Assembly: GCA_965203465.1 (NCBI GenBank) | Contig: CBDBCR010000002.1 | Coordinates: 32,001 to 96,000 of the forward strand | Reading direction: 5' to 3' | Length of the DNA stretch: 64,000 nucleotides | Origin: Nitrosopumilaceae archaeon | GTDB lineage: Archaea; Thermoproteota; Nitrososphaeria; Nitrososphaerales; Nitrosopumilaceae | Part shown: in pieces, positions 1 to 64,000 of the stretch | How positions within the stretch are numbered: position 1 is the first letter of the stretch | Layout of the letters: every line of letters starts with the position of its first letter | Program-made: the position numbers and the translations under genes | Notes under the pieces: generated by a model | What the model was told of the DNA's origin: nothing | Seen by the model: the letters and a program-made list of their open reading frames with translations, nothing else | Databases searched by the model: none

Positions 1-2
1 GG

Positions 3-701
3 ATGGGCCCGGTCTCGGAGGGCGACGACATCGCGTCCATGATGCTGGAATCGGCGGACGTGCGCGACGGCGACATACTGGTGGTCTCGCACAAGATAAT
101 ATCGAAGCAGGAGGGCCGCACGGTGAGGCTCTCGGATGTGCGCCCCTCGCGGCTTGCCTCGGGCATCGCATCGGCGTACGGCAAGGATCCGCGCGTGGTG
201 GAACTGGTGCTCTCCGAGGCCGACCGCATAGTCCGGATGGGCCACGGCGTGCTGATAACGCGCACGCGCCACGGGCTGGTGTGCGCAAACTCGGGGGTCG
301 ACGAGAGCAACGCGGGGCCTGGCGCCGCGGTGCTGCTGCCACTCGATCCGGACGGCTCGGCCCGGCGCCTGCGGCTGCGTGTGCGCGAGCTGTCGGGCGC
401 CTCGGTGGCCGTGCTCGTATCGGACACGTTCGGCAGGCCGTTTCGGATGGGCCAGACCGACTGCGCCGTAGGGGCCTCGGGCATGGAGCCGCTGCTGGAT
501 CTCCGGGGTTCGGAGGATTCGTACGGCAGGCCCCTGCGCTCGTCGGTGACGGCCGTGGCAGACCAGGTCTGCTCGGCCGCCGAGCTGGTCAGGCCAAAGT
601 CGGGCGGTGTGCCGGCGGCCGTCGTGCGGGGCGTGGCGGTCTCGGGCGACGCGCCGGCCTCGTCGGCGCTGCGGCCCGCCGGCCAGGATCTTTTCCTCTA
701 G
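3..701 (+). CDS. cofE: Coenzyme F420-0:L-glutamate ligase (5' end probably outside window)
   Basis: SHKIISKQEGR, CANSGVDESN, SDTFGRPFRMG motifs. Confidence 0.93.
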   Translation: MGPVSEGDDIASMMLESADVRDGDILVVSHKIISKQEGRTVRLSDVRPSRLASGIASAYGKDPRVVELVLSEADRIVRMGHGVLITRTRHGLVCANSGVDESNAGPGAAVLLPLDPDGSARRLRLRVRELSGASVAVLVSDTFGRPFRMGQTDCAVGASGMEPLLDLRGSEDSYGRPLRSSVTAVADQVCSAAELVRPKSGGVPAAVVRGVAVSGDAPASSALRPAGQDLFL

Positions 702-817
702 TCTATGGCGCACTCTGTGGGAGCGTCGCCGCACAGGCAGGGCCGCTTCGAGTCGTCCCCGTCCAGCGAGCACGACGTGCTGGCCCCGCCTCCGCACGAA
801 GGGCATGGCTCGTCCAT
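698..817 (-). CDS. 39-aa Cys-rich peptide (not in ORF track)
   Basis: MDEPCPSCGGGASTSCSLDGDDSKRPCLCGDAPTECAID; fills the cofE-speB gap; TTAAAT about 25 bp upstream on the minus strand. Confidence 0.6.
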   Translation of the reverse strand: MDEPCPSCGGGASTSCSLDGDDSKRPCLCGDAPTECAID

Positions 818-841
818 GCACCGTGCTCGCCGAATGGGGAT

Positions 842-1699
842 TTAACGAGAGGCGATGGCCGCCAGCATGGCCGCTATGCGGGCCGCCGCGGCGGCAGTCG
901 AGCCGTTGTCCTGCGGCGGGCACAGCTCGACTATGTCGGCGCCGGCTATGCGGGCCCCGCCCATGGCGCGCACCATCGCGAACAGCTCGCGCGGGGTCAG
1001 GCCCTCCGGCTCGGGATTCCCCACGCCGGGGGCGAACCCGGGGTCCAGCACGTCTATGTCGAAGCTGGCGTATACGCTGCCAAAGCCCGAGATCCACTCC
1101 TTCAAGAGACGCGGGCCCTCGCCGTCGCGCACCTGCGCGTCGGTAACGCACCGGATCCCGCTCTCCTTGAGGAACTCGGCCTCTTCTGCGGCGCACGCGC
1201 GGCCCCCCACGTGCAGCACGGAGCCGGCGCCGCGCTCCTCGACTATCCTGCGCAGGTACGAGGCGTGGCTGAGGCGCGCCCCGGCAAGCGAGTCGCGCAG
1301 GTCGTAGTGGGCGTCGAACACCACGTACCCCGTGGATTCGGGGAACGCCATGTACGATCCGAGCGTTATGAGGTGCTCGCCCCCGAAGAACAGCACGGGC
1401 CGCTTGGCCGAGACCTCGCCGGCCACCCTGCCGACCATCTGCAGCATCTGCTCGGCGTCGACGGTGTGCGCCAGGTTGCCCATGTCGTCTATGGGGATCG
1501 ATTCGAGGTCGGCCCCCAGCTCCGGGAAGAACACCTCGATGTTGTTCAAAGAGTCGCGCAGCGCGTCGGGGCCGAACCTACAGCCGGGCCTGTAAGAGTG
1601 CGTGGAGTCGAACGGCACGCCGACCACCGAGACGGCCGGCTCGCCCGGCGGCGACGAGATCAGGGGGCTCTTGGAAAGGTACAGGTCCGAGTAGCTCAC
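842..1699 (-). CDS. speB: Agmatinase (arginase family)
   Basis: GVPFDST, GGEHLIT, DAHYD, DIDVLDP motifs; GTG start overlaps thrS stop. Confidence 0.93.
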   Translation of the reverse strand: MSYSDLYLSKSPLISSPPGEPAVSVVGVPFDSTHSYRPGCRFGPDALRDSLNNIEVFFPELGADLESIPIDDMGNLAHTVDAEQMLQMVGRVAGEVSAKRPVLFFGGEHLITLGSYMAFPESTGYVVFDAHYDLRDSLAGARLSHASYLRRIVEERGAGSVLHVGGRACAAEEAEFLKESGIRCVTDAQVRDGEGPRLLKEWISGFGSVYASFDIDVLDPGFAPGVGNPEPEGLTPRELFAMVRAMGGARIAGADIVELCPPQDNGSTAAAAARIAAMLAAIASR

Positions 1700-3528
1700 G
1701 TCATCACCGGCCTGGCCGCCACGGAGCGGGGCGCGTTGAGGGGGGCAAACGGCATGCCCTCTGTCTCCCGCCTTATCTTTTCTGAGAGCTCTGCGGGCCC
1801 CGCGCGCAGCTGCCCGCCCGAGCGCCGGTCCCGCACGCTGAGCACGCCCGACTCGGCCTCGCTGGGGCCGACCACGGCTATGTAGGGTATCCACTCGCGC
1901 TCGGCGTCGCGCACCCTCTTGCCGACCGATTCGGATCTGTCGTCGACGTCGGCGCGCACGCCCTCCATGGACCCGCAGATGTCTAGGCACCTGCCGGCAA
2001 AGTCGGAGTTGAGCGGGATTATGCGCGCCTGGGTGGGGCACAGCCAGAGCGGCAGCGACGGCTTTTGGCCGCGCCCCGACGCCGAGGCGGCCTCCTCCAG
2101 GAGCGCGTACATGGCGCGCTCGACGGCGCCGCTCGGCGAGTTGTGCAGCACGAGCGGGTGCACGGGCCTGCCCGAATCGTCGGTGAACTCTATCCCGTAG
2201 CGAGGGCCGTTCTCTATGTCTATCTGGTCGGTCGAGAGGGCAGACGCCCTGCCGGCCCCGTCGACATAGTTGAACTCCCACTTTAGCACAAAGTAAAAGA
2301 AACGGTCCGGCCACAGTTCCACCAGGGCGGGCCTGCCGTGCCGCCTGACCAGCTCCTTTACCGTGTCTTCGTTCTCCTCGTAGAACTCGCGCGTGACGCG
2401 CACGGCCATCTCGTACGAGCCGGGCGGTATCCCTATCTCGGAGACGACCGAGCGCGAGAGGTCGAAGCGCTCGAGCATCTCGCCGAGGGCCTGGCGCATG
2501 TCCGCGCAGAAGGCGTGGCAGTCGGGCATGGTGAAGGCGCGCAGCCTGCGCAGCCCGACCAGCTCGCCGGACTGCTCGCGCCTAAAGCTGTACCTTGTAA
2601 GCTCGTAGAGGCGGTAGGGGAGGTTTTTGTGGGATATCTGCATGTCGCGGGCCATCAAAAACTGCCCAAAGCAGGCGGCGAACCTCAGAAAGAGGCTCCT
2701 GCCGTCCGAGTCCACGCTGTACTGGCGCGCCGGAAACCGCTCGAAATAACTCCTCATGCTGGGGTGGTCAGAGTCGTACATTATGGGAGTCTCCACCTCG
2801 TAGCCGCCGTACCCGCGCACGCGGGCCGTCACGTACGATTCGATGAGAGACTTTATGAGGCGGCCGTTGGGGTAGAAGCGCATGTTGCCGCGGTCCGAGG
2901 CCGGCTCGTAGTCGGCGATGGCCAGCCTCTTCATCAGGGCCACGTGCGGGGGCGGCTCGTCGGCCGAGCGCCTGCGCGCCTGCTCGTACCTTGCGAGCGC
3001 GTGCAGGCTCGCGCTGCCCGAAAAGTCGTAGTCAGCAGCGGGGGTCAGCGTGCCGTCCGGCTCCATGACCGCCCACTCGGATTCTATCTTTTTCTCGCTT
3101 GCCAGCGCCCCCGGCTCCGACCTGTCCGAGAAGGACATGTGGCTTTCCGCGAGCGGGTGGCCCTTTACGCTCACAGAGTACGACTTTGTCCAGCCGAAGG
3201 GGGCGCGGTGCAGCTCTATCCCCGCCGCATCCGAGGCCATGGAGTCGAGGACCTTGCGCGCCTCGCGCGGGGGGGCAAGCTCGGAACTGAGGTGCGCGTA
3301 CGGGTACAGCAGCAGGCGGGCGCAGCCGACCTTGGACATGGCCTCCTTGACAGCCGCCATGGCGGCGCGCGCGGCCCTCTCGCCGTCGCCCTTTTCGACC
3401 GAGACGAGCGCCACGACCACCTCGCGCAGCTCCACGGGGCCCGGATCCGAGACGTCCTCTGCCGACCCGATCTCTTTCTTTACCGGCTCGTACGCGGCGC
3501 GGTCGCAGTGAAGCTGCAGAACCCTCAT
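1696..3528 (-). CDS. thrS: Threonyl-tRNA synthetase, archaeal type with N-terminal editing domain
   Basis: YPYAHLS, RAPFGW, LRFAACFGQF, FRREQSGEL, anticodon-binding domain. Confidence 0.97.
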   Translation of the reverse strand: MRVLQLHCDRAAYEPVKKEIGSAEDVSDPGPVELREVVVALVSVEKGDGERAARAAMAAVKEAMSKVGCARLLLYPYAHLSSELAPPREARKVLDSMASDAAGIELHRAPFGWTKSYSVSVKGHPLAESHMSFSDRSEPGALASEKKIESEWAVMEPDGTLTPAADYDFSGSASLHALARYEQARRRSADEPPPHVALMKRLAIADYEPASDRGNMRFYPNGRLIKSLIESYVTARVRGYGGYEVETPIMYDSDHPSMRSYFERFPARQYSVDSDGRSLFLRFAACFGQFLMARDMQISHKNLPYRLYELTRYSFRREQSGELVGLRRLRAFTMPDCHAFCADMRQALGEMLERFDLSRSVVSEIGIPPGSYEMAVRVTREFYEENEDTVKELVRRHGRPALVELWPDRFFYFVLKWEFNYVDGAGRASALSTDQIDIENGPRYGIEFTDDSGRPVHPLVLHNSPSGAVERAMYALLEEAASASGRGQKPSLPLWLCPTQARIIPLNSDFAGRCLDICGSMEGVRADVDDRSESVGKRVRDAEREWIPYIAVVGPSEAESGVLSVRDRRSGGQLRAGPAELSEKIRRETEGMPFAPLNAPRSVAARPVMT

Positions 3529-3552
3529 CGCGCGCGCAGGCGACGGCTGGGA

Positions 3553-3903
3553 TTAAATGTCTAGCGCACCGGCGAGCGATATGGACAGGCGCTCCACGAT
3601 GGCCGCCGCGCCCGTCTCTTTGACGAACCGGGCGGCGCTGCCGAGCGGATCAGGCCCCAATAGACCCTCGTCGTAGACGCACTCTGCGGAGCCCTCGTCG
3701 GCGTACAGGACGGCTGTGATCAGCGACGTGCCGCCGCTCCTGTACAGGCGCAGCTCTAGGCCCGTCACCGACAGCCCGCGGAGCGCGTAGCGCACGCCGC
3801 CTGCTATGCGGATCGACTGGTCGGGGCCGCGCTCCACGCGGGACGGATCCGCCATGTCCACCACATGCACGGCCCGCGCCGGGCCCCCCACGTATATCGG
3901 CAT
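3553..3903 (-). CDS. Hypothetical protein (116 aa)
   Basis: ATG at 3903, normal protein composition, fills the gap upstream of thrS. Confidence 0.6.
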   Translation of the reverse strand: MPIYVGGPARAVHVVDMADPSRVERGPDQSIRIAGGVRYALRGLSVTGLELRLYRSGGTSLITAVLYADEGSAECVYDEGLLGPDPLGSAARFVKETGAAAIVERLSISLAGALDI

Positions 3904-4030
3904 CGGCAGAACGGGCCGGGCAGCTGCCGGCGCCGACCGCCTTGGGTGCGCCCGGTTGACGCTCGGGGCCGAGGCCGCCGAATCTGCCGGCCGGAGATCG
4001 TTTATAACACGACCCGCGGGGCCGGACGGC

Positions 4031-4276
4031 ATGGCCTCGAAAAAACCAGGCAAGGAGGAGGGCGGCGTACCTAGGGCCGAGATACCGGTGTATCTTGACG
4101 ACGGGCAGGCCGAGCGCGCGCTAAAGGGCGCGAAGGTTCTCACGCCGCAGGAACTTGCAAGGCAGACCGGGGTAAAGGTGTCCGCGGCCAACGCGTACCT
4201 AAAGCGGGCTCTCGCGGAAGGCAAAGTGGCAGACGCGGGCGGCTACAGCGGCCACCGTCTCTACAGGCCCGCCTGA
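4031..4276 (+). CDS. rps25e: 30S ribosomal protein S25e
   Basis: KVLTPQELARQTGVKVSAANAYLK wHTH; TTTATAA about 25-30 bp upstream. Confidence 0.8.
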   Translation: MASKKPGKEEGGVPRAEIPVYLDDGQAERALKGAKVLTPQELARQTGVKVSAANAYLKRALAEGKVADAGGYSGHRLYRPA

Positions 4277-4650
4277 GCCTCGAGCCTCACCGCGTCGCCG
4301 GGGCGCGCAGAATCAAGCAGTTCGATGCCAGACTCCACGCGCCCCACCAGCACCATGGGCCTGCCCGGCGAGGCCTCGCGCAGGAAAAAACACACCATGC
4401 CGCCGGGCGGGCTGAACGCCACATCGCCGCGCGCAAACTCGCGCCTCGGCTTTTCGAGCGCGCCTGCCACCGGGGTGCCCACGTACACGGCGCCCTCCAT
4501 GCCGTGGACGTTGCCCTCGAGGGGCAGGGCGCGAAGCAGGGCCCCGACCGTTCTGGGGGCAAGGTGCCTCTTTAGGAGCGCGGACGCCTCGCGCCCGCCG
4601 ATGCGCGCAAGCACCGCTGCGCCGGATACCAAGGCGGCGCAAAGATTCAT
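4261..4650 (-). CDS. Cyclophilin-like fold protein (TM1367/DUF369-like)
   Basis: APRTVGALLRALP, GDVAFSPPGGMVCFF. Confidence 0.8.
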   Translation of the reverse strand: MNLCAALVSGAAVLARIGGREASALLKRHLAPRTVGALLRALPLEGNVHGMEGAVYVGTPVAGALEKPRREFARGDVAFSPPGGMVCFFLREASPGRPMVLVGRVESGIELLDSARPGDAVRLEAQAGL

Positions 4651-4684
4651 TGGATTATATAACCGCTTTCCGGGGAGCCGGCGC

Positions 4685-5119
4685 TTGTCCGAGGCAGAAA
4701 ACAAGATCGAACCGGAGCGCGACGACGGCCTTGCCAAGGCGATAGAGACTTACCGCAAGCTGGCAGAGGATCAAGAACTGACCGATTCGGAAAAGTCGGC
4801 CATGGAAGAGCGCGTAAAGGCGATGACCGAGCGCGAGATAATAGGCGAGAACGTGGCGCACGAGCCCGCCGAGCTTTCACCCGACCGCGTGCAGATAGGG
4901 CCGCCGGTCCTCACCAGGTTCGAAAAGGCGCGCATAATGGGAGCGCGCGCGCTCCAGCTCTCGCTGGGCGCCCCGCCGTTCGTGGAGATACCGGCCACGG
5001 CGAAGCGCTCTCTCGAGATAGCCATGGACGAGCTGGAAAAAAAGATAATCCCCATAGTCATAAAGCGCGTGCTGCCCAACGGCGACTACCAGAACCTGCC
5101 GATAGACCGCTTCAAGTGA
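4685..5119 (+). CDS. rpo6: RNA polymerase subunit Rpo6 (K)
   Basis: LTRFEKARIMGARALQLSLGAP; TTG start after TTATATAA. Confidence 0.95.
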   Translation: MSEAENKIEPERDDGLAKAIETYRKLAEDQELTDSEKSAMEERVKAMTEREIIGENVAHEPAELSPDRVQIGPPVLTRFEKARIMGARALQLSLGAPPFVEIPATAKRSLEIAMDELEKKIIPIVIKRVLPNGDYQNLPIDRFK

Positions 5120-5288
5120 CCAGGATGCCTAGCGCGAGCGCGTTGAGCGCCGCGTGGGCGGCGCCGGCGCACGTCCCCACGTACAGGCAGCGCAGGCCCG
5201 TGCGCGGATCGCGCCGCCTGAGCACAAAGTACGAAACCACCCCGCCGGGCGCGCCGGCGCACGCGGCCAGCAGGTACCAGTAGTTCAC
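5112..5288 (-). CDS. 58-aa two-helix membrane protein (not in ORF track)
   Basis: MNYWYLLAACAGAPGGVVSYFVLRRRDPRTGLRCLYVG...; GTGA overlap with upstream ORF. Confidence 0.65.
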   Translation of the reverse strand: MNYWYLLAACAGAPGGVVSYFVLRRRDPRTGLRCLYVGTCAGAAHAALNALALGILVT

Positions 5289-5548
5289 GGCCCGTCCCGC
5301 GGCCTGCCCACCGGGCCCCTCGCGCGCTCCTGCGTTATGTCTATCTCGACCGACTCGAGTGGATCGTCCGAGACGCCGCGCCTTATGGAGAACAGCTTTG
5401 GCTTTTCAAAGTCGCGCGTGCAGTCGGGGCACGAGTACACCAGCACCCTGTGCTCGTTGGGGGCCTTTGGGTTGGACAGGCGCGGATAGTACACGAGCCG
5501 CGCGCCGCAGTCCACGCAGTACCTGTTGACCCTGCGTGTCCTTGCCAC
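5285..5548 (-). CDS. Small Zn-ribbon protein
   Basis: CVDC ... CPDC pairs. Confidence 0.75.
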   Translation of the reverse strand: MARTRRVNRYCVDCGARLVYYPRLSNPKAPNEHRVLVYSCPDCTRDFEKPKLFSIRRGVSDDPLESVEIDITQERARGPVGRPRDGP

Positions 5549-5572
5549 GCAAGAGCTTCGCCGTTCCCATAT

Positions 5573-6145
5573 TTACGGCATTGCCTCGGGGCGCAGCACG
5601 CGCATCGCTCCGCCCGAGATCTCTTCGAGCCTGCCCGCAAAGGAGACAAAGTCGCCGTCGCGCGAGACGAGCACGGCGCGGCCCGAGGCGCGCGCGATGG
5701 AGACCGACTGTGCCATTATGACCCTGTCCTGGGCGGCCTCGATGTACAGGCGCCTGAGGGCGGCCTTAGCGCCGCGCCCCACGATGCCCATCCTCGAGAC
5801 GCGCGTCTTTTTGCTGGCCATCCACGCGCGCGCGCCCTCGGATTCGGGCGAGCCGGCGGCCCCGCCGTGCATCTCTTCCATCAGGCGCAGCAGCTCGGCG
5901 TCGGTGCCCGGATCGCGGTACAGGCCGTATATCCAGTCCTTCTGGGAGCCGGGCAGCCGGGCGAGCCACGAGAGGGCAGGATGCCTGCCTCTTCCGCGCC
6001 TGTTGGACTTTTGGATCTTTTTGAACTCGGATTCCACCGCGCGCGGGATGCATATCTCGCCTTTCAGGCGGCTCTCGAACCAGCCGGGCCCCCTGCCGAG
6101 CCTGCGGTACGATTCGAGCACCGAGACCACGCAGCTCGTATCCAT
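5573..6145 (-). CDS. PIN-domain protein
   Basis: MDTS, PRAVESEF, QDRVIM, LVSRDGDF acidic motifs. Confidence 0.65.
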   Translation of the reverse strand: MDTSCVVSVLESYRRLGRGPGWFESRLKGEICIPRAVESEFKKIQKSNRRGRGRHPALSWLARLPGSQKDWIYGLYRDPGTDAELLRLMEEMHGGAAGSPESEGARAWMASKKTRVSRMGIVGRGAKAALRRLYIEAAQDRVIMAQSVSIARASGRAVLVSRDGDFVSFAGRLEEISGGAMRVLRPEAMP

Positions 6146-6214
6146 TATCGCGCATTCCACGGGGGGAGCCGGCCCGCCCACCCTTTAAATTAAGCCCGGG
6201 CCGGCACGCGCCGA

Positions 6215-6940
6215 TTGCTTCCGGCGCAGCAGGGCTATGACCGTGCGATAACTGTGTTCTCGCCAGACGGGCGGCTATACCAGGTAGAGTACGCCATAGA
6301 GACTGTCCGGCGCGGGACCATCGCGGTCGGCGTGCTCTGCTCGGAGGGATCGGTCATGGCAGTCGAGGAAAAGTCGCGCAAGCTGCAGGTCTCCGACTAT
6401 GCCCAAAAGATATTCGAGATAGACGAGCACGTCGGCGTGGCGGCGGCCGGCTACATACCCGACGCGCGCAGCCAGGTGGACAACGCCAGGTTCTTTTCGC
6501 AGAGCAACCGGCTCATCTACGACGAGCCCGTCGATGTCGAGACCGTGGCGCGCCACCTTGCGGATCAGAGCCAGCAGTTCACCCAGTACGCGGGCGTGCG
6601 TCCCAACGGCGTTGCGCTCATAATCGCGGGGGTCAACCGGGGCTCGCCCAGCCTGTACCTGACCGATCCGAGCGGCACGTACATCTCGTACGAGGCCGTC
6701 GCCATCGGGGCCGGCTCGGACAGAGTGACGCCGTTCCTGGAAAAAGAGTACAAAAAGGACATGTCCCTCGAGGACGCCTCGGTGCTAGCAGCCGCCTCTA
6801 CGCTGCTCGCCGGGGACGGGGGGCCGGCCGACGGCGTGCGCATGGCGCAGGTATCTGCGTCCACCGGAAAGTTCTCCCTCGTGCCGCCCGAAGGCGTCCG
6901 GGGGTATTCGGATGCGGCGAGGTCAAAGTTCCTCGGCTGA
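6215..6940 (+). CDS. psmA: Proteasome alpha subunit
   Basis: GYDRAITVFSPDGRLYQVEYA. Confidence 0.98.
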   Translation: MLPAQQGYDRAITVFSPDGRLYQVEYAIETVRRGTIAVGVLCSEGSVMAVEEKSRKLQVSDYAQKIFEIDEHVGVAAAGYIPDARSQVDNARFFSQSNRLIYDEPVDVETVARHLADQSQQFTQYAGVRPNGVALIIAGVNRGSPSLYLTDPSGTYISYEAVAIGAGSDRVTPFLEKEYKKDMSLEDASVLAAASTLLAGDGGPADGVRMAQVSASTGKFSLVPPEGVRGYSDAARSKFLG

Positions 6941-7712
6941 GCCGGACGGCACGTCGGTGGCCATACCGGACTCGTGCCTGGCCGAAGAGGAATCCCTCCT
7001 GGAAAAGACGCGCAAGATATCGCAGATGGCGCGCGCCTGCTCCATATTCGGCGTCTCGTGCATATACGTGTACGACCACGGGGGCGGGGACGACGGCAAG
7101 CTGCTCGCCTCGCTGCTGCGGTACGCCGAGGCGCCGCAGTTCCTGCGCCGCCGGCTCTTCCCAAAGACCGACCAGCTGCGCTGCGCCGGCGCGATCGCCC
7201 CGCTACAGATACCGAGCCACAACGTCTCGGGCAGGCCGGCGCCGGGGCAGTACCGCGACGGGGTCGTGGTCAGGGGCGGGCGAGCCGACTTTGGGTTCGG
7301 GCCGCTGCCCTACCGGGGCCGCTCGCCGCCCGGCTCGCGCATAACTGCGCGCTTTTCGTCTGCCACCGAGTACCGCGAGGTGCCAAGCTCGTCGGCGCCC
7401 GGGTACCGGGGGTACGCGGTGCGCAGGCGCGGCAGCCTGGCCTCGTCGCTCTCGTCGTGGACAGGCGACATCGTGATCACCTCGCGCAAGGGCAGGGCCG
7501 TCACATCGGATCTTCTAGGCAGGTGCCGCCGGGCGCGGCGCCTGCTGGTCGCGTACGGCTCGTCGAGGCACGGCATACACGACATGCTCGACCCCTCGTC
7601 GGTGCCGGGCGCGCGCGTGCTGGACTTTTTTCCGGGCCAGCGCACAAAGACGGTCCGGCTCGAAGAGGCGCTGCTGGGCACGCTGGCCATGCTCAACGCG
7701 CCGCAACGCTGA
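6912..7712 (+). CDS. SPOUT RNA methyltransferase (DUF171 family)
   Basis: SVAIPDS, ARACSIFGV, PGQRTKTVRLEEAL; start uncertain. Confidence 0.88.
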   Translation: MRRGQSSSAEPDGTSVAIPDSCLAEEESLLEKTRKISQMARACSIFGVSCIYVYDHGGGDDGKLLASLLRYAEAPQFLRRRLFPKTDQLRCAGAIAPLQIPSHNVSGRPAPGQYRDGVVVRGGRADFGFGPLPYRGRSPPGSRITARFSSATEYREVPSSSAPGYRGYAVRRRGSLASSLSSWTGDIVITSRKGRAVTSDLLGRCRRARRLLVAYGSSRHGIHDMLDPSSVPGARVLDFFPGQRTKTVRLEEALLGTLAMLNAPQR

Positions 7713-7737
7713 TTTGGCCCCGCGCCGGCCCGACCGC

Positions 7738-7842
7738 GTGAAAGGGGGGTTCGCGCTGCTGGCAATGGCCGTCGGCGCGGCAGGCGTGGCTATAGGAATC
7801 TATGCTGCTTGGTCGGCCATATCTTCTCTTGTCGGGCCCTAG
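7738..7842 (+). CDS. Putative 34-aa single-TM peptide (not in ORF track)
   Basis: MKGGFALLAMAVGAAGVAIGIYAAWSAISSLVGP. Confidence 0.4.
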   Translation: MKGGFALLAMAVGAAGVAIGIYAAWSAISSLVGP

Positions 7843-8489
7843 GACTTTACGCACCTGTACGAGGCGAATATGGGGCCCACGCCGCCCTTTTCGAACCTGC
7901 CGTGCCTCGATATCTGCTCTTCGTACCGGGCCTCGCCGTGCAGGTAGTTTTCCACCTCGACCTTGGTGCCGGACGGCAGCACGAACAGGCCGCGTATGTA
8001 CCCGGGGCGCTCCTCGTCGACCCTCTCGAAGCGGTCGCGCAGGTACCCCATGCTCCCGTCGTTGAACACGACCAGCATGACCTCGGCGCCGCTCTTTGCC
8101 TTTGAGAATATGGTCTCGACGGCGCCGGGCATGTCCGAGACGGTGTGGAGCACCATGGAGCACAGAACGGAATCAAAGTGAGAATCCGGCAGGCTGCCGC
8201 CGCCCGGAAGCGACGCCTCTTGGAGGCGCAGCCCGCCCGGCCGGGAGCCGTGCTTTGACCTGATGTAGTCGAAGAATTCGGGGACCGGATCGGCTCCCCA
8301 GTACTCGGCGGCGGGGTTTAGAAACTCCAGCGCCGCGCCCCATCCGCACCCCATGTCGAGGAACCTGGAGCCGGCGGGCACCTTGGCAAGCTCGCGCGCA
8401 AGGTGCGGCTCTAGGTGGTCGCGCTTGAACTCGTCCTCGCCCTCCTCGTAGTGCTTTATCCACGCCTCGGCGTATTCCTTGTCGTACAA
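7839..8489 (-). CDS. Class I SAM-dependent methyltransferase
   Basis: FLDMGCGWG, HFDSVLCSMVLH; TTG start after ATAAATA. Confidence 0.88.
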   Translation of the reverse strand: MYDKEYAEAWIKHYEEGEDEFKRDHLEPHLARELAKVPAGSRFLDMGCGWGAALEFLNPAAEYWGADPVPEFFDYIRSKHGSRPGGLRLQEASLPGGGSLPDSHFDSVLCSMVLHTVSDMPGAVETIFSKAKSGAEVMLVVFNDGSMGYLRDRFERVDEERPGYIRGLFVLPSGTKVEVENYLHGEARYEEQISRHGRFEKGGVGPIFASYRCVKS

Positions 8490-8786
8490 CGGGGCGAGGC
8501 CCGCGTGGTCCGTATTTATGTGAATGCGGGGCGCCGCGCATTTCGCAGGATCCGCGGACTGCCCGGCGGCGCGCGGCTCCGCCCTGCGATCGCGCCGGCT
8601 AGGCCGCAACCGCCCGGACTCGTCGCGGACTGCAAGAGCCCGGCCCGCGGCCGGCAGAAGAGTCGCGCGAACCGCCCGCGGATGCGCTTCCGGCCGGCCC
8701 GAACCGCCGTACCGTACGGTCTGCGGCCATCGCCGCGGCCGGATGCGCCCGAAAGAAACTTTTACGGGGCCCGCCGGCCGGGCTCC

Positions 8787-8969
8787 GTGGACATGCAGTA
8801 CTCGCGCCTGACCGTCGAGGGGGACAAAAAGACGGAATGGATATGCGGCTGCTTTGAGACCATCGACGGGTACTTCAAATTCTGCCCGGGCCACGACGAG
8901 ACGCTGGCGCGCGCGATAAACTCGCAGATAGACGAGCTGGACATGACGCTCGTGCTCGACGGCAGCTAG
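8787..8969 (+). CDS. Small hypothetical protein (60 aa)
   Basis: WICGCFETIDGYFKFCPGH; normal composition. Confidence 0.65.
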   Translation: MDMQYSRLTVEGDKKTEWICGCFETIDGYFKFCPGHDETLARAINSQIDELDMTLVLDGS

Positions 8970-11014
8970 ATGGACAGCACCGCGACGAACGCCGAGACGA
9001 AGACGATGGCGATGGTGTTGAGCAGCTTTATGACGGTGTTGAGCGCCGGGCCGGCCGTGTCCTTGTACGGGTCGCCTATGATGTCGCCGACCACTGCCAC
9101 CTTGTGCTCTTCGGATCCTTTCTGACCCCTCATCTCGACGAGCTTTTTGGCGTTGTCCCAGGCGCCGCCCGTGTTGGCGAGGTGGTAGGCCAGGAATATG
9201 CCGGTGACCACCGATCCCATCAGCAGGCCGGCGACCGCGGTGGGCCCTAGCAGCACGCCCAGCACGATGGGAGAGGCGATGGCGACTGCCGCCGACTTCC
9301 ACAGCTCCTTGATCGAGGCGACGGTGGCGATATCGACGCACATGGCGTAGTCGGGCTTTGAAGAGCCGTCCAGTATGCCGGGGTCGGCCTTGAACTGCCG
9401 CCGGACCTCGTCCACCATGCGGCCGGCGGCGCGCGAGACGCCGCCTATCAGCTGCCCTGTGATGATGAACGGCACCAAGCCGCCGACTAGCAGCCCGACG
9501 ACGACGGCCGGGTTGGTGAGGCTGTAGTCCAGCTCCATCAGCCCCTCGAAGACGTGGGCCGCCTCGAACTGGAACGCCTGTATCATGGCCAGGGCCGCAA
9601 GGGCCGCGCTGGCTATGGCGAAGCCCTTTGTGACGGCCTTTGTAGTGTTGCCGACCGCGTCTATCTCGTCGGTCACCTTGCGGTTCTCCTCGCCCATGCC
9701 GGTCATCTCGACGATGCCGCCGGCGTTGTCGGCGATGGGACCGAACGCGTCGATGCTCAGCACGATGCCGGCGAGGCTCAGCATCGCCATGGCAGTCAGC
9801 GACGTTCCCAGTATCCCGTACAGGACCGGATCCGCGCCGGGCACCGCGGTGCCGGCTGCCGCCGATATCGAAAACGAGACGATGATGGCCGCCACCAGGG
9901 CGATCATGAACGGGCCCGTCGACTGGAGGCCCTTTATGATGCCGGCGAGCGTCAGCGAGGCGTACCCCCACTTTGCGGCCTCTGCTATCTGCTTTACGGG
10001 CCCGTACTTGTAGCTGGTGTACCTGTCGGTTATCTTTTGTATCACGGGGACCAGCGCCACGCCTATGACCGTCGAGCCGAACAGCGCCGTGGCCACCGGG
10101 GTAGATCCGAGCAGGTGCTGCGTGAGGGCAAAGTTGAGCCCGACGGCTATGGCAGCCGAGACGTAAAAGGATCTGTTGAGCGGGGCCATCACGTCGGTCA
10201 CGCCGCGCGCCCTGACCACGGCCACCCCTATTATGGAGGCTATCATGCCGGCGGCGCCCACCATTATCGGGTACATGAACAGCTCGGGCGCCCCGATCAG
10301 GGCCACTATGAGCAGCGAGGCCAGTATGGTCACGATGTACGACTCGTAGACGTCCGAGCCCATGCCGGCCGCGTCGCCCACGTTGTCGCCCACATTGTCT
10401 GCGATGGTGGCGGGGTTGCGCGGATCGTCTTCGGGTATGTTGGCCTCGACCTTGCCGACTAGGTCGGCTCCCATGTCGGCCGCTTTGGTGAATATGCCGC
10501 CGCCTATCCTGATGAACAGGGCTATGAGGCTCGCGCCTATCCCTACGCCGGCTATGGCTATCGGATCCTGGTATATCATGTACAGCACGGTTATGGCCAG
10601 CAGCGCCATGGCCGGCACGGCCAGGCCGACGGTCGCCCCGCCGCGGAACGCCATGGCGAAGGTGGCGCCCAGCCCGCTGCCGCTCAGGTTGGCCGCGCGC
10701 ACCGCCGCCTTTACCGTTATCTTTAGCGATATGAGGCCTGCCACCGCAGAGAGGGCCGCGCCCACGGCAAAGGCCACGCCGTTGGAGGGCTGCAGCAAAG
10801 CCCCGATGACGGCGGCGAGCCCCACGGAGACGGGCACTATTATCTTCATCTCGCGGCGCAGGAACGCGGCGGCCCCCACGCGCACCGCCTCGGATATCTC
10901 CTGCATGGCAGCGGTGCCTGGGCTCTGCTTCGATATCCAAATGGCCAGCGCGGCCGCGACGGCGAACGAGGCCGCGGCGGCGGCTATGGGCAGCACTTGC
11001 GCAAGATAATCCAT
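8966..11014 (-). CDS. hppA: Membrane H+-translocating pyrophosphatase, K+-independent type
   Basis: DMGADLVGKVE, DNVGDNVGD, GNTTKA (Lys variant), GGAWDNAKK. Confidence 0.96.
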   Translation of the reverse strand: MDYLAQVLPIAAAAASFAVAAALAIWISKQSPGTAAMQEISEAVRVGAAAFLRREMKIIVPVSVGLAAVIGALLQPSNGVAFAVGAALSAVAGLISLKITVKAAVRAANLSGSGLGATFAMAFRGGATVGLAVPAMALLAITVLYMIYQDPIAIAGVGIGASLIALFIRIGGGIFTKAADMGADLVGKVEANIPEDDPRNPATIADNVGDNVGDAAGMGSDVYESYIVTILASLLIVALIGAPELFMYPIMVGAAGMIASIIGVAVVRARGVTDVMAPLNRSFYVSAAIAVGLNFALTQHLLGSTPVATALFGSTVIGVALVPVIQKITDRYTSYKYGPVKQIAEAAKWGYASLTLAGIIKGLQSTGPFMIALVAAIIVSFSISAAAGTAVPGADPVLYGILGTSLTAMAMLSLAGIVLSIDAFGPIADNAGGIVEMTGMGEENRKVTDEIDAVGNTTKAVTKGFAIASAALAALAMIQAFQFEAAHVFEGLMELDYSLTNPAVVVGLLVGGLVPFIITGQLIGGVSRAAGRMVDEVRRQFKADPGILDGSSKPDYAMCVDIATVASIKELWKSAAVAIASPIVLGVLLGPTAVAGLLMGSVVTGIFLAYHLANTGGAWDNAKKLVEMRGQKGSEEHKVAVVGDIIGDPYKDTAGPALNTVIKLLNTIAIVFVSAFVAVLSI

Positions 11015-11151
11015 CCTACGCGCGCGCCGCCCGGCACTTGAAATATAAATCAAGGGCGGGGCGGGCCGATTCATTCGGCCTGCAAGGCCCGCCCGCGCCG
11101 GGAGGCGCGGCCCGCCGCGAGGCCGGCGGGTGCGAACCGGAAGCCGCACGC

Positions 11152-11542
11152 GGCCGCTATCAACTAGCGGCAGGCCAGCCGGGGCGCCAGCTTGGAGGCA
11201 CCAAAAACCCACCATGAATGACCGCTAGTAACTAGTAGTCATTCAGTACAGGCGGGGCTGATGACCGCTGGCAACTAGCGGCAGACCCGCCTAGCGCCGG
11301 CACGCAGGCGCCAAAAACCCACCATGAATGACCGCTAGTAACTAGCGGTCATGCCGTACCGGGCGGGGCCGACGGCGGCCGGCAACTAGCGGCGGGCCGC
11401 GGCGGGGGCCGGCCTGCAGGCGCGGAAAAGCCGCCCAAATGACCGCTAGTAACTAGCGGTCATTCAGTACGGGGCGGACGCAATTTGTCGCGGAAAACAG
11501 GTCAAGATTATATGAGTATGACCGCTAGTAACTAGTGGTCAT
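11152..11542. repeat. Array of 25-bp palindromes ATGACCGCTAGT-A-ACTAGCGGTCAT in three ~110-bp tandem units plus a promoter copy
   Basis: Strong copies 11218-11242, 11328-11352, 11439-11463, 11518-11542; degenerate copies near 11152, 11261, 11374. Confidence 0.95.
11506..11542 (+). promoter_or_regulatory. TATA box followed by palindromic operator overlapping the ATPase start
   Basis: TTATAT 11508-11513, palindrome 11518-11542, ATG 11541. Confidence 0.7.
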
Positions 11543-12683
11543 GTTTAGTTCCAGACCGAGGGACGACGTTCGTGCCCTCTTTGGCAGAAGCGACGAAATC
11601 CGCCGCCTGCGCTCCGTCATACAGAACAACGATCCGCTGGTGGTGATAACCGGCCTGCGGAGAACCGGCAAGACATCGCTGCTCTGCTCCGTTTTGGCAG
11701 AGCGTCAAGAGAGCGTCGTACGGCTGGACATGCGTAGCCTGGAAAGAAAGCGCCAAGCTACGAAGGAGGAGATCGCCGGCCTGCTGGCCGCCGGCGTCTC
11801 GGTGTTTCTCCGGCGCAACGCATCTAGCAGGGACAAGATTCTTGACACGCTGCGGACAGTCCGCGGCATACGGATAGCCGGGACCGGAATAGATTTGGGA
11901 CGGCAGGAGAAAAAAAAGTTGGATATGGCGGGGCTTTTCAGGCACTTGGATCTGTGGGCAGAGGACAACGGCACAAACATCGCGGTCTCGATAGACGAGG
12001 CTCAAGAGCTTGGCAAAGCAAGACACCTCAACATAAACGGCATGCTTGCGTCGGTCTACGACAACTGCAAAAACACCATGCTGGTGCTTGCGGGATCCGA
12101 GATCGGTCTGCTGCACAAATTTCTGGCCCTCGACGATCCGAGATCGCCGCTGTTCGGGAGGCACGTGCAATTCATAGATTTGAAGCCTCTGTCCGCACGC
12201 CAGAGCTCTGAATTCCTGAGGGCCGGTTTCGAAGAACTCGGAACAAGCCTGGACAAGAGCGCAGAGGACGCGATACAATCCGCCGCCTCGGAGCTGGGCG
12301 GAGTGATGGGATGGCTGAACCGGTTCGGCCTCGAGTGCGTAAAGACCGGAACCGTGGGCGCGGCCGAACTGAGATCCGTAAGGGCTGCCGGCTCCAAGCT
12401 CGCAAAGGACGAATTCGAGCGGTTCCTGTCCACGCGCACGGCAAGCGGCAGGTACGAGTCGATAATGAAGGGGCTGTGGCCGGAAGGATCGAACTGGCGC
12501 GCCCTCCGCAATTTCGTGCACCTCGATCTGGACAAAAAGATACACGACAAGAACTTTTGCGATCTGCTCGCGGTGCTGATAGACACCGGATTCGTAGCAA
12601 AGAAAGACGGCATGTACTACATCCCCGATCCGCTCCTGAGGCACGCCTACCGGCGCACCGGCAGGCGCGCGCGCCGATCCTAG
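11541..12683 (+). CDS. Archaeal P-loop ATPase (COG1672-like) with C-terminal winged helix
   Basis: LFGRSDE, GLRRTGKTS Walker A, SIDEAQ Walker B, GSEIG, PLFGR, C-terminal YYIPDPLL. Confidence 0.9.
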   Translation: MFSSRPRDDVRALFGRSDEIRRLRSVIQNNDPLVVITGLRRTGKTSLLCSVLAERQESVVRLDMRSLERKRQATKEEIAGLLAAGVSVFLRRNASSRDKILDTLRTVRGIRIAGTGIDLGRQEKKKLDMAGLFRHLDLWAEDNGTNIAVSIDEAQELGKARHLNINGMLASVYDNCKNTMLVLAGSEIGLLHKFLALDDPRSPLFGRHVQFIDLKPLSARQSSEFLRAGFEELGTSLDKSAEDAIQSAASELGGVMGWLNRFGLECVKTGTVGAAELRSVRAAGSKLAKDEFERFLSTRTASGRYESIMKGLWPEGSNWRALRNFVHLDLDKKIHDKNFCDLLAVLIDTGFVAKKDGMYYIPDPLLRHAYRRTGRRARRS

Positions 12684-13051
12684 GCGGCCTTTCTGCGCCT
12701 CCTGTACGGGGCGAAGCGGCCCCCGCGCATGGCGCGCCTTACCAGCGAGTTGAACCTCTTGCCGTGCGACAGGTACGGGAACCTCATGTGGACCATCTCG
12801 TGCGCGACGGTCTTTTCAAGCTCCGCCTCGTCGGGTATCTTGCGCACGTTGACGAATATCGTGTTGTGCCGCAGGTAAGAGACCCCGTAGTACTTGTACG
12901 CCGATGTCCTGCGGCCCGCGGTGTGCTCGCGCGGGGCCTCGAGCACCTCCTTCTGGGTCATCAGCACGAGCGGCTCCCGCACGGAGAGGCGCGCGGCGTA
13001 CACGCCGGCCATCTCGAGCACGCGCACGCGCAGGGCCGGGTCGAGCTTCAC
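12680..13051 (-). CDS. Small HExxH zincin-like protein
   Basis: TVAHEMVH...SHGKRF. Confidence 0.75.
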   Translation of the reverse strand: MKLDPALRVRVLEMAGVYAARLSVREPLVLMTQKEVLEAPREHTAGRRTSAYKYYGVSYLRHNTIFVNVRKIPDEAELEKTVAHEMVHMRFPYLSHGKRFNSLVRRAMRGGRFAPYRRRRKAA

Positions 13052-13113
13052 GCACGTCGCTCGCCGAAAACGGCTTTAACCCTGGGGTCAGTCGCGTTGG
13101 ATGAAATCACGCA

Positions 13114-13632
13114 TCATACAGCCACCTTTTCATCATTCCCCGCCCGCATGCCGTCCATTATCTTTTGTGTCTTGCGCCGCACCCCCGCGTCCACCCGGAC
13201 GGCCACCATGCCATCGCCGGGCTGCCCGTAAAAGAGCGAGGCGCCGTCGGGCGCAAGCGCGCAGGCCGGCAGGGCCAGCAGGTCCTCCTCGCCTTCCACC
13301 AGTATCCGGACCGGCGCCTCGGACAAGAGCCCCTCGCGCACCGCCGCCACCGCTTCGTCCGAGAGCGTGCCGGCCGGGTTGCAGCACCTCTTTTGGACAG
13401 TCCCGGGGGGCAGCGGGGGCGGCGCCCTGGCGCCCCTCCGCTCGGCCCCGTCGACGATCTGCAGGCGTACGGGAACCTGCCACCCGAGCAGCCTCTCGGT
13501 GGTGCGGTCGCCCACCGTTATCGCGGGTGCAGAGACCTTGGACAGGACGAGCTTGCGCGTTATGGACGGCTCGGGCATCAGGCATCCGAGCGGCTCTTTG
13601 AGGGCCGCCCTCATGCGCCCGGGCAGCCTCAC
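13114..13632 (-). CDS. GTP-dependent dephospho-CoA kinase (DUF359)
   Basis: LKEPLG, TVGDRTT, NPAG, VEGEEDLLALP, YGQPGDG. Confidence 0.9.
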   Translation of the reverse strand: MRLPGRMRAALKEPLGCLMPEPSITRKLVLSKVSAPAITVGDRTTERLLGWQVPVRLQIVDGAERRGARAPPPLPPGTVQKRCCNPAGTLSDEAVAAVREGLLSEAPVRILVEGEEDLLALPACALAPDGASLFYGQPGDGMVAVRVDAGVRRKTQKIMDGMRAGNDEKVAV

Positions 13633-14708
13633 GCCTGCGTCTCCGGAGCCTCGGCCCGCAGCTTGGCGGCCAGTATGCTGCACTGAGCGGCTATGTTCTT
13701 GGCCGACGATTCAAAGGCGGCCGCGCTGGGCGAACCCGGATCCGAGATCATGATCGGCCTGCCCTCGTCGGAGCCGGACATTATGGAAGAGTTGAGCGGT
13801 ATGGAGCCCAGCAGCGGCATGCTGAAGCTTTGGCTGATGCGCTCGGCGCCCCCGCCCCCGAAGACGCGGTGCTCGGACCTGCAGTCGGGGCACACGAAAT
13901 GGCTCATGTTCTCCACCACGCCCAGGAGCGGGATGTTGAGCTTTTGGAACATGCCGATGGCCTTGGACGCCACGTTGCTTGCCACCTCCTGCGGCGTGGT
14001 GACCACGAGTATGCCGGTTATCGGTATGGTCTGGGCCAGCGTCAGGGGTATGTCGCCGGTTCCAGGCGGCAGGTCCACTATGAGGTAGTCCAGGTCCGAC
14101 CAGTTCGTGTCCACCAGGAACTGGCGCAGTATGCCGGAGATTATCGGGCCCCTGTATATGGCCGCCTGGTGGGACTGCTCGGCGAAGAACCCGAACGAGA
14201 CGACCCTCATGCCCTCGTGGATCGCCGGCTGAAGCTTGTTGTCCTCGACCTCCATGTGGGCGTCCTTCATGCCCAGCATCAGCGGTATGCTCGGCCCGTA
14301 AATGTCCGCGTCCAAGAGCCCCACCTTGGCGCCGCTCTTGGTCAGGGCCAGCGCCAAGTTGAGCGCGACCGTCGACTTGCCCACGCCGCCCTTGCCGCTT
14401 GCCACCCCTATGATGTTCTTGACCGTCGCCATGCCGGCGTCGTCCTCGAGCGAGCGGCCTTCCATGACCTTGGCCGTCACGTTCAGGTCCAGGGCGTCGA
14501 CGCCTTCCAGCTCGCCGACGGCCCTGCGCACGTCCTCTTCTATCTCGGCGTTGAACGGGCAGGCAGGCGTGGTCAGCTCCAGGGTGAATTTCAGGCTGCC
14601 CCCGTCCACCTCGAGGTCCTTTATCATGCCCATGGACACGATGTCCTTTTTCAGGTCGGGGTCTATGACCGTGGCCAGCTTTTCGAGCACCTGATCGACG
14701 CCGACCAT
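13629..14708 (-). CDS. apbC: Fe-S cluster carrier ATPase Mrp/NBP35
   Basis: LTTPACP, GKGGVGKS, DLPPGTGD, ENMS..CPDC. Confidence 0.95.
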   Translation of the reverse strand: MVGVDQVLEKLATVIDPDLKKDIVSMGMIKDLEVDGGSLKFTLELTTPACPFNAEIEEDVRRAVGELEGVDALDLNVTAKVMEGRSLEDDAGMATVKNIIGVASGKGGVGKSTVALNLALALTKSGAKVGLLDADIYGPSIPLMLGMKDAHMEVEDNKLQPAIHEGMRVVSFGFFAEQSHQAAIYRGPIISGILRQFLVDTNWSDLDYLIVDLPPGTGDIPLTLAQTIPITGILVVTTPQEVASNVASKAIGMFQKLNIPLLGVVENMSHFVCPDCRSEHRVFGGGGAERISQSFSMPLLGSIPLNSSIMSGSDEGRPIMISDPGSPSAAAFESSAKNIAAQCSILAAKLRAEAPETQA

Positions 14709-14805
14709 GGGCGCGGGGGCCGCCGCGTCTTATTTATAGCTAGATTGGGGCCTTGGAAAGGGGGCGGCAAACGTTCATAAATTGACCGGCGGGGCCGCGC
14801 GACGG

Positions 14806-15363
14806 TTGTTTTCAATATCCACCCTAGTGGACGTGGTGCGGATACCTCCGAACCTGTTCGGCAAGACCCTCCGCAAGGCGGCCATCAGCATACTGAAGGA
14901 AAAGTACGAGAGCGCCATAAACTCCGACCTCGGCTACATCATCATGATAATGGACGCAAAAGTCGACGAGATGGGCCGCATGATAGCCGGCGACGGCGGC
15001 ACGCACCACCGCGTCGAGTTCAACGCCCTGACGTTCTACCCGAAACTGCAGGAGATCATCCGAGGAGAGATCGTGGACATAACCGACTTTGGGGCCTTCG
15101 TCCGGATAGGGCCGGCCGACGCGTTGCTCCACCTCTCGCAGGTGATGGACGACTATCTCAAGAGCGACGTAAAGTCTGGCATGATAGTCGCCAACCAGAG
15201 CGGCCGCACGCTGAAGGTGGGCTCTACGCTGCGCGCGCGCATAACGGCGGTCTCGCTCGGCAAGGGCTCCACGATGGGCAAGATAGGCATAACGTGCAGG
15301 CAGCCGTTTCTGGGCGCCGACGAGTGGATACAGGAAGAGACTAGCAAAAAGGAGGCCGAATAG
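14806..15363 (+). CDS. rpo7: RNA polymerase subunit Rpo7 (E')
   Basis: DVVRIPP, FGAFVRIGP, TCRQPFLG. Confidence 0.96.
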   Translation: MFSISTLVDVVRIPPNLFGKTLRKAAISILKEKYESAINSDLGYIIMIMDAKVDEMGRMIAGDGGTHHRVEFNALTFYPKLQEIIRGEIVDITDFGAFVRIGPADALLHLSQVMDDYLKSDVKSGMIVANQSGRTLKVGSTLRARITAVSLGKGSTMGKIGITCRQPFLGADEWIQEETSKKEAE

Positions 15364-15364
15364 G

Positions 15365-15550
15365 ATGCGCGAGATGGCGTGCCGCAAGTGCAAGCACGTG
15401 ACGACCGGCAAGGTCTGCCCAAAGTGCAGGTCGTCCGATCTCACGCCTGACTGGACCGGCATAGTGCTAGTCGTGGAGCCGGATCACTCGCAGATAGCGC
15501 GCACGCTCGGCATAACAAAGGACGGCAAATACGCCCTGAAAGTGACATGA
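15365..15550 (+). CDS. spt4: Transcription elongation factor Spt4
   Basis: ACRKC...CPKC, WTG, GKYALKV. Confidence 0.96.
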   Translation: MREMACRKCKHVTTGKVCPKCRSSDLTPDWTGIVLVVEPDHSQIARTLGITKDGKYALKVT

Positions 15551-16350
15551 CGCCGGCCCGGCAGCTCGAGCGGTTCCTGGCCGAGGACGCCGGCCGCGGC
15601 GACGTGACCGGCGCGCTGGTTCCGCGCGGCCGCGCGCGCGCCCGAATAATCTCGCGCGAGGCCTGCACGGTCTCGGGGACGCGGCACGCGCGATCCCTGT
15701 TCGCTCTGCGCCGGTGCTCGTCTTCTGCCCGCGTCCGGGACGGGGCGCGCGCGGGGCCCGGCTCCGAGATCATGCGGGTGTCGGGCGAGGCGCGCGACAT
15801 ACTGGCCTGCGAGCGCACCGCGCTCAACCTTCTGTCGCGCATGTGCGGAATAGCCACGGGGGCGCGGCGCATGAAGTCCCTGATGCCGCGCTCGGTGCAG
15901 CTGCTCGCCACGCGCAAGACCGCGCCGGGCCTGAGGCACTTTGACAAGGAGGCGGTGGTGGCCGGCGGGGGCGGCGCGCACCGGATGGACCTGTGCGACG
16001 GCGTGCTCATAAAGGACAACCACATCGCGGCCGGCCCGCCCGTGGAGCACATGGTGCGACGCGTGCGCGGGCGGGCGCAGGTCGAGGTCGAATCCGTCTC
16101 CGAGGCCGTCAGGGCGGCAGAGGCGGGCGCGCGCGCACTGCTCATAGACAACCGCACGCCGGGGCAGGCCTCCCGCATAGTGCGCAGGCTCTCGGAGCTG
16201 GGCCTGCGCCGCGGCCTGTTCATCGAGGCCTCCGGGGGCATCACGGAGCGCAACGTGGCGCGGTACTCGCGCTCGGGCGTGGACGCGGTGTCGTCTGGCG
16301 CGCTGACCGCCTCTGCCAAATCGGCCGACCTGAGCCTCGAGATGTACTGA
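15547..16350 (+). CDS. nadC: Quinolinate phosphoribosyltransferase
   Basis: ATRKTAPG, HRMDL, LIKDNH, EASGGIT. Confidence 0.95.
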   Translation: MTPARQLERFLAEDAGRGDVTGALVPRGRARARIISREACTVSGTRHARSLFALRRCSSSARVRDGARAGPGSEIMRVSGEARDILACERTALNLLSRMCGIATGARRMKSLMPRSVQLLATRKTAPGLRHFDKEAVVAGGGGAHRMDLCDGVLIKDNHIAAGPPVEHMVRRVRGRAQVEVESVSEAVRAAEAGARALLIDNRTPGQASRIVRRLSELGLRRGLFIEASGGITERNVARYSRSGVDAVSSGALTASAKSADLSLEMY

Positions 16351-16478
16351 GCCATCTTCTGCCCGCGGCAGGCTGGGCGCCCCGGCGGCCTTTGCCGCGC
16401 GCCCGCGCCGCCTTTGCCACGTGGCCGTCTTTTGGGCTCCGCGCAACCTTTATTCGGCCGCCGAATATGCCGGGTGCC

Positions 16479-17693
16479 GTGTCTTTCGAGCGCGAAGTGG
16501 AGCTGGAGGGGCACCTGGTAGACTCGCTGATACTGACGCGCGTGTTCGAGGCCATAATCGAGGCCGGCGCCGACTTTGAGGTGCGCGAAATACGGATAGG
16601 CAGGCGCAAGTCCGACCCTTCGTACGCGCGCCTGTCGGTGCGCGCCGGCACGCGCGAAAAGCTCGACGGCATCATATACGCGGTCTCGCGCGAGGGCGCC
16701 GTCCCGTCGGATCACGGCGAGGCGGCCTTGGAGCCGGCCCCCCGCGACATGGTGCTGCCGGACGGGTTTTACAGCACCACCAACAACCGCACCTACGTCT
16801 TCGTGCGCGGACGTTGGCTGGAGGTGAAGGACATGATGATGGACAAGTGCGTGGTGGTCTCGGGGCGCCGGGCCAGGTGCGCGCCCATACGCGAAGTGCG
16901 CCGGGGCGACATGGTGGTGGTAGGCGAGGCGGGCGTGCGCGTCTCGCCGCCCGAAAGGCCGCGCGAGGCCGGCGGGGTGTTCGAGTTCATGTCCAGCAGC
17001 AGCTCCAGCGAGCGGCCCACGCGCCGGCTGGCGGCCAGGGTCGCGCGCGACATGGCCGAGATCGCGCGCGCCGGCGGGCGCATAGTGCTCGTCGGGGGCC
17101 CGGCCATAGTGCACACGGGGGCCGCCCCCTGCGTGGCCTCGATGGTGAAATCGGGCTACATACACGGGGTGCTGGCCGGCAACGCGCTGGCGGTCCACGA
17201 TGTCGAGCGCGCCCTCATGGGGACCTCGCTCGGCATGAACGTGCTGGACGGCACGCTGGCCCCGCACGGCCACCGCCACCACATGTACGCCATAAACGAG
17301 GTGTTCCGGGCGGGCTCCATACCGAAACTGGTTCGCTCGGGAAAGCTGCGCTCCGGAATAATGTACGAGTGCGTGCGCAAAAAGGTGCCATTCGTGCTGG
17401 CCCCCTCGATAAGGGACGACGGGCCGCTTCCCGACGTCGTGACGGAGATAACAGAGGCGCAGCGCCGCTACAAAAAGGTGCTAAAGGGCGCCTCGATGGT
17501 GCTGATGGTCTCGACGATGCTCCATTCCATAGCGGTCGGCAACATGATCCCGGCCGATGTCAAGGTGGTGGTCATAGACATCAACCAGCCCACGGTCACG
17601 AAGCTGATGGACCGGGGCACGTGGCAGGCGCTCGGCGTGGTCACCGACGCGGGCGCGTTCTTGCCGGCCGTCGCAGAAGAGCTCGGCTGCTAG
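16479..17693 (+). CDS. TIGR00300 family protein (LOR/SDH-like, ornithine cyclodeaminase-like)
   Basis: GHLVDS, FYSTTN, GNALAVHD, MLHSIAVGN. Confidence 0.9.
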   Translation: MSFEREVELEGHLVDSLILTRVFEAIIEAGADFEVREIRIGRRKSDPSYARLSVRAGTREKLDGIIYAVSREGAVPSDHGEAALEPAPRDMVLPDGFYSTTNNRTYVFVRGRWLEVKDMMMDKCVVVSGRRARCAPIREVRRGDMVVVGEAGVRVSPPERPREAGGVFEFMSSSSSSERPTRRLAARVARDMAEIARAGGRIVLVGGPAIVHTGAAPCVASMVKSGYIHGVLAGNALAVHDVERALMGTSLGMNVLDGTLAPHGHRHHMYAINEVFRAGSIPKLVRSGKLRSGIMYECVRKKVPFVLAPSIRDDGPLPDVVTEITEAQRRYKKVLKGASMVLMVSTMLHSIAVGNMIPADVKVVVIDINQPTVTKLMDRGTWQALGVVTDAGAFLPAVAEELGC

Positions 17694-19057
17694 AGTGAGC
17701 GGCGCAGGATTTCCAGCACCCTGGCCGGATCTGCCCTGCCGCCGCACCCCGACATGACCTTGCCGACCAGGTAGTTTACCGCCTTTGGGTTTTTGCGCGC
17801 CTCCTCGAGCGCCCCCGGCTCGCTTTCCAGGACGCGGCGCACGGCCTCCTCGGTCTCGGAGGCGCCCATGCCGCCAAGCTCCATCCTGGCCGAGATCTGC
17901 TCTAGGCTCTGGCCCGTCCTGGCGGACTCTTGGAGGGCCGTGCGGGCGGCCGAGCGCGTCATCGTCCCGTCCAGCACCGCGCCGGCTATCCTGGCCAGGT
18001 TGGCCGCGCCGATGCAGCTGCGCGAGCCGGCCACATCGGTGGCCACCATGTTGGCAAGCTCTACGTCTATGCGCCCGTCGCGCGCCTCGTCGAACAGGCG
18101 CGAGCGGCGCGGGTCGGTCGCTATGACGTCGGCCACCTGCGCCGAGATCCCGTAGCCGAGGTACCTCTTCCGCCTCTGGGAGACGCCCTCGGGCATCCGG
18201 CCGCGTATCTCATCGACGGCCCCCGCGGGCAGCGCTATCCACGGAATGTCGCCCTCCAGAAAGTAACGATAGTCCCCTTCGCCTTCCTTGGCGCGCGAGG
18301 GGACCGTCACCCTGCGGCGCTCGTCCCAGTGGCGCGTCTCTTGGACTATCTCCATGCCGCGCGAGGCCAGGCTCTCCTGGCGGGTGATCTCGTACTCTAG
18401 CGCCTTTTCCAAGTCGTGGAAGGAACTCACGTTCTTCACCTCCACGCGCGCGTCCGAGACAGAGACGTTGCCGTCTGCGCGCACGGCCCCCTCCATGCCG
18501 GGCTCGGATATGTTCAGGTTTTCGAGCGTGTCCGAGAGCATGTTCAGAAAGGCGCGCACGCGCGCCGGCCCGTCAAAGTCCGGCTCCGTGACTATCTCCA
18601 CCAGGGCGGTGCCGGCCCTGTTGTAGTCTGCCAGCGTCATGGCCGTCCTCTCCGAGGCGCCCTCGTACACCAGCCTGCCCGGATCTTCCTCGAGCTGGAC
18701 GCGCCGTATGCGTATGTCCGAATCACCGACCCGGACGGTGCCGCCGGACCCGACGCTGGTCTGGCCGTACGCGTCAAGCTGGGTTATCTGGTAGTTTTTG
18801 GGCAGATCGGGGTAAAAGTAGTTCTTGCGGAAGAACGCGATGCGCGGCGGAACGGAGCAGCCCATCGCCGAGGCCACCGAGACCGCCGCGCGCACGGCGC
18901 CGGCGTTGGGCATCGGGAGGGCGCCGGGCAGGCCCAAGCAGACGGGGCAGACGTTGGTGTTGGGAGCCATGCCGCGGTAGTCTGCCCTGCACGGGCAGAA
19001 CAGCTTGCTGTTGAGCAGGGCAAGCTGGCAGTGTATCTCCAGGCCTATGCGGCTCAT
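17690..19057 (-). CDS. gatB: Asp/Glu-tRNA amidotransferase subunit B
   Basis: IGLEIHCQL, RKNYFYPDLPK, YNRAG..LVEIVTEPD. Confidence 0.97.
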   Translation of the reverse strand: MSRIGLEIHCQLALLNSKLFCPCRADYRGMAPNTNVCPVCLGLPGALPMPNAGAVRAAVSVASAMGCSVPPRIAFFRKNYFYPDLPKNYQITQLDAYGQTSVGSGGTVRVGDSDIRIRRVQLEEDPGRLVYEGASERTAMTLADYNRAGTALVEIVTEPDFDGPARVRAFLNMLSDTLENLNISEPGMEGAVRADGNVSVSDARVEVKNVSSFHDLEKALEYEITRQESLASRGMEIVQETRHWDERRRVTVPSRAKEGEGDYRYFLEGDIPWIALPAGAVDEIRGRMPEGVSQRRKRYLGYGISAQVADVIATDPRRSRLFDEARDGRIDVELANMVATDVAGSRSCIGAANLARIAGAVLDGTMTRSAARTALQESARTGQSLEQISARMELGGMGASETEEAVRRVLESEPGALEEARKNPKAVNYLVGKVMSGCGGRADPARVLEILRRSL

Positions 19058-20469
19058 CCGGGCACCTCCGGGAACCGAGCGCGCAGCTCCAGGGCGCGCC
19101 CGGCGCGCAGCACGCCGGCGTCGTCGCCGCCCTTTCCAGATATCTGGATTCCGACGGGCAGCCCGCCGCAGACCGAATACGGCACCGAGACCGCCGGGGT
19201 TCCCGACAGGTTGGCCGTGACGGTGTTGGCGTCGAGCTTGAAGAGCGTGACCGGCTCGTCTATCTTTTCGCCTATCCTGAAAGGCGGCACGGGGACGGTC
19301 GGCGAGATCATGTAGTCGACGCGCCCGAACGCCTCCTCCACCTCCCTCTCGAGGCGGTGCTTTACCTTGAGCGCCTTGAGAAAGTACTTTCCGGCGTGGC
19401 CGGCCGACGGGACGAAGCCCCCGAGTATCATCCTGCGCGTGACCTCGGGGCCGAACCGCGCGCGCGCCCTCGAGACGTACGCGTTGAACTCGTATCCTTC
19501 CAGCGGCATCTCGTAGCCGTACCTGACGTTGTCGAACCTTGCCAAGTTGCTGCCCGCCTCGGTCGAGGTGATCACGTAATAGGCCGCCACCGAATACTCT
19601 ATCATGGACAGCGATATCTCGGCGAATTCGGCGCCGGCAGCTTCCAGATCCGAGACGGCGGATCCCAGCGCGCGCGCGACGCAGGGGTCGGCGCCGCCCA
19701 TCTCCTTTACGACGCCGAACTTCTTGCCCTCCACGCCGTCCTCTACGCCCTCCAGGGTAGCCGGCGCGGCGCGCGAGGTGGGATCGCGCGGATCGGCCCC
19801 GGATATGGCGTCGAATACCCAGGCGGCGTCCCTGACGGTGCGCGCCATGGGGCCTATCTGCTCTATGCTGTTGGCGTACGGGACTAGGCCGTACCTGCTG
19901 ACGGCCCCGTAGGTGGGCTTGAAGCCGACCACGCCGCAAAAGCTGGCTGGATTCCGGACCGAGCCTCCCGTGTCCGAGCCGAGCGAGGCGCAGCACTGTA
20001 GCGCGGCAAGCGCCGCGGCGGCCCCGCCCGAGGAGCCGCCCGGGACGTATTCGAGGTTCCAAGGGTTGAGCGTGGGCCCGTAGGCGCTGAACTCGGTGGT
20101 GATGCCCATGGCGAACTCGTCCATGTTGGTCTTGCCCACCACAACCGCGTCCTGCGCCTCGAGGCGCTCGACCGCGGTCGCGGCTAACGGTGAGACGTAC
20201 CCCTCTAGCATCTTGGAGGCGCACGTGGTGGGCATGTTTGAGGTGCATATGTTGTCCTTTACCGAGACGGGCATGCCGCAGAACTGCCCCTTTCTTTCCT
20301 TTTTGTCGACGGCGCGCGCGCGCTCGACGGCCGACTCGTCTATGTGAAGGTACGCGTGTATCCTGCTGGAGCGCGCGCGCTCGACGGTGGCGGCCACGAA
20401 CTCTTCTGCCGATATCGAGCCGTCGGCCACGCCGGCGGCGTACTGCTCGGCCGAGACGCGCAGGTCCAT
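19054..20469 (-). CDS. gatA: Asp/Glu-tRNA amidotransferase subunit A
   Basis: GKTNMDEFAMG, PGGSSGG, GSDTGGSVR. Confidence 0.97.
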   Translation of the reverse strand: MDLRVSAEQYAAGVADGSISAEEFVAATVERARSSRIHAYLHIDESAVERARAVDKKERKGQFCGMPVSVKDNICTSNMPTTCASKMLEGYVSPLAATAVERLEAQDAVVVGKTNMDEFAMGITTEFSAYGPTLNPWNLEYVPGGSSGGAAAALAALQCCASLGSDTGGSVRNPASFCGVVGFKPTYGAVSRYGLVPYANSIEQIGPMARTVRDAAWVFDAISGADPRDPTSRAAPATLEGVEDGVEGKKFGVVKEMGGADPCVARALGSAVSDLEAAGAEFAEISLSMIEYSVAAYYVITSTEAGSNLARFDNVRYGYEMPLEGYEFNAYVSRARARFGPEVTRRMILGGFVPSAGHAGKYFLKALKVKHRLEREVEEAFGRVDYMISPTVPVPPFRIGEKIDEPVTLFKLDANTVTANLSGTPAVSVPYSVCGGLPVGIQISGKGGDDAGVLRAGRALELRARFPEVPG

Positions 20470-20470
20470 C

Positions 20471-20731
20471 TCAGATCTTGGGGGCCCTTACGTACCCGTC
20501 CCTGGCGTGGTGGAGCGCGACCGAAACGCCGGACTGGCGCGCCTCGTCCGGGCGCAGCTCTTCGAGGCCTATCTGGGGGGGACGGATCTCGTCTGATTCC
20601 ACGTCGGCCCTGTCGAGTATGTCAAAGTATTCGAGCATCTCCTTGACGCGCCCCGCGTGGACCGAGGCGTCGGGCACGTGGATCTTCATCAGCCTGGCGG
20701 CCGAGGCCACGTCGACGGCCGAGACAACCAT
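20471..20731 (-). CDS. gatC: Asp/Glu-tRNA amidotransferase subunit C
   Basis: Position before gatA; LRPDE, GYVRAPKI. Confidence 0.88.
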   Translation of the reverse strand: MVVSAVDVASAARLMKIHVPDASVHAGRVKEMLEYFDILDRADVESDEIRPPQIGLEELRPDEARQSGVSVALHHARDGYVRAPKI

Positions 20732-20780
20732 GGGCCCCGGCCCACTGCTGAATATATTTACCCTTGGCAGCGCGCGCGCC

Positions 20781-21521
20781 GTGGAACTGCTGTGGCTCGT
20801 GGGGCTCGGCGCCGCCGCCGGCGCGGTCGGCTCGGTGACCGGCCTCGGAGGGGGCATCGTGATGGTGCCGGCGCTGACCGCCGCCGGCGTGCCGCCGGTC
20901 GCGGCCGTGTCCAACAGCCTGTTCGCGGTGCTGGCAAGCGCGGCCGGCTCTAGCGCCGCGTACTGGAGGCAGCGCCGCGCAGAGTACGCCGCCGGCGTCC
21001 GCCTCGGCCTTGTCAGCGCGCCGGGGACCGTGGCCGGCGCTGTCGCCTCCTCCGAGGCCGCGCCGGCCGAGTTCAGGGTTCTGTTTGCCGCGCTGCTGGT
21101 CGCCTCGGGGGCGTACGTGCTGCTGCGACACCGCCTGAGGCCCTCGCGCGCCTCCGGCGCGCGCGCCGTCGCGGGCACCGCCGCTGCCAGCTTTGCCGCC
21201 GGCGCCGTCTCTGCGTTTTTCGGCGTCGGCGGCGGCGTGGTCTTCGTGCCGCTCCTGGTCGTGGCACTCGGCATGGATCTGCGGCGGGCCGCGCCCACCT
21301 CGCAGGTGATACTACTCTTTGCGGCCTCGTCGGGGGCAGCTGCCCACTACGCCATGGGTCACCCCGATGTCGTGGCGGCCGCGTACCTGTCGGCCGGGGC
21401 GCTGCTCGGGGGCTTTGCCGGCGCGGCGGCCTCGCGCGGGATAGGCGAGGGGCCGCTGCGCTGGGCGGTGGCCTGCTCTGTGTTCGCCGCTGCGGCCTCG
21501 ATGGCTTTTCTCAGGCCCTAG
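20781..21521 (+). CDS. TauE/SafE family membrane exporter
   Basis: GLGGG..MVP and GVGGG..FVP repeats, multiple TM segments. Confidence 0.88.
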   Translation: MELLWLVGLGAAAGAVGSVTGLGGGIVMVPALTAAGVPPVAAVSNSLFAVLASAAGSSAAYWRQRRAEYAAGVRLGLVSAPGTVAGAVASSEAAPAEFRVLFAALLVASGAYVLLRHRLRPSRASGARAVAGTAAASFAAGAVSAFFGVGGGVVFVPLLVVALGMDLRRAAPTSQVILLFAASSGAAAHYAMGHPDVVAAAYLSAGALLGGFAGAAASRGIGEGPLRWAVACSVFAAAASMAFLRP

Positions 21522-23232
21522 ACTCGTCGGGGCAAAAGACCACCTGCTGGGAGGATGCAGCCTGCGGCGAGAGCGCAAAGTCCAGCGCGCCGCAGGCGCC
21601 TGCCGGATCCGGCTCGGCGCCCGAGACCGAGCCGGGCAGCACCACGAAGAGCCGCGCGTCGGACTTTAGCACGTCGGACATCTCCTGGTTCACGGTCGCG
21701 GCCAGGGGGCGCAGGGCCCCGCGGAATACCTCGGCGTGGGCCCTCTTTGCGCCGCCCACCTTCCTGCCGGACGGAAGCGAGGGGCCCACTATGATCACGG
21801 GGCCGCCGGCCCCCCCGTACAGGCGCGGATCTGCCCCCCCGCCGGGCACCATGAACTCGAAGGACAGCCTAGCCACCGAGGCGGGCCTGTTTACGAACCT
21901 GTCCACCATGGCGTCCCACCGGCGGCGCCCCAATCCTACAAGCGATTCCACGTCGGGCACGTCGCCGGTCAGGTGAACCACCGCTGCGACCTTTCCCCTC
22001 TTGGAAGAGGCCGTCGAGAGCCAGCGCGGCACATCGTCGAGGGGCGTCCGGTGGCTGTGGAATCCGTCGAGGCCGTCGCCCGCTTCCGGGGAGATCAGCA
22101 CGACTTCGCCGCCGCCGCACTCTTGCACGTGGGAGGCGAGCTTGCCGGCCGCCGCGCGCGCCTCGGGCGCGTCCACTGTTATGACGACGGATCTGCCGGC
22201 AAGGTCGGGGCGGTGCGCGCCGGGGGGGCCGGCCCCCACGTGCGGCTTTACGGGGTAAAAGACCCTGTCGCCGGGTATGACCTTGCCGTTGAGCATCTGC
22301 GACATTTTTTCGCCGCACAGGTTCAGGACCATCTCGGCCACCTGGTCCTGCGAGAGAAACTGCCTGTCTGCTATCATGTGCGAGGTGTTCGCCTGTATCT
22401 TTTCGGCTATGGACGATATCTTTTCGAGCATGCGCGAGAGGGCTTTGGCGCCGATGCCGGTGTTTTGCGCGGCGGAGCCGAGGCCCTCCGAGACCGCCTC
22501 CTCGTCCTCGCCCAGCAGGGGCAGTATCAGTGGGCAGGCTTCGGCCACGCGGGACGGCTCAAGTTCCTCAAAGCCGCCCACGCGCAGAAACTCGGCGGCC
22601 GCTTTCGGATAAACCGTCTTGTATATGCGATCCGAGTGGACGGGGCCGGGGTTGGTCGCTATCGAGGCGATGCCGCGGCCGGCAAGGTCCCACGAGAGCG
22701 CCTCTGCTAGGCGGTTCTTTGCGCCTTGGGCTGCGGTGTACGGCGAGCGGAACCTGTAGGGGCGCTGCTCGAGGGGCCGCTCCTCGGTGAAAAAGGTGGA
22801 TATCGTTATTATCTTGCCGCCTTTTGCCATGGCGGACAGGCCGCGCGCCGATACCCAGAACGTGCCTGTCAGGTGTATGGACACGGCGCTCTCGAATTCC
22901 TCGCGGCTGCCGCCGGCAAAGCACCTGACCGGCCCCGAGACGCCGGCGTTGTTTACAATGTAGTCTATTTTGCGCTCTTTTTCCAGCTCTGCGAACATCG
23001 CGTTGACCGCGCCCTCGTCGCTCACGTCGGTGCCGTCGAATATGCGGACCGAGGCGCCCGAGCCGGCGTCCTTGATTATGCTTTCCAGCTCGGAGGCGGC
23101 CTCTTCGAGCGGCCCGCGCCGCCTGCCCATTATGACCAGGCTTGCGCCCTCGGCGGCGAACCTCTTGGCGATGGCAAGGCCTATGCCGGTGCCGCTGCCC
23201 GTGATCAGGGCCGTCTTGGATTCGAACCGCAA
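21511..23232 (-). CDS. Two-domain SDR oxidoreductase resembling malonyl-CoA reductase modules
   Basis: TGSGTGIG, NNAGVSG, YRFRSPY, NPGPVHSDRI; degenerate second SDR domain. Confidence 0.8.
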   Translation of the reverse strand: MRFESKTALITGSGTGIGLAIAKRFAAEGASLVIMGRRRGPLEEAASELESIIKDAGSGASVRIFDGTDVSDEGAVNAMFAELEKERKIDYIVNNAGVSGPVRCFAGGSREEFESAVSIHLTGTFWVSARGLSAMAKGGKIITISTFFTEERPLEQRPYRFRSPYTAAQGAKNRLAEALSWDLAGRGIASIATNPGPVHSDRIYKTVYPKAAAEFLRVGGFEELEPSRVAEACPLILPLLGEDEEAVSEGLGSAAQNTGIGAKALSRMLEKISSIAEKIQANTSHMIADRQFLSQDQVAEMVLNLCGEKMSQMLNGKVIPGDRVFYPVKPHVGAGPPGAHRPDLAGRSVVITVDAPEARAAAGKLASHVQECGGGEVVLISPEAGDGLDGFHSHRTPLDDVPRWLSTASSKRGKVAAVVHLTGDVPDVESLVGLGRRRWDAMVDRFVNRPASVARLSFEFMVPGGGADPRLYGGAGGPVIIVGPSLPSGRKVGGAKRAHAEVFRGALRPLAATVNQEMSDVLKSDARLFVVLPGSVSGAEPDPAGACGALDFALSPQAASSQQVVFCPDESRA

Positions 23233-23259
23233 CCTGAGCGCGCCGCGCGGCGGCCGTAT

Positions 23260-23808
23260 TTATCTATACACGCGCTCGTCGGTGACCACCGCGTCCATGC
23301 GGGCGTCGTGGGGCTCGCGCGGCACCGACTTTACCACCTGCTGCTGGGCGCAGACGGCTATGCTGAACGCGCCGCTGCCTTCGAGGTGCCTGTCGTAAAA
23401 GCCGCGCCCGTACCCCAGCCTGTACAGATCCGGCGAGGCGCAGACTGCCGGGACTAGGACGGCGCCGGGCTCGGCCGGCGGGCAGGTTTCCTTGGGCTCC
23501 ATGGTGCCGAGCCTGCCGCGCTCTAGGTCAGCAAAGCCGGCTATGGCCCTGAAATCCAGGGCGTCGCCGTCGATGCGCGGCAGGCAGACGCGCGCGCCCG
23601 CCGCAAGGGCGTCCTGTATCATCTTCTGGGTGCGGACTTCGCTGCCTATTGGATAGTACGCGCCCAGCGTCGGGGCGCCGGCAAACTCGGGGACGCGGCG
23701 CAGGGCGCTCCGTATCCGCTCTGAGCATATCCGTACCATGTCGTCCGAGAGCGCGTCGCGCCTCTCCAGCATGGTCTTGCGGAGGGCCGCCTTGCGCTCA
23801 TCGGCCAA
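23260..23808 (-). CDS. 5-formyltetrahydrofolate cyclo-ligase
   Basis: RLGYGRGFYDR, HDARMD.VVT. Confidence 0.92.
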   Translation of the reverse strand: MADERKAALRKTMLERRDALSDDMVRICSERIRSALRRVPEFAGAPTLGAYYPIGSEVRTQKMIQDALAAGARVCLPRIDGDALDFRAIAGFADLERGRLGTMEPKETCPPAEPGAVLVPAVCASPDLYRLGYGRGFYDRHLEGSGAFSIAVCAQQQVVKSVPREPHDARMDAVVTDERVYR

Positions 23809-24655
23809 GGCGGCTCAGCGAGGCGGCGGTCACCGTGTTCTTCAGCAGCATGGCGACTGTCATGGGCCCGACGCCGCCGGGCACCGGGGTGACAAGCGAC
23901 GCATTTTGGGCGACCGAATCGTAGTCGGCGTCCCCGCACAGCCCGCCGTCCAGGCGCGATATGGCCACGTCGATGACGGCCGCGCCCTTCTTTACCATAT
24001 CGCCGGTCAGCGTGAACTTTTCCCTGTTGCCCACGGCGCTCACCAGCACGTCGGCCCTCCTGCAGATCTCCTCCAGGTTCACAGTCTTTGAGTGGCAGAG
24101 CGTGACCGTGGCGTCCTGCGCGAGCATCAGGTGGGCCAGCGGTATGCCGACCAGCCTGCTGCGGTTTATTATCACAACGTCGCTGCCGCGCAGTTTTACG
24201 CCGTGGTGCCCGAGTATCTCCATTACCCCGAGGGGCGTGCAGGGGATCAGCGGCGCCCTGCCCGAGGCGAGCAGGCCGGCGTTGTGCGGGGTCAGCCCGT
24301 CTACGTCCTTTAGCGGGGAGACTGCCGCCGCGGCCCTGTCCCCGTCGAGGCCGGCGGGCAGCGGCATCTGCACCAGTATTCCGTGGACCGACGGATCCTG
24401 GTTTAGCTCAGACACCAGTTGGTCTATGCGGGACTGCGGTGTGCCAGCCTCAAGGCGGTGGTCGCGCGTGTCTATCCCGGCCTCTGCGCACGCCCTGTGC
24501 TTGTTGCGCACGTACGTGGCCGAGGCCCCGTCGTCCCCGACAAGGACGGTGGCAAGGCAGGGCAACGTCCCCTGCGACTTTAGCTCGGCCACGGCGGCCG
24601 AGACCGTCTGGCGCACCGAGGCCGCGATGGCCTTGCCGTCCACTCTTGTCGCCAA
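23798..24655 (-). CDS. folD: Methylene-THF dehydrogenase/cyclohydrolase
   Basis: YVRNK, KDVDG, PCTP, TPVPGGVGPMT. Confidence 0.97.
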   Translation of the reverse strand: MATRVDGKAIAASVRQTVSAAVAELKSQGTLPCLATVLVGDDGASATYVRNKHRACAEAGIDTRDHRLEAGTPQSRIDQLVSELNQDPSVHGILVQMPLPAGLDGDRAAAAVSPLKDVDGLTPHNAGLLASGRAPLIPCTPLGVMEILGHHGVKLRGSDVVIINRSRLVGIPLAHLMLAQDATVTLCHSKTVNLEEICRRADVLVSAVGNREKFTLTGDMVKKGAAVIDVAISRLDGGLCGDADYDSVAQNASLVTPVPGGVGPMTVAMLLKNTVTAASLSRLGR

Positions 24656-24810
24656 CGGCCGGCGGCGGCCGCTTCTGCATATTTAACCGTGCGCGCGAGG
24701 CGACGCCAATCTGAACCCGCACCATCGGTCGGAGGGTGGTTGCCAAGAGCCCATGCTTGATTCTGTCACTGATACCAGTTTTGTCTTATGACAAACTAGT
24801 TATATGGCGG

Positions 24811-25515
24811 ATGTGGTATCAGCTCCATGTCATAATCGACCCGCCAGTCTCGGGCAAAGATCTGATCGGCAGGGAGCGTGACATGGAGAACCTGTGGGAT
24901 GAGGCAGAGAACGGGAGCGTCCTGTTGATCTCGCCTAGGTGCTTTGGCAAGACTATAACACCACGCCAAAACAATTTCCCTCTTGTACTTCGGGCGTAGG
25001 CTAGGGTGGAGGGAAATACATCTGAGTGGTGTTATAGCATGGTAACGGAGATGCAAAAGCGCCCCCGGGTCGGATATCGGGTGCTGTACGTGGACGTAGA
25101 GTACATGACCCGCCCGGACGATTTTGTGGTCGCGGTCATGGAAAAGGTCGGTATGATCGAATCCAGAATCCAGAAGTTGATTTCGTCATTTGCAAGTACA
25201 GTAAAAGGGTTCGAGGTTGCAGGCGCCAAACTTCAACTGCGCGAGCATGTCCGCAAAGACTGGAAACGCTAGGGCGACGAGATCTTTCAGAGCTTGTCGG
25301 AAGACGGCACGGACAAGCCGGTACTGGTGATTGACGAGTTGCCCACCATGATACTCCGCATGACGGACGACGTAAAAATGGCGCGCACGTTCCTGTATTG
25401 GTTCAGGCACGTGCGCAATTCCTACGGGATCAGGATGGCGGTCTGCGGATCGATAGGAATCGATGCAGTTGTAAGAAAGTGTAAAATCACAGAGTCGATA
25501 AACGATCTCAGGTGA
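24811..25515 (+). pseudogene. Truncated AAA/P-loop ATPase pseudogene
   Basis: DLIGRERD, SPRCFGKT[insertion]SM, in-frame TAG 25270-25272, LVIDELP, CGSIG; ends early; lower GC than flanks. Confidence 0.85.
24956..25034. mobile_element. 79-bp MITE with TA target duplication (IS630-like signature)
   Basis: Both ends TAACACCAC-N8/9-ATTTCCCTC inverted; TA at 24954-55 and 25035-36; excision restores GKTSM. Confidence 0.9.
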
Positions 25516-25748
25516 ATAAGGCGCTCCTTTATGTCGCCAAGAGCTGGGAACCAGAGTCGGAGGGCTACACATCCATACTACACGCTATAATCGAGTACAT
25601 AAAGACCGGCGACACGGATATCCTGGAGGCGCTTCACAAAGATGTTCGGGGTTTGGTGGTAGGCATAGCAGAGACAATCTTGAGAACACAAAAATTTCAA
25701 AACATCCCCCTATTCGAGGACAACTTGAAAGAGCGATTTTTGGACTGA
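25512..25748 (+). pseudogene. Probable C-terminal gene remnant
   Basis: 78-aa low-GC ORF abutting the ATPase truncation point. Confidence 0.45.
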
Positions 25749-26098
25749 TCAAGATGAATGGTGTGCGATTCAAAACAGTATCGATTTTGACTCTTCTGGC
25801 CGTGTGCGATTTCTCCTCGCCTGTCTGATACGTGGAGGGAGAGGCTAATTTTCAATATCATCTAGAATAGTTTAACTGTCTAGGCTTTATTCGACAATTC
25901 GTATTTTCGTGCCTACGTAGACGGATCGGCCAAAAAACGGCTCCGCTCAGACACGGATCGAAGAATTACCGAACAAAGCCACTGCCTAGGAACCGATCTT
26001 GCCGACCCGATCTGCCGTAGGCGGACAGGATCCGAAAACCGATCTCTGCTTCTAGAAAAGGCGCAAGCTTGTTAAACCGCCCGCCCCCGGCGCGCCCC

Positions 26099-26383
26099 GT
26101 GATAGTGGTGACTGGCCGGTTCCGGGCCTCCGCGGGATCCGAAGCGCAGCTCGAATCGGCGTTCGCAGAGTCGCAAAAGGCCCTAGGCTCCAGCGAGGGG
26201 CTGCTAGGCAGGCGCCTGTTGCGGGGGCAGGACGGCTCGTACATGGTCATAGTGGAACACCAGAGCCGCCAGACGCTCGAGGCCATGCGCAAGAGCCCCG
26301 AGCACATGCGCTGGCACGCGAAACTCACTTCGCTGATGGACGGCCCGCCGCGGCTCTCAGAGTTCGAGCCGGTAGTACAGTGA
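26099..26383 (+). CDS. Antibiotic biosynthesis monooxygenase (ABM) domain protein
   Basis: ~94 aa, EGLLGRRLLR, MRKSPEH pattern. Confidence 0.8.
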   Translation: MIVVTGRFRASAGSEAQLESAFAESQKALGSSEGLLGRRLLRGQDGSYMVIVEHQSRQTLEAMRKSPEHMRWHAKLTSLMDGPPRLSEFEPVVQ

Positions 26384-26984
26384 CGCGTCCGCCGCGCACG
26401 CGCACGCGCCCGTCGGCGAACAGCCCGACCGCCTCTGGGTATATGCGGTGCTCTGCGCGCAGTATCCTGGCGGATAGCGAATCGGGCGTGTCGCCATGCT
26501 TGACGGGCACCGCCGCCTGCGATATTATGGGGCCCGTGTCGGTGCCCTCGTCTACGAGGTGGACAGTGCAGCCACTCACCCGCGCGCCTCCCTCCAGCGC
26601 CTGCCTCTGCGCCCCGAGGCCCGGAAACGCGGGGAGCAGAGACGGGTGCACGTTGAGCACGCGGTTGCGGTACCTTGCCACGAAGCGCGGCCCGAGCACC
26701 CTCATGAAACCTGCAAGGCAGACCAGGCCTGAGCGCGGCGTCACGCCAAACGAGGACAGCTCTTCTGATACCAGCCGGTCGTACCGCTCGCGCGTGCCCG
26801 CAAAGCCCTTGGAGGGGACCACCCGAACCGGCACGCCCATCTTCTCGGCGCGCGCTAGGCCGGCGGCCTCCGGCCTGTTGGATATGACTACGGCCGGCTC
26901 GGCGCGTATCCTGCCTTTTCTGACGGCCCGCAGTATGGCCGACATGTTGCTGCCCCTCCCAGAGATCAGTATTCCGAGGCGCAA
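26325..26984 (-). CDS. purN: Phosphoribosylglycinamide formyltransferase
   Basis: ISGRGSNM, LAGFMRVL, NVHPSLLP, GCTVH..DEGTDTGPII. Confidence 0.96.
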   Translation of the reverse strand: MRLGILISGRGSNMSAILRAVRKGRIRAEPAVVISNRPEAAGLARAEKMGVPVRVVPSKGFAGTRERYDRLVSEELSSFGVTPRSGLVCLAGFMRVLGPRFVARYRNRVLNVHPSLLPAFPGLGAQRQALEGGARVSGCTVHLVDEGTDTGPIISQAAVPVKHGDTPDSLSARILRAEHRIYPEAVGLFADGRVRVRGGRVTVLPARTLRAAAGRPSAK

Positions 26985-27057
26985 CGGCCGGCCCCGGACG
27001 GCGCCGGTAAAATAACCTACCCGTTTATATCGTGCCGCCCGGGGGCCTCGGCCGTTC

Positions 27058-28032
27058 TTGGTGTTCGAAGCATCGCCGCTGGGCATCGCGTGCAGGAGCG
27101 GCGATCTGGAAATACTGCTCGATCCGGCCTCCTCGGGCGTGGGCTACAACTTCGTCTCGCACGCGCACGCGGACCACCTGCCACGCGGGGCGCGCGGCAT
27201 GACGGTGTGCTCCGAGCAGACCGAAAAACTGGCGGCCGCGCGCGGCCGCTCGCTGGGGCCGCGGTGCGACATGCCGGAGGCCTCGCTGCACGACGCCGGC
27301 CACGTGCTCGGATCGCGGGGGCTGCTGCTGGACGGCGACTTTTACACCGGCGACATATGCACGCGCGACCGCGGGTTCCTGCGCGGCGCGCGCGTCCCGC
27401 GGTGCCGCACCCTCTTGACCGAGTGCACGTTCGGCCTGCCCGAGTTCGTCTTCCCGCCGGTGGCCCAGACGCGCAAGCTGGTCGACGAGCTGATATCTCG
27501 CATGTACTCGCGCGGCGCGCCCGTGGTCCTCATGGGCTACCAGCTGGGCAAGTCGCAGACGCTGGCAGACCTGTTCGGCCACTGGGATCCGATGTACCTC
27601 CACGATTCGGTGCTCGAGATGCACGAGCTGCACCGCAGGCTGGGCGCGCCGCTCAGGGAGCGTATAGGGTACTCTGAGGCGCGGGCCCGGGGCCTGCTGC
27701 GCCGCCGGCCGTGGGTGATGGTCTCGCCGGTGCTCGGCGAGCAGGATCCGTTCGTGCGCTCCATGAGGTCGTACGGCGCCGTCACCGTCGGGTTCAGCGG
27801 CTGGTACAGCTCGGGGCGGTTCGGCGTCGGGCGCAGGTGCGACTATTCGTTCCCCCTCAGCGACCACTGCGATTTTCCGGATCTGGTCAGGATGGTGGTG
27901 CGCTCGGGCGCGCAGAAAGTGCGCACCGTCCACGGCTTCGTCGATGAGTTCGCCGCCCACCTGCGCTCGCAGGGCATAGACGCTTCGCCTATGTCCGTGC
28001 CGGCAAGAACGCGGCGCACCCGCACCCGCTGA
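27058..28032 (+). CDS. Metallo-beta-lactamase/beta-CASP exonuclease
   Basis: SHAHADH, AGHVLGS, TGD, ECTFG, LSDHCD, VHG. Confidence 0.9.
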   Translation: MVFEASPLGIACRSGDLEILLDPASSGVGYNFVSHAHADHLPRGARGMTVCSEQTEKLAAARGRSLGPRCDMPEASLHDAGHVLGSRGLLLDGDFYTGDICTRDRGFLRGARVPRCRTLLTECTFGLPEFVFPPVAQTRKLVDELISRMYSRGAPVVLMGYQLGKSQTLADLFGHWDPMYLHDSVLEMHELHRRLGAPLRERIGYSEARARGLLRRRPWVMVSPVLGEQDPFVRSMRSYGAVTVGFSGWYSSGRFGVGRRCDYSFPLSDHCDFPDLVRMVVRSGAQKVRTVHGFVDEFAAHLRSQGIDASPMSVPARTRRTRTR

Positions 28033-28240
28033 CCGTGCAGGCCCCCGAGCCGCGGGCGTGCTCGTGATCCGGGTGCGCGCACCCCTCGCCCGAGCATGTC
28101 CTCCTCGAGATCTCTTTGCGTACTACGTTGCGCGCTATCCTGTTGGCGTCCTCCCTGCTGCGGTTCTTGCGCACCATGTAGTAGTGAGCTATCCTTCCGT
28201 AGAGCCGGTCTGGATCGAGCCGGCGCACCGCGGGCCACAT
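27989..28240 (-). CDS. Small protein with Cys/His-rich C-terminus
   Basis: CSGEGCAH...H...CTVSGCGC. Confidence 0.7.
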   Translation of the reverse strand: MWPAVRRLDPDRLYGRIAHYYMVRKNRSREDANRIARNVVRKEISRRTCSGEGCAHPDHEHARGSGACTVSGCGCAAFLPART

Positions 28241-28331
28241 GGAACACGTAGCGCGCCGCTCGTATAATAACGGTCCCGGGCGGCAACCGTAAGGATGTTA
28301 GGGTTATAACGCCTGCGCGCGTGCCGGAGGC

Positions 28332-29387
28332 GTGGGGCTAGCGCGGTTCGTCTCGGTACGGCTGGCTACGATGGCTGCGGTGCTGCTGGCCACGCTGCTG
28401 GTCACGGTGCTCGCGGTCGGCTCCAACATGGATTCGGTGCTGCAGCACGGGGTCGCCGTGCAGGTCCGCGCCGAGGTCTCGTCCAACCCGTCCATCGCGG
28501 CCGGCTTCGAGGACACGGCCGCCTTCGAGGCGTACGTGCAGGATCTGATAGACGCGCGCACCGCCGCGCTGGGCCTCGACGAGCCGTGGTACTCGCCGCA
28601 GAGGGTGGGGCCCACGATGTACCGGATACTGGTGCTCGACTTTGGGCACGCGACGTTCCTGACCGGCGATTCGGGCTCTACGGACGTGCGCGAGATAATC
28701 TACGAAAAGCTGCCGCGCACGGTCTTGCTCTTCACCACGGCCACCGTCGTGATATCGCTCATCGGGATATTCGCCGGGGCCTCTTCTGCCTCGCGGCCCG
28801 GCTCGCCCGCAGACAGGGCGACTTCGGCGTTTGCGGTGCTCAGCTCCAGCTTTCCGGTCTGGTGGGTGGGCCTCTTGATGATATTCGCGTTCTCGTTCAC
28901 CTACCAGGTGTTCCCGGCCCGCGCCACGCCGGATCTGCCGCCCGGCGATCCGGGGTACGTGCCGGCGCTACTCTACCACATGGCCCTGCCGCTCATCACC
29001 CTCGTGCTGATAGGGTTCGGCTCGTGGGCGTACCTGGTGCGCAACTTCATGGTGGGGATAATGCAGGAGGACTTTGTGGCCGCAAAGCGCGCGGCCGGCG
29101 TGCCCCGCAGGCGCCTGCTGTACCGGCACGCGCTGCGAAACGCCGCGCCGCCCATAGCCACGGTCATGGCGCTGAGCCTGTCCGGCTCGCTCGGCGGGGC
29201 CATAATAACCGAGGCCGTCTTCGACTGGCCCGGCATGGGGAGGCTGTACTTTGAGGCCATATCGGTCATGGACCTGCCCGTCATCATCGGCTCGACGTAC
29301 GTGCTGACCGCGTTCTTCCTTTCCAGCGTGCTGGCAGCCGACCTGCTCTACGGGTACCTCGACCCGCGCGTGAGGTCGGGGCGTTGA
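28332..29387 (+). CDS. dppB: Peptide/nickel ABC transporter permease
   Basis: LPRT, AKRAAGV..RRLLYRHALRNA, EAVFDWPGMG. Confidence 0.9.
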   Translation: MGLARFVSVRLATMAAVLLATLLVTVLAVGSNMDSVLQHGVAVQVRAEVSSNPSIAAGFEDTAAFEAYVQDLIDARTAALGLDEPWYSPQRVGPTMYRILVLDFGHATFLTGDSGSTDVREIIYEKLPRTVLLFTTATVVISLIGIFAGASSASRPGSPADRATSAFAVLSSSFPVWWVGLLMIFAFSFTYQVFPARATPDLPPGDPGYVPALLYHMALPLITLVLIGFGSWAYLVRNFMVGIMQEDFVAAKRAAGVPRRRLLYRHALRNAAPPIATVMALSLSGSLGGAIITEAVFDWPGMGRLYFEAISVMDLPVIIGSTYVLTAFFLSSVLAADLLYGYLDPRVRSGR

Positions 29388-30706
29388 GGCCGGCGCTTCT
29401 GCAAAGCCGCCAAGGCATCGCGGGCGCCGGCCTGCTGGCCGCGCTGACCGCGCTCTCGGCCCTGACCGTCGCCGCCGTGCCCCCCCAGGCCATGTCGGAC
29501 TGGAACGATCCGTCCGCCTGGCTTGGCTACCCCAAGGCGGCGATGCCCGCTTGGGCCAACGCCCTCCAAGCGGAGCGCGCGGCCGAACACCTGGTCGTCG
29601 ACGGGGCCGTCTCGGGCTCCGCCGGCGGGGCGCTTCACCACACGCTGGCCGTCCACCGCATCGACTTTGACTACGATTCGTACCCGGGCGGGTTCATGCA
29701 CGTGCTCGAGGCCGGCTACGGCGACCCGCCGCTCATGGTGCTCAGCGTCGAGCGGCCCGACGGGACTGAGCTGGAGCTGATGCGCTCGCAGCTGGCCCCG
29801 TCGCAGGCGCACGCGCAGCGCTCGTTCTCGACGGATCCGGCCGTGCGCAGCGGGCTGGCCATGCAGTCAGGAAAGCTAGGCTTCGATCCGTCCGGAATGG
29901 CGCCGGCCGAGGCGGTCTTTTCCGACGGCGAGGGCGTGCTAAAGGGCACGTACCTGTTCACTGCCCGGATCTTCTCGGAGGGGCCGCTGGAGGTGCGCTC
30001 CTCGTCGCTGGTGCTCGGCGGCAGGGCCTTCGGCCTGATGGGCACCGACGAGCTGCGCCGCGACCTCGCGATCGGGCTGCTGTGGGGGACACCGCTTGCG
30101 CTCTTTGTTGGCGTGACCGTCTCGGTGGGCTCGGTCGCCGCCGGCCTGGCCTACGGGCTGTACGCGGGGTACCGCGGCGGCCTGACCGACGAGGCGCTAA
30201 TGCGGGCCAACGACGTGGTGTACGCCCTGCCTGCCCTGCCCTTCCTGATAATACTGGCCGCGGCCGTGAGCACGAGCATATTCGTCATGGTCGGGTTTTT
30301 GATGCTGTTCGGGTGGGTCGGGATAGCCAAGGTGTCGCGGAGCATGGCCATGCAGCTGAGGACGCGCGGCTACGTAGAGGCCGCGCGCGCGATGGGGCAG
30401 CGCGACCGCGTCGTCATGCTGCGCCACATGCTGCCGCAGCTGCTCCCGTACGCGTTCGCCAGCATCGCCATATCGGTGCCGGCAGCCGTGACCACCGAGG
30501 CCGGCCTCAGCTTCCTCGGCCTCGGCGATCCGTCGTACCCCACGTGGGGGCAGATGCTGCACGACGCGAGCTCGTACGGGGCGGCCGCGCGCGGGCTGTG
30601 GTGGTGGGTGGTGCCGCCCGGCCTGATGATAGCCGTCACGGGGCTCGCGTTCGTGCTGATAGGGAACGCGCTCGACCCGGTGGCCAACCCGCGGCTCAGG
30701 AAATAG
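29384..30706 (+). CDS. dppC: Peptide/nickel ABC transporter permease
   Basis: MGTDELRRD, YVEAARAMG, EAGLSFLGLG, WGQML. Confidence 0.9.
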   Translation: MRPALLQSRQGIAGAGLLAALTALSALTVAAVPPQAMSDWNDPSAWLGYPKAAMPAWANALQAERAAEHLVVDGAVSGSAGGALHHTLAVHRIDFDYDSYPGGFMHVLEAGYGDPPLMVLSVERPDGTELELMRSQLAPSQAHAQRSFSTDPAVRSGLAMQSGKLGFDPSGMAPAEAVFSDGEGVLKGTYLFTARIFSEGPLEVRSSSLVLGGRAFGLMGTDELRRDLAIGLLWGTPLALFVGVTVSVGSVAAGLAYGLYAGYRGGLTDEALMRANDVVYALPALPFLIILAAAVSTSIFVMVGFLMLFGWVGIAKVSRSMAMQLRTRGYVEAARAMGQRDRVVMLRHMLPQLLPYAFASIAISVPAAVTTEAGLSFLGLGDPSYPTWGQMLHDASSYGAAARGLWWWVVPPGLMIAVTGLAFVLIGNALDPVANPRLRK

Positions 30707-31013
30707 ACGCGCGCAGGGATTCCAGCGCGCCGTCGGTCAGGCGCACCGTGTACGTGGCGCAGTCGGGATCCGCCCCCTTTAGTGCGGCGAGCCTCTCCGC
30801 GAATTCGGTCTTTTCCTTTTCGACCGCGCCGGCTTCGTGGGCGCATATGTTGAAGGGCTTTAGAACCATGCCGCCTGCGCGCAGCTTGCCGATGAACGTG
30901 CGGTACCCGTCGGTGTCGTCCCACCGCCGGCCGGCGTCCTCGCAGGCGGCTATCCAGACATCTATGCTGTTGTGGAACAGCACCTTTCTGCGCAGCGCCT
31001 CGAGCGACATCAA
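30696..31013 (-). CDS. Hypothetical protein
   Basis: Coupled to upstream ORF, normal composition. Confidence 0.7.
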   Translation of the reverse strand: MMSLEALRRKVLFHNSIDVWIAACEDAGRRWDDTDGYRTFIGKLRAGGMVLKPFNICAHEAGAVEKEKTEFAERLAALKGADPDCATYTVRLTDGALESLRASIS

Positions 31014-31330
31014 AAGTCAGCCCGCTGCATCTTGGAGCCGCACCTCGGGCACGAGCCGCCCCGGTGCTTGTGGTTGCACGCGAGGCAGACGTATCTTACG
31101 CTGCTGCCGCCGCCCTGCCCCATGCCGAAGAACCCGCCCAGCCCGGTGCCCTGCCCGGAGCCGTAGCCGCGCATCCTGCTCATGTACCTGCGCCTCATGA
31201 ACATGGGGAACGCGATGAACAGGGCCAGGGCTATGACAAGGCCGTACGGAAAGGGCAGTATGATCTGGAGGCCTATGCTTATGGCAAGGGAGGCGAACAG
31301 GAATATGAGGTGGCCCTTGTAGCTGAGCAA
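31010..31330 (-). CDS. Small membrane protein with C-terminal Zn ribbon
   Basis: Two TM helices, Gly-rich linker, CLAC...CPRC. Confidence 0.75.
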   Translation of the reverse strand: MLSYKGHLIFLFASLAISIGLQIILPFPYGLVIALALFIAFPMFMRRRYMSRMRGYGSGQGTGLGGFFGMGQGGGSSVRYVCLACNHKHRGGSCPRCGSKMQRADF

Positions 31331-31471
31331 CGCCCGTCGGGACGGCTGAAAACATAAAAAGATTGCGAAGCGCCGATCCTTACGGTGGCAAGTTCCGGGC
31401 GCGCCGGCAGGGACGGCGGTTCGGCAACGCCGCCTTGAAGGTATATAAGAGATTACCGCGAGGCGCACACG

Positions 31472-32179
31472 GTGAAGCACGCGCAGATGGTGGCGAGCGG
31501 GACGGTTCAAGGCGTCGCGTTCCGTTATCAGACAAGCATGATCGCACGGAAATTGGGCTTGACTGGGCACGTCAAAAACTTGGACGACGGCACGGTGGAG
31601 ATAGTGTGCGAGGGCGGCCAGGACGCCATAGATGCGCTGATTGAAAGTATACGCGTCTTGGCGCCGCCCATAGAAGTTCGGGATGTACAGACCACGTACT
31701 CTGACGCCAAAGGTCTCACAAAATTCGAAATAATCGCGGGCGACCTCGCACAGGAAATGGTTGCGGGGTTTGGAACCGGAGCAGCGTACATAAACAAGAT
31801 GCTGGAAAAGCAGGACAAGACGCTTGACGAGATACGGAGCATTGGAGAAAGGCAGGACAAGACGCTGGAAAAGCAGGACAAGACGCTTGACGAGATACGG
31901 AGCATTGGAGAAAGGCAGGACAAGACGCTGGAAAAGCAGGACAAGACGCTTGACGAGATACGGAGCATTGGAGAAAGGCAGGACAAGACGCTTGACGAGA
32001 TACGGAGCATTGGAGAAAGGCAGGACAAGACGCTTGACGAGATACGGAGCATTGGAGAAAGGCAGGACAAGACGCTTGACGTGATACACGGTCTTGTGAA
32101 AAACCAGGCTAGGATGTTGGAAAGGCAGGACGAGACGACCACGGCGGTACGAGACCTTCATCGACGCTTACGCGCATGA
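31472..32179 (+). CDS. acyP: Acylphosphatase with tandem-repeat coiled-coil extension
   Basis: GTVQGVAFR, GHVKNLDDGTVE; DKTLDEIRSIGERQ and DKTLEKQ repeats. Confidence 0.88.
   Translation: MKHAQMVASGTVQGVAFRYQTSMIARKLGLTGHVKNLDDGTVEIVCEGGQDAIDALIESIRVLAPPIEVRDVQTTYSDAKGLTKFEIIAGDLAQEMVAGFGTGAAYINKMLEKQDKTLDEIRSIGERQDKTLEKQDKTLDEIRSIGERQDKTLEKQDKTLDEIRSIGERQDKTLDEIRSIGERQDKTLDEIRSIGERQDKTLDVIHGLVKNQARMLERQDETTTAVRDLHRRLRA
31802..32080 (+). repeat. Perfect 42-bp/21-bp coding tandem repeat (L-S-L-S-L-L-L)
   Basis: CAGGACAAGACGCTTGACGAGATACGGAGCATTGGAGAAAGG x5; CAGGACAAGACGCTGGAAAAG x2. Confidence 0.95.
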
Positions 32180-32278
32180 TGGATTTCATGTTCACAAAAC
32201 TCGAAAAAGACGTATCCTAGACAAAAGCGCGGTTTGCAAACTAGCGGAGGGCGCGTGCCCGGAAACGGCGTACCGGCG

Positions 32279-32677
32279 CTATTCGAACTCCACCGGTATG
32301 GCCTTGCCGTCCCTGTCCCACGCGAATATGTCTTCGTCCTCGTAGGGGGCCTGCACTATCACTGAGGCGAGGCCGAAAAAGTTGTGCAGGTCAGCTATGG
32401 ACGGGCGCGCGCTGCCGCGCGGGTGCGAGTGCATGGTGGCCACGTAGCTGCTGTCGAACGGCAGGAACGAGTGGGGGAACCCGGCGAACGTGGTGCCCGT
32501 CTCGGCGAACGGTGGTATCACTAGGTCGCGCACGTGCACCTGCCCGTTCTTGTACCTGCCCTTCAGTATCAGTATCGACTCATGAGGGTGGTTCATCTTG
32601 CAGTACGTGATTATGCCGTCGCGGGCCTTTTCTGCAATCAATATCTTGCGCTCTTCCTTGCGGCGCCTGAAGAGCAT
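32279..32677 (-). CDS. JAMM/MPN+ metalloprotease
   Basis: HPHE, HSHP...PSIAD. Confidence 0.9.
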   Translation of the reverse strand: MLFRRRKEERKILIAEKARDGIITYCKMNHPHESILILKGRYKNGQVHVRDLVIPPFAETGTTFAGFPHSFLPFDSSYVATMHSHPRGSARPSIADLHNFFGLASVIVQAPYEDEDIFAWDRDGKAIPVEFE

Positions 32678-32901
32678 GGTGCCGCGCGGCGTTGCACCTA
32701 AATATATGTCAGCCCCGCACTACAGTTAACCCAAAAGTTCCTCCGACGAGCGGATAATTTCCGATCGCGAATCGGTCAAAATGAGCAAAACGGCGGCGAT
32801 CTCCAAAAGTCGGGCTAGTCCGGTTCCGTACTGATCGCGGCCCGAGCAGGCCGGCGCGCAGTGCCCCCGCCCGTCCCGGGCCGTCTTGTCGGATTCCAGG
32901 A

Positions 32902-34072
32902 TCAGCCGGGCGGCCCGGGTCCGGACTGCAGAAAGAACAGCATCGCCGCCAGCGCCGAGCGCAGCGGGATCACCGGCTCCGGTTCCTGCACGGCGCAGGC
33001 CATGCGGTGCAGCGCGTCTATGACGATCCACACGTTAGAAGTCATGCGTAATTACTCTCAGTTTGCGTATCCGTGCCTAGAAAACGCGAACGTGGGCGTT
33101 TACGCATGACTTCTGTTGAATAGCATCATCGTCAGCGCCATGTACGGCACCCTCGGGCCGTGGCGGCTGCTGCGCGTCTTGGCCCTGGCGTCTTCTATCT
33201 GCCTGTACCAGGTCTCGATGCACCAGCGCTTGGCGTACTCGGCAACGTCGAGTTCGGGATCGCTGGTAGCGAACGCGATGTATTTTTCCCACGGCTCGTA
33301 CTATTCGTCCTCTTTTTTCTTGCGCTTGGCCCTGCGCTGCACGATGATCATGTCGTACTCGCACTCGTCCTTGGCCGTGCGGGGTGTTGGGGCACGGCAT
33401 GATCCACTTAAGGTCGGCCTTTTGCAGACACGAAATGACGGCCGTGGAGAACCCGCGGTCGAGCGTCAGCACGCCTATCCGGAGGCCGTGGCCGGCGCAT
33501 ATTTCGAGAAGTTTGGAGACTGCCTCTGCGTGCGTCTGGTTCGGCATGTACGGGATCATGCCCACGATGAGCCTCTGGCCGGCCACGACGCACTGGATCG
33601 TGGCGTACGTCTCGTAGAACGCCTTTGTCATACTCTTCTTGTCGCCGCCGCGTATCAGCTCCTTGGGCTTTTTGTCGTACCTCTTGATGCAGTGGAAGTC
33701 GATGGCCATGTCTATCCTGCCCTTCAGCAGGCCGCGCTTTCGGAGCTCCGCCGCCAGTTCTTCGACGAACAGGTCGAGCAGCTCGACTGCCTCCGCCGAG
33801 ACTCCGGCCGTGCGCAGCCACTCGCCTGACGGCACGTCTGCCCGTTGCTTCGCGGCCAGCGCGGCGTGCCTGCGGGCCTCGGACACCGAGGCGACGTTCT
33901 TGCCGCCGGTAGCGGCCAGCACGATGTAGCGGGCAACGTCCCTGGGGCCGTACTTGGCGTTGGGCGCGGCCGAGAACCCCGGGCGGCCCACGGCCTCGGC
34001 GAACTCGCCCATCATCCGTTCATATGTGGGGCGGTCGCCCCTCCGAGCTCGTCCCGGGCGGTTCCTTTTCAT
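32902..34072 (-). pseudogene. DDE transposase pseudogene
   Basis: AIDFH, YATI, LDRGF, RWCIETWYR, LFNVW; frameshift near 33378, TAG at 33301-33303, MITE insertion. Confidence 0.9.
33037..33114. mobile_element. 78-bp MITE nested in the transposase
   Basis: Perfect 15-bp TIR AGAAGTCATGCGTAA; GTT duplicated at 33034-36 and 33115-17. Confidence 0.9.
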
Positions 34073-34178
34073 GTCCGTTAAGGCGTCGTCCGGGGACGGC
34101 CGTTTTTGGATCTTTCGGTGGGCCCTGCCGGCGATCGATTTTCGTGTCCGATCAGCCTACTTTTGGGTTAACTGAAAG

Positions 34179-34200
34179 TCAAGACGATCGATCGTCTTGA
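34179..34200. repeat. Perfect 22-bp palindrome
   Basis: TCAAGACGATCGATCGTCTTGA. Confidence 0.85.
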
Positions 34201-34406
34201 AATTTCAGAATCAATCGTGATCCATCTGCTGTACGGAACCGACTCCGACAGATCCGCTAGAACGGATTGTGGCGGCTGTTCCAAATACCGCCGACGGGGC
34301 GGCGGCAGGAGCGGTCGCTACCGGCGTGTCTTGGTCGGGGAAAACTTCGGAAGCGCGGGGGATGGCTCGTGGCGCCGCCCGTACACTATGCGACGAGATC
34401 GGCATC

Positions 34407-35327
34407 CTAGCGTGCGTTCCAGACGCCGGGGTACCAGGCATCGGCCTGTGCCCGCATCTCGCGTAGCCCGTCGGAGGCCCCCGGCAGGACGACGCCCATC
34501 TCCGAGGCGATCCGAGAACTGTCGAGGCACGCGTACGGCGGGCGCCTCGCAAGCTGCCTCAGAGCCGAGCTCTTGACGGGGATCAGCACGGCCGGATCGT
34601 ACCCGAACGCCTCGGCGGCCTTTGCGGCCAGCGAGTACCTGCTCTCGCACGAGGCGCCGGCAGCGTGGTACAGCCCGCCGCCTGAGCGGGCCACCGAGAG
34701 CAGCGCGCCTGCGAGCGAGTCTGCTAGCGTGGGCGTGACGAACTGATCGTCCACGATGCGCGGGCGGCCCTCGCCGCGCAGCGACTGTAGCACCCAGAGA
34801 ACAAAGCCGTGGTGCCTGCCGGCGCCCGGCTCGCGCAGAACCGACGGGGACAGGCCGTACACCACGCCCGTCCTCACTACGGAATGCCCGCGCGCCAAAA
34901 CCTGCCTTTCCCCCTCGGCCTTTGTGGCGCCGTACGCGTTGAGCGGAGACGGCTCGTCGTTTTCAGAGTACGGCTCCTTCTTCGAGCCGTCAAATACGTA
35001 GTCGGTCGAGATGTGCACGAGCCTGGCCCCGGCATCCGAGCACAACTCGGCCAGCGCGCCGGCGGCTTTTGCGTTGAGAAGCCAGGCCTCGCCCGCGTGC
35101 GACTCGCAATAGTCGACGTTGTGGAGCGCGGCCGTGTTGACCACCGCATCGGGGGACTCGTCTGAGAGGATCTTTTTCACGGCCGCCGCGTCGCGCAGGT
35201 CTGCCCTTACCGTCCTGCACGGGGAGCCTCCCGGAAAGGCGTTGTGCGTGCCGACGGCCTCGGATCCGGCGGCCAGGGCCGTCTTGTACCCGACTAGCCC
35301 GCTCGAGCCTATGACCATGACCTTCAC
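34407..35327 (-). CDS. rfbD: dTDP-4-dehydrorhamnose reductase-like SDR
   Basis: GSSGLVG, HISTDYVFDG, YGATK, DQFVTPT. Confidence 0.9.
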   Translation of the reverse strand: MKVMVIGSSGLVGYKTALAAGSEAVGTHNAFPGGSPCRTVRADLRDAAAVKKILSDESPDAVVNTAALHNVDYCESHAGEAWLLNAKAAGALAELCSDAGARLVHISTDYVFDGSKKEPYSENDEPSPLNAYGATKAEGERQVLARGHSVVRTGVVYGLSPSVLREPGAGRHHGFVLWVLQSLRGEGRPRIVDDQFVTPTLADSLAGALLSVARSGGGLYHAAGASCESRYSLAAKAAEAFGYDPAVLIPVKSSALRQLARRPPYACLDSSRIASEMGVVLPGASDGLREMRAQADAWYPGVWNAR

Positions 35328-35401
35328 GCCCGGCGGGGCCGGGCGCGCCCGATATAACGTGTGCCGGCAACGCTTAAAGCGGCTCGGTCCGGCATGGCCC
35401 C

Positions 35402-35677
35402 GTGGACAAGATACGCTGCTCGCACATACTGGTCAAAAAGCAGGGCGAGGCGCTGGCCGCGCTGGACCGCCTCGCAAAGGGCGAAAAGTTCGCAAAGCTC
35501 GCGCGCGAGCTCTCGCTGGACTCGGGCAGCGCGCGGCGCGACGGCAGCCTTGGGTATTTCGGGCGCGGCAAGATGGTAAAGCCGTTCGAAGAGGCCGCGT
35601 TCGCGCTCTCCGTCGGCCAGGTCTCGCAGCCTGTAAAGACCGAGTACGGGTACCACGTCATAAAGCGGTTCGCCTAG
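35402..35677 (+). CDS. ppiC: Parvulin-type peptidyl-prolyl isomerase
   Basis: [32 protein letters not shown]. Confidence 0.96.
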
Positions 35678-35689
35678 GCCCGTCCGGAT

Positions 35690-35912
35690 GCGCGGGAAGC
35701 CAGCTGTTTCTTACCGTGGCGCACTGCACGTGTGCGTGTAATCTACGTCTGCTGGGAGCTGCCTGCCCAGATCAACCTCGAGGGGGTCAGGATCTGCCCT
35801 ACATCAAGCACGAGATCGTACCCGGTAGGAATAGTGGCGGCGGCCAAAGGCTAGCGCAAGGCCAGCAGACGCAAATCACACGCATCCGCCCGAACATTGA
35901 ATTTTCCCGCGC
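35690..35912 (-). ncRNA. Unassigned structured RNA candidate (~225 nt)
   Basis: Terminal stem, 23-bp helix and two apical hairpins; plus-strand C-A mismatches become G-U pairs on the minus strand. Confidence 0.6.
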
Positions 35913-35959
35913 CTTTTCTGTACACGGCACGGCGGCCGCCGAGTACCTTGCCGCTCCGC

Positions 35960-37384
35960 CTAGAGCGTCTGCTGAATGCCGCGCGCCACGCGCTCGCCCA
36001 TGCCCTTCGAGGCGCCCACGCGCCTGTACCCTATCCAGTGGTAGGCCTCGTCCACGGTACCCTCGGCCATTAGCACCACCATCCTGCCGCTGTCCTTCCT
36101 GCCGGTCCTGCCGCGCCGCTGCACGTACCTTATGGAGCTGGGCGTGTTGTCGTAAAAGACCACCAGGCTGACCTCCGAGATATCGAGGCCCTCCTCGCCC
36201 ACGCGCGTGGCCACCATGACGGGGTACTCGCCGTCGCGGAAGCGCCTGACGGCCTCTACCTGCTTTGCCTGCTTGAGGCCCGTCTCGCCGGCCTTGCCTA
36301 TGAGCATACCAGACTCTATGCCGGCCTCGGCGAGCTTTGCGCGTATCGCGTCCACCGAGTCGCGAAAGCTGGAAAAGACCAGCGCCCTGCCCTCCAGGCC
36401 CGAGAGTATCCGGACAAGCTCGGGTATCTTTGGGTGCTCCAGCCCGCCGCGCCGCGCATCGTCGGCCAGCCCCACGGCCCGCGCAAAGTCGGGATCCTCG
36501 AACAGATCCCGGGCGCCCTTTGCGCGCGCCCTCTGGCAGTACTTTGCGAACGCGGTGGTCCCGTGCGCCTCGAGCAGGGCCAGGGCCTGGTGTATCCGTA
36601 TGGCCGAAAAGAGCGGCTTTATGGCGGCCTTGCGCTCCTCTAGCACGCGCGGCCGCATCCTGAGCAGCGACGAGAGGTTGCGCTCGGGCATGACGCCGGC
36701 TGCCCGCATCCGGTCGTACCTCTTGTCCAGCGCCTTCTTGACCGACGCCTGCATGGCGGCCATCTCGGGGGGCAGGCGCACCTTTACTATCTCGGTGCGG
36801 GTCTTGTGGACGTACGGGGCCACGTCGGGGCTGTCGTCCCTCCTCTGCGCCACCGAGGCTATGCGCAGCGTGGTCATTATCTTGGTGGCCTTTTGTATGT
36901 CGCTTGGCAGCGTGGCCGTCATGCCCACCACCCTCACGGAGGGCGGCAGCGCGCCGGCGATGGCGCTGTACGCATAGTCGCCGACGGTGCGGTGCGCCTC
37001 GTCGAATACGGCAAGCGAGAGCTGGCCCAGGTCAAGGATGCCCCTGCCTATGTCGTTGCGGGCTATCTCGGGGGTGGCGCAGACCACGCTGGCGGCCCAC
37101 GCCTTTTCCCGCTTTTTTTCGGGATCCTCGCCGGTCACCAGCGATATGTCCGATATGGTCAGCCTGGAGGACAGGAACTCGTGGTGCTGCCCGGCCAGCA
37201 CCCGCGTGGGGGCCAGAAACAGCGCGCCGCCCTTTTCGAGCATCCTGTCTATGACCAGCAGCGCGACCGCCGTCTTGCCCAGGCCGGTGGGCAGTACCAC
37301 CATGCAGTTTTCCGAGACGGCCTGGGCCGCCATGTCCTGCTGGTACCTGCGGGCCTCGATCGCCCCCTCCTTGAGGAACCGCAC
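35960..37384 (-). CDS. Hef/FANCM-like SF2 helicase (no nuclease domain)
   Basis: EARRYQ, PTGLGKT, DEAH, TAT, QRRGRTGR. Confidence 0.92.
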   Translation of the reverse strand: MRFLKEGAIEARRYQQDMAAQAVSENCMVVLPTGLGKTAVALLVIDRMLEKGGALFLAPTRVLAGQHHEFLSSRLTISDISLVTGEDPEKKREKAWAASVVCATPEIARNDIGRGILDLGQLSLAVFDEAHRTVGDYAYSAIAGALPPSVRVVGMTATLPSDIQKATKIMTTLRIASVAQRRDDSPDVAPYVHKTRTEIVKVRLPPEMAAMQASVKKALDKRYDRMRAAGVMPERNLSSLLRMRPRVLEERKAAIKPLFSAIRIHQALALLEAHGTTAFAKYCQRARAKGARDLFEDPDFARAVGLADDARRGGLEHPKIPELVRILSGLEGRALVFSSFRDSVDAIRAKLAEAGIESGMLIGKAGETGLKQAKQVEAVRRFRDGEYPVMVATRVGEEGLDISEVSLVVFYDNTPSSIRYVQRRGRTGRKDSGRMVVLMAEGTVDEAYHWIGYRRVGASKGMGERVARGIQQTL

Positions 37385-37459
37385 CGGGAGGGGCCGGCCG
37401 GCGCTGCAATATAAGCGCGGCCCAATCATAATAAAGGGAGGGGGCGTGGGGCCGCCGCA

Positions 37460-37546
37460 ATGAGCCAAGACTTCAAGGCGATAGGGTACGCGCTGATCGG
37501 CCTGACGGCGCTGGCCGCCGGCTGGGCGTTCTACTCGTACACGTGA
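37460..37546 (+). CDS. 28-aa single-TM peptide (not in ORF track)
   Basis: MSQDFKAIGYALIGLTALAAGWAFYSYT; stop overlaps start of dCMP deaminase. Confidence 0.55.
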   Translation: MSQDFKAIGYALIGLTALAAGWAFYSYT

Positions 37547-38055
37547 TGCCCGGCTTCGAGCGTCCCAGCTGGGACGAGTATTTCATGCTGCAGGCCGAGC
37601 TTGCAAAGCTGCGCTCCAACTGCGTCTCGCGCAAGGTCGGCGCGGTCATCGCGCGCGACCACCGGCAGCTGGCCACCGGCTACAACGGCACCCCGCCGGG
37701 CCTGCGCAACTGCTACGAGGGCGGCTGCGAGCGCTGCGCCATGAGGAAGGAGGGCAGGCTGGAGCCGGGCCAGTCCCTCGAGAGGTGCATGTGCACGCAC
37801 GCCGAGGCCAACGCGGTCATGCACTGCGCCATACTCGGCATAGAGGCCGGCAAGGGGGCGGTCATGTACACGACGCTCTCGCCGTGCATCGAGTGCACCA
37901 AACTGGCCCTCACCATAGGGGTGCGCCGCTTCGTCTGCCTCGGCGAGTACCCAGAGTCCTCGCGCGGCATGCTCGACGAGGCCGGCGCGACCCTCGAGGT
38001 GATGGACGGAGGGGCCGTGGCGCGCTGGGCCGCGCAGATATCGGGTGAATACTGA
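37543..38055 (+). CDS. dCMP deaminase
   Basis: RPSWDEYF, TGYNG, HAEAN, PCIEC. Confidence 0.94.
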   Translation: MMPGFERPSWDEYFMLQAELAKLRSNCVSRKVGAVIARDHRQLATGYNGTPPGLRNCYEGGCERCAMRKEGRLEPGQSLERCMCTHAEANAVMHCAILGIEAGKGAVMYTTLSPCIECTKLALTIGVRRFVCLGEYPESSRGMLDEAGATLEVMDGGAVARWAAQISGEY

Positions 38056-40535
38056 TGCGCGCGATGCTCGTCTCGGCCGCGTACAACGGGGCCTCGCGCA
38101 GGGCGGTCCTAAAGTTCTACGAGCCCGAATCTGGCAAGATAGTGCTGCGCGAGGACGAGACGGGCCACCTGCCGTACTGCTATTCGCGCCTGCCGCCCTC
38201 GGAGCTGGGCCACGTGGCCGGCAGGGACGACGTCAAGGGGATCGAGGAGGTCGAGCTGCTAGACATGTTCACCGGAAAAAAGGCAAAGATGACCAGGATT
38301 CGCGCGGCCGACCCGCTGGCCATCGGGGGCGCCTCGGAGCGCAGCATACGCAATACCATGGAGACGTGGGAATCGGACATAAAATACTACGAGACGTACC
38401 TGTACGACCGGCAGCTGGTGGTGGGCCGCCACTACGAGCTCGGCGAGGGCTCCATAACGCCCGTCTCGTCGGGCGTGCCGCCCGACGTGCGCGAGCGCCT
38501 CACCTCGCTGGAGCCGGGGGACATGGCCGACAGGGCCGAGTTCGAAGAGTACCTGCAAGAGTGGGCCGGCCTGCTCGGCGAGCCCATACCGGAGCTGCGC
38601 CGCGTGGCCGTAGACATAGAAGTCGAGGCCGAGGAGGGCAAGATACCAGATCCGAAAAAGGCCGAGCGGCGCGTGACCGCCGTCGGCCTCGCGGGCACGG
38701 GCGGATACGCGCGGATACTGGTGCTGAGGTCGGGCGCGCAGGCCGGAAAGCCGGACATGGACCTGGAGCCGGAATTCTACGACGACGAGAAAAAAATGAT
38801 CCTCGACGCCTTCGAGGCCATGGCCTCGTTCGCGTTCGTGCTCACCTACAACGGCGACGAGTTCGACCTGCCCTACATGTACAAGCGGGCGCACAACCTG
38901 GGCGTGCCCGACGAGCAGAACCCGCTGTACATGATGCGCGACTCGGCGACGCTAAAGCACGGCGTCCACATCGACCTGTACCGGACCGTATCGAACAGGT
39001 CGTTCCAGATATACGCGTTCGGCAACGCCTACTCGGATTTCAGCCTCGAGAGCGTCTCGCAGGCGCTGCTGGGCCGCGGCAAACAGGACTACGGGGTGGA
39101 CCTGGGCGAGCTGACGCTGCACCAGACGGCCAACTACTGCTACAACGACGCGCTGCTCACATACGATCTGACCGCCTTCGACGGCTCGCTGCTGATGAAC
39201 CTGCTGGTGGTCATCGCCCGCATAGGGCGCATGCCGGTAGACGACATCGCGCGCCTGGGCGTCTCGCAGTGGATACGCAGCCTCCTGTACTACGAGCACA
39301 GGAGGCGCGGGGCGCTCATACCGCGCCGCGAGGACCTCGAGGGGCACAGCGCGCAGGTCTCCGAGGACGCGGTCATAAAGAACAAAAAGTACCGGGGAGG
39401 GCTGGTGATGGATCCAAAGGAGGGCGTCCACTTTGACGTGACGGTCATGGACTTTGCCAGCCTGTACCCGAGCATCATAAAGGTGCGCAACCTGTCGTAC
39501 GAGACGGTGCGCTGCCCGCATCCGGGGTGCCGCTCCAACGCCATACCGCAGACCGAGCACTGGGTGTGCGCCGAGCGCAACGGCCTGACCGCGGTCCTGA
39601 TAGGATCGCTGCGCGACCTGCGCGTGGGCTACTACAAGAGCCTGGCGCGCGACCCGGGCATACCCGAGCAGCGGCGGCGCCAGTACACCGCCGTCAGCCA
39701 GGCCCTCAAGGTGATACTCAACGCCAGCTACGGCGTGATGGGCGCGGACATCTTCCCGCTGTACTTTCTGCCCGCCGCCGAGGCCACGACGGCCATAGGC
39801 AGGCACACCATACTGGAGACCATACGGGCGTGCGAGGGCGCCGGCATGGAGGTGCTCTACGGCGACACCGATTCGATATTCCTAAAGGGCCCGACGCGCG
39901 AGCAGATGGACTCGCTGGCAGAGACCGCAAAGCGCGAGCACGGCGTGGACCTGGAAGTCGACAAAGAGTACAGGTACGTGGTGCTCAGCAACCGCAAAAA
40001 GAACTACTTTGGTGTCACAAAGTCTGGCAGCGTGGACGTAAAGGGGCTGACCGGCAAAAAATCACACACGCCGCGGTTCATAAAGGCGCTCTTTTACGAC
40101 CTCGTGGGGGTGCTCTCGGGGGTGCAGGACGCCGACGGCTTCGAAAAGGCCCGGGCCGAGGTCAGCTCCCGCATAGCGGCGTGCGCCCTGCGCGTGCAGG
40201 AGCGCGACATACCCGTCGAGGACCTGGCGTACCGGTACACCCTGAGCAAGGATCCGTCAGAGTACCGCAAGACCATACCGCAGCACATACGGGCCGCCAA
40301 GATGCTCGAGCCTGCAAAAAAGCTGGGCAGGGGCGACACGGTGGCGTACATCAAGACGCTGGGCGGCGGGGTCAAGCCGCTCGAGCTGGCAAGGCAGGGC
40401 GACATCGACCCCTCAAAGTACGTGGAGTTCATAGAGTCGACGCTGGAGCAGATAGTCTCGTCGATGGACCTGGACTTTGACACGATACTGGGGAAACCGA
40501 AGCAGTCGGGACTAGACGAGTTCTTTTGGAAGTGA
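38055..40535 (+). CDS. polB: Family B DNA polymerase
   Basis: DIE, YNGDEFD, DFASLYPS, KVILNASYG, YGDTDS, C-terminal PIP box QSGLDEFF. Confidence 0.98.
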   Translation: MRAMLVSAAYNGASRRAVLKFYEPESGKIVLREDETGHLPYCYSRLPPSELGHVAGRDDVKGIEEVELLDMFTGKKAKMTRIRAADPLAIGGASERSIRNTMETWESDIKYYETYLYDRQLVVGRHYELGEGSITPVSSGVPPDVRERLTSLEPGDMADRAEFEEYLQEWAGLLGEPIPELRRVAVDIEVEAEEGKIPDPKKAERRVTAVGLAGTGGYARILVLRSGAQAGKPDMDLEPEFYDDEKKMILDAFEAMASFAFVLTYNGDEFDLPYMYKRAHNLGVPDEQNPLYMMRDSATLKHGVHIDLYRTVSNRSFQIYAFGNAYSDFSLESVSQALLGRGKQDYGVDLGELTLHQTANYCYNDALLTYDLTAFDGSLLMNLLVVIARIGRMPVDDIARLGVSQWIRSLLYYEHRRRGALIPRREDLEGHSAQVSEDAVIKNKKYRGGLVMDPKEGVHFDVTVMDFASLYPSIIKVRNLSYETVRCPHPGCRSNAIPQTEHWVCAERNGLTAVLIGSLRDLRVGYYKSLARDPGIPEQRRRQYTAVSQALKVILNASYGVMGADIFPLYFLPAAEATTAIGRHTILETIRACEGAGMEVLYGDTDSIFLKGPTREQMDSLAETAKREHGVDLEVDKEYRYVVLSNRKKNYFGVTKSGSVDVKGLTGKKSHTPRFIKALFYDLVGVLSGVQDADGFEKARAEVSSRIAACALRVQERDIPVEDLAYRYTLSKDPSEYRKTIPQHIRAAKMLEPAKKLGRGDTVAYIKTLGGGVKPLELARQGDIDPSKYVEFIESTLEQIVSSMDLDFDTILGKPKQSGLDEFFWK

Positions 40536-40567
40536 GGGTTATAAGGGCGCGCCGGCCCCGGCCGCGC

Positions 40568-41227
40568 GTGATAATAGTAAACTGCAAAAACTACGCAGAG
40601 GCATCCGGCCGCCGGCTGGGCTCGATAATGCGCGCGGCCGCCTCTGCAAAAAAGAGGCGCGGCGTGAGGGTGGCCGTGGCCCCGCCGCCGCCGCTGGCCG
40701 CCCTGTGCGCCGGGAAGGGCGCGCCGGTCCTGGCGCAGCACGCCGACTGCGCGCAGCCGGGCGGCACCACCGGGTACGCGGTGCCCGAGATCATGCGCGC
40801 CTGCGGGCTCTGGGGCTCGCTGGTAAACCACAGCGAGCGGCGCGTGCGGCCGGCCGAGATCGAATGCGCGGTCTCGCGCCTGCGCGGCCTGGGCCTGGTC
40901 TCGGTGGTCTGCGCCCGCACCGCGCGCGAGGCGAGGGCCGCCGCGCGCCTCAACCCCGACTACGTGGCCATAGAGCCGCCCGACCTGATAGGCTCGGGCA
41001 GGGCCGTATCGTCCGAGAGGCCGCAGCTGATAGAAGAGGCCGCGCGCGCCGTCTCGTCGGCCCGCACCGGGGCCAGGCTGCTGTGCGGGGCCGGCATCGT
41101 CTCGGGGCGCGACGCCGAAAGGGCTCGCGAGCTGGGCTCGTCGGGCGTGCTGGTAGCGAGCGGCGTGGTCAAGGCAAAGAGCCCCGCGCGCGCGATCGCC
41201 GAGCTGGCATCGGCGCTGTCCGGCTAG
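40568..41227 (+). CDS. tpiA: Triosephosphate isomerase (archaeal type)
   Basis: NCKNY, AQH, NHSER, EPPDLIG, GAGI. Confidence 0.95.
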   Translation: MIIVNCKNYAEASGRRLGSIMRAAASAKKRRGVRVAVAPPPPLAALCAGKGAPVLAQHADCAQPGGTTGYAVPEIMRACGLWGSLVNHSERRVRPAEIECAVSRLRGLGLVSVVCARTAREARAAARLNPDYVAIEPPDLIGSGRAVSSERPQLIEEAARAVSSARTGARLLCGAGIVSGRDAERARELGSSGVLVASGVVKAKSPARAIAELASALSG

Positions 41228-41610
41228 GAGCCCATCATGCCGACCATCTTCGGTGGCGTCCTGTAGGACTTGCTGACCATCAGGCCCTCGTCCGAACTCA
41301 CTATCACGAACGACATGGGGTTGCCCTCGGGCGGGGACACTATGATCTTCTGGCCCGGATCGAGCGAGCCGATCTCCTGCGAGTCGCCGCCGCCAAAGTT
41401 GACCTGCACGCCGGTCAGCCCGAGGGCGCCGGTGTTCTGGACCGTCACCCTGCCGGTCACGAAGAGGTTCTGTTCGTCTAGCAGCGCGTCTACGTAAAGG
41501 TCGTGGTCCTGCGTGGCTATGGCCACGTCGGCCATGTTGAGGACGATGACCCCCGAGACGGCCGCGATGGCCGCGCCTGCAAGCACGAGCAGGTACGTGT
41601 AGGCGGCCAC
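41224..41610 (-). CDS. Membrane-anchored beta-sandwich hypothetical protein
   Basis: N-terminal TM helix, VTVQNTG motif. Confidence 0.7.
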   Translation of the reverse strand: MAAYTYLLVLAGAAIAAVSGVIVLNMADVAIATQDHDLYVDALLDEQNLFVTGRVTVQNTGALGLTGVQVNFGGGDSQEIGSLDPGQKIIVSPPEGNPMSFVIVSSDEGLMVSKSYRTPPKMVGMMGS

Positions 41611-41697
41611 GCCTTTTGGGGGGGCCGCGCACATTAAAGACTTGCTGATCCGGGGCGGGCGCGCCTGCCGGAGATCTCTCGCCGCCCAAGCGCGAGC

Positions 41698-41967
41698 TTA
41701 GTCCTTGCCGTAGACTGACTTGTGATCGCAGACGCGCGTCAAGACTATCCGGTGGTGGTCGCGCTCGATCCTATAGATCATCCTGTCTGACTGGCCGATC
41801 TCGTACGCAAATGCGCGAGTCGACTTTTTGTAGCGGCCCATGACCGCGGGGTCGTCTGACTCTGCGAGATCCTTCATTGCTAGATCTACGCGAGATTGCC
41901 GTAGGCCGCCCATGTTCTTGTACTGGCGCACAAAAGTCTGTTTTTTAACAATTTTCCAATTGGCCGT
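41698..41967 (-). CDS. RelE/ParE-like toxin, start codon non-canonical or lost
   Basis: WKIVKKQTF...DRMIYRI...RVCDHKSVY; directly downstream of antitoxin-like gene. Confidence 0.75.
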   Translation of the reverse strand, partial: TANWKIVKKQTFVRQYKNMGGLRQSRVDLAMKDLAESDDPAVMGRYKKSTRAFAYEIGQSDRMIYRIERDHHRIVLTRVCDHKSVYGKD

Positions 41968-41982
41968 GGGATCTTTTCAGCC

Positions 41983-42231
41983 CTACTCTCTTTTCAAGTC
42001 TGCCAGCAGTTCCTCTACAGAAGAATACTCCTTTTCGTCGTCAGAATCGTAGGATTCAATGATGTCGAATACTTCTTCGGGGCTGAGATCGTCCTCGTGG
42101 AGCAAATCCAAGTATTGCTCAAAGTCCATAGTGCCTGCAAACTCCGACTTTAGAAAATACTCCCGTATGATGCCAAGCTTGTCCTCTGGAAGACTCGTGA
42201 ATGGGTTGGACACTTGACGCGTGCTTGACAT
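41983..42231 (-). CDS. Putative acidic antitoxin
   Basis: Acidic 82 aa ending YSSVEELLADL; own TTTATATA box. Confidence 0.7.
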   Translation of the reverse strand: MSSTRQVSNPFTSLPEDKLGIIREYFLKSEFAGTMDFEQYLDLLHEDDLSPEEVFDIIESYDSDDEKEYSSVEELLADLKRE

Positions 42232-42340
42232 GCTGTCTGGAGCCGGACATGGAATATATAAACACTCAAAATCGACCGAGATTCCGGCGCGCCACTGCGT
42301 CTTGCTAGCTCGATCGCAACGCTTGCCGCGGCCCGCGCGC

Positions 42341-42625
42341 TCAGGACCTGCTTACCTGCACGCCGCTCCAGAACGCTATCATGCCGGCTATCTGCGCCGC
42401 GCCGTCCTTGGGTTCGCGGTACGACCAGGCGCAGTCCTCGTTGGAGCGGCCGTCCACGGTGAGCGTATAGTAGGTGGCGGTCCCCTTGTAGCCGCACTGC
42501 GACCTGGTCTGGGTCTCTGCTAGCACGCCGGGCAGCACCGAATCTGCCGGAAAGTAGCAGTACCCGTCCACCTCGACGGTCCGATCGCTCTGGGCCACGA
42601 CACGGCCGTTCCAGGACGCCTTCAC
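42341..42625 (-). CDS. DUF427 protein
   Basis: WNG.VVA.S, YFP, CGYKGTATYY, AWSY..P. Confidence 0.9.
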   Translation of the reverse strand: MKASWNGRVVAQSDRTVEVDGYCYFPADSVLPGVLAETQTRSQCGYKGTATYYTLTVDGRSNEDCAWSYREPKDGAAQIAGMIAFWSGVQVSRS

Positions 42626-42651
42626 GCGGGCGCTTTCCGGGAGGGGCAATA

Positions 42652-43575
42652 TTAGTCGCACTGAATCGGGCCGCCGCCGGCCACGCGCACCGGCGAGGAT
42701 TCGGGGCGCAGGACCGCCACGGGCCCGCCCGCATAGACGACGGGTTTGTCGAACTCGAGGGAGAACGGATCGAGGGACTTTACGCGCGCGGCCCTCGACT
42801 GCAGGCCGCACACCGCGACGCACGCGAGGCCCTCGCGCAGGCCTCCCTTGTAGTACTTGGTGGGCTCAAAGTCCAGCACGGCCGACGAGAAGGTCGGGGG
42901 GAGCTCGCCGGAGCACAGCATGTCGCCGCGCTGCACCGTTGCTCCCTTTACGGCCAGCCCCACGCGCGCGGGCGCTGAGGCCTCCGCGACGGGATCGTCG
43001 TGCATCTGTATGGATCTTACCAGCACGTCGGCGCCGGCCGGCAGCAGCCTCAGCGTGTCGTGCTGCCGCACGGTGCCCGAGACCACCCTGCCGAGCACCA
43101 CCGTCCCGACGCTCTTTACGTCGAAGACGTGGTCTGCTGCCACGCGCGCGGGGCCGCCTTCGGCGCGCGCCCCCGCCCGCGCCCCCGCCCGCGCGACGGC
43201 CTCGCGCAGCCCGTCCGGCTCGGCCCTCGCGTACTTTTCAGCGACGGTGCCGCGCACCGCCGCTTCCAGCGCGCCCGGATCCACGGCCTCCGAATGGCAG
43301 AGTATGCCGCTCTTGGCGCCCATCAAGTCCAGGGCGATTATCTGCTCGCCTGCGAACCTGTCCAGGGAAGAGACGTACAGTATCGCGGCCTCTGACATGT
43401 TGATCGCGTAAAAGAGCGGCTGTATCTTTTCGGGGAATCCGGCCGGCGCCACAAAAGTCCTGAGCACCCCGCCTTCCTTGCGGTCGTACATGCGCAGATC
43501 CGTGCTGGTCCCCTTTTTGCCCAGGGACAGCGCGAGATCCGGCTCGCCGAGGAACGCAAAGTTGGCAGACTCCAC
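42652..43575 (-). CDS. EF-Tu/SelB-like protein (degenerate G domain plus domains II/III)
   Basis: LGKKGTSTD, DHVFDVKSVGTVVLG, VRSIQMHD. Confidence 0.85.
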   Translation of the reverse strand: MESANFAFLGEPDLALSLGKKGTSTDLRMYDRKEGGVLRTFVAPAGFPEKIQPLFYAINMSEAAILYVSSLDRFAGEQIIALDLMGAKSGILCHSEAVDPGALEAAVRGTVAEKYARAEPDGLREAVARAGARAGARAEGGPARVAADHVFDVKSVGTVVLGRVVSGTVRQHDTLRLLPAGADVLVRSIQMHDDPVAEASAPARVGLAVKGATVQRGDMLCSGELPPTFSSAVLDFEPTKYYKGGLREGLACVAVCGLQSRAARVKSLDPFSLEFDKPVVYAGGPVAVLRPESSPVRVAGGGPIQCD

Positions 43576-43689
43576 GGGCGCAGCGGCGCCCGGCGTGATT
43601 TAACCCATGGCTTGCACGATTTTACGCCTTTGGAACACCGGCGTGCAAGGCGCTCATGCCTTATATCGAGACCGCTTTGGGCCCTGTTC

Positions 43690-46600
43690 GTGAAATTCAC
43701 GCTAGCCGCGGCCGCAGCCTTGGCCATCATCGCTTCGCAGTCCGCCTTTGCCCAGAGCCAGGCCGACTTTGCAGGAGGGCTCGAAGAGGCGCTCGGCCAC
43801 TTCAAGGCCCTCGAGGACAACCTCGACGACGGAAACGCCGAACTTGCCCTGGTCCACGCCACGCACCCGATAGAGGAGCTCTACGAGGCCATGAAGCCGC
43901 AGCTTGCCTCTGCCGACCCGTCGCTCGACGCGCGCGTGCAGGCGGCGTTGCAGCAGCTGGGCCGGGACACCGGTTCCAACGTGTCGCGCGCCCAGGCGCA
44001 GGCCGCCATCGACGCGGCAAAGGAGATAATCGAGGTGGCCCGCACGGCCGTGGTGGGATCCGATCTCAGCGCGGATCCGGCGTTCAAGATAGACTTGGCA
44101 AAGGGGCTCTTGGAGACCTCGATAGCAGAGTACGGCGAAGCCGTAGAGAACGGCGCGATAACCAACATGCCCGAGTTCCAGGACGGCTCGGCCTTCGTCT
44201 GGAGGGCAGAGCAGATAACAATGACGCTCGGCTCCGAGGGCGAGGGCCTCTCGGAGGCATACGACGCGGTGAACGCGGCGTACGCGAGGACCGCCTCGCC
44301 TGCCGCGGTAGAATCGGCGACCAACGACCTGATGGACAAGCTCGACGCCCTGCACCAAAACCGGATAGACTTTGCCGGAGGGCTCGAAGAGGCGCTCGGG
44401 CCACTTCAAGGCCCTCGAGGACAACCTCAGGGAGGGCAACGCGGAGTTTGTCTTGGTCCACGCCACGCACCCGATAGAGGAGCTCTACGAGGCCATGAAG
44501 CCGCAGCTTGCCTCGGCCGACGTGGCGCTCGACTCGCGCGTGCAGGCCGTGCTAAAGCAGCTGGGCAGGGACACCGGCTCGAGCGTCTCGCGCACCGACG
44601 CCCAGTCCGCGGTCAACGCGGCAAAGGAGATAGTCGAGGAGGCGCGCACCGCCGTGGTCGGCGACTACCTGTCCGAAAAACCCGAGACCAAACTAAAGCT
44701 GATGCGCGGCCTCTTGGAGACTTCGGTGGCCGAGTACGGCGAGGCCGTCCAGGACGGCGCCATAGTCAACGTAGCAGAGTTCCAGGACGGCTCGGCGTTC
44801 GTGTGGAGGGCAGAGCGGATACTTGCCGGTATCGGCGACGCCCCCGCGATGGCCTCCGAGTTTGCCGCCGTAAAGGCGGCCTACGAGCAGCGCGTCGATC
44901 CGTCCGAGGTGGAGGCCCTTACCGCAAAGATAACCGACAAGATAGACTCGGTGGTCGGCTCGAACCAGACAGATCTTTCGGACTACGTATCGAACATACG
45001 CGCCATGCTCGAGCAGGCGCGCGCAGAGTACGCCGCCGGCAACACCGACGAGGCGCTCAGTCTGGCCACACGCGCCTACCTCGACAACTACGAGTTCCTA
45101 GAGGCGCCCCTGATACAGGCCGGCGAGCGCGAGCTGATGGAGGACGTGGAAATAATGATGCGCGAAGAGCTGCGCTCCATGATACGCAACGGCTCGGCGG
45201 CAGCGGCGGTCAGCTCCCAGATAGACTCGGTGCTGTCCGGAATGAACGACGTAGGGGCGGCGCTCGTGCCGTCGGGCGCCATGGCCATGACAGCCATGGT
45301 TTCCGGGCAGGATGCCGCCGACTTTGCCGGAGGGCTCGAAGAGGCGCTCGGCCACTTCAAGGCTCTGGAAGACAACCTCGACGACGGGGACGCGGACTCG
45401 GCGCTGATCCACGCCACGCACCCGATCGCAGAGCTGTACGACGCCATGAAGCCGCAGCTTGCCTCTGCCGACCCGTCGCTCGACGCGCGCGTGCAGGCGG
45501 CGTTGCAGCAGCTGGGCAGGGACACCGGCCCGGGCGTCTCGCGAGCACAGGCGCAGTCGGCGATAGATGCGGCAAAAGACGTCGTGGAAGTGGCCCGCAC
45601 GGCCGTGGTGGGCGACGAGCTCAGCGCGGATCCGGCGTTCAAGATAGACTTGGCAAAGGGGCTCTTGGAGACATCGATAGCAGAGTACGGCGAGGCCGTA
45701 GAGAACGGCACCATTGTGAACCTGCCCGAGTTCCAGGACGGCTCGGCGTTCGTGTGGAGGGCAGAGCAGATAACCATGACGCTCGGGCAAGAGGGCGCCG
45801 GCCTGTCGGGGGCGTACGATGCGGTGAACGAGGCGTACGCGAGGACCGCCTCGCCGGCCGAGGTGGAATCGGCGACCAACGACCTGATGGCGGAGCTTGA
45901 CGCCCTGCACCAAAACAGGATAGACTTTGCCGGAGGGCTGGAAGAGGCGCTCGGCCACTTCAAGGCTCTGGAAGACAACCTCGACGACGGGGACGCGGAC
46001 TCGGCGCTGATCCACGCCACGCACCCGATCGCAGAGCTGTACGAATCGATGAAGCCGCAGCTTGCCTCGGCCGATCCGGCGCTTGATCGGCGCGTGCAGG
46101 CCACGCTAGACCAGCTCGGAGACAAGACCGGCCCCGGCGTATCCAGAGCCGACGCCCAGACTGCCATAGACGCGGCAAAGGGCGTAGTGGAGACGGCCCG
46201 CACGACCGTGGTCGGCGACTATCTTTCCGAAAAGTCGGGAACCAAACTGATGCTCATGCGCGGCCTCTTGGAGACTTCGGTGGCCGAGTACGGCGAGGCC
46301 GTCGAGAACGGCGCGATAACCAACCTGCCCGAGTTCCAGGATGGCTCGGCTTTCGTGTGGAGGGCCGAGCAGATACTCGCCGATATCGACGACGCGCCGG
46401 CCATGTCGTCGGAGTTTGCCGCCGTAAAGGCGGCCTACGAGCAGCGCGTCGATCCGTCAGAGGTGGCGGATCTGACTGCAAAGATCACCGACAAGATAGA
46501 CTCCGTTGTGGGCTCCAGCGAGACGGGCCTTTCAGACTACATATCCAACATACGCGCCATGCTCGAGCAGGCGCGCGCAGAGTACGCCGCCGGCAACACC

Positions 46601-48436
46601 GACGAGGCGCTCAGCCTCGCCACAAAGGCGTACCTCGACAACTACGAGTTCCTAGAGGCGCCCCTGATACAGGCCGGCGAGCGCGAGCTGATGGAGGATG
46701 TGGAAATAATGATGCGCGAAGAGCTGCGCTCCATGATACGCAACGGCTCGGCGGCAGCGGCGGTCAGCTCCCAGATAGACTCGGTGCTGTCAGGAATGAA
46801 CGACGTAGGGGCGGCGCTCGTGCCGTCAGGCGCTTCCATGCAGGATGCCGCCGACTTTGCCGGAGGGCTCGAAGAGGCGCTCGGCCACTTCAAGGCTCTG
46901 GAAGACAACCTCGACGACGGGGACGCGGACTCGGCGCTGATCCACGCCACGCACCCGATCGCAGAGCTGTACGAATCGATGAAGCCGCAGCTTGCCTCTG
47001 CCGACCCGTCGCTCGACGCGCGCGTGCAGGCGGCGTTGCAGCAGCTGGGCAGGGACACCGGCCCGGGCGTCTCGCGAGCACAGGCGCAGTCGGCGATAGA
47101 TGCGGCAAAAGACGTCGTGGAAGTGGCGCGCACGGCCGTGGTGGGCGACGAGCTCAGCGCGGATCCGGCATTCAAGATAGACTTGGCAAAGGGCCTGCTC
47201 GTCACGTCGATAGCAGAGTACGGCGAGGCCGTGGAAAACGGCACCATAGTCAACCTGCCCGAGTTCCAGGACGGCTCGGCCTTCGTGTGGAGGGCCGAGC
47301 AGATAACCATGACGCTCGGGCAAGAGGGCGCCGGCCTGTCGGGGGCGTACGACGCGGTGAACGAGGCGTACGCGAGGACCGCCTCGCCTGCCGCGGTAGA
47401 ATCGGCGACCAACGACCTGATGGCGGAGCTTGACGCCCTGCACCAAAACAGGATAGACTTTGCCGGAGGGCTGGAAGAGGCGCTAGGCCACTTCAAGGCC
47501 CTCGAGGACAACCTCGACGACGGGGACGCGGACTCGGCGCTGATCCACGCCACGCACCCGATCGCAGAGCTGTACGAATCGATGAAGCCGCAGCTTGCCT
47601 CGGCCGACAGGGCGCTCGACGAGCGGGTACGGACGACGCTGAACCAGCTGGGCGACAAGACCGGCCCGGACGCGTCCAGGGCCGAGGCGCAGGCCGCGAT
47701 CGACGATGCAAGAGCGGTGGTGGAGACGGCCCGCACGACCGTGGTCGGCGACTATCTTTCCGAAAAGTCGGGGACCAAGCTGATGCTCATGCGCGGCCTC
47801 TTGGAGACTTCGGTGGCCGAGTACGGCGAGGCCGTCGAGAACGGCGCGATAACCAACCTGCCCGAGTTCCAGGACGGCTCGGCTTTCGTGTGGAGGGCCG
47901 AGCAGATACTAGCAGAGATCGACGACGCCCCCGCGATGGCCTCTGACTTTGCGGCCGTAAAGTCGGCCTACGATCAGCGCGTCGATCCCTCCAGAGTGGC
48001 CGACCTGACCGCGGCCATAACGGACAAGATAGACTCGGTGGTCGGCTCGAGCCAGGCCGACCTCTTGGACTACGTGGCCAACATACGCGATCTGCTAGAG
48101 GAGGCGCGCACCGAATACGCCGCCGGCAACACCGACGAGGCGCTCAGCCTCGCCACCAAGGCGTACCTCGACAACTACGAGTTCCTAGAGGCGCCCCTGA
48201 TACAGGCCGGCGAGCGCGAGCTGATGGAAGAAGTCGAGATAATGATCCGCGAAGAGCTGCGCTCCATGATCCGCGAGGGGGCGCCGGCCGACGAGGTCAG
48301 CTCCCAGATAGACACGATACTGATCAGGATGGACACCGTCGCCCAGATAGTGCCAGAGTTCGGCGTCATGGCCGCCCTGGTGATGGCCTCGGCTACGGCC
48401 GCGGCGGTGGGCATCGGCGCCCGCCGCAGGTTCTAG
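43690..48436 (+). CDS. Secreted PEFG-CTERM repeat protein, putative metal/iron binding; +1 frameshift at 44398-44400
   Basis: Signal peptide, six HATHP domains, three YLDNYEFLE domains, C-terminal VPEFG-TM-RRR. Confidence 0.82.
43765..48345 (+). repeat. Three ~1.54-kb tandem units (A-A'-B)
   Basis: GACTTTGC(A/C)GGAGGGCT starts near 43765, 44368, 45320, 45923, 46853, 47456. Confidence 0.92.
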
Positions 48437-48544
48437 CCCGCGGGCCGGCCGCCTGCAAACCCGCAGCGGGGCGGCCGCGCCTTGTGTTTTGAATTCGAAG
48501 CGGATCCCGAAGAATTGCCGGTCGCGCGCGGCCCGGGGCGCGCC

Positions 48545-49273
48545 CTAGGCTTCCTTTACGGACACGGCGCCGTCCTCGTACACCGCGTAGTGGCGAAGCG
48601 CGGTGTCTATGCAGTGGTGCTCCGAATCCGCGGTTTTCCCGCTGCGCACCTCGTAGTCTTTTGTGTGGCCGAACACTTGGCTCACCCCGGCGACGTCCTC
48701 GAACTCCGAATAGTCGCACCACGTGATGCCGCCTACCTCGCGCAGCCCGCCCCTGCTCCTGCCGGCCTCGAACAGGGGCGCGCTGCCCCCCTTTAGTGCA
48801 GACTCCATCTGGGCGTACGCGCCGGACAGCGCCTCTGAGGCGCCCGCCTTTCCGGCCGCCCCGGAGCACCTGCGCACCAGCGCGCCGGACAGCCCGGCGT
48901 GCGTGCAGAGCCACCGCCCGTCCAGCCAGCAGTAGGGGACGGCGCGCTGCCAGGGCACGCGCGCGGCGCGTATCTCGTCTAGCGTGAGCTCGTCGTACCC
49001 GCTGCAGCGGAATTCCCGGTTGGGGCTCATGTAGTGGACGTCGTGGTTGCCGAGCAGGTGCACGCGCCCCTCTTTTTCCATGGATCCGGCCAGCCACCGG
49101 GCCGTCTCTTCCGGATCGCCGCCCTCGAAGCTGTCAAAGTAGTCGCCCAGGAACACGGCCGTGTCCGGCGCCTCTTTTTCCAGAATCCTTTCGGCCTTTG
49201 CGTGCTCGTCGTGCACGTCCGGCACGATCACTATCCTGGCGCCGGGGCGCGCGTCCAGCTCCACCCTAGCCAC
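48545..49273 (-). CDS. Calcineurin-like metallophosphoesterase
   Basis: DVH, GDYFD, GNHD, THAG, GHT; alternative GTG start 49264. Confidence 0.9.
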   Translation of the reverse strand: MARVELDARPGARIVIVPDVHDEHAKAERILEKEAPDTAVFLGDYFDSFEGGDPEETARWLAGSMEKEGRVHLLGNHDVHYMSPNREFRCSGYDELTLDEIRAARVPWQRAVPYCWLDGRWLCTHAGLSGALVRRCSGAAGKAGASEALSGAYAQMESALKGGSAPLFEAGRSRGGLREVGGITWCDYSEFEDVAGVSQVFGHTKDYEVRSGKTADSEHHCIDTALRHYAVYEDGAVSVKEA

Positions 49274-50177
49274 CCGCGACGGCCATGCGCAGCATGCCGC
49301 CCAGCCTGCGCTCCGGAACCCGCCCCGGCCCGCCGTTGATCCCGCGCGAGAGGCGCCTCGCGAGCCGGACGGCCACCTCGTAGACGAGATCCCACAGGCG
49401 GCTCTCGGGGGCCGCGTTGTAGGCGCGCAGCAGCAGAGACAGGAGCCACCGGGCCCCCGGGTATTCGGTCCTGATGTACTCTGCCAGGTATTCCTGCGAG
49501 CTGCTTATCTTGTAGCGCAGGTGCTCCAGCGCCTCGGCCCGCGCCGCGTAGCCGGTCCTTGCCACGCGCACGCGCCCGCGCCTCATGGCCGACAGGGCCC
49601 CGTCCAGCGAGCCGCCAGAGTCTATCTCGTTGACGCACCTGCCCATCGTGGAGAGCACGTGCGAATCGCTGCCGGCCACGGCCGTCATGCCCCTCTCGAG
49701 GGCGAACTCGCAGGCGCGCGCGTTCGACACGAGGTCCACGTTGTTGCTGTTGAACGCCTCGACCATGTCGCACTCGGAGGCGCGCTCGCGCAGAGCGTCC
49801 AGTATGCTGAAGGGGTGGGGCGCAGACGAGACGCCGTCCTGCCGCCTCACCTGCTCGAGCGTCTCGTCCAGGCCCATCCCGGGCCTGATCTGATCGCGCA
49901 GCCCGTAGGCCAGCACGTGCGCGCCCGTGTCTATGGTTATCTCCTCTGCCGGAAAGACCGATATCCCGGCGAACTTTTCGTGGTCCCTGGCGCACTCGAG
50001 CATCTGCGAGTACCCGTCGAGCGTGTTGTGGTTGGTCACGAACACCGCGTCAATGCCGGCCGCCCTGGCGGCCTCGAGCTGGTCGCGCACGCCGACGTTG
50101 CAGTCGTACGGCGGCTCCCTGTCCCCCACGTGGAAGTTCGAGAACGAGTTGTGGCAGTGGAGCTCGGCGCGCAGCAA
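49266..50177 (-). CDS. PHP-domain phosphoesterase
   Basis: ELHCH, TNHN, PHPF, GSDSH. Confidence 0.9.
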   Translation of the reverse strand: MLRAELHCHNSFSNFHVGDREPPYDCNVGVRDQLEAARAAGIDAVFVTNHNTLDGYSQMLECARDHEKFAGISVFPAEEITIDTGAHVLAYGLRDQIRPGMGLDETLEQVRRQDGVSSAPHPFSILDALRERASECDMVEAFNSNNVDLVSNARACEFALERGMTAVAGSDSHVLSTMGRCVNEIDSGGSLDGALSAMRRGRVRVARTGYAARAEALEHLRYKISSSQEYLAEYIRTEYPGARWLLSLLLRAYNAAPESRLWDLVYEVAVRLARRLSRGINGGPGRVPERRLGGMLRMAVAGG

Positions 50178-50213
50178 CGCGGCGCAGGCCCGGCGCGCCG
50201 ATTATAACCGTTT

Positions 50214-51647
50214 TCAGTACCCGCGGGCGAACAGGACCTCGCGCCCGCCGCCCTTCCCGCAGACGGCGCACGGCGCCGGCTCGCCCCGCTCGAACGGCAC
50301 CACGCGTATGTCCGCGCCCGTCTCGTCCTTTACCTTTTTTTCGCACGCGGGCGAGCCGCACCACGGCGCCCTGGCAAAGCCGGCGCCGGCCGCCTCCCTG
50401 AGCTGCCCGTACGAGGAGGCAGAGCGCGTCATGGATTCCTGGGCCGCGCGCGCCGCCTCCAGCATGTCCTTCTGGATCCGGGCGAGCATGGCAGCGGAGC
50501 GCGCGCCAAGCTCGCCTAGCGGCACGCCGAGCTTGGAGCCGTCGCGGCGCACCGCCACGAGCGCCTCGCCCCTGGCCAGGTCGCGCGGGCCCACCTCCAC
50601 GCGCAGGGGCACGCCGCGCATCTCCCAGTCGTTGTACTTGTAGCCGGGCGTCAGGTCCCTGTCGTCGAGCGAGGCGCGCACGCCCGCCTCGCCGAGGCTC
50701 CGGAGGGCGCGCCCGGCCGCCTCGGCGACGGGCCCCCTGTCGGGCCCCTTGAAGGCTATGGGTATGACGACCGCCTGCAGGGGCGCGACCCTTGGCGGCA
50801 GCACCAGGCCCCTGTCGTCGCCGTGCACCATTATCATGGCCCCTATCAGCCTCCACGAGACGCCCCACGAGGTCTGCCACGCGAAGCGCTCGGCGTTGTC
50901 CCTGTCGGCGAACTTTACGCCGAACGGGCGCGAAAAGTTCTGCCCCAGAAAGTGCGAGGTGCCCATCTGCAGGGCGCGCCCGTCGGGCATCATCGATTCT
51001 ATGGTGCTGGTGTACACGGCCCCGACGAACTTTTCGGCCTCGCTCTTGCGGCCTGCCACCACGGGCACGGCCAGCTCCTCCTCGACGGTCTCGGCGTACA
51101 CCCGGAGCATCTCGGAGACCTGCTCTTCGGCCCCGTCGCTGTCGGCGTGGACCGTGTGCCCCTCCTGCCAGAGGAACTCCGATGTCCTCAAAAAGGGCTT
51201 TGTGGACTTTATCTCGGCGCGCAGGGCCGTGTTCCAAAAGTTGATCTTTAGCGGCAGGTCGCGCCAGCTGCGCACCCACTTGGAGTACAGCGAGTAGGCC
51301 AGCGTCTCGGAGGTGGGCCGCAGCGCGAGCCTGTCGCCAAGCTCGGCGCCGCCCGAGCGGGTGACCCAGAACACCTCCGGGTCGAAGCCGGCAAAGTGCT
51401 CCTTTTCCAGTTTCAGCAGCGATTCGGGTATCAGGGTGGGCAGGAACCCGTTGCGCACGCCAAGCTCGGCGAAGCGCGCGTCGAGCCTGGAGCGCAGCGC
51501 CTCCCACACGGCGTACCCGTCGGGGCGCAGGGCCACCAGGCCCTTTACGGGGACGTAGTCTGCAAGCTCGGCCCTGATGACGACCTGCGTGTACCATTCG
51601 GCAAAGTCGCCCGACTTTGAGGCCGTGATGCCCTCCTGCTCGCCCAA
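50214..51647 (-). CDS. proS: Prolyl-tRNA synthetase (archaeal/eukaryotic type)
   Basis: LRPTSET, FLRTSEFLWQEGH, QTSWGVSWR, terminal FARGY. Confidence 0.97.
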   Translation of the reverse strand: MGEQEGITASKSGDFAEWYTQVVIRAELADYVPVKGLVALRPDGYAVWEALRSRLDARFAELGVRNGFLPTLIPESLLKLEKEHFAGFDPEVFWVTRSGGAELGDRLALRPTSETLAYSLYSKWVRSWRDLPLKINFWNTALRAEIKSTKPFLRTSEFLWQEGHTVHADSDGAEEQVSEMLRVYAETVEEELAVPVVAGRKSEAEKFVGAVYTSTIESMMPDGRALQMGTSHFLGQNFSRPFGVKFADRDNAERFAWQTSWGVSWRLIGAMIMVHGDDRGLVLPPRVAPLQAVVIPIAFKGPDRGPVAEAAGRALRSLGEAGVRASLDDRDLTPGYKYNDWEMRGVPLRVEVGPRDLARGEALVAVRRDGSKLGVPLGELGARSAAMLARIQKDMLEAARAAQESMTRSASSYGQLREAAGAGFARAPWCGSPACEKKVKDETGADIRVVPFERGEPAPCAVCGKGGGREVLFARGY

Positions 51648-51721
51648 CGGGCGCGGGCGCCCGCCTGCCAATATGAGGCTTGGCCGATCCGCATTTAGGT
51701 GGGGCCTTTCCGGCGCGCGGC

Positions 51722-52528
51722 GTGTTCGGCAGGGACGATCCGGCCCAGTTGATGCGGCAGGCCTCGCAGGCGGCCGGCAGCGACCCCAAGAGGGCCGCCT
51801 CGCTGCTCGGCAGGGTGCTGCGCGCCGAACCGCGGAACCGCGAGGCGCTCTACCGGCGCGGCCAGCTGCTCAACCGGCTGCGCAAGTACTCCGACGCGGT
51901 CACCTGCTTCGACGCGCTGCTCTCGCTGGACCCGCAGGACGTGCGGGCGCACATCAACCGGGGCATATCGATGGCCGAGATGGGCGACACCGAGTCGGCG
52001 GCGCGCAGCTACGAGCGCGCCATGGCGGCCGACCCGCGGTCCGCGCCTGCCCGCTTCAACAGGGGCGTGCTCTACGACCGCCTCGGCGACCACCGAAAGG
52101 CGCTCGAGATGATGGACGAGGCCGTGCGGCTGGACCCGTCGGCCGAGGGCCCGCTGTTCTACCGGGGCATAGTGCTGGCAAAGTCGGGGCGCCACCGCGA
52201 ATCGCTGGAGTGCTTCGAAAAGGTCGGGCGCAAGTTCCCCGGCCACCGCGACGCGCTCTTCCACCGCGGCATAGAGCACGCGGAGCTGGGCGAGCACGAG
52301 CTGGCCCTGCCCATATTCGAGCAGATCCTGTCGGGGGGGCCGAACACCAACGTGACGTACGCAAAGGCGCGCAGCCTGGCCGCGCTCGGCCGCGACGGCG
52401 AATCCCTCGCCCTGCTGGAGCGGGCCGTCAAGGCCAGCCCGAAGCAGATCAGGGCGTGGATGCGCGAGGAAAAGTCGTTCGCGCGCCTGCGCCAGTCCGA
52501 AAAGTTCAGGAAACTGGCAAAGCTATAG
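51722..52528 (+). CDS. TPR repeat protein
   Basis: Repeated 34-aa NRG/YRG...A...P pattern. Confidence 0.88.
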   Translation: MFGRDDPAQLMRQASQAAGSDPKRAASLLGRVLRAEPRNREALYRRGQLLNRLRKYSDAVTCFDALLSLDPQDVRAHINRGISMAEMGDTESAARSYERAMAADPRSAPARFNRGVLYDRLGDHRKALEMMDEAVRLDPSAEGPLFYRGIVLAKSGRHRESLECFEKVGRKFPGHRDALFHRGIEHAELGEHELALPIFEQILSGGPNTNVTYAKARSLAALGRDGESLALLERAVKASPKQIRAWMREEKSFARLRQSEKFRKLAKL

Positions 52529-53209
52529 GACGCTGCCGCCCACGCCGTCTATCTTGAACGAGGCGGTGCGCCTGTCCGGTCCGGCAAGGGACACCGTATA
52601 GACGGGCGCGTATATCATGGATATTTCAGAGACGCTCGTCTCTTCCTGCAGGTCGCGCACCTCCTTTTCCATCTCGGGGCGCAGGGCGTCGCGCAGCATC
52701 CTTTCGGCGTCTTTGTCGGGCGGGATCTGCGAGTCGGGCGTGTGGGCGTTGGCGGCCAGCACCTTCTTCGGATAGTGCTCGATGTCGCCGGCGCCCGTAT
52801 CGTGCGCGAACCCGACCTCGGCCCCGTCGGGCGCAAAGTGCCGCGCGCCCTTTTCAGAGACCGAGACGCGCTCCTCGAGCGGTATGTCGGCCCTTCTGCC
52901 CACCGACAGCCTGCCTATGCCGGCCCCGCGCCTGGACGGGAAGGTCACGCCCCCGAAGACCACCTCGTCTACGTTGCCGTCGACGGAGAGCGTGTGGACA
53001 GCGCTCCGGTAGTAGGCCGCGCGGTACCTGCCCGAGACGCGCACGGTCAGCTCGTACTCTAGCGAGACCGACTTTACGGAGACCTCGGATCTCTTGGGCC
53101 TGGACAGCAGGGATCTGAACGGGCCGGTCTTTTTCCTCTCGATCAGCTCCTCGAGCTCATTTTCGTCCATCTTTTTGAGGACAAGCGTCCTCTTCCTGGT
53201 CAGGGCCAC
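52523..53209 (-). CDS. Hypothetical protein
   Basis: 228-aa ORF divergent from the surface protein gene, normal composition. Confidence 0.75.
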   Translation of the reverse strand: MALTRKRTLVLKKMDENELEELIERKKTGPFRSLLSRPKRSEVSVKSVSLEYELTVRVSGRYRAAYYRSAVHTLSVDGNVDEVVFGGVTFPSRRGAGIGRLSVGRRADIPLEERVSVSEKGARHFAPDGAEVGFAHDTGAGDIEHYPKKVLAANAHTPDSQIPPDKDAERMLRDALRPEMEKEVRDLQEETSVSEISMIYAPVYTVSLAGPDRRTASFKIDGVGGSVL

Positions 53210-53230
53210 GGGGAGCCGGAACCGATGACG

Positions 53231-53261
53231 ATATATATAGTCGGGGGGGGGGGGCGGTGGC
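53231..53261 (+). promoter_or_regulatory. TATA box plus G12 tract plus CGGTGGC
   Basis: ATATATATA 53231-53239, G12 53243-53254. Confidence 0.7.
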
Positions 53262-53267
53262 TTAGGA

Positions 53268-56200
53268 CTGGGAGGATATCTGGGCTTTTACGTTCTGGCG
53301 GTAGCGGCGATCGCCGCCTGCGCGGCCGGCATACATGAAGCCGAGGCCACCACGCCGACGGTGACCCAGTTCACCGACCCGGTCAGCACAGACGTCTATT
53401 CTGCGTCCATGGACATGACCAACGACGGCACATGGGCCGCCACCATGACCATAAACTTCAACACGCCGGTAAAGTTCCACACCAGCGAGGCCGACACGCT
53501 CCAAGACATCGTGGTGTACAGGGGCGCCGGCACATCCAACACAAAGGGCGCAGCCTCTGTGAAGGGCTCTGGGATAGAGATCAGCGGAAGCACCGTAAAG
53601 GTGCACTTTTTGCCGCCGGCCGAAGACAATCTGCGGCTGATGGGCCCGACCACCCGCCATCTTTACATATCCGGCACGGCGCTAAAGTCCGTAGATACCA
53701 GCACCGACCTCGCGCAGGTCGGGACGACGAGCCCGAGCGGAACCGGTACGATCCAGTCGGCCACCGCCGACGGCGCTACTCCGAAGGTGGCCAGCGCCAG
53801 ACTCGACCGGGACAGCCGGATCATGTACATCGTCGCGGACGAGTCCCTGGCATACGGCACCTACCAGACGAGCAGCGACGCCGTGACTTTTCCGACTACC
53901 CTCAACTCGGCCGGCGAGACGACCAACTCAAACGCCACAAAGTTCCACCTGCGCGACGGCGCGACTGCATCGAGCGGTGGCATCACGATGGACGCATCCT
54001 TCAACACCATTAGCACGCACGGCTCGCCCATCCACGAGATCCGCTTCACGCTCACTACGGGCAATCTTTCCACGCTCCTCGCATACGCAAACCCGCACCT
54101 GCACGTAGACGCAAAGGCGTTTTCGGGCGTGTCTGATTCGCTGTATCCCCTCGCCAAACACGACAACGCAATCATCAAAAAGCAGCTCAACTACCTGCCC
54201 AGGCTCACCGTTGCGCAGCTGGACACGTCCATGCGTGTTCTGACCCTCACGTTCGACGAGTCGGTAACGAAGGATTCGGGCACCTTTTACATACGCAACA
54301 GCGCCACGGGCAGCTATACCGCGTCGACCGACGTCTCGGGAACGCTCAGCTCCGTCTCGGGAACCGCCGGAACGGCGACGCTTTCGGCCTCGGATGCCAC
54401 GAAGGTGCAGAACATGGCCACGCCGCACCTGCATTTGAACGCCGGGGCGGTGACCGACTCGGGCGGCGCGCCCAACGCCAAAAAGGCCGTGGCGCTGACT
54501 ACCACGTCCGAGCCAGTTCTGTCCGGTGCCACGATAGACCGGGCCACCGGCGCGGCCACGCTCACCTTCGACAAGTCCGTCACAAAGAGCACGGGCAACA
54601 TCGACATACGCGAGGGCAGCTCGGCCACGCACAACGCGACGAGGGATGTGCGGATACCCGCAAGCGACGCCTCCGTGTCCGCGTCCGGCTCGTCCGTCAC
54701 GTTCACGCTCTCTTCGGCAAACCTGGCGAAAGTCAACGCCATGACGAGCCCGCACGTGTACCTCGACTCCTCCGCGGTGGTCGATTCTTCGAGCACGCCC
54801 AACGCCGCGCTGACCGCGGGGCAGGACGTCGTGCTCTCGCCGCGGCTCGTCTCTGCCTCCCTGGTGCCGGCGACCCGGGCGCTGAGCGCCACGTTCGGCG
54901 AGCAGGTCTCTGTGCCGGCCACGAGCCCGGGCAACGTGTACGTGGCTTCGGCGGGGGACAATAACGGGTTCACGTCCGGGACAGACGTGCGGCTGCCGCT
55001 GTCGGGCACCGCCGCCTCACACTCTGCGACGATCACCGCCGCCGAGCTCGCCAGGGTGCTGGCCATGACGGACCCGAAACTGTACGCCGAGGCCAACGCC
55101 GCGACAGTGTCGGGCCTGGCCAACGCGGCAGGTTCCGTGGATCTGGCGATCACCGCGCCGGTAGTGTCCTCGGCCGCCGTCGACATCGGCACCGGCGCCG
55201 TGACCCTGACGTTCAGCTACGGCGTCTCTGCGGGCGCGGGCAGCATGGACATCACGCAGACAAGTTCGGCCGCGTACGATCCATCCGCGCATGTGCGGGT
55301 GGCCGTCTCGGACACGACCGTCTCGGGAAGCCAGCTTGCCTTCACGCTCTCGGAGCCGGACCGCAAAAAGGTCATAGCCTTGGGCGCCACGCTGTGGGCG
55401 CGCCTTCCGGCCGGCCTAGTCTCGGGCGGCGCCGGCGGCGATCTCTCCGCCGTCTCGTACAGGTTCACCGTCACGGCCGACACGACCGCGCCGACGCTCG
55501 TGGCGACCGGGCCTACCAGGCCAGCCTTGGACGAGGAGACCGGGATACTGACCCTGACGTTCAGCGAGTCCGTAAAGGACGGATCGGACGTCGACTTGGA
55601 AAAGATCTTCATAGGGACGGCTCGTTCAGCACCGGCGGCACGGCGCTGTCTGTCTCCGGGGCGGCCTCGACTGTCACGTCCACGGCCGACACCGACGCGC
55701 AAATCACCGTGAAACTGACCGAAGAGCTGCGCAAGTCCGCCATCGGCTATGCGACGCCGCACGTGCGCCTTGATGCGGGCGCCGTCAAGGACCTGTCCAA
55801 CCAAAACATAGCCGCGGCCGCCAGCACCGAGATCGACGATCTGGCAGACGCGACGGCCCCGACGCTCGTGACGGCCGGCTCGGACAGGCCCGCCTTGGAC
55901 GAGGAGACCGGGATACTGACGCTGACGTTCAGCGAGTCGGTAAAGGACGGCGCCGATGTCGACCTGACAAAGATCTTCGTGGCCAACGATCCGTTCACCT
56001 CCGGCGGCACGGCGCTTACAGGCTCGGCTGTGACTTCTACTGAGGATACGGACGCCCGGATAACGATAGATCTGACCGAAGAGCTGCGCAAGGACAGCAT
56101 CGGGTACGCGGTACCGCACGTGCGCCTCGCGCAGGGCGCCGTCAAGGACCTGTCGAACCAAGACATCGCGGCGGCCGCCAGCGCCGAGATCAACGATCTG

Positions 56201-59200
56201 GCCGACACGGCCGCGCCGACGCTCGTGGCGAGCGGCGCGAACGGGCCGGCACTCGACGAGGAGACCGGGATACTGACACTGGCGTTCGACGAATCTGTAA
56301 AGGACTCTGACGTCGACTTGGCAAAGATCTTCATAAACGACGGCGCGTTCACTTCGGGCGGTTCGGCCCTGACCGGCTCGACTGTCACGTCCGCCGCAGA
56401 CACGGACGCCAAAATCACGATAGACATGACCGAAGAGCTGCGCAAGTCCGCCATAGGCTATACGACGCCGCACGTGCGCCTTGATGCGGGCGCCGTCAAG
56501 GATCTGTCCAACCAAGACATAGCCGCGGCCGCCAGCGCCGAGATAACGGACACCGCCGACACCGCGGCCCCGCAGCTCAGCTCGGAGACTGCGCCAGTAT
56601 TCCACGTGCCCACCGGGGCGCTGACGATCGTGTTCGACGAATCGGTAAAGGACGGCCAGGCCAACGTGGATCTGGCCAAGATATTCATCAGCAGCGACAC
56701 ATCCGTCTCGGGCGGCACGGCGCTTACCGGCTCGACGGTGGGCTCGACGGACGATACGGACGCCGAGATATCCATAACGGTACCAGAGGCGCTCAGGCTG
56801 CAGGTGATCGCCCAGGCGTACACGCCCTACCTGCGCTTCGACGCGGGCGCCGTCTCGGATCTTTCAAACCAGGCCATCGCCGCGTCGACCGCCGGCACGG
56901 CGATCAGAAAAGTCACCGACACCGATCCCCCACAGGTCTCGTCCGCCGCCCTGAACGAGGAGACCGGATCTCTGATCATAACGTTCGACGAGACCGTCGA
57001 TGTGTCCAGCGCGGCGAACGAGGGCGCAAGCTTTGCGCTGCGCGAGGGCCCCGGCGCGCAGGCAGGCTCGGCCGGCGAGGTCGTCCTGTCGGACGCCGAG
57101 ATAAAGCCCGGCCAGACCGACGGCCCCGCGCTCGAGTTCGCGCTGTCCGAGGCCAGCAGGCGGGACGCCATAGCTTTGGCAGACCCCCACCTGTACATCG
57201 CCGCCGGCGCCATAGAAGACATCGCCCTCAACGGCATCGGCGAGCCGGCAAGCGGCCAGTTCTTTACCACAGTCGTCGACGTCTCCCAGACGCTGGACAC
57301 GACCGCCCCGGCACTCGAGACGACGGGGAACGACAGGCCCGCGCTCGACGAGGGCACCGGGGTATTGACGCTGACGTTCGACGAATCCGTGCGGGACGGC
57401 GCCGGCGTCGACTTGACGAAGATCTTCATACGCGACGGCCCGGGCGCCGGCGGCGCGGCCCTGACCGGCTCGGCGGTCACGTCCTCCGCGGACACCGACG
57501 CCGAGATCACGGTGGAACTGACAGAGGCCCTCCGGCAGTCCGCCATCGGGTACGGCACGCCGCACGTGCGCCTCGAGCCTGGCGCCGTGAGGGACCTGTC
57601 GGACCGGGGCTCTTCGGCCGCCGGCGCCGAGATCGACGACTCTTCGGATCTTGCGCCACCCGAGATGACCATGGCGCTCGTCGACGCGACGCGGCGGGTC
57701 CTCGTGCTGGTCTTCGACGAGTACGTGCAGGCGGGCCCGTCCGGCTCGGCCAGCCTGGTCTCGGGCGGCGCCCAGACGAGGCTTGCCGACGCGACGCCGC
57801 AGTCCTTGGATGACCGGACCCGGGTATCGTACGATCTGAGCCTCGCCGAGCTGGGAATCGCGATAGGCCCCGGCGCGCGCGCCAGCATCGGGGCCGGCTC
57901 GGGCGTGTCGGACACGTCGGGCAACCCGGCCCGGGCAGCGTCGGCCGACTTGGTAGTGACCGACGAGACCGCGCCGGCGTTCGTCTCGGCGACCATCATA
58001 TCCGATTCGGTCGTGCGCGCCGTCTTCGACGACATACTGGCGGCCCCGTCCGCATCGGACTTTTCCGTGTCCGGGCACCGGATAGCCTCGGTCTCGCTGG
58101 GCCCGGACGGCAGCACCGTCAACATAACGATCGCCGGCGCGTTCGCCGAGGGGCGCAGCGTGCAGGTGGCCGCCGGCGCCGGCATACGGGACATGTTCGG
58201 CAACCCGCTGGCGCCGACCACGCTGACCGCAGAGTACGAGCCCATACGGGTGGCGGTCAGGGCCCTGACGATATCGAGCGACAACGCGGCGCGCAACCCG
58301 TCCAACGCGGACGGCGCGGAGCGCGGCCTGGTGCGCGCCGGCGACACGGTGACGCTGCGCCTCGAGGCCGACCCGTCGGGCGCGCGCATCGCGCAGGCGT
58401 ACCTGCAGATATCGAGCGCCTCGGCGGCCGCGTCGGTCGACGGCGGCGGACTGGGGCTGTCCGCCTCGCTGCGGGTGCCCCCCGACGCGGCGCAGGGCCC
58501 GCTTCAGTTCGCGATACGCACGACCGACGAGTTCGGGCTCCGGGCGTCGCTGGGACCAGGCGATCTGACCGGCGCCAACGTCTCGGCCGACACGGTGCCG
58601 CCGGCCGTCGTCTCGGCCTCGGCGAGCGGCATCGATTCGGTCACGGTGCGTTATTCGGAGCGCGTCGCGGTGGGCAATTCGGGCGCCACGGTCACGGTCG
58701 GCTCGGCCACGTACTCGGCGTCCTTTTTGGGCTCGGGCAGCGAGACGATACTGGCGTACTGGGACGGGGTCGGCTCGGTGCCCGCCTCGGCGGTGCTGCG
58801 CGGCCTCGCCGTCCACGACATGGCCGGCAACGCGGGCTCCGGCGGCCCGGTCGGCGCCGGACCGTCGGTCGGCTCGGCCTCGCCGGGCCCGACCGGCGTG
58901 ATGCCCATAGCCAAGGGCACCACCCTGCGGACGGTCACGGCGCCCGCCGGCGTGGAGCCGGCGCTGGAGCTCTCCTCGGCCTCGGCCACCGACCCGAGGG
59001 TGGCGTTCGCCGGCGGCCGGACGGCGGCGTTCGAAAACCCGCTCAGCATAATCACGCAGGAGCCGGGCCTGCCCGACCTGTTCTTCCAGGCGGGAACCGA
59101 GGTGGGCGGCCTCGCCGGGTTCACGGTGGCCGAAGTCGGCCTGGAGGCGGCCGTGGTGGTGGCCCCGTCCGAGTACGAGGTGCCGGCCGGCTCGCCCGCG

Positions 59201-60505
59201 CTGGACGCGTACCCGGGCCTGTACAACCCGGCGACGGCCGTGCTGGTGGGCAGCCCCGTATCCGACATCGCGTTCAGCAAGCCGGTCCGCATGGAGTTCG
59301 ACATACCGCTCTCGGGCCTGGTCTTTTCGGTCGACGCGGCCGGCACCGTGCTCCCGATACCTGCGTGCGCCGAGGGCTACGGGGGCGCCGTGCCGCTCCT
59401 GCAGGATGTGCCGGAAGGGTGGCCTGCCGAGACGTACGATCCGCTCGCGTGCGTATCGGAAGACTCTGTATGGACGCTGCACTTTTCGGTGTTCGGCGTG
59501 GCGTATCCGTCCTCGGGCGGCTCGGAGTGCGACGACTGCTCCCCGCCGACGCTCGGCTACGACGAGTACGGCGCCAAACTCGTGGACGGCGGCTTTGCGT
59601 ACAACGGCCTTTCCTCGGACGTGGCGTACTTTTTCACCCCGTACCCCCTGATCGAATCCGAGGTGGGCAAGGAAAACACGGCCGTCTTCAAGATATACGA
59701 GAACGAGGGGCCGGGCAACGTAGAGCATATTTCGCTGGCCTTCGGCCTGCGCTCCGGCGAGGTCATATCGGAGAGCAGGGCCGTGATAAACTACGACATT
59801 TCGTTCGACGGGACCGGCTCGGTCTCCGTGATAGATCCGGACGGCGCCATCGACCCGGAGACGCTGAGCGCCTCGCACGATACGGTGGACTGCTCGGCGG
59901 GCTCTTCGCTGGAGTGCCTCTCCGTATCCATAACGCACACGTTCCGCGCGCCGCTCGAGTTCGACATCGTGGGCACGGACGTGTGGGACAGGGAGCGCAA
60001 CTCTTGGCAAAACTACTACAACCACGGCATACGGGTGTCGGGCGAGCCGATGGACCCGCAGCCCGGAACGGAGGTCAACGGCGGGCATCTGGTGCTGTAC
60101 CCCATATCTGAGGGCTCTTCGAACACGGACATCATGATAGACGCCCAGGGCCGCCTGTTCAAGATGTCGCCCGACGGACAGTACGTGCCGCTGTCCAACC
60201 AGTCGCGGCTGTACCACGACATCGACGAATCCATGTACCTGTACGACGGCATCCCGAAGCAGGGCTACGACCGCGGGGACCTCGAATTCAGGGACCACCT
60301 GTACGCGCAGGTGCTCGCCGCGCAGAAAATCCTGGACGCCATGATGCCGGCCCCCGAGGCCGAGGCGTCCGAGCCAGACCAACAGGCGCCCGACCGTGCG
60401 GCGCACGAGCGGCACCTGCGCGAGGCGGTGCTGGCAGAGCAGGCCAGGGCCGCGCTGCTCTTCGAGGAGCTGTTCGGGTATCAGGGCATCAACGCGCAGG
60501 ACTAG
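53268..60505 (+). CDS. Giant secreted repeat surface protein (~2400 aa), -1 frameshift at 55614-55616
   Basis: Signal peptide ending AEA, ~120-aa beta-rich repeats (LDEETGILTLTFSESV), C-terminal CDDCSPPTLG domain. Confidence 0.82.
55480..57650 (+). repeat. ~360-bp internal coding repeats
   Basis: GACGAGGAGACCGGGATACTGAC recurs near 55530, 55898, 56255, with diverged copies beyond. Confidence 0.88.
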
Positions 60506-60769
60506 CCGGGTTCGGGCGCGGGCCGATCCGGCGGCCGCGCCCGACCAGCTTCGGTTCGGTGCCTACGCGCGGAACCTGCCCCGCCGTGCGGCCAAATGAC
60601 AAGTTCCTGCCTGCCGGCGGATCGGCGGAATCGAAGCCGTGGACGGAAGCAACCCGTGCCTGCGGTGAGCGTTAGCTGCGGATGCGGGCGGCACGAAGCG
60701 CCCTCGCCCGACCCATCGGCCGCGGCCGCCAGAGTCCGCTAGCCGGCTGCCGGCGTAAACAATACTTGG

Positions 60770-60801
60770 TTTATATGGGCGGGGGGGGGGGGGGCGGTGG
60801 C
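60770..60801 (+). promoter_or_regulatory. TATA box plus G14 tract plus CGGTGGC
   Basis: TTTATAT 60770-60776, G14 60781-60794. Confidence 0.7.
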
Positions 60802-60807
60802 AGAATA

Positions 60808-63800
60808 ATGGGCAGCGTACGGGGGCTCGCAGCGCTCGCTATACTGGCGTCGGGCATATGCGCCGCCGGCGCGGTGCCGGCAGCAGAGGCCACGGTGCCC
60901 GCCATATCGGCGTTCACCGAGCCGGGCGTGCGCGGGCTGAACACGTACGCCGCGTCCCTGGACATGAGCAACGACGGCACGTGGGCCGCCGTGCTGACCA
61001 TCACGTTCAACACCCCGATGGCCGTCCACACCAGCGAGTCAGACGCGCTCGAAGAGATCCTGATCAAGCCGGGCGTCGCAAGCGCAAACACCGACGGCAG
61101 CGCGACCGGCTCTGCCATAGGGTTCGACGGGAACGCGGTGAAGATATTCTACCTGCCGCCGGCCGAAGAGACGCTGCGCCTGATAACGGAGAGCAACTCG
61201 TCCCTCTACGTCTCGGGCACGGCGCTAAAGTCGGCAGACACGGGCACGGCCATGGCAGAGTTCGGGCAGCTTGAAAAGTACGAAAACGGCAACCGCGCGG
61301 CGGATTCTGGCACGCGCGTAAAGTGGTCCGACGATTCGGCCGCGCCGCGGGTGGCCAGCGCGTCCATCGACAGGGACAGCCGGGTGCTGTACGTCGTCTC
61401 GGACGAGTCGCTGGCGTTCGGGGTGTACCCGCTGCCCACGGAAACCCCGCCCAGCAGGGACTACGGGACCTCCCCCAGCAACGCCACAAAGTTCAGCGTG
61501 CGCGACGGCCCGTCCGCCGCGTCGGGGGTCGGGATGTCCGCCTCCAACGATCCGAGCGTGCACCGCTCCCCCGCGCACGAGATGCGCTTTGCGCTCTCGG
61601 CCCGGCAGCTCGCCGAGGTCGCCGGCTATTCGGATCCGCACCTGCACGTGGAGGCGGGCGCGTTCGAAGGCATAGCCAACTTTTCGCTCTCCACCGAAGA
61701 GAACGAGTACGTGTCGGAGCGTCTAAACTACCTGCCGGGGATCGCCTCGGCGAGCCTGTCGTCCTCGCTGTCAGTCGCGTTCGACGAGCCCGTCGAAAAG
61801 GGCACCGGCGCCTTTTACATACGCGGCAGCGCCGCGGGCAGCTACGATCCGGCAACCGACGTCTCGGGCACGCTGAGCGTCTCGGGCGCCGCCGGCTCGG
61901 CGGAGCTGACCGCCGCGGCCCTGGCGCGCGTGCTGGCCATGCCGTCGCCGTACCTGCACCTGGAGGCTGGGGCCGTGACCGACTCGGACGGCGCGGCCAA
62001 CGTCAAAAAGTCCCGGCAGCTGTCGGTGGCAGGCGGCCTGTACGCCGCAAAGATGGATTCTGCCGGCGCCGTCTCGCTGGATTTTTCGCCCGACGTCAAG
62101 ACGGGCGAGGCCGACGTCGACCAGTCCAAGATATTCGTGCGCGACGGGCCCGGCACGAGCGGCGGCACGGCGCTGACCGGCTCGACCGTGTCCTCGGCGG
62201 GCGACGGGGCGACCGTCGCCGTGTCGCTGACCGCGGGGCAGGTCTCGACGGTGACGGGGTACTCGGAGCCGCACGTGTACTTTGAGGCCGGCGCGGTAAA
62301 GAGCACCTCGGGCGCCGCGCTGAGCGCCCCCGCGTCTTCTACGCAGCTGGTCTCTTCGATCTTTCTGGAATCGGCCTCGGTGGACTTGAACAACTACGCC
62401 GACGGCTCGGACCGCCGCGCGGGCAAGCTGGTGCTCAAGTTCAGCGGGCCGGTCGCCGCGGGCGCGAGCGGGGCCGACTCCCTCTCGAAGATAACCGTCC
62501 GCGAGCAGGACAACTCGCCGTCCGCCGAGCTGGGCTCGGCCGCCTCGATCTCGTTCAGCTCCGGCACCGTCACGATAGCGCTCTCTGCCGAGCAAAAGGA
62601 CGCCGTCCGGGCCATGTCGGGCGACCTCGAGATACTGGCGGGCCCCGGCGCCTTCAAGTCGGCGGACACGTCGCTGCCGCTCGCGGCCGTGGGCGACGGG
62701 GACTTGTCGGTCCCGGCCGGCAGCGTGACCGCCGACGCCACGGGCCCCGTGGTAACCTCGGCCTCGCTGGACGAGGAGACCGGGGTGCTGGAGTTCACGT
62801 TCGATGAGATGGTGCGGGCCGGCACCGTGGCCGAGACCCAGATACGTCTGCACGATCAGGGTTCCCCTGGCTTTGATCTGGGAAGCTCGGCGGTCGCCTC
62901 GTCGGGCGTCTCGGATACGGTCACCGTGCAGCTCGACGAAGAGGCGCGCAAAAATGCGATAGCGCTGACGGCACCGCACTACCGGATGGCCGGCGCGCAG
63001 GCCGTGGTCGATACGTCCGGCGTGCCAATAATACAAAACTCGTCGGCTCTTCTGACATCCACGCCGGACGACGCGGCCCCGACCGTCCACGCCACGATCG
63101 CGCCGGTCCTCGACGAGGGGAGCGGGACGCTTTCCGTCACGTTCAGCGAGTCGGTAAAGGACGGCCCGGCCAACGTGGATCTGGACAGAATGTTCGTCGC
63201 AAACGGCCGGTTCGCCGCGGGCGGCACGGCGCTTACAGGCTCGCAGGTGACCTCGACGGTGGACACCGACGCGTCCGTCACCGTGGTGCTGACCGAGGAG
63301 CTCCGGCAGGCGGCCATCGGGTATCCGGCGCCCCACCTGCGCTTCGGGGCGGGCGCCGTGGACGATCTCTCCGGCAACGCGATGGCCGCCTCTGCCTCGG
63401 CCACCCGCATCATGGCGACCGACGACGAGGAGGCGCCCGTGATCCGGTCCGCGACCATCGACGAGGGCACCGGCGCGTGGACGGTGACGTTCTCGGAGAT
63501 AGTGTCGCCCGGCTCGGCGCGCGGCACCGCGATGTACGTGCGCGAGGCCGGCGGCGGGGCCTACAATTCCTCGAAAGATGTGCCCCTGGCCTTGCCGTCC
63601 CTGACCGTCTCGTCGAGCGGCGCGCTCTCAGAGGCGGGCCGCCAGAAGGTGATCGCCATGGCGACGCCGACCGTCTACGTAGTAAAGGACGCGGTGATGG
63701 ACATCTCCAGCAACGGCATAGAGGCCGCCGGCACGGCCGCGTCGGTCGCGCCCGACTCGGCTGCCCCCGCGATAGTCTCGGCGGCGGCCACCTCGCTCAA

Positions 63801-64000
63801 CCAGATAACGGTGGAGTTCAGCGAGGCGGTAAGGAGCCCCGACACCACCGGCGAGGGCTGGTCGGTGTCGGGCGCCGGCTCGGCCCAGCGCCACGTCACG
63901 GGCAGCTCCGACATATCGTCGGGCTCGACCACCGTGGTGCTGACGCTCTCCGGGAACCTGCCGGGCACGGCGCCGGACGGCGTGGTGCTGCGCTACGAGA
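60808..64000 (+). CDS. Second giant surface protein paralog, runs off the window (absent from ORF track)
   Basis: MGSVRGLAALAILASGICAAG...DMSNDGTWAAVLTITFNTP aligns with the upstream paralog; the frame appears open to 64000. Confidence 0.88.
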   Translation, partial: MGSVRGLAALAILASGICAAGAVPAAEATVPAISAFTEPGVRGLNTYAASLDMSNDGTWAAVLTITFNTPMAVHTSESDALEEILIKPGVASANTDGSATGSAIGFDGNAVKIFYLPPAEETLRLITESNSSLYVSGTALKSADTGTAMAEFGQLEKYENGNRAADSGTRVKWSDDSAAPRVASASIDRDSRVLYVVSDESLAFGVYPLPTETPPSRDYGTSPSNATKFSVRDGPSAASGVGMSASNDPSVHRSPAHEMRFALSARQLAEVAGYSDPHLHVEAGAFEGIANFSLSTEENEYVSERLNYLPGIASASLSSSLSVAFDEPVEKGTGAFYIRGSAAGSYDPATDVSGTLSVSGAAGSAELTAAALARVLAMPSPYLHLEAGAVTDSDGAANVKKSRQLSVAGGLYAAKMDSAGAVSLDFSPDVKTGEADVDQSKIFVRDGPGTSGGTALTGSTVSSAGDGATVAVSLTAGQVSTVTGYSEPHVYFEAGAVKSTSGAALSAPASSTQLVSSIFLESASVDLNNYADGSDRRAGKLVLKFSGPVAAGASGADSLSKITVREQDNSPSAELGSAASISFSSGTVTIALSAEQKDAVRAMSGDLEILAGPGAFKSADTSLPLAAVGDGDLSVPAGSVTADATGPVVTSASLDEETGVLEFTFDEMVRAGTVAETQIRLHDQGSPGFDLGSSAVASSGVSDTVTVQLDEEARKNAIALTAPHYRMAGAQAVVDTSGVPIIQNSSALLTSTPDDAAPTVHATIAPVLDEGSGTLSVTFSESVKDGPANVDLDRMFVANGRFAAGGTALTGSQVTSTVDTDASVTVVLTEELRQAAIGYPAPHLRFGAGAVDDLSGNAMAASASATRIMATDDEEAPVIRSATIDEGTGAWTVTFSEIVSPGSARGTAMYVREAGGGAYNSSKDVPLALPSLTVSSSGALSEAGRQKVIAMATPTVYVVKDAVMDISSNGIEAAGTAASVAPDSAAPAIVSAAATSLNQITVEFSEAVRSPDTTGEGWSVSGAGSAQRHVTGSSDISSGSTTVVLTLSGNLPGTAPDGVVLRYE

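What the first reader, a model, noticed from the sequence alone, without database searches (positions are those of the whole stretch)
11152..12683. Palindrome array plus ATPase-winged-helix gene: candidate site-specific DNA-binding system
Seen: the 25-bp dyad ATGACCGCTAGT-A-ACTAGCGGTCAT occurs as four strong copies (11218, 11328, 11439, 11518) and three weak ones (~11152, 11261, 11374). The last copy sits between the TATA box (11508-11513) and the ATG (11541) of a COG1672-like ATPase whose GC looks lower than its flanks. Established: this family has an ATPase plus C-terminal wHTH and is mostly uncharacterised; ATPase-wHTH next to iterated sites is the layout of Orc1/Cdc6-ORB origins. Inference: the protein binds the dyad and represses itself, and the upstream array acts as a loading platform (origin-, centromere- or titration-like).
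Basis: partly seen in the sequence, partly recalled or inferred. Interest (0 to 1): 0.85.

Follow-up and report, generated by a model that had tools for sequence, protein, structure and literature searches.

The report
Self-operator array before inserted archaeal ATPase
A small piece of foreign DNA in a sponge-associated ammonia-oxidising archaeon carries a DNA-binding ATPase gene of unknown function together with a row of its own probable binding sites, a layout that gives the first testable clue to what this widespread protein family does.

Summary
The 25-bp dyad occurs four times (0-2 mismatches), with three degenerate copies. All lie in a 111-bp tandem array and occur nowhere else in the 2.26-Mb genome. 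The gene encodes an SSO1545/PABY2304-type PF01637 AAA+ ATPase with a C-terminal winged helix.

New findings:
1. Array plus gene form a ~1.6-kb lower-GC insertion. It lies between two genes that are adjacent in 5 of 5 relatives.
2. Across Thermoproteota, homologues carry their own clade- and paralogue-specific dyads. Usually these are two tandem ~19-bp units between the TATA box and the start codon: 22 of 46 loci against 1 of 89 neighbouring genes.
3. Upstream arrays are rare (1 of 46). The one other case is the closest homologue with DNA in hand (43% identity). It has 15.6 copies of a 22-bp unit holding an operator half-site, also inside an insertion.

Best reading: the protein represses its own leaderless promoter through the proximal dyad, and the array is an auxiliary binding platform for the same protein. 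Binding is inferred, not shown. An origin is not supported: orc1/cdc6 lies on another contig, there is no AT-rich unwinding element, and skew is flat. An iteron-like remnant of a mobile replicon is not excluded.

The parts
11055..12683 (.). Inserted cassette (about 1.6 kb; borders approximate): GC-rich edge, site array, promoter and ATPase gene
   Evidence: In 5 of 5 relatives the SprT-like gene ends about 60-260 bp before the H+-PPase start, and its stop abuts the conserved PPase TATA. Here the two genes are 1,665 bp apart. GC is lower than in the flanks.
11154..11470 (+). Tandem array, period 111 bp, 2.9 copies; each unit holds one half-site (weak dyad) and one strong dyad
   Evidence: TRF score 383, 79% matches; families D1 and D3; unit alignment A4.
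11218..11242 (.). Strong dyad 1 (2 mismatches)
11328..11352 (.). Strong dyad 2 (perfect)
11439..11463 (.). Strong dyad 3 (perfect)
11518..11542 (.). Promoter-proximal dyad (1 mismatch) between the TATA box and the start codon; probable operator
   Evidence: Same position as the dyads of homologues.
11154..11171 (+). Weak dyad 1, keeps the half-site CAACTAGCGGC (11161-11171)
11265..11282 (+). Weak dyad 2, keeps the half-site CAACTAGCGGC (11272-11282)
11376..11393 (+). Weak dyad 3, keeps the half-site CAACTAGCGGC (11383-11393)
11508..11514 (+). TATA-like box ATTATAT, 27 nt before the ATG (implies a leaderless transcript; inference)
   Evidence: The spacing rule is recalled general knowledge of archaeal promoters.
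11541..12683 (+). Gene for a 380-aa AAA+ ATPase with a C-terminal winged helix (PF01637, SSO1545/PABY2304 type)
   Evidence: Pfam. PDB sequence hits 2fna E 7.9e-47 and 2qen E 4e-38. Model pLDDT 91. Foldseek TM 0.87 and 0.82. Single copy in the genome.
11652..11675 (+). Walker A (GLRRTGKT, residues 38-45)
   Evidence: Invariant G38, G43, K44 in alignment A2.
11994..11999 (+). Walker B acidic pair D152-E153
   Evidence: Invariant in A1 and A2.
12438..12626 (+). Winged-helix domain (residues ~300-362; helices 302-311, 319-330, 336-349; wing strands 353-360)
   Evidence: Secondary structure of the model. Weak MCM_C wHTH match, 18.1 bits, below the cut-off.
11038..11054 (-). Conserved H+-PPase promoter (TTGATTTATATTTCA on the minus strand); marks the left edge of the insertion
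   Evidence: Identical core in 5 of 5 relatives.
8966..11014 (-). H+-pyrophosphatase gene (flank)
   Evidence: PF03030, E 3e-222.
12680..13051 (-). SprT-like gene (flank). Its stop overlaps the ATPase stop and its last residues differ from those of relatives.

Best explanation
The 380-aa ATPase-winged-helix protein most likely recognises the 25-bp dyad, probably as a dimer.

Promoter copy. This copy fills the space between the TATA box and the leaderless start codon. Bound protein there would block assembly of the transcription machinery, so the gene would shut itself off.

Upstream array. The 111-bp tandem array offers three more full dyads and three half-sites for the same protein. It most likely acts as an auxiliary platform. 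It could hold a local pool of protein, allow ATP-dependent oligomerisation or looping to the promoter site, and so sharpen or buffer the self-control.

Origin of the unit. Array, promoter and gene together are a ~1.6-kb, horizontally acquired, self-contained cassette.

Shown:
- the sites, their uniqueness in the genome and their internal conservation;
- the conserved position of private dyads in homologues;
- the insertion.

Inferred:
- that this protein binds the dyad;
- that binding represses;
- what the array adds.
For: 1. Position. The dyad lies at 11518-11542, between ATTATAT (11508-11514) and the ATG at 11541.

2. Family rule.
- In 17 homologue clusters (<80% identity), the best palindrome in -50..+3 scores a median of 6, against 4 for 35 neighbouring ORFs. 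A score of 8 or more occurs in 8/17 against 0/35. Mann-Whitney p = 7e-6.
- In 46 loci, a tandem pair of units (at least 12/15 identical, period mostly 19) abuts the start in 22. The figure is 1 of 89 for neighbouring ORFs.
- AGTNACT, which is also the core of the window dyad, occurs in 18/46 against 1/89.

3. Private sites. The dyad sequence differs between clades and between paralogues of one genome: L006/L015/L017 of G040, L028/L030 of one Vulcanisaeta strain, and L031/L033 of another. One shared host factor cannot explain them.

4. Targets only next to the gene. The dyad and its half-site occur nowhere else in 2.26 Mb.

5. Selection on the array sites. Unit 3 keeps a perfect dyad (25/25 against unit 2), while the 74-nt repeat core holding it is only 64% identical to copy 1. 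The half-site CAACTAGCGGC is invariant in all three units.

6. Competent protein. Walker A and B and other AAA+ motifs are invariant. The model is confident and includes a winged helix. The closest folds are 2fna and 2qen, followed by DNA-bound Orc1/Cdc6.

7. Second array. The closest homologue with DNA in hand (L078, 43% identity) has two operators at -42 and -25 and a third copy at -109. It also has 15.6 copies of a 22-bp unit that contain the operator 8-mer GTACTACT. That overlap was reached by 21/5000 random 22-mers of the locus and 82/5000 shuffled units.
Against: - No binding or expression data exist for this protein or for any family member that I could find.
- The co-variation test gave nothing specific. 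Operator distance follows overall protein distance: r = 0.38 with the AAA+ part and 0.32 with the winged helix. The partial r for the winged helix is 0.075, reached by 115 of 2000 permutations (39 loci, 8 dropped for doubtful starts or truncation).
- Arrays are not a family feature: 45 of 46 homologue loci have none within the DNA held. The array may therefore be dispensable, or simply slippage.
- The window has one long dyad where most homologues have two ~19-bp units with a GGGGTA core. The equivalence of the two layouts is my inference.
- The promoter copy lies 79 bp (about 7.5 helical turns) from the nearest upstream dyad, which gives no obvious looping phase.
- The 46 loci include a few near-duplicates (for example L079/L080 and L097/L099). 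Kin are not independent, so the p-values are overstated.
Confidence: 0.6

Rival explanations
1. The cassette is the remnant, or a still active core, of a small mobile replicon. The ATPase-winged-helix protein would be an Orc1/Cdc6-like initiator. The upstream repeats would be iteron-like origin sites, and the promoter dyad the usual self-repression site of such initiators.
For: - The unit is self-contained and inserted, both in the window and in G332. There a 3.6-kb segment with array and gene is absent between FEN1 and the PAS/acetyl-CoA synthetase genes in 3 of 5 congeners.
- Direct repeats hold one operator half: three CAACTAGCGGC in the window and 15.6 copies of a 22-bp unit in L078.
- Apart from the family's own structures, the nearest folds are Orc1/Cdc6 bound to origin DNA.
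- Thaumarchaeal cryptic integrated elements with Cdc6/Orc1 or a bare wHTH protein as the presumed initiator are described (PMC6563490, passages read).
Against: - There is no integrase, transposase or other mobile-element gene in the 1.6 kb.
- The window array has no AT-rich unwinding element; it is 60-67% GC.
- The 111-bp spacing is unlike contiguous iterons.
- Cumulative GC skew is flat (this is weak evidence in such a genome).
- 45 of 46 homologues have no array. They sit singly among metabolic genes, often as several paralogues per genome.
- No relative was found in viral contigs: 0 of 172 candidate stretches.
Confidence: 0.12
2. Only the promoter dyad works. The upstream array is a neutral product of replication slippage or unequal crossing-over of the operator region and has no role.
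For: - Tandem structure with 79% matches.
- Possible copy-number differences between strains. In run X4 one diverged contig joins 11366 to 11493, which amounts to one unit fewer. Another contig goes back 112 bp.
- 45 of 46 homologues manage without an array.
Against: - The dyads and the half-sites are invariant or nearly so, while the rest of the unit has drifted. Neutral repeats would decay evenly.
- A second, unrelated array with an operator half-site stands before the closest homologue.
- Of the six variant positions listed inside the array in other strains, none falls in a strong dyad or in an 11-nt half-site core. However, 144 further rows were not shown.
Confidence: 0.15
3. The dyads are bound by a different regulator, or they act on the divergent H+-pyrophosphatase gene. 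The link to the ATPase would then be only one of position.
For: - The array lies between two divergent promoters, about 100 bp from the conserved PPase TATA.
- There is no specific co-variation with the winged helix.
Against: - Relatives express the PPase from the same conserved promoter without any array.
- The dyad came in with the insertion and is unique in the genome.
- Homologues in unrelated contexts have dyads at the same place.
- Paralogues in one genome have different dyads.
Confidence: 0.08
4. The array is a centromere-like or chromosome-organising site. The ATPase would act as combined site binder and motor, as in plasmid partition loci whose repeats lie before a self-regulated operon.
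For: Repeats stand directly upstream of a self-regulated NTPase gene. In L078 the 22-bp period would put the sites on one face of the helix (the geometric reading is an inference).
Against: - The cassette sits in the chromosome with no replicon of its own to segregate.
- The protein is an AAA+ of the Orc/Cdc6-like kind, not a ParA, ParM or TubZ type.
- No partner gene is conserved next to homologues.
Confidence: 0.05

Closest known systems
SSO1545 (PDB 2fna) and PABY2304 (PDB 2qen), the 'archaeal ATPase' family PF01637
   Same: Same family by sequence (E 7.9e-47 and 4e-38) and by fold (TM 0.87 and 0.82 over the whole length): an AAA+ core, a helical lid and a C-terminal winged helix.
   Different: Both are structural-genomics entries. 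My searches found no function, DNA site or regulation described for them. The SSO1545 paper itself is not held. I did not examine the upstream DNA of these two proteins.
Archaeal Orc1/Cdc6 initiators at ORB origins, and the non-initiator Orc1-2 regulator of Saccharolobus
   Same: AAA+ plus winged helix. They are the next-best structural neighbours (2qby, 2v1u, 1fnn). Orc1-2 shows that such a protein can act as a transcription regulator (PMC6061795 and PMC9738581, abstracts in the listing).
   Different: - TM is only about 0.46 and identity 15%.
- There is no Cdc6_C match; the genome's one such gene is on another contig.
- There is no AT-rich element flanked by inverted ORBs.
- The target set here is the protein's own gene only.
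Iteron-plasmid Rep proteins (recalled: pPS10 RepA, R6K pi, P1 RepA)
   Same: An inverted repeat over the gene's own promoter, plus directly repeated sites upstream that share one half of it. This is especially clear in L078, with its 22-bp period.
   Different: Rep proteins have paired winged helices and no AAA+ module. Iterons are contiguous and lie next to an AT-rich element. The window repeats are 111 bp apart, GC-rich and chromosomal. The comparison rests on recall and was not tested.
Archaeal repressors that bind between the TATA box and the transcription start (recalled: MDR1, Phr, LrpA)
   Same: The operator position is downstream of TATA and overlaps the start.
   Different: Those are small HTH or RHH proteins without an ATPase. 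The comparison rests on recall.
Partition centromeres before self-regulated par operons (recalled: parC/ParR, sopC/SopB)
   Same: A repeat array directly upstream of the regulated gene.
   Different: There is no separate adaptor or motor pair, no plasmid, and the ATPase class differs.

Membership tests
PF01637 ATPase_2, SSO1545/PABY2304 type | Pfam model matched above the gathering score | tested here: met
   63.1 bits against a cut-off of 33.2, residues 14-255.
PF01637 ATPase_2, SSO1545/PABY2304 type | Intact Walker A and Walker B | tested here: met
   GLRRTGKT and IDEAQE are present. G38, G43, K44, D152 and E153 are invariant in 21 sequences.
PF01637 ATPase_2, SSO1545/PABY2304 type | Three-part fold ending in a winged helix, superposable on 2fna and 2qen | tested here: met
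   Model pLDDT 91; TM 0.87 and 0.82.
Orc1/Cdc6 initiator with ORB origin | Cdc6_C winged helix (PF09079) | tested here: not met
   The only genomic match is at C1:114018-114281, on another contig. This protein shows no PF09079 match.
Orc1/Cdc6 initiator with ORB origin | AT-rich unwinding element flanked by inverted ORB repeats | tested here: not met
   The array is 60-67% GC and the repeats are direct units.
Orc1/Cdc6 initiator with ORB origin | Origin activity (skew switch or marker frequency) | tested here: inconclusive
   Cumulative GC skew is flat across C2 and weak genome-wide. Marker frequency cannot be read from contigs.
Iteron-type replicon | Direct repeats sharing a half of the promoter inverted repeat | tested here: met
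   Three CAACTAGCGGC half-sites in direct orientation. In L078 there are 15.6 x 22 bp containing GTACTACT.
Iteron-type replicon | Contiguous iterons next to an AT-rich element, on an autonomous or integrated element with mobility genes | tested here: not met
   111-bp spacing, GC-rich sequence, and no integrase or other mobility gene in the 1.6 kb.
Self-repressing archaeal operator | Site between the TATA box and the transcription start of the regulator's own gene | tested here: met
   Position in the window. Same position in homologues against a neighbour-gene control.
Self-repressing archaeal operator | Binding of the gene product to the site, and repression | not testable with these tools
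   Needs a gel shift or footprint and a transcription assay.
STAND / MalT-like signal-transducing ATPase | Sensor repeat domain after the NTPase | tested here: not met
   The protein ends after the winged helix at residue 380. The nSTAND1 match is 16.7 bits, below the cut-off.
Known anti-phage defence proteins (PADLOC) | Full-length match to a defence model, and a defence neighbourhood | tested here: not met
   Only P-loop-sized matches, best E 1.5e-6. Neighbours of homologues are mainly metabolic or transport genes (25 of 49 matched families shown).

The most novel reading that the evidence does not exclude
The SSO1545-type ATPase-winged-helix proteins may form a large class of ATP-driven DNA binders. 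Each would be tied to a private site at its own gene. In ammonia-oxidising archaea one branch has expanded that site into an array and travels with it as a minimal 'protein plus binding-site array' cassette. That cassette may be an Orc-like initiator with its own iterons, that is, a previously unseen kind of tiny archaeal replicon or chromosome-anchored DNA-loading module.
Probability: 0.13. Interest if true: 0.85.

Novelty: new variant of a known kind. Interest (0 to 1): 0.62.

Why it matters
PF01637 'archaeal ATPases' are among the most common uncharacterised proteins of archaea. In this search 113 of 301 genomes of the phylum carried the subfamily, with up to six or more copies each. Two crystal structures exist, but I found no known function or ligand.

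A conserved, paralogue-specific dyad at each gene's own start gives a concrete DNA ligand for every member. It also gives a simple assay: gel shift, footprint and reporter, each with and without ATP.

The two array-bearing cassettes in Nitrosopumilaceae, both inside small insertions, show that the module moves together with its sites. They raise the question whether it only regulates itself or also loads something onto DNA. The first answer would explain a housekeeping oddity. The second would add a new type of mobile DNA-binding module in a group of archaea where few mobile elements are known.

Tried and rejected
- Homodimer prediction: no answer (score 0.00, below the mark). It counts neither way.
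- Sequencing runs: no RNA holder listed, so nothing can be said on expression or on the transcription start.
- Reads laid: contigs only. Near-identical copies occur in sponge and marine metagenome runs of 5 studies. The close variants' promoter dyads could not be read because most difference rows were not shown. The joints (one unit fewer; goes back 112) may be strain differences or k-mer graph effects.
- Upstream DNA of the close homologues P0001-P0005 (67-95% identity) could not be obtained.
- Viral contigs: 0 relatives among 172 candidate stretches.
- Rfam: only a sub-threshold chance match. The bacterial-type promoter and terminator scan was uninformative for an archaeon.
- GC skew: flat.
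- Partial Mantel test of operator against winged helix: no specific signal.
- Literature: searches for PF01637, COG1672, Arch_ATPase, DUF234, 2QEN, 2FNA, PABY2304, SSO1545, and for 'archaeal ATPase' with 'winged helix', 'palindrom' and 'AAA+' found no functional study of the family. The SSO1545 structure paper is not held. Supplements were not consulted.
- L105-L107 (family f1): divergent or weak homologues without the layout; L105 sits in an operon. L027 is a truncated remnant.
- Rejected as a CRISPR array or MITE: there are no spacers of unique sequence, no terminal repeats bounding the unit, and no other copies in the genome.
Full report
**Observation**

The pattern ATGACCGCTAGT-N-ACTAGCGGTCAT matches at 11218, 11328, 11439 and 11518 with 2, 0, 0 and 1 mismatches. 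None of 100 shuffles gave a match.

- The repeat finder and Tandem Repeats Finder show that the first three copies belong to a tandem array at 11154-11470: period 111 bp, 2.9 copies, 79% matches.
- Each unit also holds a degenerate dyad, centred near 11162, 11273 and 11384.
- An alignment of the three units shows two invariant blocks: the strong dyad with a few flanking bases, and the 11-nt half-site CAACTAGCGGC. The remainder is poorly conserved.
- The 74-nt core of the third copy is only 64% identical to the first. Yet its dyad is identical in all 25 positions to that of unit 2. This is the pattern expected of sites under selection.
- The fourth dyad stands 79 bp further on, directly after ATTATAT (11508-11514), and overlaps the ATG at 11541.

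**Uniqueness**

The window is C2:32001-96000 of a 2.26-Mb, 65% GC assembly in four contigs. The dyad (up to three mismatches), its core CTAGTNACTAG and the half-site CAACTAGCGGC occur only in this array. The gene is single-copy.

**The protein**

- The 380-aa product matches PF01637 ATPase_2 above the cut-off. It has a weak, sub-threshold match to a winged-helix model at residues 300-360.
- Its only solved relatives by sequence are 2fna (SSO1545, E 7.9e-47) and 2qen (PABY2304, E 4e-38).
- An AlphaFold model built on 21 sequences has mean pLDDT 91 and ends in a helix-helix-helix-wing module.
- Foldseek places it on 2fna and 2qen (TM 0.87 and 0.82). DNA-bound Orc1/Cdc6 follows at TM about 0.46.
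- Walker A and B and further AAA+ positions are invariant, so an active ATPase is likely.
- Searches of the paper library found no functional study of this family. Two papers mention SSO1545 only as a structural neighbour, and the structure paper is not held.

**The unit is an insertion**

In four genomes of the same genus and one of the same family, the SprT-like gene ends about 60-260 bp before the H+-pyrophosphatase start on the same strand. Its stop codon abuts a conserved PPase promoter, TTGATTTATATTTCA.

The window keeps that promoter (11038-11054, minus strand), but the two genes are 1,665 bp apart. The extra DNA runs from about 11055 to 12683. It consists of a GC-rich edge, the array, the promoter and the ATPase gene, and contains nothing else. 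The gene has lower GC than its flanks. No integrase or transposase is present, so how the DNA got there is unknown.

Near-identical copies of the stretch are held by sponge and marine metagenome runs of five studies.

**Homologues carry private dyads at the same place**

Close relatives (67-95% identity) exist only as proteins without DNA. Relatives of 28-43% identity with DNA came from genome and metagenome scans.

- In a first set, the best palindrome within 330 bp upstream fell between -42 and -2 in most loci, with a different sequence in each clade.
- After clustering at 80% identity (17 clusters), the best palindrome score in -50..+3 had a median of 6, against 4 for 35 neighbouring ORFs of the same loci. 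A score of 8 or more occurred in 8 of 17 against 0 of 35.
- A profile search of 301 genomes of the phylum found the subfamily in 113, often in several copies.
- The 29 new loci show the layout clearly: a TATA-like box, then two tandem units of about 19 bp, each a small dyad, often with a GGGGTA centre, ending at the start codon.
- Over all 46 loci, a tandem pair (at least 12 of 15 identical) is present in 22, against 1 of 89 neighbouring ORFs. The heptamer AGTNACT is present in 18, against 1 of 89. That heptamer forms the junction of the two units and is also the centre of the window dyad.
- A few of the 46 are near-duplicates and kin are not independent, so these figures overstate significance.
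- Paralogues within one genome have different dyads. A single host factor therefore cannot serve them all; the product of each gene is the simplest candidate.
- Neighbouring genes of homologues are varied metabolic and transport genes with no conserved partner.

**What did not support self-recognition**

Across 39 loci, operator distance correlates with distance in the AAA+ part (r = 0.38) at least as well as with distance in the winged helix (r = 0.32). The partial correlation for the winged helix is 0.075, reached by 115 of 2000 permutations. The dyads therefore diverge with the proteins, but no specific link to the recognition helix is shown. Groups with the same helix do share operators, which shared descent alone would also give.

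**Arrays are rare but not unique**

Of the 46 loci, 45 have no further copy of their operator within the DNA held. The exception is L078, from a genome of the same family as the window's organism. It encodes the closest homologue with DNA in hand (43% identity).

- It has operators at -42 and -25 and a third perfect copy at -109.
- From -640 to -295 it has 15.6 copies of a 22-bp unit at 99% identity.
- That unit contains the operator 8-mer GTACTACT. This overlap was reached by 21 of 5000 random 22-mers of the locus and 82 of 5000 shuffled units.
- The gene and its array lie in a 3.6-kb segment absent between the FEN1 and PAS/acetyl-CoA synthetase genes in three of five congeners. A fourth congener has a different, larger insert there.

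So in two lineages of this archaeal family the gene travels with an array of its own sites inside a small insertion. A third genome holds only a truncated remnant of such a gene.

**Origin, centromere or titration?**

- The genome's only Cdc6_C gene is on contig C1.
- The array is GC-rich and has no unwinding element.
- Cumulative skew is flat.
- No viral contig encodes a relative.

An Orc1/ORB-type chromosomal origin is thus not supported. An iteron-like remnant of a small replicon remains possible. The cassettes are inserted, they are self-contained, and they combine a promoter inverted repeat with direct half-site repeats. Thaumarchaeal cryptic elements with Cdc6/Orc1 or a bare wHTH protein as presumed initiator are known (PMC6563490, passages). 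Against this, there are no mobility genes, and the family at large sits singly among ordinary genes.

Orc1-2 of Saccharolobus shows that an Orc-like AAA+/winged-helix protein can be a pure transcription regulator (PMC6061795, abstract in the listing).

**Verdict**

The promoter dyad is very probably an operator, and most probably the gene's own. The array is most likely an auxiliary platform for the same protein. Its further role is open.

Earlier notes of this scan on other genomes report the same kind of palindrome before PF01637 genes, and one operator array. They are leads only. The family-wide count made here is my own test of the first of them.

The thing is a new variant of a known kind: a self-regulated DNA-binding protein with auxiliary sites, in a family whose function is unknown. 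Its value lies in giving that family a testable DNA ligand.

Noticed in passing
window 11057-11119: A GC-rich inverted repeat (12-nt arms, 92% complementary, 39 nt apart) lies at the left edge of the insertion, between the PPase promoter and the array. It could be a hairpin, terminator or insulator, or debris of the insertion event.
   Followed up: no
window 12679-12700: The ATPase stop and the convergent SprT-like stop overlap within CCTAGG. The last residues of the SprT-like protein differ from those of all five relatives, so the insertion replaced its 3' end. The last eight residues of the ATPase are low-confidence in the model.
   Followed up: partly
L078 861-1205 and 2766-2925: Besides the 22-bp x 15.6 array upstream of the homologous ATPase gene, a second, loose AT-rich 15-bp repeat (10.7 copies, 60% matches) lies just downstream of it.
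   Followed up: partly
L108 (G332:C1:103000-118000) against G203: The gap between the FEN1 and PAS/acetyl-CoA synthetase genes looks like an insertion hot spot in that genus. It is empty in three genomes, 3.6 kb in G332 and about 21.7 kb in G203.
   Followed up: partly
L076-L104, about -45 to -1 before each start codon: Many operator units of the family share a central GGGGTA between variable arms. This recalls the G-string of archaeal ORB elements (recalled, not tested). The window dyad lacks it.
   Followed up: no
window 11366-11493 (run X4): A diverged strain (about 87% identical in the gene) appears to have one 111-bp unit fewer, and another contig loops back 112 bp. This may be copy-number variation of the array or an artefact of k-mer assembly.
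   Followed up: partly
L027 3001-3627: Another Nitrosopumilus genome holds only the middle of a homologous gene (residues about 76-287; P-loop and winged helix are missing). It is a decayed copy without dyads or an array.
   Followed up: partly
window 13629-14708: The Mrp/NBP35-type iron-sulfur carrier gene upstream of the SprT-like gene is syntenic in relatives. It is a ParA-fold protein but not a partition ATPase, and is unrelated to the array.
   Followed up: partly
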